A stretch of DNA of 63,831 bases, counting the filler, from Neoconidiobolus thromboides FSU 785 (taxonomy: Eukaryota; Fungi; Entomophthoromycota): the NCBI GenBank assembly GCA_025603075.1. It is 6 parts of 6 records of this genome, joined end to end, with 100 filler letters (N's around TTAATTAATTAA, not from the genome) between each part and the next. Parts side by side here need not be neighbours in the genome. Positions count along the whole stretch, not along the records: positions 19,604 to 37,535 come from MU626573.1; 5 more parts are not named here. One strand, 5' to 3'. Positions 1-63,831 of the stretch are shown here, piece after piece (the first letter of the stretch is position 1; each line of letters opens with the position of its first letter). The translations under genes were made by a program, and so were the position numbers. Under the pieces are notes generated by a model. The model worked only from the letters and a program-made list of their open reading frames with translations, did not search any database and was not told the DNA's origin.

Positions 1-1
1 A

Positions 2-856
2 CAAAGTGTAGTTACTAAAGACAATACATTAACGAAACTAGAAATAACTTCACCATGGGAGGTTAGAGCTAAACAAATAAGTAAAGAGCTCTTAGAAAGT
101 GACGTTACTGAAAAGAAGATGAATAGCCTTCAAAGTGAGAACAAAACATTATTCGCGTCCAATAGAAAGAATTTGGAATTACTATCTGATAAAGATCTTG
201 AAGTTGAGTTCCTTAAATTTAGAAATAATGAGCTCACTGAGAAGCTGGAAGAATTCAATACTATTTCGACTCAACTAAAAGAAGCCAATGAAAAGGAAGT
301 ACTATATAACCAAGAAATTGAAAGAATCTATGGTGAGAAGAAGAAACTTGAGCAAGATGTCGTTAAATTTAAGGAATTGGCTGAAAATTTAACTGTAGAA
401 ACTAAAGAGGATGATGGTACTACCGTACATAATAACGAGGCTCCAGAGGATATTAATAAAAACGTCAATAGTGATATGCTATTCCAAGTTACAGCTGATT
501 TAGTTGCGAACCAAAGAATAGGAAATATTGGCCATTTGGTTAAAATTATTTCCGAAGAAGTCAAATACATTAAAGCGGCTGATTTCACAAAAAGCCATGA
601 TTTAGTGGAATTAAATTCATATTCAAATGCTAATCAAGAAGAATTAAATGATATTGCCGTGGCGAATGATTTTGGAGACATTTTAGCTGAAGAAATCACA
701 GACTATTTCGTTAATGGTGGTAATAGCCTTTTATCTTCAACTGTTAGCGATAAATTAGAGCGTGAAGACGATTTAAGCAAAAAGATCAACGAGTTTAAAA
801 TTTTAACTACTAAATTTACTTCGGCTTCGAAGTTTTTGGATAGTAGTGAACAATAA
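2..856 (+). CDS. 3' part of a coiled-coil protein, probably dynactin p150Glued (DCTN1/NIP100/Ro-3) C-terminus; 5' end lies outside the window
   Basis: The frame is open from base 2, upstream of the tracked ATG at 119. It reads SPWEVRAKQISKELLESDVTEKKMNSLQSENKTL...KEANEKEVLYNQEIE, which resembles the p150Glued 'P(W/V)xxRA' segment followed by a coiled coil. Confidence 0.6.
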   Translation, partial: QSVVTKDNTLTKLEITSPWEVRAKQISKELLESDVTEKKMNSLQSENKTLFASNRKNLELLSDKDLEVEFLKFRNNELTEKLEEFNTISTQLKEANEKEVLYNQEIERIYGEKKKLEQDVVKFKELAENLTVETKEDDGTTVHNNEAPEDINKNVNSDMLFQVTADLVANQRIGNIGHLVKIISEEVKYIKAADFTKSHDLVELNSYSNANQEELNDIAVANDFGDILAEEITDYFVNGGNSLLSSTVSDKLEREDDLSKKINEFKILTTKFTSASKFLDSSEQ

Positions 857-1186
857 TATTACATTACCTGGGTTACTTTGTATTTTCAATCATAATCATT
901 CCGTTTATTTATTTATGATTAAAAATGTCCACGGTTTTACGTCGTCATCTTTTTGGCTTGCATAATATAGGTTTACCTATTTTTTCCGAAGCACATGTCG
1001 CGCCACCAGCAATCCAAACTCTTTATATTTACCTAATTTTTATCATATTCCATTTGATTAGTTTTATCCTTTTATTTCATAGAATATTATTTGATTTCAA
1101 ACAATTTCTCTTTTTCCTAGGTTTATTAAAGTTCAAACATTTTACAATTAGGAATTTGATTTTTTTAATATCAATATTTAGTATAT

Positions 1187-1285
1187 GGGGATGTATTTTT
1201 GTATTTAATAATTTTACTAACAATTTTTCCGCTTAAATAGTGCTTAAAAAATGGAAAAAATAATGAAGTCAAAAAAAACACTTCC
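1187..1285 (+). mobile_element. MITE family A copy (~98 bp)
   Basis: GGGGATGT...ACACTTCC termini with ATAT on both flanks; interior matches 15 other copies. Confidence 0.85.
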
Positions 1286-2118
1286 ATATGTTTTATTATC
1301 ATTTTATATTAGATCACTTTAAATAGTGTAACATAATGGAATTATTTACATGGAAGTTAAATTTCATAGATTTGGTTTAAAACAAAGCATTATTTGCTTA
1401 TAAGTATCAATAACTAAAAATAAAATTATATAAATCAAGTTAACAACGTTACATTTAAAGAAAAAAATAAATAAATTGAGTGAGAATGTCGTATATATTC
1501 ATTAAAACTAAATGTTTAAAGGACTAGGGATACTTATAACTGAAGTCATAAAACTTGGGAAGTTATAGTCTCTCATACAAGGACTTTTAATAAGGGTTAA
1601 AGTAATAAATCTATCGGAGGTTCTTTATATGCTTCAAATTTACTTTCGTAACTCTTGTCATAGCTATATTTATGGTAAAAACAAAGTGAGTGCTTTTATC
1701 GTCCAAAATGATATTTAAATGTTAGTGGGATTACATGGGATCTAATGATAGAAATAATAGAAATAATAGAAATCATTGCTGATCCGAAAATAAACCTTAG
1801 AGAAATTCCATGTTCTATTTATATACAAAAGGCAGATAATTTAAGAATATTTTAATGTAGCTAAGCCCTTAAAGAGTGTGTGGTGAATATCTATATATTG
1901 CCAGTAAAAAGGATAGTGGCTTTAAGTCAAAATAACAAAATAAATAAATAAATAACAGGGCTTTGATTAGAAGGTTTCAAGATATTTTCGGTCAAATTTA
2001 TCTAGATAAATTCTAAAAGAACTATAAAATAATTGGCTAAATGAGGAATAACTTCAAAGTAAGTATATAGAATTTTGGAACTCTATTTTGATTTTAAAGT
2101 AATGATGCTTTTCTTTAA

Positions 2119-3345
2119 ATGTTAAACCTGATATTTATTTATCTGTTATTACCAAATTCCATATTTTGTGATAATCTTGCTTTAATTGGCACAACAAGTA
2201 CTATAGTCAATGATGCATTGTATACTTTAGGTGGGATATTTACACAAGGAAATAATGAACTAAAACAAGAAATGAATAAAGAGATTTATTATTTAAATCT
2301 CACTGAGGGTATTAAATTAAATGAAAGGAAAGAAGCAAATTGGAAAGTATTTGAAGTTAATAATAAAATAGATAAAACATCCGAAGCGAGTTCAATAAAT
2401 TATAGGGAAGAAATTGTAGTTGTTGGAGGAACATTTACAAAATTGGAAGAGAGTATTAGGTCATTTAACACATCAACTGGGGAATGGAAGACTAATGAAA
2501 AGGGAAGTAAGTTTATTAAATACTTATTTGGCAATAAAACTTTAAGCTATGGCTTAAAGGGCAGTACAGTTAATATCAATGACAAAAATCAAGATCAGAT
2601 TGTCATTTTCGGTGGAAATTGTGAACTTGAAGAGTCTGAAGAAGATGACACAATCAAAATAGGCTATAAAGGGGTCATTGTTTATAATATCAATAAAAAT
2701 GAGTGGAAGGTTATTGGAGAAAAAGAAGGTCATTATATATCAGAGCATGGAGCAGCGATATATAACGGGGTTTTATTAATATTTGGTGGTCATTCTTTCA
2801 ATTTTGATAGTTTTAGTTCATTTGAAAGTATATTATGCTTCGATATTGAAAATGAAACATGGTATAGTAAAAGTACGAGTGGGGAAATTCCAGCAACAAA
2901 AATAGGTTTTAGAGTTAAGTTAATCAATGATAAAGTATATATGGTTGGTGGAGCAACTGATGAAGACCCAAATACATTAGATAGTAGTCCTATCTATGTT
3001 TTAAATTTAAATACATTTACTTGGAAAAAAAACATGATTGAAGGTTTAGTAACAACTTTATTTGGATCTTTAGAGTATTATAATAATCATTTAATTTACT
3101 CTTTTGGCACCAATCTTGAGTTTTCTGGCAAAACTCAGCTTATTAACTTAGATAATTTGAAATTAGTCAATAAATTACCTTCAAAGTTGGAACTTGAATC
3201 AAGTCCCAATATAGCTGCTATTATAGGTGGTTCTATAGCTGGTTTTATAGTACTATGGATCATCTTATTCTTTGCAATTAGAAAGTTCCGAAATAGAAAA
3301 ACTTTTTCTGGAGCTCAAACTGATCCGTTATCTTCTGATGTTTAG
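2119..3345 (+). CDS. Kelch-repeat (galactose-oxidase-like beta-propeller) type I membrane protein
   Basis: N-terminal signal peptide; repeated hydrophobic-GG...W Kelch motifs (LYTLGG, VVVGG, VIFGG, LIFGG, YMVGG); C-terminal TM helix IAAIIGGSIAGFIVLWIILFFAI followed by RKFR; no introns. Confidence 0.8.
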   Translation: MLNLIFIYLLLPNSIFCDNLALIGTTSTIVNDALYTLGGIFTQGNNELKQEMNKEIYYLNLTEGIKLNERKEANWKVFEVNNKIDKTSEASSINYREEIVVVGGTFTKLEESIRSFNTSTGEWKTNEKGSKFIKYLFGNKTLSYGLKGSTVNINDKNQDQIVIFGGNCELEESEEDDTIKIGYKGVIVYNINKNEWKVIGEKEGHYISEHGAAIYNGVLLIFGGHSFNFDSFSSFESILCFDIENETWYSKSTSGEIPATKIGFRVKLINDKVYMVGGATDEDPNTLDSSPIYVLNLNTFTWKKNMIEGLVTTLFGSLEYYNNHLIYSFGTNLEFSGKTQLINLDNLKLVNKLPSKLELESSPNIAAIIGGSIAGFIVLWIILFFAIRKFRNRKTFSGAQTDPLSSDV

Positions 3346-5141
3346 TCTAAATTAAATATGAATACTTGTGTTTTTAAATATGAATTTGACTGAATTTAGA
3401 ACTAATGTGCTTTATCCTGTTAATATTAAAAAGCTTATAGTAAAACTATACAAATAATTAGTTCTTAAATAAAACGACTTAAATAAAAAATATAGTAGAA
3501 ATTCAGGTTTATCTATTAAGCTAATATCTTTACCTGACCAACAGTTTAAATTATACTGCTACCATAAGCCATAAAAACATCTTCAATAGTTTTGATATTG
3601 TTTTAGATTATAGGATAAAGTGATAAAAATAGACAGATATATATATAGCTTTTTTTCTATTCAGTATTTTGCTCACATTTTAGGTGTAAAATTAAAAAGA
3701 GCCAGTAGCTAAGCTCTCACTTAAAAGGTATGCTTAGCTTTATTTAGTATACACTAAAAAGATTTTTCCAGTAGAAAATTCACTTTTCTTTAGTTTTTAT
3801 TATATATATGGCTTTCGTTCTTTAATATAAGTAGATTATATATTAGTTGGTTGTCTATAATACGTATTTAAGTAAGCAACTTATATTTCTAGGAATTTAG
3901 AATTAAATGATGTTTGATAAACGAGCAATTAAAAGATGAAAGTAATTTAGTTACAATTGCTTTTATTGAAATGTGATCGTTTAAAATCAGTCACACTATT
4001 CTAATTAGTAAATTAAAAATATATTTATAATATTTAATCAATATGAATCACGTTTAGCTACAATTTTTTATAAGGCTTAAGTCTATTATTTATTTATTTT
4101 CTTATATTTTTTTAAGATGTAATAAAATTTAAATAGCTTTCCAGTATCCTAATAGAATAAATCTTCATGTAGAACTACTGGACTGTTTATGTTTTTTGAG
4201 CAAAGATATTGGGATGTTTTTTTGATTTCATTTTTCCGTTTTTTAAAGGCTATTTAAATAAAAAAATTATTAAAAATCAGAAACATATTTATAATATTAT
4301 ATAAAGTTTTTTATTAATAACTTTTATTGATTAATCTTTACAAAAAAGTTATGAATTAGTTTTTACCAAAATAAAGTTGAAAATTATGTATTTAGTAAAA
4401 AATAAAGCTATTGTTCATTAAATAATATTTAACAAAAATTACATATAAAACCATCTTTATTACGGTTTTTGAATATTTACAAAAACTGTAATTTCTTTTA
4501 CAAAGTATTTTATTAATATTATCTATAGTTGAAATATACTGTGTTTTTCTGGTTAGAGTCCCTTTTTCATTGCAGAAGTTTTACATGACTTAAAAAAATG
4601 ATTAATTTTTATTAATAAAATTTTATTGAATCATTTAAAAACTTTTATAATGAAAAGAGGATTATAACCAGAAAAATATGGTAGTGTGTTTTATAAATTT
4701 TAAGTGGATTAAAAGATGGACAAAATATTATAAATGTTATTATTATTATATTTAACTAATCTATAATTTAAAAAAAATTAGTATTTTAGCATGGAACCAG
4801 ACTATTTAAGCATAAAGATTATTTATTTCTACTACTAATTATACAGTGACAAGAAACGCACAGAAAAACTACCTTACTTATCTTTGTTTAATATTCATAA
4901 TCAAATTTCTCAATATTTTAAGACAAAAGATAGTGCTCAAACAGCAGCTATAAAAAAGGGGATTCTATAGCATTGAATAAATCACATGGAGAAAAATCTG
5001 TGGCACAAATCAAGCAAATTTCTATGATAAAAGCCTAAACATTCAACTTAAATAATTGGCGAATAAAATCAGCTAATTTATCCATCGCCTATTCTTAGTT
5101 GACTTTTTTACATTGTTGTTTATTTTAGTACAATTTACAGT

Positions 5142-8100
5142 ATGAGAGCATCATCAAACTCCGTAGAAGCAAGGATGGACCCAGACAAAAAGTGGGTGTG
5201 GGTTGAGGATAAAGAAGATGGATATATCGCCGGTTTTATTATTGAAGAAAATAATGAGCAAATCAAAGTGAACTTGACTACAGATGAGGTAATAAAGTTT
5301 TAAATTAAACAAATGAAACTAATTTTAAAAAGATCCGTTGGGTAAATGTCAACGATACTCAAAAAGTAAATCCACCAAAATTTGACCGACTTGAAGATAT
5401 GGCTGAATTAAGTTACCTTAACGAAGCTTCGGTAGCTCATAACTTGAAAACAAGGTATCATTCCAACTTGATTTACACCTACTCTGGACTGTTTTTGGTC
5501 TCGGTCAATCCATATTATAAATTACCGATCTATACTGAAAAAGTGGTTAAAGCGTATAAGAATAAAAGAAGAACTGAGATGCCGCCCCATATCTATGCTA
5601 TCGCTGATTCAGCGTTTCATTATATGCTGCAAAATAGGGAAAACCAATCGGTCTTAATTACGTAAGTTTTCAAATTATCAGTTTTAAAGTCGGAGTTTAA
5701 ATAATTTCAGCGGAGAATCAGGGGCAGGGAAAACGGAGAATACAAAAAAGGTGATTCAATATTTGACTTCAGTAGCCGCGGATAGGTCTCATAGTAAAAT
5801 CACTGGAGCGTTAGAAAAGCAGATTTTAAGAGCTAATCCCATCCTGGAAGCCTTTGGTAATGCTCAAACGATTCGTAATAACAATTCCTCCCGTTTTGTA
5901 AGCTTTTGTTTTCATTAGGTTAACCACTTATTTATTTTTAAGGGTAAATTCATTCGTATTGAGTTTAGCTCCGGCGGTCAAATTGCAGGGGCCAATATTG
6001 AAAAATACCTCTTTGAAAAATCTAGAGTTACCCAACAATCACCTCAAGAAAGAAACTACCACATCTTTTATCAGTTTATGAAGGGTGCGCCCAAAGAAGT
6101 AAAAGGTACTACCTATTAATATAATTAAAAAACGCCAATTAATATACAAATTAGATCAATTGTTAATTACCGGGGATTTAAATGATTATGGCTATATTAA
6201 AAATTCAGTAAAACATATTGACGGGGTAGATGATGTTACAGATTTTAAGATTACAAAAGTAAGTTAAAGATTTACTACTTATAATAATTCCTAACTTTAC
6301 AAAAAAACAGGATTCAATGGATATTATGAATTTTACACCTGATAAACAATTATTACTTTTCCGAGTTTTAGCAGCTGTATTACACTTAGGAAATATTCGA
6401 CCAGTTTCAGATAGGGATGATCAGGCACAATTGAGGGATACTTCAGCTGCTGAAAAACTTTGCCATGTTTTAAGCATCCCAGTTGCTGAATTTACAAAGG
6501 GACTTTTACGTCCTCAGATGAAAGCAGGTAGAGATTGGGTCACTCAAGCTAGAAATGTAGAACAAGTTTTGTATTCGCTTGAAGCTTTGGCTAGAGCTAT
6601 TTATGATCGTATGTTTGGTTTGTTAGTGGAATGGATTAACTCAGCTATGGACAGGCCGTCGGAAAAATCTACGTTTATTGGAGTTTTAGATATTGCAGGA
6701 TTCGAAATCTTTGAGGTAATTTAATTTGAATTAGTATATCAATGTCATTAGTAAACAACGTTACTTTATAGATTAATAGCTTTGAGCAACTTTGTATTAA
6801 TTACAATAATGAAAAATTGCAACAATTTTTTAATCACCACATGTTCAAACGAGAGCAAGAAGAATATTTAAGAGAAGGGATCAATTGGAAATTCATTGAT
6901 TTTGGGCTTGATTTACAGCCAACCATTGATCTTATTGAAAAATCAAACCCAATCGGTATTTTTTCTTGTCTTGATGAAGAGTGTGTGATGCCAAAGGCTA
7001 CAGATAAAACCTTTACCGAAAAATTGATAACCTTATGGAAAGACAAGAGTGATAAATTTGGTACTTTGAAATTCAACCAAGGGTTTATGCTCAAGCATTA
7101 TGCTTCTAATGTTGAATATCGCACTGAAGGCTGGCTTGATAAAAATAAGGATCCTCTAAATGAAAATGTTACTAGATTATTAGCAAACTCGTCAGAAAAA
7201 TACATAGCTGATCTTTTTGAAGATTATTCTAAAGAATCAACTATCTTTATTACTAGAAATCGTGCAAAGAAAGGACTCTTTAGGACTGTCGCTCAACGCC
7301 ATAAAGAACAGCTTTCACTATTAATGAATCAGCTTAATACAACTGAACCTCATTTCGTACGTTGTATACTTCCCAATCAAGACAAGAAACCAGGAAAAAT
7401 TAATACACCATTGGTACTCGACCAGTTGAGATGTAATGGTGTACTTGAAGGTATCCGTATCTGTCGAGCAGGTTTCCCAAATCGACTTCCATTTTCTGAA
7501 TTCAGACAAAGATATGAGATATTGGCACCAGGTGCTATTTCTAAAGGATTTATGGACGGAAAGAATGCAACGCAGCTTATTCTAGAAGCTATTCAATTAG
7601 ATGTTTCAAGGTATAGAATTGGTAGCAGTAAGGTCTTTTTCAGAGCTGGAGTGGTAAGTTAATCATATAGTATAAAGGACATTATGTTAAGCTTATTTTA
7701 GTTAGCGGAGCTTGAAGAAGCTAGGGATGCCAATCTTTCAAATACCATTTCGCAGATTCAAGCTACGTGCCGAGGTTTCTTGGCAAGAAGACTTTATCGT
7801 AAACGACTTGATCAACTCAAAGCAATCAAAATCATTCAAAAGAATGCGAGAGTTTATGTACAACTTCGAGAATGGTCATGGTGGAAGTTATATACCAAAG
7901 TCAAACCATTATTAAATGTGACTAGAGTTGATGAAGAGTTGAAGAAAAAAGAAGACTCAATTAAAGGTCTAGAAAATACCATTTCAGCTGAGAGAAACAA
8001 CCGAATTGAAGTTGAGAAAATAAAGAATGAACTTGAAAACGAAAAGAAAAAACTTGAAGAACTCTTGATTGGGGAAAGAAATGCTGCTTTAGATAATGAA

Positions 8101-11100
8101 GAGATACTTAGACGTACCCAAAAGAGAGAAATTGCTTTAGAAGAAGAACTTAGAGAAGTGGCTGGTGAGCTTGAGCACCTTGAATCTCAATTTGAAGAAA
8201 CTTTGGGATCGAAATCAGAATTAGAAGCTAAATATAATCAGATTGTACAGGAATTAGAAAATGAACGATCATTTATTTCAAATTTAGAAAAGGAAAGGCA
8301 ATCAAAATCAAACCAACTTAAAGAACAAGAACAAGAGTTTATGGCATTAAGTGAAAAGGTACAAAAACTCGAAGTTGAACGTAAAGATTTGGATACTTTA
8401 ATTATTGAACTTCAAGAACAATTGAGCCTAGGCAAAGATCAAGAAAATGATCTTTTGAAAACCAAAACTAAGTTAGAAGGCCAAATTAACGAATTGACAA
8501 CTAAACTATCTAAAGAGTCTGAAGAAAAACAAAAAGCAGATGAAAAAAAGACCAAGATGGAAAGTGAAATGAAGAAGGTGATCCAAAATTTGGAAAGCTC
8601 TGAAAAACAAGTCCAAGCGTTACAGAGTGAGTTAGACAAACAGATTGTAGAATTTTCAAATCTAGGAACCAAATTAAAATCGGAAGAAAGCGGAAAAGCT
8701 GCTTATGAAAAGGAAAAGAGAGAGCTTTTATCACAAATTCAAACCTTTGAAAGTGAGCTTGAACTTGAAAAAGTTGAAAAGGATCAATTGTTAAAGAGTA
8801 GAAAGAAGCTTGAAGAAGAGATATCTGAATTACACAGTTTAATTGAACAAAAGGGAGATGAAGAAACCAAACAGAATGAACATCGTCGACTTCGTGAAGC
8901 TGAATTAAATCAACTTCGTGAAGATCTTGAAAAATGTCGAACCGACCTCCAAGAAGTTCGTAGAAACAACTCACAGCTTTCTGACAGCTTGAAAAATGAA
9001 GTCGAGAGGTTAAAAGCAGAGAATGAAGCTTTAAGCAAATCTAAAGATGCCCTAGATTCTCAAATAAAAGAGCTTGAAACTCGCCTCGAATCTTCAGAGC
9101 AAAGTGTAACGGTCTTAGAAAAGGCCAAGAGGCAGCTTGAAAACCAAATTGATGTTTCTCAAGATAAAGTGGCTGATTTGGAAGAATCTTTGAATTCAAT
9201 TAAAGCTGGGAAAGACGATCTTGATAAATTATTAATCTCTTTGAATTCTCAATGTGAAGAAGCAGAAACTAATATGTCTCGAGTTCAAAGAGAAAAACAA
9301 ACTCTTGAGCGTCAAATGGCCTTGCTTCAAGAAGAACTTTCAAAGGAAAAGGAAAAGAGAGAGACTTCCGATTCTTCAAGAAAGAAGCAAGCCATTGAAT
9401 TTGCTGATCTCCAAGCTCGCCTTGAGGAAGCTGATATCACCAAGAATGACCTTAGACGTAAGCTTGATCAAAAAACCGCTGAGTTTGAAGAGATTAAAGA
9501 TAAATATTCTGAAGAGTCAATTGAAAGATTATCTTATATTGAAGAAGCTAAACGTAAAGTTGAAATGGAGTTAGCTGAACTTCAGCCTGCCTATGAAGAG
9601 TTGAAGAGGCAGTATTCATCAATGGAAAAATCGCGTACTCGATTAGTTTCAGAAATCGAAGATTTGAAACACGAAGTCGAGGTTGAACATAGTAATGCAC
9701 GTAATGCAGAAAAGCTTGTTAAACAGATAGAATCCCAACTAAATAGTATCAATGTTCAAAATGAGACTGAAAGGCAAGAAAAAGAATCACTTGAAGCCAA
9801 TTACCGTAAATTACAATCATCTTATGCTTCCCTTGAAAAACAATTGGACGAAAAGCAAGATCAACTTTTGAAAATAACAAAGGGTAAAAGTGATATGGAA
9901 ACTGAATTAAGATCCTTGATCAATGAGATTGGAGATGGAGGAAGAAATCTACATGAATTAGAAAAGGCTAAAAGGCGATTGGAAGGTGATTTGGAAACTA
10001 AGAAGTTCGAAATTGACGAGCTTGAAGTTAAAGTATCAAAAGCAGAAGAAATACGCCGACAAGTTGAAGAAGAGTTTGCTACCTTCAAACAGATGCATGA
10101 AACTGAATTGCTTTCTAAAGATACCAAATTGGAAGAAACAAGACGTTTGTTGCTTAAAGAGGTGAACCAACTTGGAGAAAGACTAGATGAGGAAGTAGCA
10201 AGTAAAAATGAGCTATTAAAAATCCGTAAAAAGCTTGAAGATGATATTGAAGATTTAACTTCCAATGTAAATTATTCAACGCAATCGAAATCTGATTTAG
10301 AAAATGCTAAAAAGAAGGCGGAAGAGTATATTAAAGTTTTACAAGCTACCCTTGAAAGTGAAGAAAGGTTAAGAACCAATTTTGAAGAGCTTGCGCAAAG
10401 GCATGAACACAAATCCAACCAATTACAAAGCAAGCTGGAAGGGCTTGAACTCCAACTGGAAGCTACAGAAAAAGTAAAGAAACAATTGGATGAAAAGGTT
10501 CAAAGCCTTACTACCGAGCTTGAAGAAGGGGAATCTAAAGCTTCATTGATGGAAAGTATCAGAAGGATTGAGAAAGAGAAGAAACAACTTGAAGAAGATT
10601 TGCTCGAAGAAAAAGAAACTCGACTTGCACTTGAAAAATCAAGAGGCGACGATACTACTGAATTATCCAACCTAGGATCAAAGAGTAATAGTGAAATGAA
10701 AGAACAATTGGAAAAATTAGAAGAGTCAAGAAGAGCTTTACTTGTTGCTCAACGCGTAGCCCAACAAGATTTAGAAGGTAAAGAAAGGGAATTGGAAAAT
10801 GTTATCAAGAGCAGGGATGCGGTTCAAGGTGAAGTTGCATCACTTAAACAAAAGCTTGAAGAAGAGATCAGAGCTAAAAACTCTGAAGCTGCTTCTACTC
10901 GTAAATACAAGCGTGCTTATAGTGAATTAAGCATCAAACTTGAATCTGAGCAATCGAGAACCGCCGAGTTTAAGGAGTCTATTGAAGTATATAAGAAAAA
11001 AATTGAGGATTTGATGGATAAGCTTGAAGAAGCAGAAATGGAAAAAAACAAATCTCAAAAAGATCAAAGTGCTTTAGAATCTCATGTTGAAGAGCTTGAG

Positions 11101-12646
11101 AAAGAGATATTAGAAATCAATGACAAGCTTAGTCATGCTGAACAACGTACAATGTTACTTGAAGAACAACTAAATGATAGTGAGTTCAGGTCCATTCCCA
11201 ATGATGATTCTGATATTTCAGGGGGAAGATTGGAACTTTCAGAAGAATTGAAACGACTCCGTGAAGATGCTGAAAAGGATTTCCAAGAACGTGCACAGGA
11301 ATTAGAAGAAATTCGAGGTAAATACCAACAAAGGTTAACTGATTTAACCAATGAACTTGAGACTTCTCAAAACGATTATATGGCATTACAAAGTGATAAT
11401 CTTCGATTAACTTCGCTTGTCGATGAATTGAATAACAAATTAGATTCAAACTCATTTTCTGTTGAATCTTGGAAAAAGGAGAAAGAAAAATTGGAAATCA
11501 AATGTGAAGAATTGACTACATCGCATATCGAAGCCACAGAAAACGTAGAAAGATTAAGTTATGATCTAGACAAAGTTAAATCACAATTAAAGATGACTCA
11601 AGGTGAATTGGAAGTTAAAGAAAGTGAGATCGTTAGTTTGACAAAATCAAAACGCTTTTTACAAGACCAGTTGGATGAAATTGAAAATAGGTATAATAAT
11701 GCTGATTTAAATCGGGCAGCTGTTGAAAAATCATTATCCATGGCAGGGCAAGAAGCTAGTGAATTAAAGGAGATACTTGATCAACAACAGGAGAAATTAG
11801 ATATGTTAACCTTCCGACTTTCTAAGTATGAAACTACTATCTCTGAGAACCAGAATGAGCTAAGCAAAGCTCGCCAAATGAATTCAGATCTCATGAAGAG
11901 TAAGCATGTGCTTGAGAAACAGATTAAAGATCTTACACATAAACTGATTGACCTTGAATCTAGCAACTTTTCAGAGTCAGCATCTAGTTCTAAGCGACTT
12001 GGAGTTCGAATTGATGAATTAGCTAAACAACTTAGTGATGAAACAAAGGATAAAAACGAATTATTGCGTAATGCACGTAAAAATGAACGCGTTATTCGAG
12101 AACTTCAGTACCAATTGCAAGACAAGGATAAGTTGAAATCGGTTCAAGAGGCCTCGCAAATCAAAGCAAATCAAACTATCCAACAGCTTCGTAATCGCAT
12201 TGATGAATTAGTAAGTCCATTTTTTAAATATAGTTGGAGTAAATATACTAATTTTATTAGGAAAACTCAGAAAGTAGTTTGCAGTTGATTAAGCGTAGAG
12301 CAGATAGGGAAATTTCTGAAGAAAAGGAAAAGAATCAAAGGTAATTTCAATTGAAGAGCAACTATAATATCATCACTAACTCATTTTTAGACTTGAAAAT
12401 GAAATCGAGAGATTAAAGCTAAGATTAGAAAAGAATATATCGACTTCAGTTTCACCTTATGGGTCCATCAAATCCCCAGCAATGTCAATCAATACTTTGA
12501 AATCACCTGTTATTGGGACTTTGAGCTCCTTGGGACAAGGTACAAATTCAAGTAGAAAGAAGTCATTAAGAGGACCTTCGATAGCAAGTTCTAACTTTAG
12601 AGAATTACTTTATAAGTTTTCACCTGAAGGAGACAACTTAAACTAA
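5142..12646 (+). CDS. Myosin II heavy chain (multi-exon; start approximate)
   Basis: KKWVWV N-terminal SH3-like segment, P-loop [61 protein letters not shown] motif and [14 protein letters not shown], then a coiled-coil tail of more than 1400 aa. Two terminal exons after the introns at ~12211 and ~12342 end at TAA 12644-12646. Confidence 0.96.
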
Positions 12647-12885
12647 ATGTTCAAATCGTATCATTATAATAAATTTTAATATAATTTTAATATAATTTTA
12701 ATATAAATGTGAATTTGTTATGATATTCGTCTATATAAGATAAAAATACATATTGGAATAATTTGATTAATTTGATTAATGAAATATTTATTTAAAAGAC
12801 AAGATCAAGTTCTAATTTTATAGCACTCTCATTTTTCAAGTGTTAGTAATTCTAAGCCATTTTACAACTTGATTATATTACTACA

Positions 12886-14233
12886 CTATTCTTCCTCTAT
12901 AGTTTTTCCCAAGCTATAAAATGGGATTTTATGAAATAGTACATTCAATCTAGGAGTAATTAGCAATAAGTGATTTACTGGAATAGGTAGCCAATCATTT
13001 TGTTCAAACGTTAAAGGTTCTGTTATATAACGTTAACAACTAAACATAATATTTTAAGTATAGCACTTACCTGATGCTACTACCACCAGATTATCTCTTT
13101 TATCTGATTTAATCTATTAAAAATTAGCATGGATATAAGTTTGCTTAGTTAGCTTACCATATTATATCTCCCGGCTTCTGTGCACTCAAATCTTGATCCT
13201 AAGAAAGGATTAGTAAATTAAAAATATAACATTTTCTTCTTAAACTACCTGATGACCAAAATAAAGAAGCAGGGGGATGGTTAGGGGAGCTGTTGAATCT
13301 GGTACAAATCACTGTTTTGCCATCAGTGACACAAAAATTTAATAGTGAAGGGGAAGTAATATTGGCATGATAACTCAGTTCCCCTAAAATATCGATTGTT
13401 TTTAGCATAGCATCGCGTAACTCAGTAGGTTCAAAGGTTTCTTTGTCTGCGTCTTCTAGCTGTTTTTTTACTTTAGTTGGTATTTTTTTTATTAACTTGA
13501 TTTCCTTACTTGATTTAAAAACAGAGCAAATGCCCATTCACTATCTGTATTGCCTTGAATATGTAAAAAAAACTTCTCATCAAGCTGATTTTGTAGATTT
13601 CTTTTTATCTTAAAAAATAGCTTAGCAAATCACTTTAGAGCTGAAATTGAATTCTTACTTTATCGAACTCAGATATATGACCATTGTGCATCCACATAAT
13701 GGACTTATACTGCCATGGATGGCCTTAAAAATAGAATAAAATAAAACAATAATAAAAGTAATAGTGAACAACTTACAATTTGTTTCTGAAGCTGGAGTAC
13801 CACCTGTAGAAGCACGAACATGAGCAAACATCAAAGGAGACTTTAACTTTTCCGCTAAACGATGTAGATTCATGTTGTTCCATGCAGGTAAAACAGAGGT
13901 AAAGATGCAAGGGGATGGATCTGAAGGCTCATACCAACCTTAATTTTTTAGTTTTTTTTACTCTGCCATATGACCTTATAAATTACCTAAACCAAATCCA
14001 TCACCTAATACAAAGTTAATAAATAAAATTTATACATAAAAATAGTAACTACCATTCAATGGCCTTCTTAAATCTACTCTAAGTTTACAATCATAAGATT
14101 GAGTGATGATTGAATGAACTGGTCTTGTTATTAACTTTAATCAAATTAGTATAGATTTTTAAATAAAGTGTTGTTCAATTACATCTGCTATCAAAATCGG
14201 TTCTTTTCCTTTATATAATATTAGTCGACACAT
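12886..14233 (-). CDS. DUG3: Class II (Ntn) glutamine amidotransferase Dug3, glutathione degradation (multi-exon)
   Basis: Starts MCRLILYKG (Cys2 nucleophile); contains RRPLNGDGFG, PAWNNMNLHRLAEK, FAHVRAST and NCHPW...MHNG; last exon VASEPLTFE...EEE*. Confidence 0.92.
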
Positions 14234-14652
14234 TTTAAAATTTAAAATCAAGTTTTTAAATTTCTTATTTTATAATTATTTAGTTATTTCCCCACATATT
14301 AGTTAGCACGCAAAGTGACTATGGAATGGCGATTTCTATGTTAAAGGTTATTTGTTCCTCTAAATTAGGCTATTTTAGTAGGATAATATTAACTTAGTAA
14401 TTTAATTAAGTCCTCTTTGTTAAATGAAATCAAATTTATTAAAATTTATAAAATATAATAAAAAAATTTATATAAGCGAAATAAATTTATTTAAAAATAC
14501 AATTGATACAGGCTGCAAAAACATACTAAAAATATAATGCGATTGCATTGTAATCGTAAGAGAAGATACAAGATAGTTTGTTGATAACTTGTTAAATAAA
14601 ATCCACATTCATTCATTGAGCAAATAGTGGAATCATACACTCCCATTTTAAA

Positions 14653-16669
14653 TTATTTTTCAAGCAAAAATTCCAACTTTTTAAATTCTTCAGTAGTTAA
14701 TAATATTGTTGAAGGTCCAGAGGCAGGCGACGAAGGTGATACAGTATAAGAATGTATCTCTGGAGGCGGAGTAATAATTAATGGTGTATTAGTCCCCCCC
14801 AATAATGGCAACATCTCGCCGCTAGAGTTCCTTTCTTGATTTTCACTTTTATGGAATGCTGCCATCCTAGTCTCAAACTCTCTAAACATTAACTCGGCCC
14901 TTTTCAATATCCCACGATAGTCTATAACATTGGAGAGATCATTTATATACTTCGTAATATTAGAAAAATATATAACTATAAAAAATAATTTACTCTAAGA
15001 ACTTCCTCAAGGGAATGAAGATGAGCAGCAATAACATGCTGATGCATTTCGAGAATTGCAGCAGCAATAAACAGATGATAATGTTTCGTTAAATGATTGG
15101 TCCAAATAATCTAATATTTTAATCTTTATCCTTATAATTGACAAAATATTAAGTACCTCCCAAATTCTCATAATATTATCAAAGCTGAATTCACGTTTAA
15201 ACCATATAAGTAACCACCGAAAGCACATAAACATATTATCAGCGCTAATATCCACTATAAATGGTAAGTAAGCAAGTAAAATATAGTCGAAATTGATTAC
15301 CTAAATGAAGATGGAGAGTGGGTGCTATAAGTTTAATGAGTAGAGATAAAGTAGTCAATTGACCATGCATCCCTTGTTGATCTCTCGAAAAATTTGTTTT
15401 GACTTTATCCATAAAAGCTACAAAACACCAAAATGTTTCAACCTCATCTTGCATTACTGCAAAGATAGGGGATAAAAGATCACTCATTCCTTGCACATAG
15501 CCTAAGCTTGGGTTATAAAAATGATAACATATAAGGATGTCTTTCAATTGTTCGAGGTTCGCGTTACTTTGAGGTAAATTACTCTCCACGTGCTCGTCTT
15601 CCTCATTTTCAGAAAATAATGGGATATGCCTATCTGTTCTTAATACGTCTTTTTCTTTGGAAAATGTTAATAAATACAAACAAACAACTTTGAAACATAC
15701 CAATTCTAAATGATTGTTCTTTGAAATCTTCCGATTCTCTAACAGTTGAATCCATCCATTTTTGTTTAATTGACCAATACGTATCACTAAATTGAATATA
15801 AAATACCATATATATAATCAAACTAAACAACTACCTTTTCTTGTTTAAAATCTCTTTCCTTTCACATTCATTTGCTTCCCATGGATAAACTCCAAGTAAG
15901 TATTTCCAAACTTCAGGTCTTATATCATGATCAATCCCCTTTTAAAAGATCAATAACCTGTTTTAAAATTAAATAAGTAATTTACCCCTGAAAAAATGCG
16001 TTTTAGAATTTCATCTTTATCATTTTGTAATTTGCTTTGTAACTTTGATTTCAATGGTTTAATATTTTGCGTGTAAAACCCAATCCATTCAACCGGTGTA
16101 AGCGGTTCTCTTGATAAGCATACTAATTCATAACTAACTGTTGCTCTTCCATTATCCTTAAATTAAGTTAGAAAAACGATCAAAATCTATAAAAAAATCT
16201 TTTACAGATAAAACTTCAAAAGCTCCTACTTCGGTATCAAAGATGCCTTCAGAAAAGGGTGAAGTTAGTCCACTGCTCATGAAACCATGCTCTGAAGCAG
16301 CAGCATTAGGGAGCCTTGATAATGCGCCATTTAAAAGATTTGGTAAATCATTACTTGCTCTTTCAACAATCCCGGCAGCCCAACGGCTTAAATATAATCG
16401 GGTAATTTCGTCTAAACCTTGAGAGTGTAGGTTATTGGGATTTTGACTGTTTTCGAAGCCTGAAGTATTGGGTTGAGAACTGCCCTCAGTAGCTGGTAAA
16501 ACAAAAGGTAAGACCTGCTTTGTAATTGGAGAGTTTAAAACGGTTTCTAAATAATTAGCTGTCTATTTCTATGTTGGTGTAGAATTCTACCTTGAAGCTC
16601 TTCACAAGCCCTAGTTACTTTTGCAAATGTCTCTAATACGGTCCAACGAAGTTCACTAAAATTACTCAT
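14653..16669 (-). CDS. GYP7: TBC-domain Rab GTPase-activating protein, Gyp7/TBC1D15 family (multi-exon; start uncertain)
   Basis: RPEVWKYLLGVYPW, KDVLRTDR (Arg finger), GYVQGMSDLLSP (Gln finger), FRWLLIWFKREF and N-terminal LRWTVLETFAKVT. Confidence 0.88.
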
Positions 16670-17510
16670 AACTTTAACACTTAAACATCAAACCTGTGTA
16701 TTTATTTCACAGTCACAAAAAAATTAGCTACTTTAATTTGTCCTTTTTGCTTGGTCCCAAACATTTTGTTTGGAAATGACATAATTGTTTAATTTATAAG
16801 TAGTCTAAAAACTATTACAAAAATTTGGTGATTTGATAAGCTCTACTTATTTATCAAGATTACAAAGACATTTTAATATATTCAAGTATCAATATATCAA
16901 TGATATGTACCTTACTAAAACTAAATGTAACAATAGAATTTTTCTATCTACAATACCATTAAGTATAATCTATAATTCATAGTTTGCTTTTTGATAACTT
17001 TAAATCAGAATTCTATAAAATTAAATAATCATTTAGTTGATAAGAAAATCCTTTCTTAATGAAACAACCGGGATTATAAAAAATAAAGGCAGAAGATAAC
17101 TTTATCACACTTTCCTAACTATTTTTACGTTTGAAACATTAAATAGCAGTTTCTTTTGCTATCTTTAATAATAGACATACATGTATATCTATTTTGTCTT
17201 AAAGATTTGAACCTCATTTAATTTAGTTACCCTACACATTAATCCTTCATAATATTGTTGCAATTTTGATTTAAAGTAAAAGCTAATCTAAAAATGTTAT
17301 TGATGCTTATAAGAGGTAATGCTAAAAATTAATTTAAAAAATATTGTGAGGATTTAACTAAAATATTTTAATTTCTAAAGGCTAAAATTAAATATAATTT
17401 ATCGCAACTTTAAATGTTTTAAACATTAAAAATATTGTAATAACTAAATAACAAGTTTATCTTTATAGCACTATTGTAAATATAAGAAGATAAATAACAT
17501 CAATTAATAT

Positions 17511-17607
17511 GATGATGTTTTTTGGCTTCATTGCTTTTTCTATCTTTTAAGCGCTATCTGAGTGGAAAAATTATTAATAAAATCCTTAAACACAAAAATA
17601 CATCCTC
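17511..17607 (-). mobile_element. MITE family A copy
   Basis: Reverse-oriented copy with ATAT on both flanks. Confidence 0.8.
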
Positions 17608-17646
17608 ATATATTAAGTATTTAATATAAGTAAAAAGATTCTTTTT

Positions 17647-17730
17647 GAGGATGTCTCTTTTTATTCAAGAAATTTGCCAATATTTTCCGCTTAGTAACGC
17701 TTAAAAAACGAAAAATGGTGAAACCAAAAA
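17647..17730 (+). mobile_element. MITE family A, degenerate copy
   Basis: GAGGATGT start and ttttccgcttagtaacgcttaaaaa core; right terminus eroded. Confidence 0.6.
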
Positions 17731-18051
17731 TTATTAGTTTCACTTAAAATCTAAATAAGAATATTTAATATAAAGATTGTTTATGAATATAGAAATACAT
17801 TAGTACAAAACAACAAATATAAATGCTGCAAAAAATAGGAATGGAAAATCTAAAAAGACCTTAAACATACTACAGTTATAGAAAGGTTTAGTATTAAAAA
17901 AGTTACCAAATAAATTTGCTTTTTGAATAGGTGCATGTAGTTAAATAAACATATTGTATATTTTAATTTTATGTTTTAACAATAAAACTTGTCAGACAAT
18001 ATTAGTAAATTTGATATTTAACTTTTAAGGAAACGGCAAAACATAGTATTT

Positions 18052-18141
18052 GAGGATATTTCTTTGGTTTCATCACTTTTTCTATTTTTTAAGTGTCGTT
18101 TGAGCAGAAGATTGTTAGTAAAATTTAAAAAATACACTTCC
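18052..18141 (-). mobile_element. MITE family A, degenerate copy
   Basis: Reverse copy ending ACACTTCC|ATAT. Confidence 0.7.
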
Positions 18142-18422
18142 ATATAGAAAAAACTCAAAGTGGACTTTTTAGACAGTAAAGGAATAAATTCTATTAGATA
18201 TTCTTTTTTTATAACAATTCAATAATCTAAAAGTTGTAGCAACCTATGTTCACAAGTGTAATTAAAAATAAAACGTATAGCTTATAGCTAATGGTCAAAC
18301 TTATTATTGGTGAGCATAGAGCCTACATAATCTATTATTAATTGTAGTATAAAGCTGCCCCATTTTAAGTTTAATAAACTATAAAAAGTTCTGAAAGAAC
18401 TAGCTTTCTTTATATTTTCTTC

Positions 18423-19503
18423 ATGGCTCTCTTTTTTCATTTTTCCTACCCTTCTTACTTTTCAACTTCAGAAACTATTAACCCTCAATAACAGAAGAAG
18501 TATATATTAGTAGACGACACGAGTTATTGTATCAGTGGTTATTATTATTCAGAAGATTTAGAAAATTATGAAAACAAAAATGTGCATAAATTAGATTTGA
18601 ACAAGGACTTCAAAGTAAGCAATTGAATAGCGCCTTTGGATAAACTCATTTCACCAAATTCAAATTGAATAATGAAAGGACCAAGTGTATTCAGATTCGA
18701 TAGTAAAGGGGAAAACAAGGTTGTCACTATTTTTAGTGGAAATGGACTATTTAGACTAGCGTATTAACACACTATCAAAAACAGCTAGATTATTGTTAAC
18801 GCTTCTAATAATAAATTGTTAACTTTTTTAAAAGATATAGGAATGTATATCAGCCTGAGCCTTGATAACCAAACTGCTTTTAGTTTTTTACGAAGTGACG
18901 TAGTAAGCAATCAAATCACATTACATAGTTCTCAAATTATTAAGAATGATAATGTTCATAATTCAAAGCGCTTTTCTTTAATACTCATAAATATTGAAAC
19001 AGGGTTATTCAAAGACATGTATATTAAATTGTGTATGAATTTAATGCAAAAACTTTTATACATAAAGGAAAGCTTTATTAACTAAATTTTGAGGATAAAA
19101 ATGGTAACAAACTACCAATGAATAAAATAAAAGTAAACTTCAGTGATAATAAGATTAAGGATATATCCTTGAATGGTGAAATATCGAATGAAAGGTTTCA
19201 TTCAAAGTTTCAAGTTATAAAAAACATATTATATTTGTTTACATTCAAAGAAGGTGATAAAAACGTATTTTATATGTTAGATATGGTTACCTTCAAATGG
19301 AGTAAAAGAGTTGTCAACTTTCAAGTCTTAGAGTTAAGTTGTTTGATTTCATATAAGGATTTAGTTATTACTTCTTTTGGTAGTAGAAAGGATTTTGAGA
19401 GTTCGGGGCAAACAAGGATTTTTAATATTAGAACTTGGGAAGAGGTAGATAATGTACCTGGAAATAATAGCTCAAATATAGAAAAGAGTGATATAAGAAA
19501 AGA
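18423..19503 (+). pseudogene. Disrupted paralog of the Kelch/TM family
   Basis: Fragments YILVDDTSYCISG...HKLDLNKDFKVSN*I and MLDMVTFKWSKR...VITSFGS...SGQTRIFNI align by eye to ORF 2119..3345. There are several in-frame stops and frameshifts, and the sequence runs into a gap. Confidence 0.65.
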
Positions 19504-19603
19504 NNNNNNNNNNNNNNNNNNNNNNNNNNNNNNNNNNNNNNNNNNNNTTAATTAATTAANNNNNNNNNNNNNNNNNNNNNNNNNNNNNNNNNNNNNNNNN
19601 NNN
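19504..19603. other. Assembly gap spacer (also 37536-37635, 38805-38904, 58563-58662, 62029-62128)
   Basis: 100-nt N runs with a central TTAATTAATTAA (stop codons in all six frames). Confidence 0.95.
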
Positions 19604-21006
19604 AGTGACTTGTTTTTACCATCAATACCAAATTTAAACCAGAATAAAGACATTATTAAACCTGTACCTAAAAAACCAGCAATACATACTGCCGATCCAA
19701 CAACATTCTTGGCCCCAGTAGGATCATATATACCAAGTAGAATATAAGGTGCTACAGCTGCAATTACTCGACCTGCAGCTACTGAAACACCAATACCAGT
19801 AGCACGTAGATGAGTTGGAAAAGCTTCTGTTATAGCTGGATATACTGTACCCATAACAGCAAAGTAAGAAAAGATATAATAACAATGAGCACCTTGAATA
19901 GCAGCTTTGACATTAGGAGAATAATAAGCTGGTATAATTACTAAAGAGGCAATAATAGCATTGGTATAAACAATTGGTAAAAGGAATTTTCTACCAATTT
20001 TATCAATCAAATAAGCAGCAATTAAATAAGAAGCAATAGAACAAATAGTTCCATATAAGTAAGTCAATGAAACATCACCATCTTTGATATTAGCATCATT
20101 AAATACACCTAAGGACATGAGATTGGATTCACCATAATCAGCAAATGCTTGAGAGAAGTTCATAACCATACCAAATGCACAACGGAATGGGTATTTGACA
20201 AATAAACTTTTAACAACAGCAAACCAAGACATTTTTTCATGTGGTTTATAAGCAATCTGATTCTCACATGGTGGAGTATCATATTTATTATTAGGTTGAC
20301 CAGCAGATGTTTCAATAAATATGACTACTTCTTCAGCTTCTTGATAACGAGATTGAGCTAATAACCAACGAGGAGATTCAGGAAGTTTATGTCTAACAAT
20401 TAAAACAAAAATAGCAGCTGATCCACCAACAGCAAATCCAATTCTCCAATTATATGCTCTATCAACATAAGTTAATATAGGATATTGAATAGCATTAGCA
20501 ACTAAAGCACCTACAGCCCAAAAGCTCATTACAATTGTATTCACTTTACCACGATGTTTTGATGGGATAAACTCAGAGATTGTAGAGTTCACAGCAGTAT
20601 ATTCAGCACCTACACCAACAGCAGTCAAAAAACGGAATACTAAAAAGAAAGGATAATGGAATGAAGCAGCAGTAATACAAGTCATTAAAGAATAAAATAA
20701 GATAGTAACAACAAAGGAAAGCTTTCTACCAAATCTATCACCAAAATAACCAAAACCTAAAGCACCAACTAAAGCACCCATCAACCATACAGTAGTAATA
20801 GCACCTGCTGCTTGTGCAGTGATATTGAAATAAACTTTTAGATTATTAAGCATAGAAGATACAATAGTAATCTCAAAAGCATCAAATGCCCAACCTACAC
20901 CAAGGATAACAGTCAATTTTGTATGCCATCTAGTCCAATTAAGATTATCTAGACGTTTGAATAAGTGGTTTGGATCAACTTCACTTTCAATATTTTTGTT
21001 TTCCAT
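19604..21006 (-). CDS. Major facilitator superfamily transporter (SV2/SVOP-NiaP/aromatic acid:H+ symporter-like); C-terminus lost in the gap
   Basis: About 12 TM helices; motif A GDRFGRK and the repeat DKIGRK; PESPRWL; N-terminal RLDNLNWTRWH...LGVGWAFDAFE; no introns. Confidence 0.9.
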
Positions 21007-21958
21007 TTATTTAAATTAAAGTTGGTCTCTAAATTCTCCAGTATAGGTCTTTATATACTGTGTAATAGCTCTTAGACCCTCAATTCCTAAGCCTTGCTTT
21101 TAATTCTAGCCTGTCTTATAAATTATTTCAAATGATGGCCAATGATTAAGATTATTATATACATTAAAATGCACGTTGCTTCTATGGCGAATCTGAGCTG
21201 CAATAAATTCTATAATTTTGTTTTAAATTGCTTAAAAAATCATCAATATTCAATTAAAAGTTAATTGAAATAAGGCTAAACTTGGTATTGATTTCGATTC
21301 TGGGTTAAGGTAAAATTTAATTTAGACACACTATTAATCAAACCTTAAAGTAAAGGATTGGTTTGTTAAATCTTATCTATATTTGGTTATGATAATTATT
21401 TCAATATTTGTCCAACATTTACATCTTTTTCCGATATATTTCTACTAAAATATGTAATAATGATGCTTAGAATTTATTACATGACAAAGATAACATAAGG
21501 TAACATAGTAATGAATATTAAGTATATAATAATATTAAAAAATGGAAGCGACTTCTCAGAAAACAAGTTGAATTTATAGAATAAATCAAAATCCGTAATA
21601 TTACTTTTAACTAATAAAAAGCAAAAAAGATAAGCAATTTAGAAAACTTTATTAGAATTTTTGATGATATTTTTCAATTTGGTCTTTATCATTATTATAA
21701 ATACTTTGAAAAAATCATATCCGAAGAGATGTGTGATACTTTAAAAAATACATGTACGAAAGTTGTCCTAAATTCACATCTTTTACATAATTCAAATCTT
21801 TTTCCGATATGTTTCCATTAAAAGGTGAGTGCTAGCAGTTTGATTACGAAGAAAATATATTCAAAGTGGGTATAATTTGAATTTAAATTTAAACTTAAAT
21901 CATATACATCATTTAAATATAATAGATTTAATCATTTTGTTTGTAATTTCTTAAAATT

Positions 21959-22096
21959 ATCATTCAAACATAATATAATTTTATACTTGGTCTGTTTTAC
22001 ACTCACTGGCCATCATATTTTTCCTCAATTTTAGCTAATAAATATGGTAGTTAATGTGAAACAGACCAAGTACAAATTATATTATGTTCAAATGAT
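21959..22096. repeat. Imperfect inverted repeat (about 60-bp arms, about 20-nt loop)
   Basis: atcattcaaacataatataattttatacttggtctgttttacac pairs with gtgaaacagaccaagtacaaattatattatgttcaaatgat. Confidence 0.8.
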
Positions 22097-22935
22097 TATT
22101 CTATCCCATCTTATCTGCTTAACCTTCCTTCATCAAGAATATAAATGCATTAATTTAGTACTAATAAACAAAAATTCTTTCGTACACTATTTACATTTCT
22201 GTAATGCGTTTAATCATATCTACATTAAGCTTATATACACTAAAAAGTAAAAAATAATTTTATCATTTAGTATATGAATTTTAAATTCAAAGTGAAGGAA
22301 ATCTATATCAAAGTACTTACAATAGATTATGTATTTTCTTTTACTAATATTATTAGTTGATTAAAAACATAACCAGTCATATTAAGTGTTTAAAAAACAT
22401 TCACAGAGGCTCGATAATCGTTATAATTATAAAGTGAATTAAGAATAAAACAATCGATCATAATATAAGTTACGTTTCAATATAAACTAAGTTGAAATCA
22501 AGTATCACTCTTCTAATGGACAATAGCCACTTTATCAAAACAGCATAATAGTCAATAAACAAGAAATACATTAATGTGCAATAAAATAAACATTTATCCA
22601 AGTTTATTTAATTGAATTATTATATTGAATTTGGGCTAATTTGAATCCAAGGTTCAGTCTCTTTCTAATTTTTATTTATTGTAAAGTAGTAGGAAACTGA
22701 ACATAAGTTGTATGAAAGTGAAATGTATACTTCACTTATTGAAATATCTTAATGACTTTTTTTGGACTTTATTATTTAATTCATAAATATAATATTTTTA
22801 AAGTATATTAAAAATCCATAGCTTACATAATTAGATACCTATATCTCAATCAAAGGGGAATTATCTCTAATACCAATCAGTATCCTCTCTCAATCCAACT
22901 AGTACTTCCATATATTATAGGCATTATTAACATAT

Positions 22936-23033
22936 GGGGATGTATTTTTATGTTTAAGAATTTTACTAACAAATTTTCCACTTAAATAGCGCTTAAAAAA
23001 TGGAAAAAATAATGAAGTCAAAAAAACACTCCC
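22936..23033 (+). mobile_element. MITE family A copy
   Basis: Full length, 98 bp, ATAT flanks. Confidence 0.9.
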
Positions 23034-23140
23034 ATATTATCTCTTGACTTGATGCAAAGCAAAAATGAATCTATTATAAGATGAAAAAAAGGCTCCTCCT
23101 ACTTAAGATTTCAATGCACAGCTTTAAAAGTAACTATAGC

Positions 23141-23338
23141 AAATTCTAATTCATTTGAATCATCTTGATGGAATTTGAAGCTAGTCTTTTATATCATACT
23201 TTCATTTTATGTTATATAAGTCTTAATACTTGTAAATAAAATTCTAATTCATTTGAATCATCTTGATGGAATTTGAAGCTAGTCTTTTATATCATACTTT
23301 CATTTTATGTTATATAAGTCTTAATACTTGTAAATAAA
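23141..23338. repeat. Perfect tandem duplication, 98-bp period, 2 copies
   Basis: ttctaattcatttgaatc...tgtaaataaa starts at 23144 and again at 23242. Confidence 0.9.
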
Positions 23339-23737
23339 GTACAAAAAGATAGTATTATCTATGTGATTCATTTTAAAATTTCAAGAAAAGCAGCACAACG
23401 ATTGTAATCAAAATATGTCAATAATTCTTTATTTGTGGGTAAAAGATCAAGAGTGATGTATGTTACGCTTACTTGAAATTTTTATTGATTAGTGTAATAA
23501 AGGAGGGATTGATTGTGATCTAACCATACCATTGCAACCACGACCTTTGATGTAATGGATATCTTTCAAGTTTAAGAGTACCATATAAAGGAAGGCTTAC
23601 GGTTGCAGTACTTTTATATCATATCTTAACTATTAGAATGTTTTTGGCTTTTAAAAGGTTTATAATTATTATTTAATTACTTCTATATTCAGTACAGATT
23701 TCAATCAAAGTTAATTTCAGTTTTATAATAAAGATAT

Positions 23738-23833
23738 GGTAATGTATTTTTTCGTTTAAAAAATTTGCTAATAATTTTTCCACTCAAATAGCGCTTAAAA
23801 ATGGAAAAAGTAATGAAGTCAAAAAACATCCCC
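23738..23833 (+). mobile_element. MITE family A copy
   Basis: GGTAATGT...ACATCCCC with ATAT flanks. Confidence 0.85.
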
Positions 23834-23977
23834 ATATTTTTGATGAATAATTTTAGTTTTGAATGACTAGTAAATTTTAAACCTAAACAATAAAAACAGT
23901 AAAGTAGAGAATAATAGTTAAACTTAATCGTTAACAGTTTAATAATTCATTCAAGTTCTAGAAGTAAAAATATAATT

Positions 23978-24556
23978 TTAATAATAAGTTCTAGTCCTAG
24001 TTCTAGTTCTACTAGTGTAATAAGGAGTAGTAGAAGTCTTAGTGGTGGTACTAGTTCCGGTAGTAGAGGTTTCAGTAGAAGTTTCAGTAGAAGTTCCGGT
24101 AGTAGAGGTTTCAGTTGATGTACCAGTAGTAGAGGTTTCAGTTGATGTACCAGTAGTAGAGGTTTCAGTTGATGTACCAGTAGTAGAGGTTTCGGTAGAA
24201 GTTCCAGTAGAAGTTTTGGTAGAAGTACTAGTTTCAGTACTAGTTTCAGTACTAGTTTCAGTACTAGTTTTAGTAGTTCTAGTTCTAGTTTTAGAGCAAT
24301 AAGGAGGTTTAATAGTAACTACTTTAGTATCAGTAGAAGTAACTATTTTAGTAGAGGTAACCGTTTTAGGACGACATGGGGTAGGGCAATAGGATGGTTT
24401 TTTGGTTATAGTGGTTGTTAATGTTTTGGTTACCCTTGAAGTAGAGGTAACAGTTTTTGGTCTACAGGGGTTGTATCCACCATAATATTCAACTGGCGAA
24501 GCTGCATCAGAGACAGAGAGTAAAAGAGCAATTGGAATGAGGATTTGAAATTTCAT
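23978..24556 (-). CDS. Secreted Thr/Ser-rich protein with two Cys-bracketed modules and TSTETST repeats
   Basis: Signal peptide MKFQILIPIALLLSVSDA; YYGGYNPC; two CRPKTVTST...YC modules; ~30-nt tandem repeats at about 24060-24210; ends RTRTRTRTYY. Confidence 0.85.
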   Translation of the reverse strand: MKFQILIPIALLLSVSDAASPVEYYGGYNPCRPKTVTSTSRVTKTLTTTITKKPSYCPTPCRPKTVTSTKIVTSTDTKVVTIKPPYCSKTRTRTTKTSTETSTETSTETSTSTKTSTGTSTETSTTGTSTETSTTGTSTETSTTGTSTETSTTGTSTETSTETSTTGTSTTTKTSTTPYYTSRTRTRTRTYY

Positions 24557-24594
24557 GGTTATTTTTGATGATTTTTATTGCTTTCATAAGATCC

Positions 24595-25128
24595 CTTTTT
24601 ATAGTTGTTGTTATGGTGTAGTTTTGAATAAAGACATGGGCTTTTGCCGGTGGTATATTTTTATATATTCAAAATTAATAAGAGTAAATTAAATCAACTT
24701 TATGATTTCCAATGATATTTACTATGTTAATAAACTGGCACACTTCAATTCTGATTCATTCTTTTGATGTATCTAATGTCTCTATATTTCAAGTCTTTTC
24801 TAATTTTAGCTTATTTAATTAAGCATCATAAATAGCTTGCATTAGCTTTAATTAAAATATTAAAACTAGAAATCTAGCTTTTCGACAATTGCTAAATTTA
24901 TTTCAGCTATGAATTTTTCACTTAAGCATGATTTGGCTTTTTAAAGATTTAAAAATATGATTTCGAGACCTACTTTATATTGATTTAATAATAAGTGCAG
25001 CTTTATTTCTAATATTAATATTTTTTATTATAAATATTAAAAAGAACTTTTTAAAAAACAAGGGCTTAGTTGTATATGACCTTATACAACTTAGCTTCTA
25101 TTATAGCTATCTAAAATTTGTATATAAA
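24595..25128. promoter_or_regulatory. Putative bidirectional promoter with opposed TATA boxes (cassette 1)
   Basis: CTATAAAAAG on the minus strand at 24595-24604 and TATATAAA on the plus strand at 25121-25128; both recur at matching positions in cassette 2. Confidence 0.55.
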
Positions 25129-25210
25129 CTCAACTATATTATTATGAATTTATTACAAAATAACAAGTTATTAGCACAAATTCGATTTGACCCAAAAAAT
25201 ATAAAACAAA

Positions 25211-25375
25211 ATGAAATTCTTATCCATTATTGTATTACTCGCTACCTCTGCTCTTGCTCAAGATTATGGCTATGGCAAACGCTGTAAAGATGTCACCAAA
25301 GTGGTTACCAGTACTACAGTTACCTATGTGACCAAAACAGTACAAGGTACTTGTCCTACAGTCACTTATTATTAA
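25211..25375 (+). CDS. 54-aa secreted Cys/Thr/Tyr peptide (not in ORF track)
   Basis: MKFLSIIVLLATSALA-QDYGYGKRCKDVTKVVTSTTVTYVTKTVQGTCPTVTYY*; AAAATG start, upstream TATA box and a conserved paralog at 27038. Confidence 0.85.
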   Translation: MKFLSIIVLLATSALAQDYGYGKRCKDVTKVVTSTTVTYVTKTVQGTCPTVTYY

Positions 25376-26101
25376 AGTTTATTAATAAATTAATGAGATT
25401 GGATTTATTTAAGCTAAAGCTTTTATGAGATTTTTTTTGATACAATATCAGTTATTTATAAATTTTGAATGTTAAAAGCAGTTGAAGCCAATACTTGATA
25501 CTAATATCACTTTAAATAATGAAGTTGAAAAAACCAAAAGTGTCACTTTTTTTGAAATGAGTTTAAGTTTTATTATTTATGGAATTAAAGCTAAAAGTGG
25601 GACTAATTATCATTTGCAAACTCAAATTATTCCAATTTTTTGACCCAAAGTATACTAAGAGTTTTTAAACCTGATGTCAAGTATGTGGACCCCTTGGGCA
25701 GTTTAATTCAATAGCTTTTAACACATTGCTTGGGAAATAATTTCATTTTAAAAAAATCATTTGATAGACTAGTTTATTATTCTAATATCATTGTCTTTTA
25801 GTTACTTACAAGAGCATTTCGCTTTTCTAAAATAAATTTTAACTCTTAGTTGTTTATATTGTTTAGTATAAATGTAATCAAAATTATATAATATTTGATT
25901 AACAAAAGTTAAGCTATTTATGTATCAGTAGTTTAATTATAAAGGGTATAATGGCTTTGTTAATTTTTATAGTTTATAAACTTAGAAATACTCTCAAACA
26001 ATCTTAAATTTTGAACTACAATGATAAAAATAAAAAGCAAAATAATCTTTAGTGTCAAACTATTGATAATATGCTTATGTTTTAGAAGTAAATGTATGAC
26101 T

Positions 26102-26428
26102 TTAATAACAAATTTTAGTTTTAGTAGTAGAAGTATAATAAGGCCTAGTTCTGGTAGTCGAAGAATAGGGAGTGGTAGTATCAGTAGTGATATGAGGGGT
26201 AGATGTGCTGTTAGAAGTATAGTAAGGCGTAGTCCTGGTACTAGAATGATAAGTGGTAGGACAATCAGTTGGTCTACTGACTACGGTAATTGTTGAAGTT
26301 TCAGTTATCTTTGAGGTGGAGGTAACGGTTCTTGGTTTACAAGGATTGTATCCCCCATAATAGTCTGAAGAAGCTGCATTAAAGCAAGAGATCGAAGCCA
26401 TAATTGGAATGAGTACTTCAAATTCCAT
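26102..26428 (-). CDS. Secreted Thr-rich protein, paralog of 23978..24556, with one Cys module
   Basis: Signal-like N-terminus, DYYGGYNPCKPRTVTSTS...DCPTTY, TTPYY repeats, ends KTKICY. Confidence 0.8.
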   Translation of the reverse strand: MEFEVLIPIMASISCFNAASSDYYGGYNPCKPRTVTSTSKITETSTITVVSRPTDCPTTYHSSTRTTPYYTSNSTSTPHITTDTTTPYSSTTRTRPYYTSTTKTKICY

Positions 26429-26467
26429 TGCTATTTTTGGATGATTGTTGTTATCACCATAAGGCTC

Positions 26468-26970
26468 CTTTTTATAGGCTGATGTCGTAATGTAACTCCA
26501 TTTTAAACAGAGGCTTTTAACAGAGATTTATTTTTAAATAATCATAATTAACGTAAATATATTAAACTTATGATTTACAATTAGATTTATTACGTTGATA
26601 AAATGACATTTCTTTATTTTAGTTAAATCTTTGATGTTTCACTTTATATTTTATTAATTTAATGTTTTGAATCTTTTCTAATTTAAACTTTCTAAAGCTC
26701 CATTATGGATTGCATTATCTTTTAAAAGAAACCCAACTCATCGAAAATTGCTAAATTTAGTCTAATGTAATGAAAATTTTGTTTAAAGTAAATATAGTTT
26801 CGAAGGTTACTAATTTAATAAGATTTTATAGTCATTTGAATGCTTATTTTCAACATCTCTACTTTAAATAAAATTTTACAAAAATAACTCTATATAAAAG
26901 CAGAGGCTTATATGATCCTCATCTAATACGCTGTCCTCTCTATCATAGATACTCAAAGCATGTATATAAA
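26468..26970. promoter_or_regulatory. Putative bidirectional promoter (cassette 2)
   Basis: CTATAAAAAG on the minus strand at ~26468-26477 and TATATAAA on the plus strand at 26963-26970; collinear conserved blocks with 24557..25210. Confidence 0.55.
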
Positions 26971-27037
26971 CTCGACTTATCTTTTGAAAATAAATAAGTT
27001 AGTGTCAAACTCGATTTAAGTCAAACAGAAAAAAAAA

Positions 27038-27202
27038 ATGAAATTCCTATATGCTATTGTATTACTTGCTACCTTCACCCTTGCTCAAGATTATGGCTAT
27101 GGCAAACGCTGTAAAGATGTCACCAAAGTGGTTACCAGTACTACAGCTACCTATGTGACCAAAACAGTACAAGGTACTTGTCCTACAGTCACTTATTATT
27201 AA
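27038..27202 (+). CDS. 54-aa secreted Cys/Thr/Tyr peptide, paralog of 25211..25375 (not in ORF track)
   Basis: MKFLYAIVLLATFTLA-QDYGYGKRCKDVTKVVTSTTATYVTKTVQGTCPTVTYY*. Confidence 0.85.
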   Translation: MKFLYAIVLLATFTLAQDYGYGKRCKDVTKVVTSTTATYVTKTVQGTCPTVTYY

Positions 27203-27747
27203 AGTTTATTAATAAATTAATGAAAGTAGATTTTCACAACTTTTTTTAAAGGTTCTTTTTCAACTTTTTACTTATTCATCTTATGCGAATTTTTTTCAGC
27301 ACTTGGCTGATGATTTTTCTAAATTTTGCACCTCATAATAAAGGGACAAAAGAATAGTGCAAAAAAACGCTTCCCGATAGATTTTCTAAATTTCCAACCT
27401 AAATCAAACTGTCACATTTTATGTAACCAAGGCTTTAATTCATCTATACAAAAAGTGTTACCAATTTAATAGATTAATTTAATGTTCCAACAATAAAAAA
27501 GCGCCAAAATATCTGCGGGTTATAATTTGTCCGTGAATTTTAAGAAAATAAAATTGTGATATCTCCGTTTTGGAAAAAATTAAAGATTTAAACTCCTTTT
27601 TACTCTTTGAATTTAAAAGCAACTCCTTTTTAATTTTTAAAATCATTCATCAATCATTCTTAATTGATAGAATATAGCTCGAATTTAACTTTGTAAAAAT
27701 TTAGTAGACTGTTTTAAAAATTTAATAAATAATTATATTAAAAAACG

Positions 27748-28256
27748 ATGGGTAAAGAAGAGATGGCAAAAGTAGAAGAGAGTAGTTTATCTTTATTAAC
27801 GGGATATAGCCAACAAGAAGAGGTAGTTTGTCTATAAACTGTCATTAGTATAATACTAATTTTTTTAAAAGATCATTTGGGAAGGTACAACGTGGCCACT
27901 ATTATGTTGCTCACCGTTGACAATGAATAGTATTCAATGGAAAATAACGAATAAAAAAATTGAAAAGATACATGGGTTTATGGGTTCTAAAAATGATGTT
28001 ATAGATTTAAGAAGGGTGACTGATATTGCTTATTTTCGTTCTTGTACTCAAATGTGTTCGGGCAGAGGCTCTATTGTTATTCATTCTAGGTAAAAAAAAT
28101 TATATTTATTATTCTATTGTTTATTTACTTATTACTATCAGTACTTCAATGGAACCGGTAGTGGTTATATCCTCTTGGGGATTAAAAGAAGTTTATCGTA
28201 AACTTAAAGAAGCTTGGTTATCTTCAAACGCTAATCAATTTATTATGGCTACTTAA
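27748..28256 (+). CDS. Small protein resembling the bacterial PH domain (bPH_2/DUF304) family; 3 exons
   Basis: Spliced product MGKEE...QQEE/IIWEGTTWPLLCC...WKITNKKIEKIHGFMGSKNDVIDLRRVTDIAYFRSCTQMCSGRGSIVIHS/STSMEPVVVISSWG.... The EExxW, I-x-L-x-R-V-x-D and Q-x-x-x-G-x-G-x-I pattern fits bPH_2 as recalled. Confidence 0.6.
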
Positions 28257-29242
28257 TTTCTTCCTTATTTAAATCGATTTTAATTTTTATGTAAATATAT
28301 AGTGTTGTTATCTATCATGTCCTTTTATAACTATTCTAGCTTTTAGTTCTATCTTTAATTTATTAACAGTAAGATACATTTAACCTTTTGTCACTTTTCC
28401 TTTAATTTTAATCTATTTTGTTTCAATTTCAAAAACAATGCTTATAGAAATAAGATATATCTATGATGGAAATTTAAATAGTTTCTTTTGATACTTAAAT
28501 TTAAGGTTTAGATTGCTTGGTTTGATACAATAAACATACCTCCCATAAATAAAAACTAAATCTGTACTTTTTTGACACTCTTTTTTATTAGTACTAAAAT
28601 TGAATAATATCATTTATAGCAGCGTATCAGTTATATATATGTTAATATTTGACTTCAATTGTAACGACTCGGTCGATTTAGTGCTGCTCCCATAAAAAAC
28701 AGCTTATACTACTTTTTATGCAAGGATAGACAACAATATGACTTAAGATAGAATAAGTAAGTAAAGTGATATTTTCAGGAGGTTTCAATGATTTCAATGC
28801 CCAATATGAATCCTAAAATAAAATATTCAACAATAGAATCTATATTCATTTTGCTTAGAACTTTAGAATAAGCTGAGTTACTATTGAAAATTTATAAGAT
28901 GTCTTGAATTAATGGACAATTTAATTGTCATAGCTGTTATTAAAGTTAGTGTAACTAAGTAAACTTTAATTATAATGAGCTAATAAAAGTAATCAATAAA
29001 ATAAAAATAGCTATGAATAGTCTTCCGTAACTTAGTAGGTATCTTTTAATCCCTCATCCCTACCATTTAGTTCACTATTTAATTTTCCTTTTTCAATAAT
29101 GAAACGCTTGGAAGCTCTTCTCCTTTAAAGTTTTTTAAAATGCCAATAGCATAAAGCTAAATGATTGGAAGAAAATCAAACTATAATTTATCGAAAAATA
29201 TGGACTTTCAATTTTAATTTTTCTATTTCTAAAAAACTTTTA

Positions 29243-29817
29243 ATGTGTAAACATATTCTTAATGTACAAGTAAACTTCATAGCATTCTAGTAATTTTAGC
29301 CACTAACAAAGTTGATTTATTTATATATTACCCTTTTAACTCAAAAAAGGTATCCATCAGAGCACCATGTTGTAAGCAATGGTTTGATTGCTCAGATTGT
29401 CATAAAGAATTAACAGATCATAAATTAAAAAGACAACAAGAGTTAGTATTTGGTTGTAAAAAATGTAAAAAAGTTTTTAGAAAAAATACAAAGTAAGTTA
29501 TTAATATTTATAGTAGCTTAATATTTAATGATATTGATTTAAAAAGTGACTTTGATCAAGCAGATGAATATTGTCCCCATTGTGATAACCATTATGTTTT
29601 ACCAGCTCAAACAAGAAATGATCTTAGTGATTTGGAGTTACCAACATTAGATACCGACATTAGAGTGGATAATAGGTAATAGGAAATAGTATAATATAGT
29701 GTAATAAGAAGAGTAGGAAACTAACTCTTTTTTAGTATGTTATTAGATGTAAGAATGAAACAGCCTAGTCTTGAAGAGCAATTAAAAGATCTTGATTATT
29801 CGGATTTGTTGGGCTAA
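29243..29817 (+). CDS. CHY-type zinc finger protein (4 exons; not in ORF track)
   Basis: MCKHILNVQ/VSIRAPCCKQWFDCSDCH...FGCKKCKKVFRK/...DEYCPHCDNHYV, spliced through GT-AG introns. Confidence 0.88.
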
Positions 29818-29843
29818 TATAAGATAGATCAATAAAATTTTAT

Positions 29844-30830
29844 TTAGTTTGTTAAGTTTTGGAATTTCTTAGGTAATATCAATTTTTTCCATTTAATTGA
29901 AGCGATGTTGCTATTATTGTTAATACTTGTACTTATCTCATCAGTAACAGAATAAGGGGGTAAAGGTTCATCAAAATAAAAGTTATTAAGTAAATAATTA
30001 ATGGAGTACGTTGTTAGTTTATCACAATTAGATAAATTTAGTCTGTTCAAGTAGCGTAATTGGTTCAAGATTAAGATTAAATTATTATCATCTAATTTAA
30101 TACAATTAGATAAATCTACTTGCTTTAAATTTTTAAATAATAATAAAAATTGAATTAAATGAGTTGTGTTTATATTAAGCCCAGGTATTATTAATCGCTT
30201 TAAATTATTGAAGTTATTCGATATTCGTTTACTATCTCCGTCTTTGCATTTTGACCCACTGATGTTGCTATTTATACTCTTAACTAAATAAGTGATGGTA
30301 CTATTTGAAATAAATTCATTGATTGTTTCATCTGAGAAGATTAAACTTGATAAATTGTTTAACTTTAGAAATATCAAATGCAACCAATTTTTATTACTAT
30401 TATAAACAGAATCCATGAAATTGAATTGAATCTTTGATAAATCTAATACTTTAATCCAATCCAACTGTTTCACTATAATATTAGTTGATAAACTTGATAA
30501 AAACTGAATAAAACAAGTTAAGCTTGGTTTATACGGATTTTGATCAAACTTGGGTTGATAGTATAATAATCGTTGATTAATGTTGTAATGTTGATGATTT
30601 AAATAACTTAACTTTATTAGACTTTGTTGTACTTTAAAATTTGTTAACAAGATTCGATTTTGGCTTATCATTTTGTAATAGATTGTCAATATATTGTTAT
30701 TGTCATTATTCATATATTCTATGATATCTAACAAACTATCGTCTTCAACAACGTCATATAAGTTTGTTTGATTAAAATTAGCTTCAATTGACTTTGTATT
30801 GAATTGACTCAATTTCATTATCGTTAACAA
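29844..30830 (-). CDS. RNI-like leucine-rich repeat protein (F-box/LRR-like)
   Basis: LKQVDLSNCIKLDD and LNRLNLSNCDKLTT cysteine-containing LRRs; no clear F-box. Confidence 0.6.
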   Translation of the reverse strand: MLTIMKLSQFNTKSIEANFNQTNLYDVVEDDSLLDIIEYMNNDNNNILTIYYKMISQNRILLTNFKVQQSLIKLSYLNHQHYNINQRLLYYQPKFDQNPYKPSLTCFIQFLSSLSTNIIVKQLDWIKVLDLSKIQFNFMDSVYNSNKNWLHLIFLKLNNLSSLIFSDETINEFISNSTITYLVKSINSNISGSKCKDGDSKRISNNFNNLKRLIIPGLNINTTHLIQFLLLFKNLKQVDLSNCIKLDDNNLILILNQLRYLNRLNLSNCDKLTTYSINYLLNNFYFDEPLPPYSVTDEISTSINNNSNIASIKWKKLILPKKFQNLTN

Positions 30831-31077
30831 AAAAGTGATATTTGTATCCTAATATTTATATATACTTTTTTTAAATACTTAGTCAACTTATCCAGAAAAA
30901 TAACTACATAATTTCAGCGCTTTTTTTAGAATGTGATTTCTTATTTAGAAATAATTGATATAAGTAAACAAAATTGAGTAACAATTTAAACTATCATTCA
31001 ATAAAACTAAAAGTAATTCAATAGTATTTTGATGGTAATATTTTTATAGATTTTTAAAATTATTACAAACAACATAA

Positions 31078-31175
31078 GGGGATGCACCTTTTTATTCAAA
31101 AATTTTACTAATAATCTTTCCACTCAAACAGCGCTTAAAAAATGGAAAAGTGTTGAAATCAAAAAAAACATTCTC
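31078..31175 (+). mobile_element. MITE family A copy
   Basis: 98 bp, flanked by the non-palindromic direct repeat ATAA (31074-77 and 31176-79). Confidence 0.85.
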
Positions 31176-32199
31176 ATAAATAACATCTTTTAGATATTAC
31201 TCAAGTTAAAAGTAAGGAAAATTCCTTAAATTTTAAAACGGAAAGTACCTTAAATAACTGTTCTAGTTTATCCTCACCGATCCGGTCGCCTAAACGGGTG
31301 GGGTATCATGGAGTGTCATCTTCTACCTTTCTAGAATTAAAAAATTGAGGCATAAATATTGAGACAGCCTCCAACTACCAAGATATAGGTTACACTGATA
31401 TCAGTTTTGACTAATTTTAACAATAATGAAATGAAGTCCTTTTTATACTTTTTGAATGGGAACTTTTAATTCAGTTTTAAAGATTGAAGCAATTCAAATT
31501 TAAATTTCTTTATTTGGTAGTTTCCAAATTTTTAATTCAATTTGAGTTGAATATATTGAAACAAAAACTATTAATTTAACTTGAGTTGTTTACTAAGAAA
31601 CAATGATCTACCTGACGGTGAGATATTAACTAATAAGGCATGCGATAGTTTAAAATCTAACTACAATATCACTTTGTAGTATCAGAGAAGATATACTCTG
31701 GGGTCTGAGTTCAGAAGCTTAAACAAGTGAGTGGGCCTTTTAGGAATAAACTAGTAAGTTTGTAAATTTCAATTAAATATAAATGTCTTTGAAGATAGCG
31801 CCAAAGCTACACTTATGCTATATATGATGTGTAATTGGAGACCATTTCAAAAATTAACTTTCAGAATTTTAATACTAAAAAGGCAGTAGATGCCCCCTAT
31901 AATACCTTATTCGTTTAGATGGCTGAGCTGATAGAAGTGAACTTGAACAGCTGTTCAAGATTCTCTATAATTTTTGGGTTTTTAAAAGGTCTTCCTTATT
32001 TTTACCCAAGTATTGTTCTTGTAATAGTATTTATATTGCTTCTAATAGTTTTAAAACTCTAAAAAACTAATTAGTAGCTTATAAATTTATAAATTCCTAA
32101 TAGAGCCTAAACTAATAAATACTTTATTTAACAAATAGCATCAAAAACAATAAAAGTTAATAGCCATGGTGCTAAGGCTTCTCTATTATTCCAACTTTT

Positions 32200-32400
32200 A
32201 ACAAAGCGGATTTTTGTAAAATCAAACTTATTTATCTAGGCTATATCCCGCATAATATAGTTTGCTGAGACCAGGGATAATGGGGAGCCTATCTTTCATA
32301 GTAACTTTGTGTTTACTCAATATATAGCCTATTGTACTGGTAGCAAAAAACTAACAAAGATAGTAATGTGGAAAGTATTTAAAATACTCATTGAAAATAT
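32200..32400 (-). mobile_element. Possible highly decayed reverse-transcriptase relic (Penelope-like motif)
   Basis: Across frameshifts reads FCYQYNRLYIE*T..KVTM..GSPLSLVSANYIM, similar to the YxQxxGxxMGSPLSPxxANxxM RT motif; no YxDD found. Confidence 0.25.
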
Positions 32401-33021
32401 CAGTGTTAGCAAAAAAAATTATACAGACCAATACCAATATAAATAGAACAAATGCTTAAGGGCAGATTGACTTAATTATTGAATAGATAAAGAGCCTGTG
32501 GTTTAATAATTTTTTAATAGATAACAAAATGGACATTGTAGCTCTATGTTCAATTTATATAAATTAATTTTTTTGTGGCAGGAAATAAGTTTGCTAAAGG
32601 TTGAGCTAAAAACAGGTATTTATTGATTAGCTTTTTGAACTTGAGTTAAGCCGTAAATATTGAGCGTAGTGGTACTCTGATAAGTTTAGGTAAGATAAGA
32701 TGATGACCTTATCAGATCATTTTGCTTTATTACTTGCTATTAAAAACTTCAACTTTAAAATGGGAATATCATAAAAAATTCTATATTTCTATCAGAAATA
32801 AAAATGAGAAATAGAAAGACTTAATCATAATAAAAAAGTCATCAATAATATAACTCAAAAGAGAGGGAAATACTTGATAATAAATCCCTGAATTATTCGA
32901 TATTGGATTAATTTTATTTTGATTTTTTTAGATAGCTAAAAAGAATTGCATTAATTCTAACTTCTGGGTTCATCCCATACAAACTATAGATATAATAACA
33001 ACAAATAATAAAAATGACAGC

Positions 33022-34749
33022 TCACTTGTTCAAGCTATTAACTGTATTAAAGGTAGTATTATTTGTAGTAGAATTAGCATTAGCTACAACTGTCTCTTCA
33101 TTTGATTTCACTTTCGTTGATCCATTATCAATTGAAGCAACAGTATTATTACAATGAAATATAAACGGGTTATTAAGTTGATTTAATTCAAAATTCAAAT
33201 TATTAGTTGAAGAATTGGTATAATGGGAATTTAATTCCCAAATACCATATTCATCCCCATTTTTACCATTAGGCTGAGATAGCTTTAATGAATTTAAAGA
33301 AGGAGAAAGAAAAGCTGAATTATTTTTAGCATTAATTCGTCTTCTTTTGCTATAATAATATAAACCACAAATAATAAATAATAATATTATACCACATGAA
33401 ATTCCTACGATTTGATCAGTTTCTGGACCGTTATATGACATTGGTATCTTACCATTTTTGTTGTTTTCGTACTGTATGTATTCCTTGGATGTATACAATT
33501 GAGTGAAGTTTTCATCCTCTCTTTTTACTGCCGGCCCTATTGTATTACTCATCTTAACTATTTTCTTTACTAAATCAAGTGTATTCAGGTCGATTGCAAT
33601 AATATCATATTTATTATCATTAGTATTAATATCCCCATAAAAAAATACCAGCTTATCATTAATTAATTCGCTTGAATGCCATGCTCTACCAATGTTAAAT
33701 ATCTCGTTATCGAAGTCAACTATGTTAATTTTAGTCCATTGCCAGTTACTCAAGCTCAATAATTGAATATCATTATATAAAAGATTGTAGTTATTTATTT
33801 TATCTGTACCACCGTAAACCAACATACAGTTTAAAGTAGGTAGATAAGTAGCCGAATGTCCCATCCTTACTTTATCATCATAATCCCTTGTTTCTATCCT
33901 TTTGTGCATTCTCTTAGTTATATCATATAGATAAACATATTTTAAATTTGCTATTGTTGATTCATTATAGTAACCTTGATTCCTTAAACCAAATCCAAGG
34001 TCAGGATCTGTATTAAAAATCTTTTCATAAGACACACCACCAGTTATAACCATATTAGTCGAATTAATCTTAGTAGTTGTATGAAAAGCATTGGGTGGCA
34101 TATGGGTACTCACATGATAGCTATTATCGTAAATACGGTTATTAAGTATATTAAAAGTTGTAGCTCTATTGGTTAATAGCGAAAAATTAGTATTTAAATC
34201 TAATAAACAACCCCCGTATGTAAATAACATATTACCCATTTTTGTCACCGATATACCTCTAAAATTCTTTTGATAATATGGAAATAAATCAAACTTACTA
34301 ACCCACTTTTCTTTATCTAAATTGATTGTAAGCAATTCCGATTGTATTTTTAACTTATCGTTAGCCTCATTACTGGAAGGAAATTTATCAACCATTGCTA
34401 CAGTATTTAAATTATTATCAAAGTTGAAAAAATAAAGATCATAAATATTGTTTATGACATTTCTCCTTAAATTTACATTCAAATAAATTTGGTTCAAGTC
34501 AACGGTTGAAGTTAGATTAACTAAAAAATGACTATTTTTCACGCTTACTTCTTTTTCATTTCCTTCTCCTTTATTATCAATCTCTTTTTTTTTGACTGTA
34601 TTATATATTAATAACATTTGATCATGCAATATTGTACTACATTTTATAAATTCTTTATTTCCTTTTTTAACCTTTTCAAACTCACTTTTTATTACATCTA
34701 TTGATAGTAATAATAAATTTATTGTCAATAAATACGACCTATATATCAT
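33022..34749 (-). CDS. Kelch-repeat type I membrane protein
   Basis: Signal peptide; LFTYGG, MVITGG, MLVYGG and GRAWHS Kelch motifs; TM IVGISCGIILLFIICGLYYY followed by KRRR; Asn/Ser-rich tail. Confidence 0.82.
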   Translation of the reverse strand: MIYRSYLLTINLLLLSIDVIKSEFEKVKKGNKEFIKCSTILHDQMLLIYNTVKKKEIDNKGEGNEKEVSVKNSHFLVNLTSTVDLNQIYLNVNLRRNVINNIYDLYFFNFDNNLNTVAMVDKFPSSNEANDKLKIQSELLTINLDKEKWVSKFDLFPYYQKNFRGISVTKMGNMLFTYGGCLLDLNTNFSLLTNRATTFNILNNRIYDNSYHVSTHMPPNAFHTTTKINSTNMVITGGVSYEKIFNTDPDLGFGLRNQGYYNESTIANLKYVYLYDITKRMHKRIETRDYDDKVRMGHSATYLPTLNCMLVYGGTDKINNYNLLYNDIQLLSLSNWQWTKINIVDFDNEIFNIGRAWHSSELINDKLVFFYGDINTNDNKYDIIAIDLNTLDLVKKIVKMSNTIGPAVKREDENFTQLYTSKEYIQYENNKNGKIPMSYNGPETDQIVGISCGIILLFIICGLYYYSKRRRINAKNNSAFLSPSLNSLKLSQPNGKNGDEYGIWELNSHYTNSSTNNLNFELNQLNNPFIFHCNNTVASIDNGSTKVKSNEETVVANANSTTNNTTFNTVNSLNK

Positions 34750-36066
34750 ATTCTATTATTGTCCTTTATTCATAATATCTTTATAACTATAAACATAATT
34801 TGATTGTATTCTTCTTTGCTATATTCCCATTTAAGAATGTTACAAAATTGTAATCTATTTTTTATCCTTATCTTGATTGGACAGTATTTATTATAACAAA
34901 AGTTAAAAATTAAAAAGAAAAAAATACTAATAGAATAGTAAATATAGTCAAGACTGAGAATATTTTTTATTATTGTTCAAAATAAAACAAAAATTTGATT
35001 ATTTTTTTAAAAATGTTTTACGTCTAAATTACTATGTTTTTATCTACATATCATTGCTGGTAGCTCTGAAATTGTGAAGCGTATATCTAATCCGGTGAAC
35101 TGTTCTCTATTAGTATCTAAATCTTCTAAAGGATTTTGAATAGTAGTCATTCTTATCGTACTATTAATACAAGTTTCTTTGTTTATTATAAACAGAACTT
35201 TAAATCCTAACCCAATAGATATAATGAAAATAACTTATTCATTCATTGAGCTTTAGTAAAATTTTCAAAAGATGAATCTTTAATAGTTGAATTTTAAAAC
35301 CATTTTAATCAATAAAATTATAGCTAACTCATTGGCTAGCCCCAATCACTATTAAATTTACACATTATGATAAAACACATATCAGCATAATCTAAAATTT
35401 ACATTGCTAGTGTTATAAACTCTGGGTTTTCATCAAGTAATTATTTTTTGGATCAGGTGTAAAAATTTACTGAAGTAGTATTTTTACATCTGATCCCTAT
35501 TTTTTATACTCTTGAAGGAGTAAATTAGTTCTTAGGTGATTATTTTAGGAAGAACTTTTTTGACTATAATCGTCAGAGTCCATTTACTTGGATGTTTGCA
35601 ATTATATTTATAAAATGTACTTTATAAAAAAAAGCAAATAAACAAAAAAATATAATCTATACTACATAAACACGCTTTAAATTATTATTAATACTATAAA
35701 TCTATAGATTTCAAAACTATAGAGAACTAGAAGAATCATGTCTTTGAGTTGAATTTCAAAAATTTAAATCAGGGATTTGAGCACTAATTTGGATCTTCCA
35801 ATAACTAATGTTCAATTTTCTAAAATTATTATATACAATTCTATAAGTTAATTCAAATCAGCATTTGGCCATGATAATTGGAAATATCTCATTGTAAATA
35901 GAACTATTATTTTAGTTACAATCATCAGAGTTATCCTTTAAGTTCTTATTTAATTTAATCGATATCAGGAGTGAATATTTACGGTCTATTTAAATAGAGA
36001 CTAAAACAAAGGTTATAGTCAACGTAAATAAGTATACGTTGCAATTGAAGAATTAAGATAAGTATA

Positions 36067-37535
36067 ATGTATAAGATAAACATATTTATGATATTGCTTT
36101 TGTTATTATCAACAAGTGTAACAAGCAATGAATTTGAGAAAATGAAGAAAGTAAATAAAGATTTTATAAAATCCAGTACGATATTATATGATCAAATATT
36201 ATTAGTCTACAATACTGTGAAAAGGAAAGAAATTAATAGTAAAGAAGAAGTAAATGAGAATGAAGTAAGATTAAATAATAGCCACTTTTTAGTCAACTTA
36301 ACTTCAACCATCAACTTGAACCAGATTTATTCAAAAGCAAGCTTAAAGAAGAATGTGATAGTGAATATAAAGGATTTACATTTTTTTGTACATGAAAATA
36401 ATTTAAATGCTGTAGCAACACTAGATAAGTTTCACTCAAACAACAAATTCATGCCTATAAACCATTGGTATTTAGGACTATTTACAATTAGCTTGGATAA
36501 GGAATCATGGAATATTAAAAATAATGCATTTGGCTATTACGCAAATACATATAGTGGTAAATCAATATCAAAAGTAGGTGATATGCTGTACATTTATGGT
36601 GGTTGGAGCTTAGACTTAGATACTAGTATTTCTAGATTAAGTAACAATTTTACTGTTTTTGATTTGACCAACAACAATACTTTTCGTTATGGTGTTGAAG
36701 TTGATTCTAACATGCCTCCTAATGCATTTCATACAGCTACTATGATAAATTCTACTACTATGGTCATACTTGGTGGTGTGCCTTATGAAAAATTAAATGA
36801 GATAAATCCTGGAAGCGAATATAATCCAAACAATGCAAGCTATTCTAAGGAACTGACAGTATCGAAATTAAAGTATATATATATATACAATACAGCCGCA
36901 GAAAGATATATGAAAGTGAAAACAAAGGATTATGATGATAGAGTAAGAATGGGACACTCTGCTACTTATTTATCTGATATGAATTGTATATTAGTTTATG
37001 GTGGTACAGATAAAGTAAATAATTACACTATTTTATATAATGATATTCAACTATTAAATTTAACTGATTGGAAATGGACAAAAATTATCATAAAGGATTT
37101 CAATGATGAGGTATTTAATGTTGGTAGAGCATGGCACTCAAATGAATTAATCAATAATAAAGTTGTATTCTTCTATGGAGACATCAACTACTACAATTAT
37201 AACTATAACTATGATATTATTGTAATTGATTTAGAATCACTCAATTTGGAAAAGAAAACAATTAAGTTGAGTGATACAATTGGACCAGCAATAAAAAGAG
37301 AGAATGAGGATTTTAGTCAATTATACACATCAAATGAATACTTAAAATATAACCTTGACACCTCCAGATACAATCTATATAGCTCTTTCAGTGGATCTGA
37401 GATTGCTGGAATCGTATTTGGATTAGCTTCCTTTTTTATTATATCAGCTATTTTATTGAATTATTCAAGAAATAAATATAAAAGATGGAAATGGTTTAGG
37501 AAATATAGTTCAATCGAATTAACTCTACGTCCTAC
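36067..37535 (+). CDS. Kelch-repeat type I membrane protein, divergent paralog of 33022..34749; C-terminus lost in the gap
   Basis: Shares MPPNAFHT, VRMGHSAT, YGGTDK, LYNDIQLL, GRAWHS and TIGPAxKRE with the paralog; TM IAGIVFGLASFFIISAILL. Confidence 0.82.
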
Positions 37536-37635
37536 NNNNNNNNNNNNNNNNNNNNNNNNNNNNNNNNNNNNNNNNNNNNTTAATTAATTAANNNNNNNNN
37601 NNNNNNNNNNNNNNNNNNNNNNNNNNNNNNNNNNN

Positions 37636-37722
37636 TGATTTTATAGAATTTTAAGCGAAGTTTTTAAAATACAAAATTTTTCAAAAATTGGATAAAATAA
37701 TGAAACTAATTCAGACAACCCC
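37636..37722. mobile_element. Right end of a longer TIR element (family B), emerging from a gap
   Basis: Ends tgaaactaattcagacaacccc|atat, the inverse of the GGGGCTGTCCTAATTGGTTTCA left end seen at 38755 and 58384. Confidence 0.65.
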
Positions 37723-38282
37723 ATATACTAATTATATAAATAAAAAAATAAATGATAATAAATACTCCTATTGCTTTGCCACCACTTAACAAACATTATG
37801 CTAACTATTATAAATCCCAGGTATTTACTAGATGCTATAGAACTATGATAAACAGAGACACTGATACTAGTTATACTAAATTAAAACTAGAAAGCAGTAT
37901 TTTTAAGTACTATTTTTTTAAAAATACTTACAATAGGAGATGTCTTAATGAAAGTAACCTTAACTAACCACTTTAATTATAATGGTATTGATAATAATAG
38001 CATTAAGAAGTTTATCAACTCTAATAATAAGTTGTTTAATAACTTTATTAATGCTTCTGACTCTATTTTAATAAATGAGATTGCCAAACTTTATATTTAA
38101 CTATTGATTTGTTTAAACTGTTTTCTATATAAAATAAACTAAAAATATATATTAGTATTTGATTAATACCATTTATCTTAATTCCCCTAAACAAGGTCTT
38201 AATTAAAGAATTAAATTTAGAAATCATATTTAAAAATATTATCAAAAACTACTAGAATTCAAATAGACATCCTTTTGATAAT

Positions 38283-38377
38283 GGGGGTGCTTTTTTGTGT
38301 TTAAGAATTTTACTAATAATCTTCCCACTCAAATAGTGCTTAAAAATGGAAAAACAATGAAATCAAAAAACATCTCC
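38283..38377 (+). mobile_element. MITE family A copy
   Basis: GGGGGTGC...ACATCTCC; flanks do not match. Confidence 0.8.
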
Positions 38378-38641
38378 AGATTTTGATGCTAAAGCTAATT
38401 CTACTAATTATATTTAGATTAATATGGTAATTTATAAAAATATATATAATATTAAATAATAAACCCTTTATCAATTTTATACTAAATCGTTTGATAGAGC
38501 ATTAAAAGAAAAGGCATATTTATCAGTTTTTAAGTTTGAAAGCTAGTTTTAGCTTTTCGAGTAATAATATTAGAAAGCAAAAATTATGACTTCCTTTTAG
38601 ATACTAAATTCTTTATAAAACATAGTTCCCAACTATTATAT

Positions 38642-38739
38642 GGGGGTGTATTGTTATGTCCAACAATTTTACTACCAATTTTTCCGCTTAAATAGCGCTT
38701 AAAAGATAGAAAAATAAAGAAGTCAAAAAAAACACCCCC
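38642..38739 (+). mobile_element. MITE family A copy
   Basis: GGGGGTGT...ACACCCCC perfect termini, ATAT flanks. Confidence 0.9.
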
Positions 38740-38754
38740 ATATAATTAAAACAT

Positions 38755-38804
38755 GGGGCTGTCCTAATTGGTTTCAGAATCTACTTAGAAATTAATCCAA
38801 ATTT
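38755..38804 (+). mobile_element. Left end of family B element, running into a gap
   Basis: ggggctgtcctaattggtttcagaatctacttagaaattaatccaaattt matches 58384-58433 at 49 of 50 bases. Confidence 0.7.
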
Positions 38805-39734
38805 NNNNNNNNNNNNNNNNNNNNNNNNNNNNNNNNNNNNNNNNNNNNTTAATTAATTAANNNNNNNNNNNNNNNNNNNNNNNNNNNNNNNNNNNNNNNN
38901 NNNNTTAAATATTTGAGTTAGTATATTTATTGAGTTTTTAACAGAAGTTGTCTCCATATTAGTATTCTGGATTAGTAATATATATTAACTTCTGCTTAAT
39001 GCTTGTTTTTGAAATATGTAATTAATTCTAATATAGTTCTTGAATACAATAACTGTTATTTGGATTAGATTAATTTGAAAAAAATACTTTTTAGTACAAA
39101 CACTCTTTAGTATAAATACTAGTATTTAGTCTAAAAAACATAGAACTTCATTGTTTGTTTATTTGTTTGAATTTTATAAAGATTAGTATACACATAATGA
39201 TTTTTTAAGGTTATATGTCACTTTAACAACTATAGTACAACGTATTCAATGATTTAATAGATCTGATTAAATCAAAGTTTGGCATCATTATTTTTATATC
39301 CAAAAGAAGATTCATAAATGAAGTTAAAATTACAAAAAATCAATTAAAATAGACTAAAATCAGCCGCTTCTAGTCCAAGGGTATTATTATGATTAAATAA
39401 TACTTAAATTTATGCTTTGAATTTGATATATTGGTAGGTATCGTGTCATAGAATCCAAAGTTTCATAGCTGACTATTCTAGTTCCTTAATAAATATTATC
39501 TATCTATTTAGAATGTGTTATTAAATTTAACTTTAGTTGTAGCTAAATAGCAATTACATTTTAATCTATTGGTGTTTAAGTCAAGTGCTGAACGTAGTTT
39601 GTTTTTGTTACTTTTTTCATTACAATTTTTCAAAGGTCGATAATGACTAAAACAGCCCAAATAAGTTAAATTTAATGTCATAACATTGCTATAATATAAT
39701 TTTATCAAAAATATTAATATCAAAATAACAATAT

Positions 39735-39821
39735 GAGGTGTTTTTTAGTTTCATCACTTTCCCATTTAAAGACTATTTGAGCGGAAAATTGTTAGTAAAA
39801 TTCTTAAAAAAAAGACATTCC
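39735..39821 (-). mobile_element. MITE family A, degenerate copy
   Basis: Reverse copy with small deletions. Confidence 0.7.
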
Positions 39822-40061
39822 TATACAATTCTATTGTTTGAATGTTTAGAAATTAGAAATTAGAAAATATGATCATTTTTTGATAGAGCTTTCTGATAAA
39901 AATTAAACGATTTTAAATCTTATTTACTGTTATTTTTAATCTTTTGAAATTATGTATTATTTTCATCATGTTAATGAATATTGTTTTAAAGTATGCTTAT
40001 ACATAGTTTTAAAGAATTCAAGGATTTGAATTGTAGATTTATAATAATTTGTTTTACAAAT

Positions 40062-40159
40062 GGGAATGTTTTTTTGACTTCATTACTTTTTCCATCTTTT
40101 AAGTACTATTTGAGTGGAAAAGTTATTAGCAAAATCCTTAAACACAAAAATACATCCCC
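40062..40159 (-). mobile_element. MITE family A copy
   Basis: 98 bp, flanked by the non-palindromic direct repeat AAAT (40058-61 and 40160-63). Confidence 0.88.
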
Positions 40160-40299
40160 AAATATTAAAATGTTGGACAATACACGTATTTGTATCTTGT
40201 TTGATGAAATATTAATAATATTAAAAGTATTATTATCATATTGGAGGTGGTTTTGGGACTTAAATAAAAACTAATGAATATCATGTTTTAATTTACAAT

Positions 40300-43200
40300 G
40301 GTTTACAAAATAGACAAAAAGTTACGAAAAATGTTTAGCATACGGGAATGTTTTTTGAATAGTAATCATATGGGTGATTTCATTTAATTTGCTCACGTTT
40401 ATTTTTGCTTTTTAGGATTCTTCGGTATTTCATATAATTTTTTCCCTTTCTCTTTAGCCTATTCATTTTTGTGAACATACTAATTCTTTCTTCTCTAATA
40501 AGGTATCCTTTTCCATAAATTTATTTACACAAGTTCATTGCTTTAACGTAGATCCCCTTCTACTAATGTTTTGTAGATTAAAACCCCCTTGTTCTAATCC
40601 GATCTGCCTTTCTTTCAGCATTTGTGCTTCAATCCTTTCTTTATCTAATTTACTTCTTTCTTAATTAGTTTCATCATAAATCCACTTTCCTTCAAATTAA
40701 TCTTTATTTCTACTACTTGCATTTTATACTTTTCATTCCCCTCATTTAGTTTTATCATAGCATCATCTTTTTCCGATTTAAGTTCCGCTTCTACTTGCAT
40801 CTTTTCCCTTTCTTTTTCATTAACTCTAGCTTTTTATTACATTCTGATTTTTTTCATTTTTTGTAACTGCTGGATACAGGGATATATTTTTGTGTTTAAG
40901 ATTTTTGCTAATAATTTTTCCGTTCAAACAGCGGTTAAAAGATAAAAGATGGAAAAAATAATAAAGTCAAAAAAAAACACCCCCATATACTACTTCCAAT
41001 TCTCTTCATTTGCATAAACTTTCCTTGAATCTTCTGTTTTTATATTTTCAGTTTAGAATAGCATCACTATTTACAAATTTTAATAGTCCAACATCTATTT
41101 TTTCTCTTTTAGGTTTCAAATTATCTTTACCTTTGTTAATTTCCAATAGACCTGCTTCTGAATTTACTTAAGTTCTAAATCATCTTTCATGAGACTTTGA
41201 ATAAATCCATTTTAGCTTTTTTTAAATTTTTAAATCGTTATCCTATTTGTATAATTTCCAGTTTTTTAATATTTATTTTTGTAGTTTCTTTAAACTTAGT
41301 TTTAGTTAATTTCATTATTCGTTTTAACATTTGTTTTTTGTATCTTTAAATATTCTTTAGACGTACTACCCTCAATTTCAAATGAGTACAAAGCTGTAGA
41401 GTTTAATTTTTTCCAATTTTTAGTTAAGAATACTTTTTGTATATCGTTCATCTGATTCATTATCGTTGATCTAATCTAAGTTTAATAGGTTGAATAAAAT
41501 TAAGTAGCGGTATCTACCTCCTCTCTATCAATGTTTGAAATACCTTTGTGAAAACTCATTTTAAAAAAATAAGTAATTACAGTTGACACCCCTTCATTCA
41601 CATATCTTTTAAATAATATGAATCTCAGTTCATATTTATATACCTGGATTGAATCAAATTTGTTAGTAATCTATGCTTATTTTTAATTCATTATTTAATA
41701 TTGTAATCATTTTCTAACATAGGTCAATTGTACAAATAATGTGACTTAATAAACTTTTTAATTTATGATAGTACAATAATTGAAATATTGATAATAATTT
41801 TAAATATCAACTTTCGTTAGTTTATGTTGAGTTTCTATGTTTTATTATTATTGGGAATATTGGGATAGCTTACTTTATAATTACACTTTCTGTTAACAAT
41901 AGTTTAAGAATTAGTCTACTATTCTCTAATCAAGTTATTAAATAATCAAGCATCAGATTTATTTAACTTTATTTATTCGCTTTAAAATGCAAAAATCTTC
42001 CAGCTTATTATGTATATACTTGATAAAAAGTTGTATCAATGAACCAAGAACAGGTGGTAAGGAGTCAACGAGTGAATAGCCCTTAGAGGCTTAAAAGAAT
42101 TCAATCATGTCGAAATCAATGATCGGCTTCAGCCTAACTACTATAGAATGTATTTCGTTAATTCATCAAAGCAGGAACCAGCTGTCTATCTATATTTATT
42201 CAAAACTTTGCTTAATTTCCTTAAATAGCTTCGGTACTAATCAAACAGATTAATTTTAAATCTTCATTTTATCAAGATAACAAGTTAAATTATATTAAAC
42301 TCATAAAAACTTTAAAATCGGTCATAACAACACTAAATAATCTATTTTTTGTTAGTTTTATTTATATATTGTTCTTACATCTAAGTATCCTTGACTGAAT
42401 TCACGTAATTTATCATTTCTCTCTCTTAACTTCTTTTTTCTTCTCAAAAACTCTTTCCCTTACTTTTTCAATTCTTCAGCTTTGTCCATAATTTGGATCC
42501 TTTATACTCCTAGATTTAATCCAAACTCTATATTCTCTAATGTTTTTATATTAACCATTTCATTTCCAGAACCTACTTCTTCGATGTATTGGAAATTCAT
42601 CTCTTCATCCGGCTTCATATCATATTATACCAATTTTGGTATAATATTTTTTGTACACCTTGAACTTTTCTAATTTATATTTTTCTAATATGGCTTTTTC
42701 CTTTATTCTAGCCTTTTCTCCAATTTAGTCTTTTCCATTTTAATCTTTTGTTTTATTTTGGCCTTCCCTTATATTTTCTGCAACTGGGTATTCTTTACCT
42801 TCAGTTTTTCTCGATGAGTTCAATCTCCTCCAAAGGTTCTTTGTTTTTCTGCTTGTACTTTATTACCTCATTTTGCTATGGAATTTTCAATAGTTCCGTT
42901 TATTATTTATTATTTTCAACTTTCAAGCTCTCTTCTTGTTTCATACCTTCTATTGGATGCCCCTTTAATCCTTTTTTTTTTTTTAAAAAGGTCTTCTTTT
43001 TGATTTTTTAGTGCTTCCTCTCTTATAATTTTGATTTTTCTGTTCTTTAATTCTGACCCTTGTGCTTTGTTTGGTTCCTTTAGTAATTTTGTTGCTTGGT
43101 GTATAGTTACAAACATATATTTTACCATACTTAATCTCAATCTTGTCTTCTTCATCTCCTTTTTTAATTTGGAATAGGTGTATAAAGTTTATTTATATTG

Positions 43201-46200
43201 ACTCATCAATTTATTTATATTGACTCATCAATTTATTTAACTTTATTTCACTTAATTCTGTTATACCATCTGATACAATAAAATCATCTGCTACAGCACT
43301 TTTATCTTATTGATGTTTAATATATTAAATGAAATTTCCTAATAAAATTGCACTTTCTTTTTCTAGTTTTAAACTTATACTTTGAATGTTGGTTTTTAAA
43401 GTATAAAAAGATTATAGAAAAAAGCCTTAAAAGAAAAAATATTTAGTAGAGTAAAAATCAACCAATAACTATAGCCGATTTTTAATATCAATTTTTGCAA
43501 CGTAATCATTTACAGTTTGAATCGCCATAGCCCAGTTAGTTTCAAATGATTTTATAAGCTAAAATCATATATGTTTACCAAAACAAAAAAAAATTCATAA
43601 TAGCCATAATAAGTAGATAAATTTTTATTGATTTTTTTTATAAACCGTTCTTGCTTTTTCACGTTGCTTAACCTTTCACATGATCTTTTTCTTCTCACTT
43701 TAAACCTTTTTCCCTTTTGGAAATGTCCTGAGTTTTTCTTCCTTAATAAAACAACTTCTATGAATTTTTTTCATTGAATATTTGATTTGATGTAAACTTT
43801 TCGTTTTTTATTGTTTATATCTCATTACTATCTTCCTCATATTTTATTTCTACAATTTGCATCGCTACTTCATCTTTTACTTTAGCCTTGACTCCCTCTA
43901 TTTGCGCCTCAGCCCTTGATTCTTCCTCTAATCTAGCCTCTTTTTTCATCCTAACTTCGGTTTTTTTCAGATGACTCGTTTTTGTTCAAGCTCTTTTTTG
44001 CATAGTTCACTTTCATCCAAAACTTTTTCTTTTTCTGTTATTAGGTTTGCTGTCATAGTATTCTATTCTCTAAGCTTCGACAAACTCTATGCCATATCAC
44101 TTCTTTGATTCTCTAGCCTATGTATTTCTCAATTTGAATAAGTTCGCTTCTAACCCCCATGTTTTTTATTGGACTTTTTCTTTTTTGACTTTTGAATTAC
44201 TGTCTCTCTATAATTAATTTTTTTACTATCCAATTTCTATTTTTTCGGTTTCTTAGCGTTTATAAATCTTACGATTGTTTCATTCTTTATGATTGATGAT
44301 TCTTTCCTATAAGACAATTGAAAAGTCTTATCATAAGTTTTAGCTTAACATGTTTCTAAATAGATTCTTATGCTTGGAAAATTTATTTAGTAGAATATTA
44401 CTTTTTCAATTGGGACTATGATATCATCTGATGGTATAAACTCCTCTAGTCAAATATCCTAAAACTTATACCTTTTTGCAAGAGCATACAAAATTTAAAC
44501 AATAAAATCACTTCCTTCTCCTCAGAATTTGAATCAACATCTCAAGAACCCGTTTAAAAAAACAAAAAATAAAAAATAAAAAAGTTAAAATATAAATTTT
44601 ATTTAAATGACGTAAAAAATTAACCAATCAATTACATTTATCTTTAAATCACTATTTTTACCATTATAGCCTTTTTAACCTTTATCTGCTAAAATAGCAT
44701 TTTATTCAAGTACCAATACAGTTATTAAACATCGGCGCTAGACATTTGATGTAAATTAAAGTATTATTCATTTGTAAATAGCTGACCTTCGAAATTTTTA
44801 TACTATTTACATTAGCCTTTAACATTGTAGAGAATACTATTCCTTAATAATAGATTACTATAAGAGTTTTAAAGCTAACCATGACACTCTTTCAAAACTG
44901 CTCGCAGCTGCATATTCCTTTAGCTAGTTATTCTTACTAAATAAACGTTTTGGGACTTATCCCTTTCAAGAATTTATTATGGTTGATTTTAAAGTTTATA
45001 AATAATCTTGCAAATTCTGTTGTTAAGATACAATAAAAATTTTCGACTCAAAAATTATATAGAAAAATTATAGTAACATTTTGCTTTAAATAAAACAATG
45101 TACTGATCTTTAGTAGCTGCAATAAAAGGAAAACCGGTAGATGAAAAAAGATCCAATAAAAGATCACTGTGATACAATAAATAGCTTGAAAAACGCTTAG
45201 TAGTAAATTCGGTCTATAATCCAGTATATTAACTAAAGAACCAAGAGATATGGACTTCAAGGGTTTGCCCTCTTAGAAAACTTTCTATTTTGAAGGACTA
45301 TATAGAGTTGATTTAGTGAAGAATGGCTGTTATTCTTGAAAGGCAACATCAATTAGAATAACATGATTTACATGACTGTAATCCATTTAATTGAAGTAGC
45401 AGTGTGTGAGCTACACGATGGAGGGAGTGGTTAAAGCAAAAAGTGATTCTAAGCCAAAGGAGATAGACTTTCAATGAAGGAGAATGTCAGGATCATTAAA
45501 TACAATTGAAAGATTGATCCCCATCAAGCGTATTGATATAAGTCAGTCGTAGTTTATGGTTCCATTTACAATCAACAAACCAATAAAGAATGATATTTAA
45601 CTCCAATAGATAAACTTACAATAAGGAATAATAAGTTTAAAAGAAAGCTAAAGATAGAAAAACTTTGTAAATATTTATTTGAAATCAATCAATATTATCA
45701 AGATTATTTTATTTAAAAGGTTGCCAAAATTAGACTACAATAAGCATTAAAATTATGAACATCATAGTAATATTGATACGAGATAATCTTTATTATCTTA
45801 GTTCGTGATTTACCCTCACTTTTTGGCATTTTCAGTGTTTCATGTAACCTTTTCCTCTTCTCTTTAGCCTCCCTACTTTTTTGTAGATCCTCTAACTCTT
45901 CCTTTTCCAATAGCGCAACTTCTTTTGCGAGTTGATTCCTATACATTTCTTGATATAAAATAGATTGAACGCCTTGCGTTGTTTGGATTTTAATCGTTTC
46001 TTCCTCTGGTTTTATTTCTTCTACTATTTTTATTACACCCTATTCTTCCTCTGATTTAACTTTAACATTTATTGTTTGGAATTCATTCTTTTTTCTAAGC
46101 TGGTATTTTGCTTTGTCTATTTACTCCTTCCAATCTAGCCTCTTCTCTCATTCTAACTTTCTCTTGTACCCTAATTTTTTCTCTCATTATAGTCTCTTCT

Positions 46201-48960
46201 TCCAATCTAGTCTTTTCTTTTTGGTTATTTTTAGCTTTTAGTTCTTTCTTGAAAGCTTGGACATTCTACATAAGTTCTTTATTTTTTTTCTTCTACAGCT
46301 ATTACTTATATCTTCTTCTGTGCAATTTCCAATGATTCTGTATCTAATGTTCCATTTTTAATATTCAAATCGAGCTCTTTCTATGATATTTCCAAAAGAT
46401 CCGAGTCTAGTTCTTCTTTTTCCTTTTTCAAACTCTCTCCTTGTCTCATAATTTCTAGCAAATCTAGCTTTATTTTTCTTGATTTATCAAGAATCTGTTT
46501 TTTCAAATTTCAATTGTCGACCTTCCGATGCCAGCCCGTGTAGCTCGTTTGAAGTTTTTAGAGATTCTATAAGTATTTCATTAGATGCAATCAACGTTTC
46601 ACAAGATCCAATTTAGTTTTTGTCCATCTTATCATATCTTAATTTACTATAAGCCTAAAAAGTTTAAATAGCTGCTTAATTTTAAAATATACTTTTTTGC
46701 TTGAATCTATCATATTTTGTGCTATAATAATCTCGATCGATTTGATATTGTTAGCTTAGTATTATTTAATAATTAGATTACGCTTAATAGAATAAATTAC
46801 ATTGTCTTTTTCAGTATTTAAATTTGCATAAATTCATTTTTAATTAGTTAGAATCAAAACCTAAGAGACAAACTATGCTGAAATACTCTTACTAAGGTTG
46901 AAAAACCAACCATAGCTATAGTAAATTTCTGAATTTTAAACATTCTGATTATTACTTTTAGTCAATGATGTTGGGCTCTTGTTTTGTTAAGCAATAGTAT
47001 TATAATATAAATAGCAGAAACAACAGATGTTTAAAAAAAATCAATAATAAAAGAATATAATGTGGATGATAATTTTTGTTAAATCTATTCATAATTCATT
47101 ATTGAGTTTCAAAATCCTTTAATAATTCATATAATCTCTTATTTCACTTTTATTTATTTTTGCTAAAATCATAAATTTCCTTTTTCCAATAAAATATTAC
47201 TTTACTTAAGTTCCTTCTTATCCAACTCTTGGCTTAATACGCCTTGTTCTCTTTTGATAGTATATTAATACTTCCTTCATCCGATTTTTCTTCTCCTTTC
47301 ACTACTTGTGATACAGTGTCCTCTTCATTTCCTGATTTAGCTTTTTCTTCCATCTTACGTAATTGACTATTTTTTATCACCAGTTCTCTTTCTTTATTAC
47401 GAATAACCTTTAGTATCTCTATATTTTTTTTTTTAATATCTATTATCTTAGCATTATTTTTTGAAAGTTCCAATAGATCGGTTTCCAACTTTTGTTTTTT
47501 AGTGTTCAAGTTTCCTTCATCTTTAATAACTTCCAACTTCCTGTTTTTTAATATTGCTTCTTCTAGTCTCTTTATATACTCCAGTGTCTGTAAGTTTCCT
47601 TCTTTTATGTTCATCTTTGCTTTCAGCATCTTTAAATATAATTTTAACCATCTTATTTCTCCTTTTAGTTCCGAATAAATCTAAATAGTAGATTAGTCTA
47701 TAACTAGAGCTCAATTTTATATAGTTGAATTTACCATCTCTTCTGTCGTTATAGGTTCACTTGAACTACCACTACTTGTCTAACACTATTTAATAAATTG
47801 AATAATATTTAAACAATAAAAATCACCTTTCCTTTTGAACTATTTGAGCTATTTATTTGTGAATTCATAATAAATAAATTTAAAACTTAAAATCCTGATC
47901 ATTTTGAAAAAATTTGACTTAAATAGTATGCTAAAACCGAAATAAGAAATTAACCAATAGGCGCGAGCTAACTTAAAGCTACTATTTTAACGTCATTATT
48001 AAGTTAGTATGAATTAATAACAATGCTATTGTTACTACGATGATTTTTAAATATAAATATAAGAAATTAAAATTGTAATAAATACAACAATGGTATTGCT
48101 AAAAAAACTAAGTTTTAATGTTTTTTTATGATTTACTTGGAACTTAGCATCCCTTAGTATTTCGCATGACCTCTATTTTTATAAACAGTTTTTCTTTATT
48201 TAGTAAAACGCAATCTTTATTAAATGCTTACCACTTGTTTTTAATTTTGATATTTGTCTTTTCACGTTATTTATATTTTAATTCATCCTCTGCTACACAT
48301 GACCTTTTCTATAGCATAGATATCTTTCCCCTTTAGAGCTTTTTCGTCTTAGTGTCCCCTTTTATTATAGCACTCATTTCAGTCATAGTTCCTTTTATTA
48401 TTTCAAGTTTGATTTTAACTCCGATTTCTCTCTTGATTTAAATTACTCTAGTACTCTAGCTTTTTCTTTCAAAACAGTTCCTTCTATCATTATAGCACCT
48501 TTTGTCTTATTGTTTCAGTCCAGCTATCTCTCCTAACATTCTAACATTCTAGCATTTTCATTTATTTGTGCTTCATACTTATTAGCCTTTTCTTTTCCAT
48601 TACTTTATGCTGATAACTCATCATTGTTCTTTTGTGCTGTTTTTCTCTGCTACTCTCACTTCTGAGTTTCTGTGGATCCGATTTCGAACCTTTATTTCTT
48701 TTCCAGAATTTTGAAGGTAAATACAACTCTCCAGCTTAAGCTTTGGGTTATCCTATGTAGGTTTTTAAGGATCCTTGATCTTTTTTCAAAACACTTACTT
48801 TGTATGGATCCAACCATCTTATTGGTTCCATTAATGTATGTAAACGACGCTTTATTGATCCGGACTCATCTATTTTATCATTGATTATTATTTCTATCTT
48901 TGTTATCTAGTAAAATTCAGTGTATGTACTTAAATTTAAATTGCATTATTATCTTATGCT
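40300..48960 (-). pseudogene. Array of about six decayed Glu/Lys/Arg-rich coiled-coil gene relics
   Basis: Approximate units: 40300-41558, 42360-43300, 43640-44560, 45713-46910, 47234-47868 and 48240-48960. All are on the minus strand with E/K/R-rich fragments and many stops and frameshifts. A shared (E/K)AR(L/I/V) motif and short 5' exons with GT-AG introns are visible. Confidence 0.55.
40878..40984 (+). mobile_element. MITE family A copy inserted in a coiled-coil relic
   Basis: Right end ACACCCCC|ATAT, left flank ATAC; short internal duplication (aaagat). Confidence 0.8.
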
Positions 48961-49240
48961 TTTCGGTATTGGAATTGCACTTATGAAAGTTTGTTAAAAA
49001 ACTATCAACTACCGAATCCTCTTAAACTTTAATTCATGACCTCCACGCAACCATTAAACCTCACCAATCATCAATAATTTTCCCACCATTTTTATTCAAT
49101 TTTAATAAGCTTCTACCAATGATTTCATTTTCATTTTCATTTAATAAGATAAAATTAGCACTCAAAATAAATAGCATTCAAAACTGTTAAATTTATACTT
49201 GGAACTTTTAATAATTTTAATAATTTTAACAATTTTAACA

Positions 49241-52170
49241 ATGTCAAGTCCAAAATTAAAAAATAATCCAATAATCAATGGCGGATCACAAAAGCAGGGT
49301 TCAGGTTCAAGTAGCCACAGAAGTGGTGGTGGAAGTGGTGGGGGTAAAGTGACGAAATTTATTGATTTAACAAATAAAAAATTAACTGAATTACCAAGTG
49401 ATTTGGAAAGTTATAAAGTTGGATTAGAAAAGTAAGTAAAATGAATGTTGTAGAAATAATTAAGTATTAAACATTAATAATTATCTATTTTTTAGATTGA
49501 GTTTATTTTATAATCAATTATCCACATTACCAAAATTTTTAAAGAATTTTGAACATTTAGTCCATTTAAATTTAAGGTCAAATAATTTTACTGAGTTTCC
49601 TAAAGTGGTGGGTTTAAATTTAATAATTGATAAATTAATACAATGAATTAACACTACTTTATTATTAATCTAGCTATGCTATTTACCCAATTTAGAGATC
49701 TTAGACATATCTAGAAATAAGTTAAGGATGTTACCTAAAGAAGCTAATAACTTATTAGAGCTAAGGGTAATTAAGCTAGATAAATAAAATCTATAATACA
49801 TCATATTGACTATTACTATAGATGCTTAATATCAGTAAAAATCATTTAGTCACACTACCTTCTTACATCGGGAAAATGCATCGGTTAGAAATTTTAAAAA
49901 TTGAAAATAATCCATTCCATCCCAGTTTAGAGCTATTAGATAAAGTAAAAATAGAAGACAAAGTGAAATGGTTAGTTCAATTAAAAAAATATTTATTAGA
50001 GAGAGAAAATAATCAAATTAATTTCAATCGAAATCATCGTTCTACTTTAAATACTCATCATTCAGAAAACAAGTTAAAAATATCTAAAGCAAAAACAATT
50101 GGCGGATTGAAATCGAAGCCTATTAATATACCAAATAAAAAAGAAAGTACCAGTAAAGTAGATATAGAAGAGAGTCATAATGAGTTTAAAGATAATGATT
50201 TGGAACATGAAAGCAGGTAAAATAAGTTATAAAATATATTATAATTGATATTTAGAATAAATTTTAGTGATGTTGAATCCAGTTATACAAATGAGAGATT
50301 ATCAATAAATAATAATGGTAATAGTAATATGAGAGATCGAATGAATTCATATGATAGTGCTATGATATCCCCAAATAATAATACCCATAATAAATTACAA
50401 TTATGTGATGAATTTGAATTTAATAAACAAAGAAGTCGAATGAATTCAGTAGATCAACTAAAATCACCAACAAAGGAAAGAAGTCGAATGAATTCAATAG
50501 ATGAAATAAAGCCTAAAAAAGAAGCCATTAATTTGAGTAGTTTAGATGAATTTAATTTAACAAGTAAAGAAAGAAGTCGTATGAATTCATTAGAAGAAAA
50601 TAAACATCACTTGAAACAAAGAGGTCGATTAAATTCATTAGATCAAAATGGGGTGACTATTAAAGTTAATAAAGTTAAAGAGATTGGAACACTTAGTGAA
50701 GAAATAGAAGAAAATATTAATAGTAGTGATATATGTAATAGTAGAAAAAGTTCGCCTGATAATTCAAAGGGATATTTAGAATGTCAAAATAATAAACAAG
50801 GTAATAATAAGCAAATTGAAGAAAATCATAGTGGAAATATAACTACATTCAGTGATGAAGAAAATAACAGTAAAAGTTTATCTGATTCTAATGAGGATCA
50901 CTCAGAAGGTAATAGTGATTCAACAGAAAGTTTAGAAATTAAAACCATTAAGCCAAAGAAAAAGATGAGTATTAAAGCGAAACAAATGGACATCAAAATG
51001 AAAAAAAAGAATAAGAATAACAAACTAATGGATCGATCAATTAGTTTAAGGTTACCTAAAGAAAAATATGAAATGAATTATACTTCAGATGAAGAAAATA
51101 ATGAAGATCAATTGATATTGTTAAAAAAATGCCAATTAAAATTAATCAAATATCAACAAAAGGTCAATAAAACACAAGATAAAGAAATATTAGAAAGTAA
51201 TATAATATTATTAGATATAATTTATTCAATACAATTATTATTAGACCGGTTTTATCCATATATTACTATAATAAATCAATTAGAAATAACTAAAGAATAT
51301 CAAAAAACAATTAGTAATTTAATGAATTGTATTAATTTTGAGTTCAAATTGAAATGGGTTAAATCATTAATCCTCAGTTTAAGAAATTTAATTCAATTAA
51401 TACAAATTCAATTTAATCAAATTGATAATAATTTAATTAAAAATTTAGCTTTTGTTTTACATGAAGCAACCTTATTTTTAAGACAAGCTTATATTAATTT
51501 ATTAAATTTATTTAATACAAATAAAAAAGTAGTCACTTTTAAACAAGAAAAAAATAATCAATTCGAATACCAAGAACAAAGTCATAAATTAAAGTCGAAT
51601 GTTAATATTGAAGATAATGTTAATAGTAATACTGACAATGATAACAACATAATTAATCCCCTCAATGATTCCACTCCACAAGAAGAAGAAACAAGTAAAT
51701 CACAAGAGCTATATAATAGTGTCAGTACATGTACTCAGATAGCATTTAAAGCGATCCAGTTATTGTGTATTGAATATAAAATATCTGAAAAAGATAGGGA
51801 TCGAGATCGAGGTAATTTATTATCCCCCATTCATGGAGGTGATATGTTAAATTTTGATACAAATGAAACTAAGGATTTATCTACAATTATCAGTTATATT
51901 ATTGCAGCTGAAGATTCGACTCAACTATTAGTATCTAGTTTAAATTTAATCGCGAATTGTGAAGAGCTTCCTCCCTACCTTTGGCAACGATTTTTACAGG
52001 ATAATTCCAAATTTTTAAAAGATATATTTCAATTGATTGATAGTATTAAAGGAAATAGTAAAGAGTTTGACTTGAGTTTGAAGGAAAGTGTTAAGGGATT
52101 AATTAAGGAGGCAAAAGTATTAATTATACTATTAAATCAAATGGATTTAAAATGTTTGGATGGGAGTTAA
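49241..52170 (+). CDS. SOG2: N-terminal LRR protein with helical C-terminus, Sog2-like (RAM network); multi-exon
   Basis: IDLTNKKLTELP, LSLFYNQLSTLP, LNLRSNNFTEFPKV, LEILDISRNKLRMLP, LNISKNHLVTLP and LKIENNPF; long low-complexity middle; helical C-terminal region. The Sog2 assignment rests on architecture. Confidence 0.6.
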
Positions 52171-52289
52171 TTAAGTATTTTTTAATCTAATAAAACTTTA
52201 AAATTTTATACTATTTTTTGAATTTTGTTTATAAAATAAAATCTAAAAATTACGTTTTCATTTTCTTAATTCTAATTTCTTCAAATAAC

Positions 52290-53818
52290 ATGAAAAAAAA
52301 CAAATTAATTCATAAACCTTTACCTTTAATCCCATCCATTATTGGTAGTTTTCGAGTAACAAAACGAATATTAAATCCAACTGAACAACAAAATAAATCC
52401 GAGGCTAATAAATATCTAAGTAAAGCCATTGATTTTAGTGATGATTCGAATTATGCAGCTATTTCTTTTGAAGATAATTCCATTAATTTAATTGATTGTA
52501 CAAATGGAACGTAAGTTTAAGTTATAATAATGATATAATAATAATAGATAATAATAACTTTCAATTATTGACATTGATTTTACTTTTATTATAGCTTAAA
52601 AACTAGTCTTTATAGTAAAAAATATGGTGTAGGTGTGATAAAATTCAGTCATTCAATAGATAAATTAATCTATGCTTCCGATCCTTCTGTGAAATCCGAT
52701 GAAATAATTATTCGCTATCTTTCTCTTCCAGATAATCGATACATCCGTTATTTTCGTGGGCATACGGATTTAGTGTCTTCCCTTCAAGTTTCTCCTCATG
52801 AAGATACCTTTTTTAGTGCTTCAATGGATAAAACAGTTCGATTTTGGGATATCAGAAATGATGGCGAAGTGGTAATAATCTTGATTATTTTTCAAAGTTT
52901 ATTGTAAGATAATTGAGAATTAATGAATATTTTTATTTTTGATTAGTTAAAATTTGGTATCAAAGGAAATACACATCTTGGTTTAGATCCCACCGGTAGA
53001 GTATTAGCTGTTGCAGATCAAGGTAGAGGGGGTATTACATTGTTTGATATTCGAAAGATTCAACAGGTAACATTTGAATTAATATTAACATTTAAAAAAA
53101 GATCAATAGGAATAATTCAAATTAATCTATTTTTTTAGGGAGGATTTCAATATTTTAATATTGAAACACCAACTAGTTGTAAATGGACAAGTTTAAAATT
53201 TACAAATGATGGAGAAAATTTATTATTAACAACAAATGGTGCTTATCATCATGTATTTAATGCTTTTGATGGAAGGAAATCTATGATGCCTTTATTTCGA
53301 TCCAAAGTTATACCAAATTCATTAAATAATGAATATTCACTATTAAATAATGGAGCAGATGTTTCTATTTCTCCAGATGGTAGATTTGTATTTTCAGGTA
53401 AAAATAATTTATTGTATATATTTAATATTAATAATCAATTAATAACTAATAACTAATAATTATTTTATTACACATTATTATTGTAGGATGTTATGATGGT
53501 ACATTAGATATATGGGACTTAAAATATGAGAAATACGATTCCTATAATCTTCAATATAAATTTTATCCGGCTATAAAGTCTTTAATATCTCATAAAAATA
53601 CGCCAATAACAACAGTTGGTTTTAATCCAGGTTATATGAGTTTATTAACAGGTTCATATGATTTAGCTTGTTGGCAACCTAATTTATTTAATTTATTTAA
53701 TTTGAATGATAAATTTCATTTCAATGCTAAATTAGAAGATTATAAAAATAATCAAGAAGAGAGTATTATTAATGAAAATAATATTGATAATAATAATATT
53801 AATAATAACAATAAATAA
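52290..53818 (+). CDS. SWD2: WD40 protein Swd2/WDR82 (COMPASS/CPF subunit); multi-exon
   Basis: SKKYGVGVIKFSH, IRYLSLPDNRYIRYFRGHTDLV, DTFFSASMDKTVRFWDIR, WTSLKFTNDG and ISPDGRFVFSG. Confidence 0.9.
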
Positions 53819-53851
53819 TTTAATTTATTTAATTTAATTTAATTTGAATTT

Positions 53852-56800
53852 TTATTTCCTCCAATATTGTGCCCATTTATGAATTGTTTCAATAACTTGA
53901 GGAAATAAAGCAGATACAGATTCATTAACTAAAGTTTGAAAATGTTGAATTGCTTCTTCATCACTCATTTCTAAACAAAACTTTTCCTGCACCTATTCAT
54001 AATAAAAACATATATTAGTGAAACTATATTCATACTCTTATTAAAAGAAACTCACTTTCATTACTGCTTTATCTGGTTCAATAGCAATATCTGGAATATC
54101 CGCATCTAACATTAAAGATAGTAAATTTAATATTAAATTAGCTGATTTTCTTAATGAATTAAAAGCCACAAAACAATAGGATAAAAATTTAGCATATTGA
54201 GGAGAATTAGCACCACCCATAGCTTCCACCATTTCTTTACATAATTTCATTGGGGGTGGGAATGGCTTGGGATCTCGTCCCAAAAAGTAACCAAAATCAA
54301 TGTGGAAAAGTTTACCTAATTTAATAAACAAATATTAATAAACAGATATTAATTATTAAATATTTTATTATTATAATAATATTATTTTTACCATCTTGAG
54401 TTAATAATAGATTGTCTAAATGTCGATCACCTACTCCTAGTAAATAAGTAATAACACAATAACCAGCTATAATAATAATGATGTTAATATTAATTATTTA
54501 TATTTATATTTATATATGGGGATGTATTTTTTTGTTTGAGAATTTTACTAATAGTCCTTCCACTCAAATAGCACTTAAAAAATAGAAAAAGTGATGAAAT
54601 CAAAAAAACATCCCCATATTATATTATTGTTATTAAATATTTACCACAAGATTTTAAATAATTATCTAGAACATAAGGTTGAATATTTAATGGTGCATTT
54701 TGATCAAAATGATTTTGTTTCAAATAAGATAATAATGAGTTATCATATAAATTTAAAATAGTTGCTAATGACATAGAAGGTATAAATTGAATTAATCCTT
54801 CATCATTTCCAGTTGCTAATACTTTATATGGACTTAATTTCAAATCTAAATTTTCAGCTCTTAATAAATTATCCATTAACATTATAATTTGTATAACTAA
54901 TTGATCTTGTCGTAGATCATCCCCATATTTAAACATTACCTAATTAAGTAATTAGTTAATTATTATCATTAATTTACATCTTTATAAGTATAAAATTATA
55001 ATTAAATTACCGGATATTCTAAATTTTCAGTTGTTTTAAACATTAATTTTAATGGTGATAAATTAGATTTAAATACAGTACATTTGTCTAAAATAAATAA
55101 TAATTATTAATGTTATTGTTAGTATCAGCATTAGTGTTATGAATTTAAAATTACCTGGAATAACCCCAATAACATGAATTGAAGCATCTAATGGAAAAGG
55201 AATTGGATCAAAGGTATTTAAAAAAAATTTAGGATCAGATAATGTATGCTTAAACTTTTCAATCTAAATAATAATGATAATAAAGTTATTAATTTGTTAA
55301 TTCTTTTATATTTCATAATATTTTTGAGCTTACTTTTTTAGTTCGAATATCTTTTGATAATCGAATTTGTTTTGATAATACTAAAATAATATCAATTAAT
55401 TTAGTTTGTTGATGAATTATATCGATTATTGAATCCAATTCAAAATTTTTTAATCTTAGCTCAAATTCTTCTAATAATTTTTGATATATCAACCCATGTT
55501 TTTTATCATTACATTCTACTTTTATATACCTAAAATAATATAAATATAAATATAACTTATTATATATTATATTATTATCATATATATTATTGTTTTTATA
55601 CTCACCAAATAAACCTATTTCCTAAAATGAAATTTTGAGTTCCTCTTAACAATAAAAATTCCCCCAAAGAGGACATGGATTGTTCTGTAGTAGTTTCTTC
55701 AAATTTAAGTGCTTGAACTAATTGTAATAAATAAAGTAATAACTCCTAAAATAAATAAGAAATCCTATTTAGTTATCTATTCTTTGAATTAATTAATTAT
55801 TATAATGAAATTACTTACATCATCCGCTGCTTTTTCTAACAATTTAACTGCATACCCTCTTACCCTTGGATCTACAAAATTAGGTCCTAATAGTTCCAAT
55901 GCATCTTCAATTTCAATATCTGACCATTCTTCTAATATAGTTACTGCTTGAGAAGATTCTACTGTATCACTCCACATAACACATTTTAAAAATTTAGTTA
56001 AAGCCTATAATAAATTAATAAATCGATATATTAATCGAATAAATTATAATATGATTAATTAAATTTACTTTTTTGTCTCTTTTTAAATAAAATCGAAATT
56101 TCCATAACAAATCTTTTTCTTCACTAGTTAATAATTGTGTTGGTGGATATTTTATAATTTTCTATTAAGTATTAAATATTAATATGCTACTATTAGATTC
56201 TATATTATCATAATATTATATATTAATATTACATTCAATTGATCTCTATTTCTTGAGTTTGGTTTTAATTCTTTATCAACTAATACAGATCGATGTGATC
56301 TAACTAATCGTCGATGTTTTTCTTCAACTGGATTATCATTATACATTTCCATATCTGCAATTACAATCAAATTAGATCCGCCTCGATGAATTGGTCCTAC
56401 TGGTAATTGAGATTCCTTAAAATAATATTAATTTATTATGATATTATTATATTAAATATTACCATTTCATGAAAGATTAATGGGAAATCAAATTTGGGCA
56501 ATTCAATGTACAAAAATAATTTATTACTTAGTAAGGTCTCTTTCTATTTGAAATTAAAATCAAACAAATAAATTACTATTATAAATTACTTCTTTTATCT
56601 TTTCAATCTCTAAAAATGTCATTTTATCTAACCACTCTAATTTTTCTAAATCTCCAGCTTCTTGTTTTTTTACTAACTATAATAATAATAAATCAAGCTA
56701 ATTAATATTATAATATAATAAAATTAATATAGTACTTACTTTATCTAACCTATCGATTTCATCATATTCTTTAAAACAAGTATTATAAAAATCCTCTTCA

Positions 56801-57569
56801 TTAGTTATTGGCTTGATTGTTAATTTTTGTTTTCCAGTTCTCAATTTACTAATAATAAAATGATCAATATAAATCACAGTTCTAATTTTAAATCTTAAAT
56901 TTTAAATTCATTTAATAGAATTTACCAATTACTAGTAAATAAACTTAGACAACAACCACCAATAATAGTGGTTTGCATAGGTTTTAATATATCCGAAACT
57001 TCAATGTATAACATACTATCATAAGGTAAATTATTGATACTTATCGGTAAAGTTAAAGTTTCATTCCAACTAAAAAGAATTCAATTTATTAATCATTTAC
57101 ATTGTTTTGATTTTAACTAATAATTCTATTAAGTTACTTACCACCAACTTTTAGTAAATTGTTGATATCTCGTTTGTACTTTTTCTCCCATAGGTAAGCC
57201 ATTTGAAAATAATTGTAATTCAACAAGTAGATCAGATTTGAAATAGCTAAATTTTTTGAAAAGAGAATCAATTCCAATTAACATTATTGTTTATAAGTAG
57301 TTAAATTCTTTTACGCTAAATTAAGACCTGAAAACCTTTTATCAGGAAATTCACTAAGGTCACTATAACTATCTGGTTTTCGATAACCTTCTAAACTCAA
57401 ACTGGAAATAATAAAATATTAGTAATATGAAATATTGTATTTGATACAAGAATATATGTGAATGGTATTTTTATTATCTAAATTAATATTACATTTTTAT
57501 TCTTAATGGAAAATTTAAATCATTTGAAAAACAATACGAGAAATCTTTAAATTGATTGTTGTTGGTCAT
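53852..57569 (-). CDS. VPS34: Class III phosphatidylinositol 3-kinase Vps34 (many short introns)
   Basis: N-terminal C2 domain (WNETLTLP), PIK helical [63 protein letters not shown], and FATC-like C-terminus [10 protein letters not shown]. Confidence 0.97.
54518..54615 (+). mobile_element. MITE family A copy inside a VPS34 intron
   Basis: Perfect GGGGATGT...ACATCCCC termini and ATAT flanks; host intron spans 54467-54644. Confidence 0.92.
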
Positions 57570-58383
57570 AATGGGGGTTTTAGAATGAATTTTAATAATT
57601 ATAAAAGTATTTAAACAATCAAGTTGATTTTTAGTTTTGAAATTGAAATAAAAGGAACTACTATTGGTTGGAGATAAGTAGTCACTTTTTTAGCTAAAAT
57701 TCTTAAATGTTTATTAATATGATTTGTAAATAAATAGAAGTTATAAATCATAAAATTAATTTTACTTGTTTTATTGTTTTGTATTTTATTTCAAAATATT
57801 TCAATCTCTAGAATGAAAACAAGGCCCATCAATAAACTTTTAGATGATTAATGAGTTGAAGTTATTTTAAGGTGGCATGATAGACGATCGAATTGAAGAT
57901 AATGATATAATTGGAGCTCAAATTTTGTACTAAACTCTATCCAGTCAGAAAAACCATTGAGCTAGTTAGCTTGATAACCGTTGTTAAAATAATGGATTAT
58001 TATCGACATTTAGTAAGTGAAGCGTTACATAGCTAGAATTTATATATAGCAATTTCAATATATAGTAAAATAATTAAGCAAACTATTCAGAATGATGCTT
58101 AATTGCAATAAACTCAGAGCTCATAGAAACTTCGAGGATTTTAAGGAAATCAGTAGATGAACTTGAGTATATAAAACCAATCTTTAAAGACGTCAAAGGA
58201 ACCTCGGTTTTTAAATGACTTAAAACAAGTATAAAGGAAGTTTGAAAGCAATGAAATCTTTAGAAGAAATCATAGCATTATAAATCGAAGGAGAAATCAG
58301 TATAAAGTTAAAAAATAATCGATTAGGATGATACGAGATCGAGAGTGAAAATGAATATAATGAAGGACAAAAAAGAAGCATAT

Positions 58384-58562
58384 GGAGCTGTCCTAATTGG
58401 TTTCAGAATCTACTTAGAAATTAATCCAAATTTTAATATTTCAAGTTTGTGTCCAATATAACGGTTAAATCTAAAAAGCCTAAAATTAAATGTCTCTATT
58501 TAAAACTTATTTTAATTGTTTCCTTTTCTTAAATAGCTAATTTTCCTAATTATATAAATACA
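58384..58562 (+). mobile_element. Left end of family B element, running into a gap
   Basis: atat|ggagctgtcctaattggtttcag...; matches 38755. Confidence 0.7.
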
Positions 58563-58662
58563 NNNNNNNNNNNNNNNNNNNNNNNNNNNNNNNNNNNNNN
58601 NNNNNNTTAATTAATTAANNNNNNNNNNNNNNNNNNNNNNNNNNNNNNNNNNNNNNNNNNNN

Positions 58663-58756
58663 TTTTTTGCCTTCATCATTTTTTCTATCTTTTAAGTACC
58701 ATTCATTTGAGTGAGAAAATTGTTAATAAAATTCTTAAACATAAAAATACATCCCC
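58663..58756 (-). mobile_element. MITE family A copy, truncated by gap; exact reverse complement of 61935..62028
   Basis: Base-by-base comparison shows 94 of 94 identical. Confidence 0.88.
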
Positions 58757-60609
58757 AATTAATTTAAGGATTATAGCTTATATAATTTGAGGTGAACTTA
58801 AATGCTGGTTGAATTTGTATTATTATATGTTATTATTTTATTTTCATATAAAAATAGCTCAGAGTGAGGTAAAATTATTCAATAAGACATAAAAAAAATT
58901 AATAGCTTATTATCAAAAAAGATTTCCTAAAGTCTCATATTAGGATTATTTATAGAAGAAGTTATAATATAAAAAATGAATGTTTTAAAATTATAATAAT
59001 TAATTTAAATATTAATAAAACCTTTCTAATATAATAAAAATATTTAAGCTTATTTTATCATTATTTAAAAGTATAAAAAAATAAAACTTATCAAATAAAA
59101 TTTTATACTATTTCTAGTCTAAAATTTAATGTTCAGTAAGGGTAAAAAAGAATAAATTATTAACTTATTATGTAGTTTTATTTTTTAATTTTACTTGATT
59201 TTACTTTTTTTATTCAAATAAACCTAATAATAAGGCTATTTTTAAAGTTATTGATTATACTTTTTACATAATAAAATTTACATTAGCTGCTACTTAAGCT
59301 TTATTCACAAACAAAGAAAATGGAGAAAAACTTAATTTTAATCAGAAATCAAGACAGGAATAATTAAGACATTTAATACGACTACTAAATTAATTATAGT
59401 AATATTGTTTGATATAATTAATTTTAAACTAGTATTGCTATTTTTAATATATTGAATATGAGCTATTTTGTTTGATATTTGCGAAATATCGCTTTGTCAG
59501 CTCCATAAGTGATTACAACATAATAATCACTTAAGTTGTTGTGTTCTTGAGTTCCGAGACAATCGATCCTATGCTCTTATTTTGATTTCCTATGAGAATT
59601 CCCAACTTCATCCCAAAGAATATTATCCTCTCGTTTTGATATCCATACTTGTCAGAGTATAGAAGAGATTTTAGAACATAGTAACTCGAGGCTTTCTAAC
59701 TGAATTATTTCTTGATATCTCGTATCTTTAGTAAAGTCACTAAATTTTTCTGATAGTATTTTATGTAGATTTTACAGTAGTATTGTCTGTTCTAACCATA
59801 TTACATGGCTCGTAGTATGTTATATACTATTCTTCATAATTCAAATCTACTTTAGTCACACAAACTAAGACCTTTCAACTTACAGCTAATCAACTAAGCA
59901 AGGACTGCTTTTGACTTCAACCACTGAGTATCAGATTTCACATATTGTAAAATTATGGTTATTTTTATTTTTGTTTTATTTTGTTTTATTTTGTTTAAAA
60001 TGCTATCCTTAGAATTGATTTTTGATCTATTATTCATGAGTTAATAAACGTAGTACACAAACCTTATTATAAATTTTCAATAAGTTAATACTTGGTTCTA
60101 GTTACTCATAACATTCAATAACAATAATTTATTGTATTTATTGGTTAATGTTATGATAAGAACTGAACTTAGGAACTTTTGATTTTTTAAAAATTATTTA
60201 CTTAAAAATATTAGAATAAAATAAACTCTAGGAAATAGTAAATAATGAGTGTTGATAGAAATAAAATTGGGGATATATTTTAATTATAATAAATCATAAT
60301 CTATTTTTTAAAGAACTTAAAATCAATAAAAAATAAAAATCAAACAAATCAAAATTAAGGATAAATTCTAACATTACTAATTATAGTAAAAAAATAAATT
60401 AAATTTTTTATTACATTTCCAATTTAGAGTAACAAAAAATAGTGAATATTATTAATAGAAAAAATAAACATATAAAACCCACAAAATAGCGAAAGAAGCA
60501 TTTAATTTTTTAATCTTTTAGATTTTGACAATCTTCTATATTTTAATCACTTTAAACAAGTTTTAATCGAGTGAAGCACCGAAGTAATAAATAATAATCA
60601 ACAATAGCA

Positions 60610-61431
60610 ATGAGCGATAGTAATAATATTAACCTTGAAGCCGTTGGCGCGAATTGGGAAAAGGCATTTGAAAAATTTGCACAAACATTAGATTATATAC
60701 TTACAACTTATTCCAAGGTATTAGTAGGAGTAGGAGTATTTTTAGTATTAGTTGGATTAATGTTTTTAATATTTAATCGAAAAGTGATTAAAGTATTATA
60801 TTTCTTTGGTGGTTTAGTAGTTATTAGCGGTATTTCAACTATGATTGGTACAGCTATTATTTGGTTTACTAAGATTTCGCCTATATTAAATGATCCTAAA
60901 TTATTTGAAATGGAAGATCCGTTTGCTGGCATAGGAACTAAGTTTATTATATGTTTATCTACTTCACTTGGTATTGGTCTGCTGGTCGGTATTATTTCTG
61001 CTATTTATGGTAAAGTGGGTATTGTTTTAGTGGGTTTAGCTTGTGGTATGATGATTGGATTATCTATTGGTGTTGCTATTGGGAATCCTATTGCAATTAT
61101 ATGTTTAACAATAGGCCTTGGTATTATTGTTGCTATTTTATGCGGTTTCTTTAAACGTTTGTTTGAAGTACTAACATCGGCTATTACTGGTGGTTTCTTA
61201 TTTTCTAATGGCTATCGACTTATCTTTACAGGTGCTGTTTATTTAAGTCCACATGGTATTGAAGGTGAAGATAAATATAGTAAAATTATTTCCATATCTA
61301 CCTTAGCTGTATACATTGTAGTTACCGTTGTTTTCGGTATCTATCACTTATTCACTTATGAAAGAAAACCAGAGGTTATGTCACAGCATGATATCCTTTT
61401 GAAAAAGACTCCTGCGTATAACCCCATTTAA
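60610..61431 (+). CDS. Multi-pass membrane protein, DUF4203/TM7S3-like
   Basis: About 7-8 Gly-rich hydrophobic helices; 'TSAITGGFLFSNG' resembles the DUF4203 'TSxxGaxxxxxGxD' segment; no introns. Confidence 0.6.
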   Translation: MSDSNNINLEAVGANWEKAFEKFAQTLDYILTTYSKVLVGVGVFLVLVGLMFLIFNRKVIKVLYFFGGLVVISGISTMIGTAIIWFTKISPILNDPKLFEMEDPFAGIGTKFIICLSTSLGIGLLVGIISAIYGKVGIVLVGLACGMMIGLSIGVAIGNPIAIICLTIGLGIIVAILCGFFKRLFEVLTSAITGGFLFSNGYRLIFTGAVYLSPHGIEGEDKYSKIISISTLAVYIVVTVVFGIYHLFTYERKPEVMSQHDILLKKTPAYNPI

Positions 61432-61733
61432 TAATTATATTTTGATAATATAATATAATCCATAAATTAAACTATTTTTTATTTTTCATAAATATTTATT
61501 TTCAATTTGGTAATGTAACAAATTAATTGATTTAATTTATTACACAAGTTCTTTTGGTTTTTTGGGATTTATTTAGAAGTTTCATGATTTGAAATTAATT
61601 TGTTCTGTTGCTAATAGTGAGTGTCACTTTGATTTTTAATTTTCATAATTAATTACAATACATTAATCCTGTTTAATAATTCAAGTTGATAATAATTTGT
61701 ATCAAAGCAATATTATCCATAATTACAATTTAT

Positions 61734-61826
61734 GGGGTGTTTTTTTATTTATTACTTTTTTCATTTTTTAGGCACTATTTGAGCGGAAAATTTGTTAGTA
61801 AAATTTTTAGACAAAAATACATCCTT
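61734..61826 (-). mobile_element. MITE family A copy
   Basis: Reverse copy ending ACATCCTT|ATAT. Confidence 0.78.
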
Positions 61827-61934
61827 ATATTTCGTATTATTAACAATAGAAAAGCGTTAAAAATCAAAGAATCTTTATGAATTTCAGTATTTTACATCGT
61901 ATTAAAAATAATATTGGATATCAGTTTTATACCT

Positions 61935-62028
61935 GGGGATGTATTTTTATGTTTAAGAATTTTATTAACAATTTTCTCACTCAAATGAATGGTACTTAAA
62001 AGATAGAAAAAATGATGAAGGCAAAAAA
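61935..62028 (+). mobile_element. MITE family A copy, truncated by gap
   Basis: GGGGATGT start; identical inverse of 58663..58756. Confidence 0.88.
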
Positions 62029-63430
62029 NNNNNNNNNNNNNNNNNNNNNNNNNNNNNNNNNNNNNNNNNNNNTTAATTAATTAANNNNNNNNNNNNNNNN
62101 NNNNNNNNNNNNNNNNNNNNNNNNNNNNGGGTAATTTACCAGGTTATCCTTTATTCCCTGAATTTTATCAAGGTGATCGTAGGGAGCTCTTTGACAAACG
62201 TCCTATTATTACTATTAAACCTTAAATATACTAATAAAAATTAAATTCTATATACTAAATGTAGCTTCATTTAATTGTATTTACATTAAATAATGTTATA
62301 GCATTTTATTTTTCTTAAAACTTTGGAAGTATTTTTATTTAGAACATCTAAGCACTTTTGTTAGGAAATCAAAAGAGAAATAAGTATGTGGTTGATTTTA
62401 TGTAAAAAAGAGACGTGAAAGTAATGGTGGTCTACGTTAATATTGAAATAGAAGAGTATCTCACTTTAAAAACAAGTTATGTTTTTAAAACTACTAATGA
62501 TTTAATTTGATTTAATCTCATCTAAATTCGATTTTTTGAAATATATAGAAAATAAACTGTTAAATAAGGTAGAATGCTAATCATTAAATTATTCATTTAA
62601 AGATAACTTAAATGCAATATGACATACCAAAGAGACGCTTTTAAGCGGCTAGTTTTATTATTATATTGTGATTGAAATTTTTGTAGTCATATTATAGTAA
62701 CCATTGGTACTTTAGGACTAAAGTATACTTTACTATTATGAGAATTGAATTCACTATTAAAATATTATGAATCTTACCCCTATATTAACTTTTGTTTTTA
62801 ATAAAAATACTGAAAGTTATTAATATACCCAATGTTTACAATTAGAACTTGTTATTAAAATAGCAATTTTAAGTATACAACTTACAAAATTATAAAATTT
62901 AAAAGAATGCAATTAAGCTATAAAATATTCATAGAAATGCAATTAAGCTATATGAAAATATATGTACAGAGCAAATGATAAGTAAACGCACTATAAAAAG
63001 TGAAACTTTAATTTAATAGGGCTCATAAGACCAAAGGAAGGTGTTTATTTCAATATTAGGAAATAGTTGAAATGAGGATTTATTTAGCTAAAATCACTCA
63101 TTTCTACATGATATATTTGTTGTAGAAATTTGTTAAGATCTAATTTAAAAATAATGATAGATTAAGTCATGAAGAATTCTCTAGGTATGTTTCTGGATTA
63201 AAAGAAGTATATGATGGTGTATAACAAATGATACTAAACCTTATATCTATCTATTTATAAAGTTTGAGGTAATAGTTATATACTTATATGACAAAATCTA
63301 AAAATAATTATACATATATCAATATTTTTCACTACATTTCTTTCAATTTTCTTTTTGCCCTTGCCAAATGATGAGAGTATATAAATTCTAGGTTTTCCCA
63401 CATTTCATTAAAATTAAACATAATAAAAAA

Positions 63431-63831
63431 ATGAAACTCAGCACCATTTTATACTCCTTATTCACATTATGTGTAACATCACATATGGAAATCCAAACCC
63501 CAGCACCACGTCGTTCTCAGTATAGTAAATATTATCAATCCAAGGGTGACGTTGACTGGGACTTAAATGCACCTCATGGTACTTCCAATCATTTCGACTA
63601 TCCGTTCCCATGCAAAGGAGCTAAACAAGGGCCTGTACAAGCCACTTATGCAGCTGGCCAAACTATCAATGTGAAATTCGCCGACGTTGATGGCGCTAAT
63701 AAACATGATGGTGGCCATTGCCAATTCGGTATTTCTTATGATAATGCTAAAACTATTGTTGCTTTGAGTACGGTTATACGTGAATGCTTTAGACAAGGTA
63801 TCACTTTCCCAGTAACTATTCCAGCGGATGC
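63431..63831 (+). CDS. Secreted lytic polysaccharide monooxygenase, AA11-like (chitin-active family); 3' end outside the window; not in ORF track
   Basis: MKLSTILYSLFTLCVTS|HMEIQTPAPR puts His at mature position 1; also YPFPCKG and HDGGHCQFGISYD, matching the AA11 HxGGxCQ(F/I)SxxYD motif with the second His-brace histidine. Confidence 0.85.
   Translation, partial: MKLSTILYSLFTLCVTSHMEIQTPAPRRSQYSKYYQSKGDVDWDLNAPHGTSNHFDYPFPCKGAKQGPVQATYAAGQTINVKFADVDGANKHDGGHCQFGISYDNAKTIVALSTVIRECFRQGITFPVTIPAD

Follow-up and report, generated by a model that had tools for sequence, protein, structure and literature searches.

The analyzed locus of Neoconidiobolus thromboides FSU 785 (order Entomophthorales) carries four intron-less ORFs arranged as two head-to-head pairs, each consisting of a Thr-rich gene on the minus strand (L1 or L2) and a 54-aa gene on the plus strand (S1 or S2). 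The genes look real and secreted on the sequence evidence given below. They probably represent a lineage-restricted orphan secreted family of this species, in which the L products would be mucin-like surface or matrix proteins and the S products short peptides that are possibly trimmed by Kex2. Positions count along the window, the whole 63,831-nucleotide stretch of DNA. The features of the locus are as follows.

24367..25406, unstranded: duplicated unit, copy 1, from the L head across the intergenic region to the S gene (70% identical to copy 2 by blastn, E 1e-117)
26242..27233, unstranded: duplicated unit, copy 2 (blastn match to 24367-25406)
23978..24556, minus strand: L1, 192-aa ORF (GC 37.3% versus 23% in the flanks; head 51% identical to L2, E 1e-17)
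24062..24294, minus strand: mucin-like tandem repeats of L1, periods 27 nt and 12 nt, TSTETSTTG-type units (Tandem Repeats Finder; repeat search)
24296..24376, minus strand: L1 module b, C-x25-C then SK (six-frame regex scan)
24386..24466, minus strand: L1 module a, C-x25-C then PT (six-frame regex scan)
24557..25210, unstranded: divergent intergenic region 1, 654 bp, 22.9% GC (repeat search; alignment)
25211..25375, plus strand: S1, 54-aa ORF (GC 37.6%; paralogues P0003 and P0004 on another contig)
25253..25396, plus strand: putative gene-conversion tract, copy 1 (143/144 identical to 27080-27223, ungapped alignment)
26102..26428, minus strand: L2, 108-aa ORF (identical to the annotated NCBI protein P0001; GC 37.9%)
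26429..27037, unstranded: divergent intergenic region 2, 609 bp (shares 55-70% identity with region 1)
27038..27202, plus strand: S2, 54-aa ORF (91% identical to S1)
27080..27223, plus strand: putative gene-conversion tract, copy 2 (ungapped alignment to copy 1)

The initial annotation had described a unit of one L gene, a gap of about 610-650 bp and one 54-aa gene that occurs twice in tandem, and each element of this description was recovered. The ORFs L1, S1, L2 and S2 encode 192, 54, 108 and 54 aa at the positions listed above, the start-to-start distance is 654 bp in pair 1 and 609 bp in pair 2, and the blastn match between the two units extends over 1064 columns, which is far beyond chance. 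Because this alignment is single and collinear, the repeated pair is explained by one segmental duplication of about 1.04 kb; the 3' ends of L1 and L2 also align weakly beyond the main duplicated segment. A tblastn search of the examined piece with all family members as queries found no third, degenerate unit. All four ORFs form GC islands, with 37-38% GC versus 23-24% around them.

Several parts of intergenic region 1 are kept in unit 2, among them a central block (24868-24902) and TATA-like blocks near each gene (24562-24604 and 25097-25135, the latter with GTATATAAACTC). The start context is conserved between the units, as are the TATA-like blocks 5' of both genes, and the conserved intergenic blocks may be promoter elements. 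The further proposal that S and L have been fixed as a co-regulated pair is not supported by the recurrence: both pairs stem from the single segmental duplication, and the second therefore adds no independent observation of functional coupling. The family as known in this genome comprises four S-type and four L-type genes; one contig has annotated S-type paralogues but no annotated L-type protein.

All four products share a common design, most of which had been noticed in the initial annotation. A six-frame scan of the piece returned exactly five Thr-rich C-x(18-30)-C brackets, all located in these four genes, with the spacing C-x22-C in S and C-x25-C in L (two copies in L1), in agreement with the proposed C-x(22-25)-C module. 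PT follows 4/5 modules, the exception being module b of L1 with SK, which fits the remark that the modules mostly end in CPT. The expected YG(G)Y segment takes the form of a YGYG or YYGGY patch in each product, and each product ends in YY or CY as described. Signal-peptide-like N-termini are likewise present in 4/4 products (best 10-residue Kyte-Doolittle mean 2.2-2.8), and both protein types are predicted to enter the secretory pathway. Thr content ranges from 26 to 41% across the products, and the brackets are filled with 44-64% Thr+Val+Ile. This composition makes the suggested disulfide-closed beta unit plausible, but AlphaFold lends it no structural support, giving no confident fold for S1 (6-row alignment, pLDDT 45.6) or for L1 residues 1-95 (3-row alignment, pLDDT 48.3). 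No GPI-type signal was found by C-terminal hydropathy (last-15-residue Kyte-Doolittle mean -1.9 for L1, -1.0 for L2 and 0.0 for S), and these proteins contain no known wall-linkage motif; a wall location is therefore a guess.

L1 consists, in order, of a signal peptide, a YYGGY patch, two Cys-bracket modules, a Thr/Ser/Glu tandem-repeat stalk and a PYYTS...TYY tail. L2 has a weak signal peptide, YYGGY, one C-x25-C module followed by PT, and a PYYTS-type Tyr/Thr-rich tail that ends in ICY. The mucin-like, Thr-rich character of the L proteins is seen in the composition of mature L1 (41% Thr, 15% Ser) and in its 27-nt tandem repeat, which has about 6 copies; mature L2 has 32% Thr and 15% Ser. An 86-aa ORF lies on the opposite strand of the L1 repeat DNA. 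The mature heads of L1 and L2 show a dS of 0.70 and a dN/dS of about 0.33 and are, by this measure, under purifying selection, while modules a and b of L1 are separated by a dS of 1.76 and a dN of 0.35. The signal peptide of L2 is the weakest of the four and looks degraded: its n-region (MEFE) is acidic, and dN exceeds dS. L1 contains a single KK and no KR, L2 contains no dibasic site, and the residues before the first Cys in L1, L2 and the paralogue P0005, which is present in two copies, are NP, not KR. The mature proteins contain two (S), four (L1) and three (L2) Cys, and one Cys of L2 would therefore be unpaired.

S1 has a signal peptide, the segment QDYGYGKR with a candidate Kex2 site, a C-x22-C module followed by PT, and a VTYY end. 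In S1, S2 and P0004 the sequence reads ...AQDYGYGKR and then C, which places KR directly before the first Cys; P0003 has GDS at this position in place of KR, and Kex2 trimming would therefore not be common to the whole family. The S mature peptide has a net charge of +2 and is Thr-rich, not amphipathic. Known beta-hairpin antimicrobial peptides are unlike it in charge and amphipathicity.

The 144-nt tract shared by S1 and S2 indicates homogenization by gene conversion, because it is identical at 143/144 positions with no synonymous change, spans the mature S peptide, extends 21 nt beyond the stop codon into the 3' UTR and has sharp boundaries. By Nei-Gojobori counts, the mature part differs by 0 synonymous and 1 non-synonymous changes versus 5 and 5 in the signal-peptide part, and the probability of 0 synonymous differences in the mature part is about 1e-6 to 7e-8. 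Purifying selection was rejected as the cause of the identity, given the lack of synonymous differences, the continuation past the stop and the mixed Thr/Val codons. Due to the conversion, the selection signal of the S genes within the window has been erased. The locus offers a clean, small case of concerted evolution, in which conversion has affected only the mature-peptide part of a 54-codon gene and the surrounding duplication is otherwise old.

The proposal that S and L are homologues met with conflicting tests. BLASTP comparisons of S with L gave E values of 0.002 and 0.17, in part via the signal peptides, and shuffle tests on the mature parts point to a weak similarity (p 0.004-0.04), whereas hhalign assigned a P of 0.017 and a probability of 2.7%. 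Against an HMM of the L heads, S1 scored no better than its own shuffles (p 0.45), and P0003 reached p 0.02. Homology between S and L is thus unproven at the level of sequence comparison.

The family had not been recognized at the outset, and no relative emerged from Pfam, the PDB, the ESM Atlas or large protein collections. A Pfam scan of all four proteins found no family at E values up to 0.1, a PDB profile search found nothing, and the best ESM Atlas scores for L2 and S1 (0.82-0.84) are of a size that shuffled sequences reach as well. A word-indexed search with L2 and L1 residues 1-95 returned nothing beyond L2 itself, and word searches with family members returned same-species matches only. 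A profile search against 1.84 billion protein representatives found only N. thromboides paralogues and two spurious low-complexity matches. The latter, P0006 (a bacterial cadherin-like protein of 2517 aa) and P0007 (an ORF derived from repeats), were rejected as relatives because they are low-complexity or repeat artefacts. Metagenome contigs scanned with the S and L alignments yielded pattern matches, none of which was confirmed. Judged from the collections searched, this is a lineage-restricted orphan family with relatives only within N. thromboides, and its GenBank-annotated members are L2, S2 and three further paralogues.

Comparison with known systems yields partial likenesses. Hydrophobins have eight Cys in a fixed C-X-CC-X-C-X-C-X-CC-X-C pattern and hydrophobic patches. 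The proteins described here are likewise small, secreted, Cys-containing fungal proteins of a possible surface type, but they are Thr-rich and polar, with 2/4/3 mature Cys in S/L1/L2 and no class I or II hydrophobin match in Pfam at E up to 0.1. A precedent for a two-part surface protein held by disulfides is the Saccharomyces a-agglutinin Aga1p/Aga2p, in which a stalk protein rich in Ser/Thr is combined with a small secreted subunit that contains Cys. This system differs in that there is no homology, Aga1 is GPI-anchored and its gene is unlinked to AGA2, and an S-L disulfide is here only hinted at. The sole such hint is the odd Cys count of mature L2. Cys motifs of Aga1 are mentioned in a feature catalogue of fungal adhesins (PMC6023273). 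According to this catalogue, adhesins recurrently are rich in Ser/Thr, contain repeats and dibasic motifs, and have Cys-rich parts as well as beta-aggregating stretches rich in Ile/Val/Thr (PMC6023273). The proteins of the family resemble adhesins of the Als, Flo and Mad1 type in having a signal peptide, a very high Thr/Ser content, tandem repeats (in L1), a head with Cys, dibasic motifs and stretches rich in Ile/Val/Thr, and the combination of signal peptide and Ser/Thr-rich tandem-repeat region that marks mucin-like wall proteins and adhesins is present by prediction. They differ in having no sequence similarity, no folded ligand-binding domain, a length of only 54-192 aa across the family, and a head that is a 24-27-residue Cys bracket and not a domain. 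The C-terminal GPI-anchor signal found in about 75% of known adhesins (PMC6023273) is also missing, as the last 15 residues are hydrophilic.

For the S peptides, the nearest comparisons concern maturation. Ustilago maydis Rep1 is one polyprotein that Kex2-type cleavage in the secretory pathway cuts to 11 peptides, which form surface amyloid fibrils (PMC3133707); it provides a functional precedent for short Kex2-released peptides as surface material, but S could yield no more than one peptide from a single KR site, and it has no sequence similarity to Rep1. The Kex2 motif and the layout of Kex2-processed pro-domain (K2PP) proteins have been defined as a signal peptide followed by a short disorder-prone pro-region in the first half that ends in KR, RR or LxxR (PMC8528282). 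S1, S2 and P0004 show this layout, with a short Gly/Tyr pro-region ending in KR, and P0003, L1, L2 and P0005 do not; K2PPs are a maturation class and not a homologous family (PMC8528282, PMC6339444). KEX2-processed repeat proteins (KEPs) need several near-identical repeated cores between KR/RR sites (PMC8528282, PMC6339444), which S with its one KR does not have.

In the preferred reading, an ancestral divergent L(-)/S(+) pair would have been copied once by a tandem segmental duplication of about 1.85 kb, and the copies would then have diverged to about 60-70% identity except in the tract recently homogenized by conversion. The L proteins would present one or two Cys-bracketed Thr/Val/Lys heads on a Ser/Thr stalk that is presumably heavily O-mannosylated, followed by a Tyr-rich tail. 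With no GPI signal, they may be soluble glycoproteins or glycoproteins of the surface, wall or mucilage that are held non-covalently or by disulfides. The S proteins would be trimmed by signal peptidase and, in 3/4 paralogues, probably also by Kex2-type cleavage after KR; the product would be a peptide of some 30 residues closed by one disulfide. On hyphae or conidia, the most likely role would be that of surface material, adhesive or extracellular matrix.

Alternatively, S could be a stand-alone bioactive peptide (a Kex2-matured signalling, antimicrobial or host-directed effector molecule with a 30-residue single-disulfide loop), with L functionally unrelated and their adjacency a product of duplication history. 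This is unlikely, although the order of signal peptide, Tyr/Gly pro-region, KR and Cys in S1, S2 and P0004 matches the K2PP layout (PMC8528282), S-type paralogues sit on a contig without an annotated L-type protein, S-L homology is not demonstrable and conversion holds both mature peptides near-identical. The charge of only +2, the Thr-rich rather than amphipathic composition and the missing KR of P0003 speak against it, and it would make a coincidence of the design that S and L have in common (YG patch, bracket, CPT and Tyr end). It is quite unlikely that, as first suggested, S and L are homologous partners that share a bidirectional promoter and co-assemble as a beta-rich, amyloid-like or adhesive, Tyr-cross-linked wall or spore material. 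The two pairs are one duplication event, the profile tests (hhalign and L-HMM) do not support homology, AlphaFold adds no structural support and nothing links the Tyr residues to cross-linking. Dense O-mannosylation of Thr, if present, would also be expected to work against amyloid packing. Points in favor of co-assembly are the divergent gene order across 610-650 bp, in which both units keep conserved blocks, the common design together with the weak similarity (p 0.004-0.04), the unpaired Cys of L2, the Tyr-rich ends of all four proteins, the four S-type and four L-type genes in the genome and a beta-branched fill that resembles the Ile/Val/Thr-rich amyloid cores of yeast adhesins (PMC6023273).

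A more elaborate scheme is a new two-component material in which a Kex2-released S beta-hairpin docks on the L heads by strand addition, Cys and Tyr form cross-links, the product coats conidia or hyphae or makes them adhere in a hydrophobin-poor lineage and conversion keeps the S dose uniform; it must be regarded as very unlikely. It is highly improbable that one or more of the ORFs are non-functional, either as decaying duplicates (especially L2) or as chance ORFs in low-complexity DNA. The acidic, fast-evolving signal peptide of L2, the opposite-strand ORF in the L1 repeat, the exact S1 and L1 products missing from the protein collection, and the low AlphaFold and ESM recognition values would fit such a view. 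Opposed to it are the purifying selection seen in the L heads and modules, the GC islands at all four ORFs, the conserved start context and TATA-like blocks, and paralogues on other contigs that retain both Cys as well as the tail. The GC islands, the dN/dS of the L heads, the TATA-like blocks and the GenBank-annotated paralogues support the genes as real, in line with the preferred reading of an orphan secreted family.

Species-specific secreted proteins of this general kind are common in fungi. At present the locus adds one more orphan secreted family known from sequence alone. Small secreted proteins that lack Pfam families and are narrowly distributed dominate zygomycete secretomes, including those of Entomophthorales (PMC9391592), and the adhesion molecules of Entomophthorales are essentially uncharacterized (PMC6023273). 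Should the proteins prove to belong to the surface or mucilage, few surface proteins of the order would have been defined molecularly before them.

Mini-genes of this kind are incompletely modeled or mis-spliced in the public annotation of this locus. The model of L2 (P0001) is exact; for S1 and L1, no identical product was found in the protein collection. The model of S2, P0002 (64 aa), splices out a putative intron at 27174-27251 and thereby loses the second Cys, which stands against the preferred reading. The putative second exon of P0002 has no counterpart 3' of S1. P0003, unlike the P0002 model, keeps the Cys-Pro-Thr...YY end.

The part of the DNA derived from MU626573.1 (positions 19604-37535) is AT-rich eukaryotic sequence with a GC content of 22-36%, and the GenBank names on its matching proteins are those of Neoconidiobolus thromboides FSU 785 (Entomophthorales). 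The ORF listing places two large Thr-rich secreted-type genes (L1 and L2) and their two small partners (S1 and S2) as follows.

Open reading frames of the two head-to-head L/S pairs
23978-24556, minus strand: L1, 192 aa
25211-25375, plus strand: S1, 54 aa
26102-26428, minus strand: L2, 108 aa
27038-27202, plus strand: S2, 54 aa

The L and S starts lie 654 bp apart in pair 1 and 609 bp apart in pair 2. A six-frame scan of the whole MU626573.1 part for Thr-rich C-x(18-30)-C modules returned five, every one within these four ORFs; the spacing is C-x22-C in S and C-x25-C in L, L1 carries two modules and Pro-Thr directly follows four of the five. All four products have a hydrophobic signal-peptide-like start, a YGYG or YYGGY segment shortly before the first Cys and a YY or CY end, so that the ORFs, Cys modules, starts and Tyr ends described in the initial annotation are confirmed. 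Thr and Ser make up 41% and 15% of mature L1, whose coding sequence includes six 27-nt repeats; mature L2 contains 32% Thr, and Thr, Val and Tyr account for 26%, 18% and 13% of mature S. The four products all have a basic pI and hydrophilic C-termini, and none carries a GPI-type signal. In S1, S2 and the paralogue P0004 the first Cys directly follows a KR dipeptide, which is absent at this position from the paralogue P0003 and the L proteins.

The four ORFs form GC islands (37.3-38.2% GC versus 22.9-24.1% in the DNA between them). For the mature L heads, dS is 0.70 and dN 0.235 (ratio ~0.33), and the two L1 modules compared with each other give a dS of 1.76 and a dN of 0.35. Because dN is low against a high dS in both comparisons, the L heads are under purifying selection, their protein sequence having been kept as silent sites approached saturation. 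Short blocks are common to both intergenic regions, including TATA-like elements that precede the L start by ~40 nt and the S start by ~80 nt. The weak spot of the gene reading is the L2 signal peptide (MEFEVLIPIMASISCF), whose n-region is acidic and in which dN exceeds dS over codons 1-19. An 86-aa ORF (VVEVSVEV...) at 24042-24302 on the plus strand, opposite the L1 repeat array, was rejected as a gene candidate, since it arises from the codon periodicity of the repeat.

The GenBank annotation of L2 (P0001) is identical to the reading given here, and the protein collection has no entry identical to the S1 or L1 product. S2 is represented by P0002, a 64-aa model in which a 78-nt GT..AG intron (27174-27251) replaces the C-terminal TCPTVTYY, including the second Cys. 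We consider this spliced model wrong, since P0003, encoded on another contig, keeps the corresponding end (...QGTCPTIAPYY) and the putative second exon has no counterpart 3' of S1, where similarity to S2 ends at 25396. The P0004 model diverges from the family after KVVT, and the public models of both P0002 and P0004 look mis-spliced.

A blastn comparison aligns 24367-25406 with 26242-27233 as a single collinear block (70% identity, 1064 columns, E 1e-117), with weak alignment at the L-gene 3' ends. The repeated pair therefore goes back to a single segmental tandem duplication: the unit does occur twice, as initially annotated, but the second pair is a copy and not an independent case of pairing. 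Across the L heads and the DNA where they start, identity is 64-82%; 50-column windows of the intergenic DNA give 38-72% (most windows 55-70%, with the minimum where the alignment is gapped). In the S genes it reaches 99/100 over the segment encoding the mature peptide.

The latter identity belongs to a tract in which 25253-25396 and 27080-27223 match at 143 of 144 positions, the only difference being non-synonymous (Val/Ala). The tract extends 21 nt past the stop codon and has abrupt boundaries at either end; over the 17 signal-peptide codons just upstream, the two genes show five synonymous and five non-synonymous differences. At the silent divergence of the rest of the unit (pS 0.40-0.46), the tract's 27 synonymous sites would all stay unchanged with a probability of about 1e-6 to 7e-8. 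Codon bias as the cause is ruled out by mixed codon use for Thr and Val, and recent gene conversion is the simplest reading. It also leaves the S1/S2 comparison uninformative about selection on the S protein.

The small and large partners had also been proposed to be homologues. Their common design (signal peptide, Tyr/Gly patch, bracketing Cys pair, CPT and Tyr end) is striking by eye, and Smith-Waterman scores of mature S against mature L reach p 0.004-0.04 relative to 5000 shuffles. BLASTP gives E 0.002 for S1 against L2, partly via the signal peptides, and E 0.17 against L1. An hhalign comparison of small S and L profiles yields P 0.017 and a probability of 2.7%, aligning only YG..C..VTST, and an L-head HMM scored against shuffles gives p 0.45 for S1 and p 0.02 for P0003. 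On these comparisons S-L homology is not established, and its chances seem close to even.

No Pfam family matches the four proteins at E up to 0.1. A word-indexed search with S1 returned three proteins, all from N. thromboides: P0002, P0003 and P0004, the last two encoded on one 39-kb contig. The same search with L2 and L1 residues 1-95 returned no further proteins. A profile of S plus the L heads, searched against 1.84 billion representatives, gave six matches at E up to 0.001. Four are N. thromboides proteins, including the newly found P0005, an L1-like two-module protein that is modelled at 84 aa and occurs on two contigs. The remaining two matches, to a cadherin-like bacterial protein of 2517 aa and to a repeat ORF, are artefacts of low complexity or repeats. 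This brings the family in the genome to at least four S-type genes (S1, S2, P0003, P0004) and at least four L-type genes (L1, L2, two copies of P0005). Neither a profile search of the PDB nor the ESM Atlas nor two metagenome scans yielded a relative, and the searchable data held no S- or L-type protein outside N. thromboides, in keeping with the initial failure to recognise the family. Small eukaryotic ORFs are frequently left uncalled as genes, so failure to appear in protein collections counts for less than tblastn of related genomes would. In a survey of 132 zygomycete genomes, more than two-thirds of multi-species orthogroups of small secreted proteins (SSPs) lacked any Pfam similarity, and few SSP groups were shared between related species (PMC9391592); orphan SSPs are the rule in these fungi (PMC9391592). 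The L/S family is a species-restricted set of secreted Thr-rich mini-proteins of an otherwise known sort, with the conversion tract as an evolutionary footnote.

AlphaFold2 models of S1 and of L1 residues 1-95 have mean pLDDT values of 45.6 and 48.3, respectively; the top L1 model has one long strand within each bracket, at a confidence too low for use. From general fungal cell biology, the signal peptides would be cleaved, a disulfide would close each bracket, the Ser/Thr runs would be densely O-mannosylated and the QDYGYGKR pro-piece would be removed by a Kex2-type protease, the KR motif and layout being those described for Kex2-processed pro-domain secreted proteins (PMC8528282). High Ser/Thr content, repeats, dibasic motifs, Cys-containing parts and Ile/Val/Thr-rich stretches characterise fungal adhesins according to Lipke (PMC6023273). 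Between them, the S and L proteins show this set of features but lack the GPI anchor and folded binding domain, and by this analogy we favour L as secreted surface, matrix or mucilage glycoproteins and S as a short disulfide-closed peptide. Such a peptide might bind L in the manner of Aga2 with Aga1, assemble into fibrils as the repellents of Ustilago do (PMC3133707), or have a signalling or effector role of its own. The earlier proposal that S and L together build a two-component material is judged improbable.

The same part of the DNA includes two head-to-head Kelch paralogues (33022-34749, minus strand; 36067-37587, plus strand, truncated by the edge), type-I membrane proteins that each combine a signal peptide with a Kelch beta-propeller (Pfam PF24681, PF24981) and a transmembrane segment. 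Their 54% protein and 71% DNA identity equals the divergence of the L/S unit, so several roughly contemporaneous duplications may have shaped the neighbourhood. A dispersed repeat of ~110 nt (22923-23038, 23725-23838 and 31063-31178; 77-84% identity) carries a short minus-strand ORF fragment, FFKRYLSGK...KNT.PY, and is possibly the remnant of a mobile element or mini-gene. Just upstream of the cassette, 23141-23338 is a perfect tandem duplication (98-nt unit, 2.0 copies, 100% identity) that looks like a very recent event. An MFS sugar-transporter gene (19552-21006, minus strand; Pfam Sugar_tr, E 1e-50) is truncated by the edge, and an imperfect 152-nt intergenic palindrome (21952-22103, 77% self-reverse-complementary) lies downstream of it. 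A 328-aa leucine-rich-repeat-like ORF without a Pfam match occupies 29844-30830 on the minus strand.
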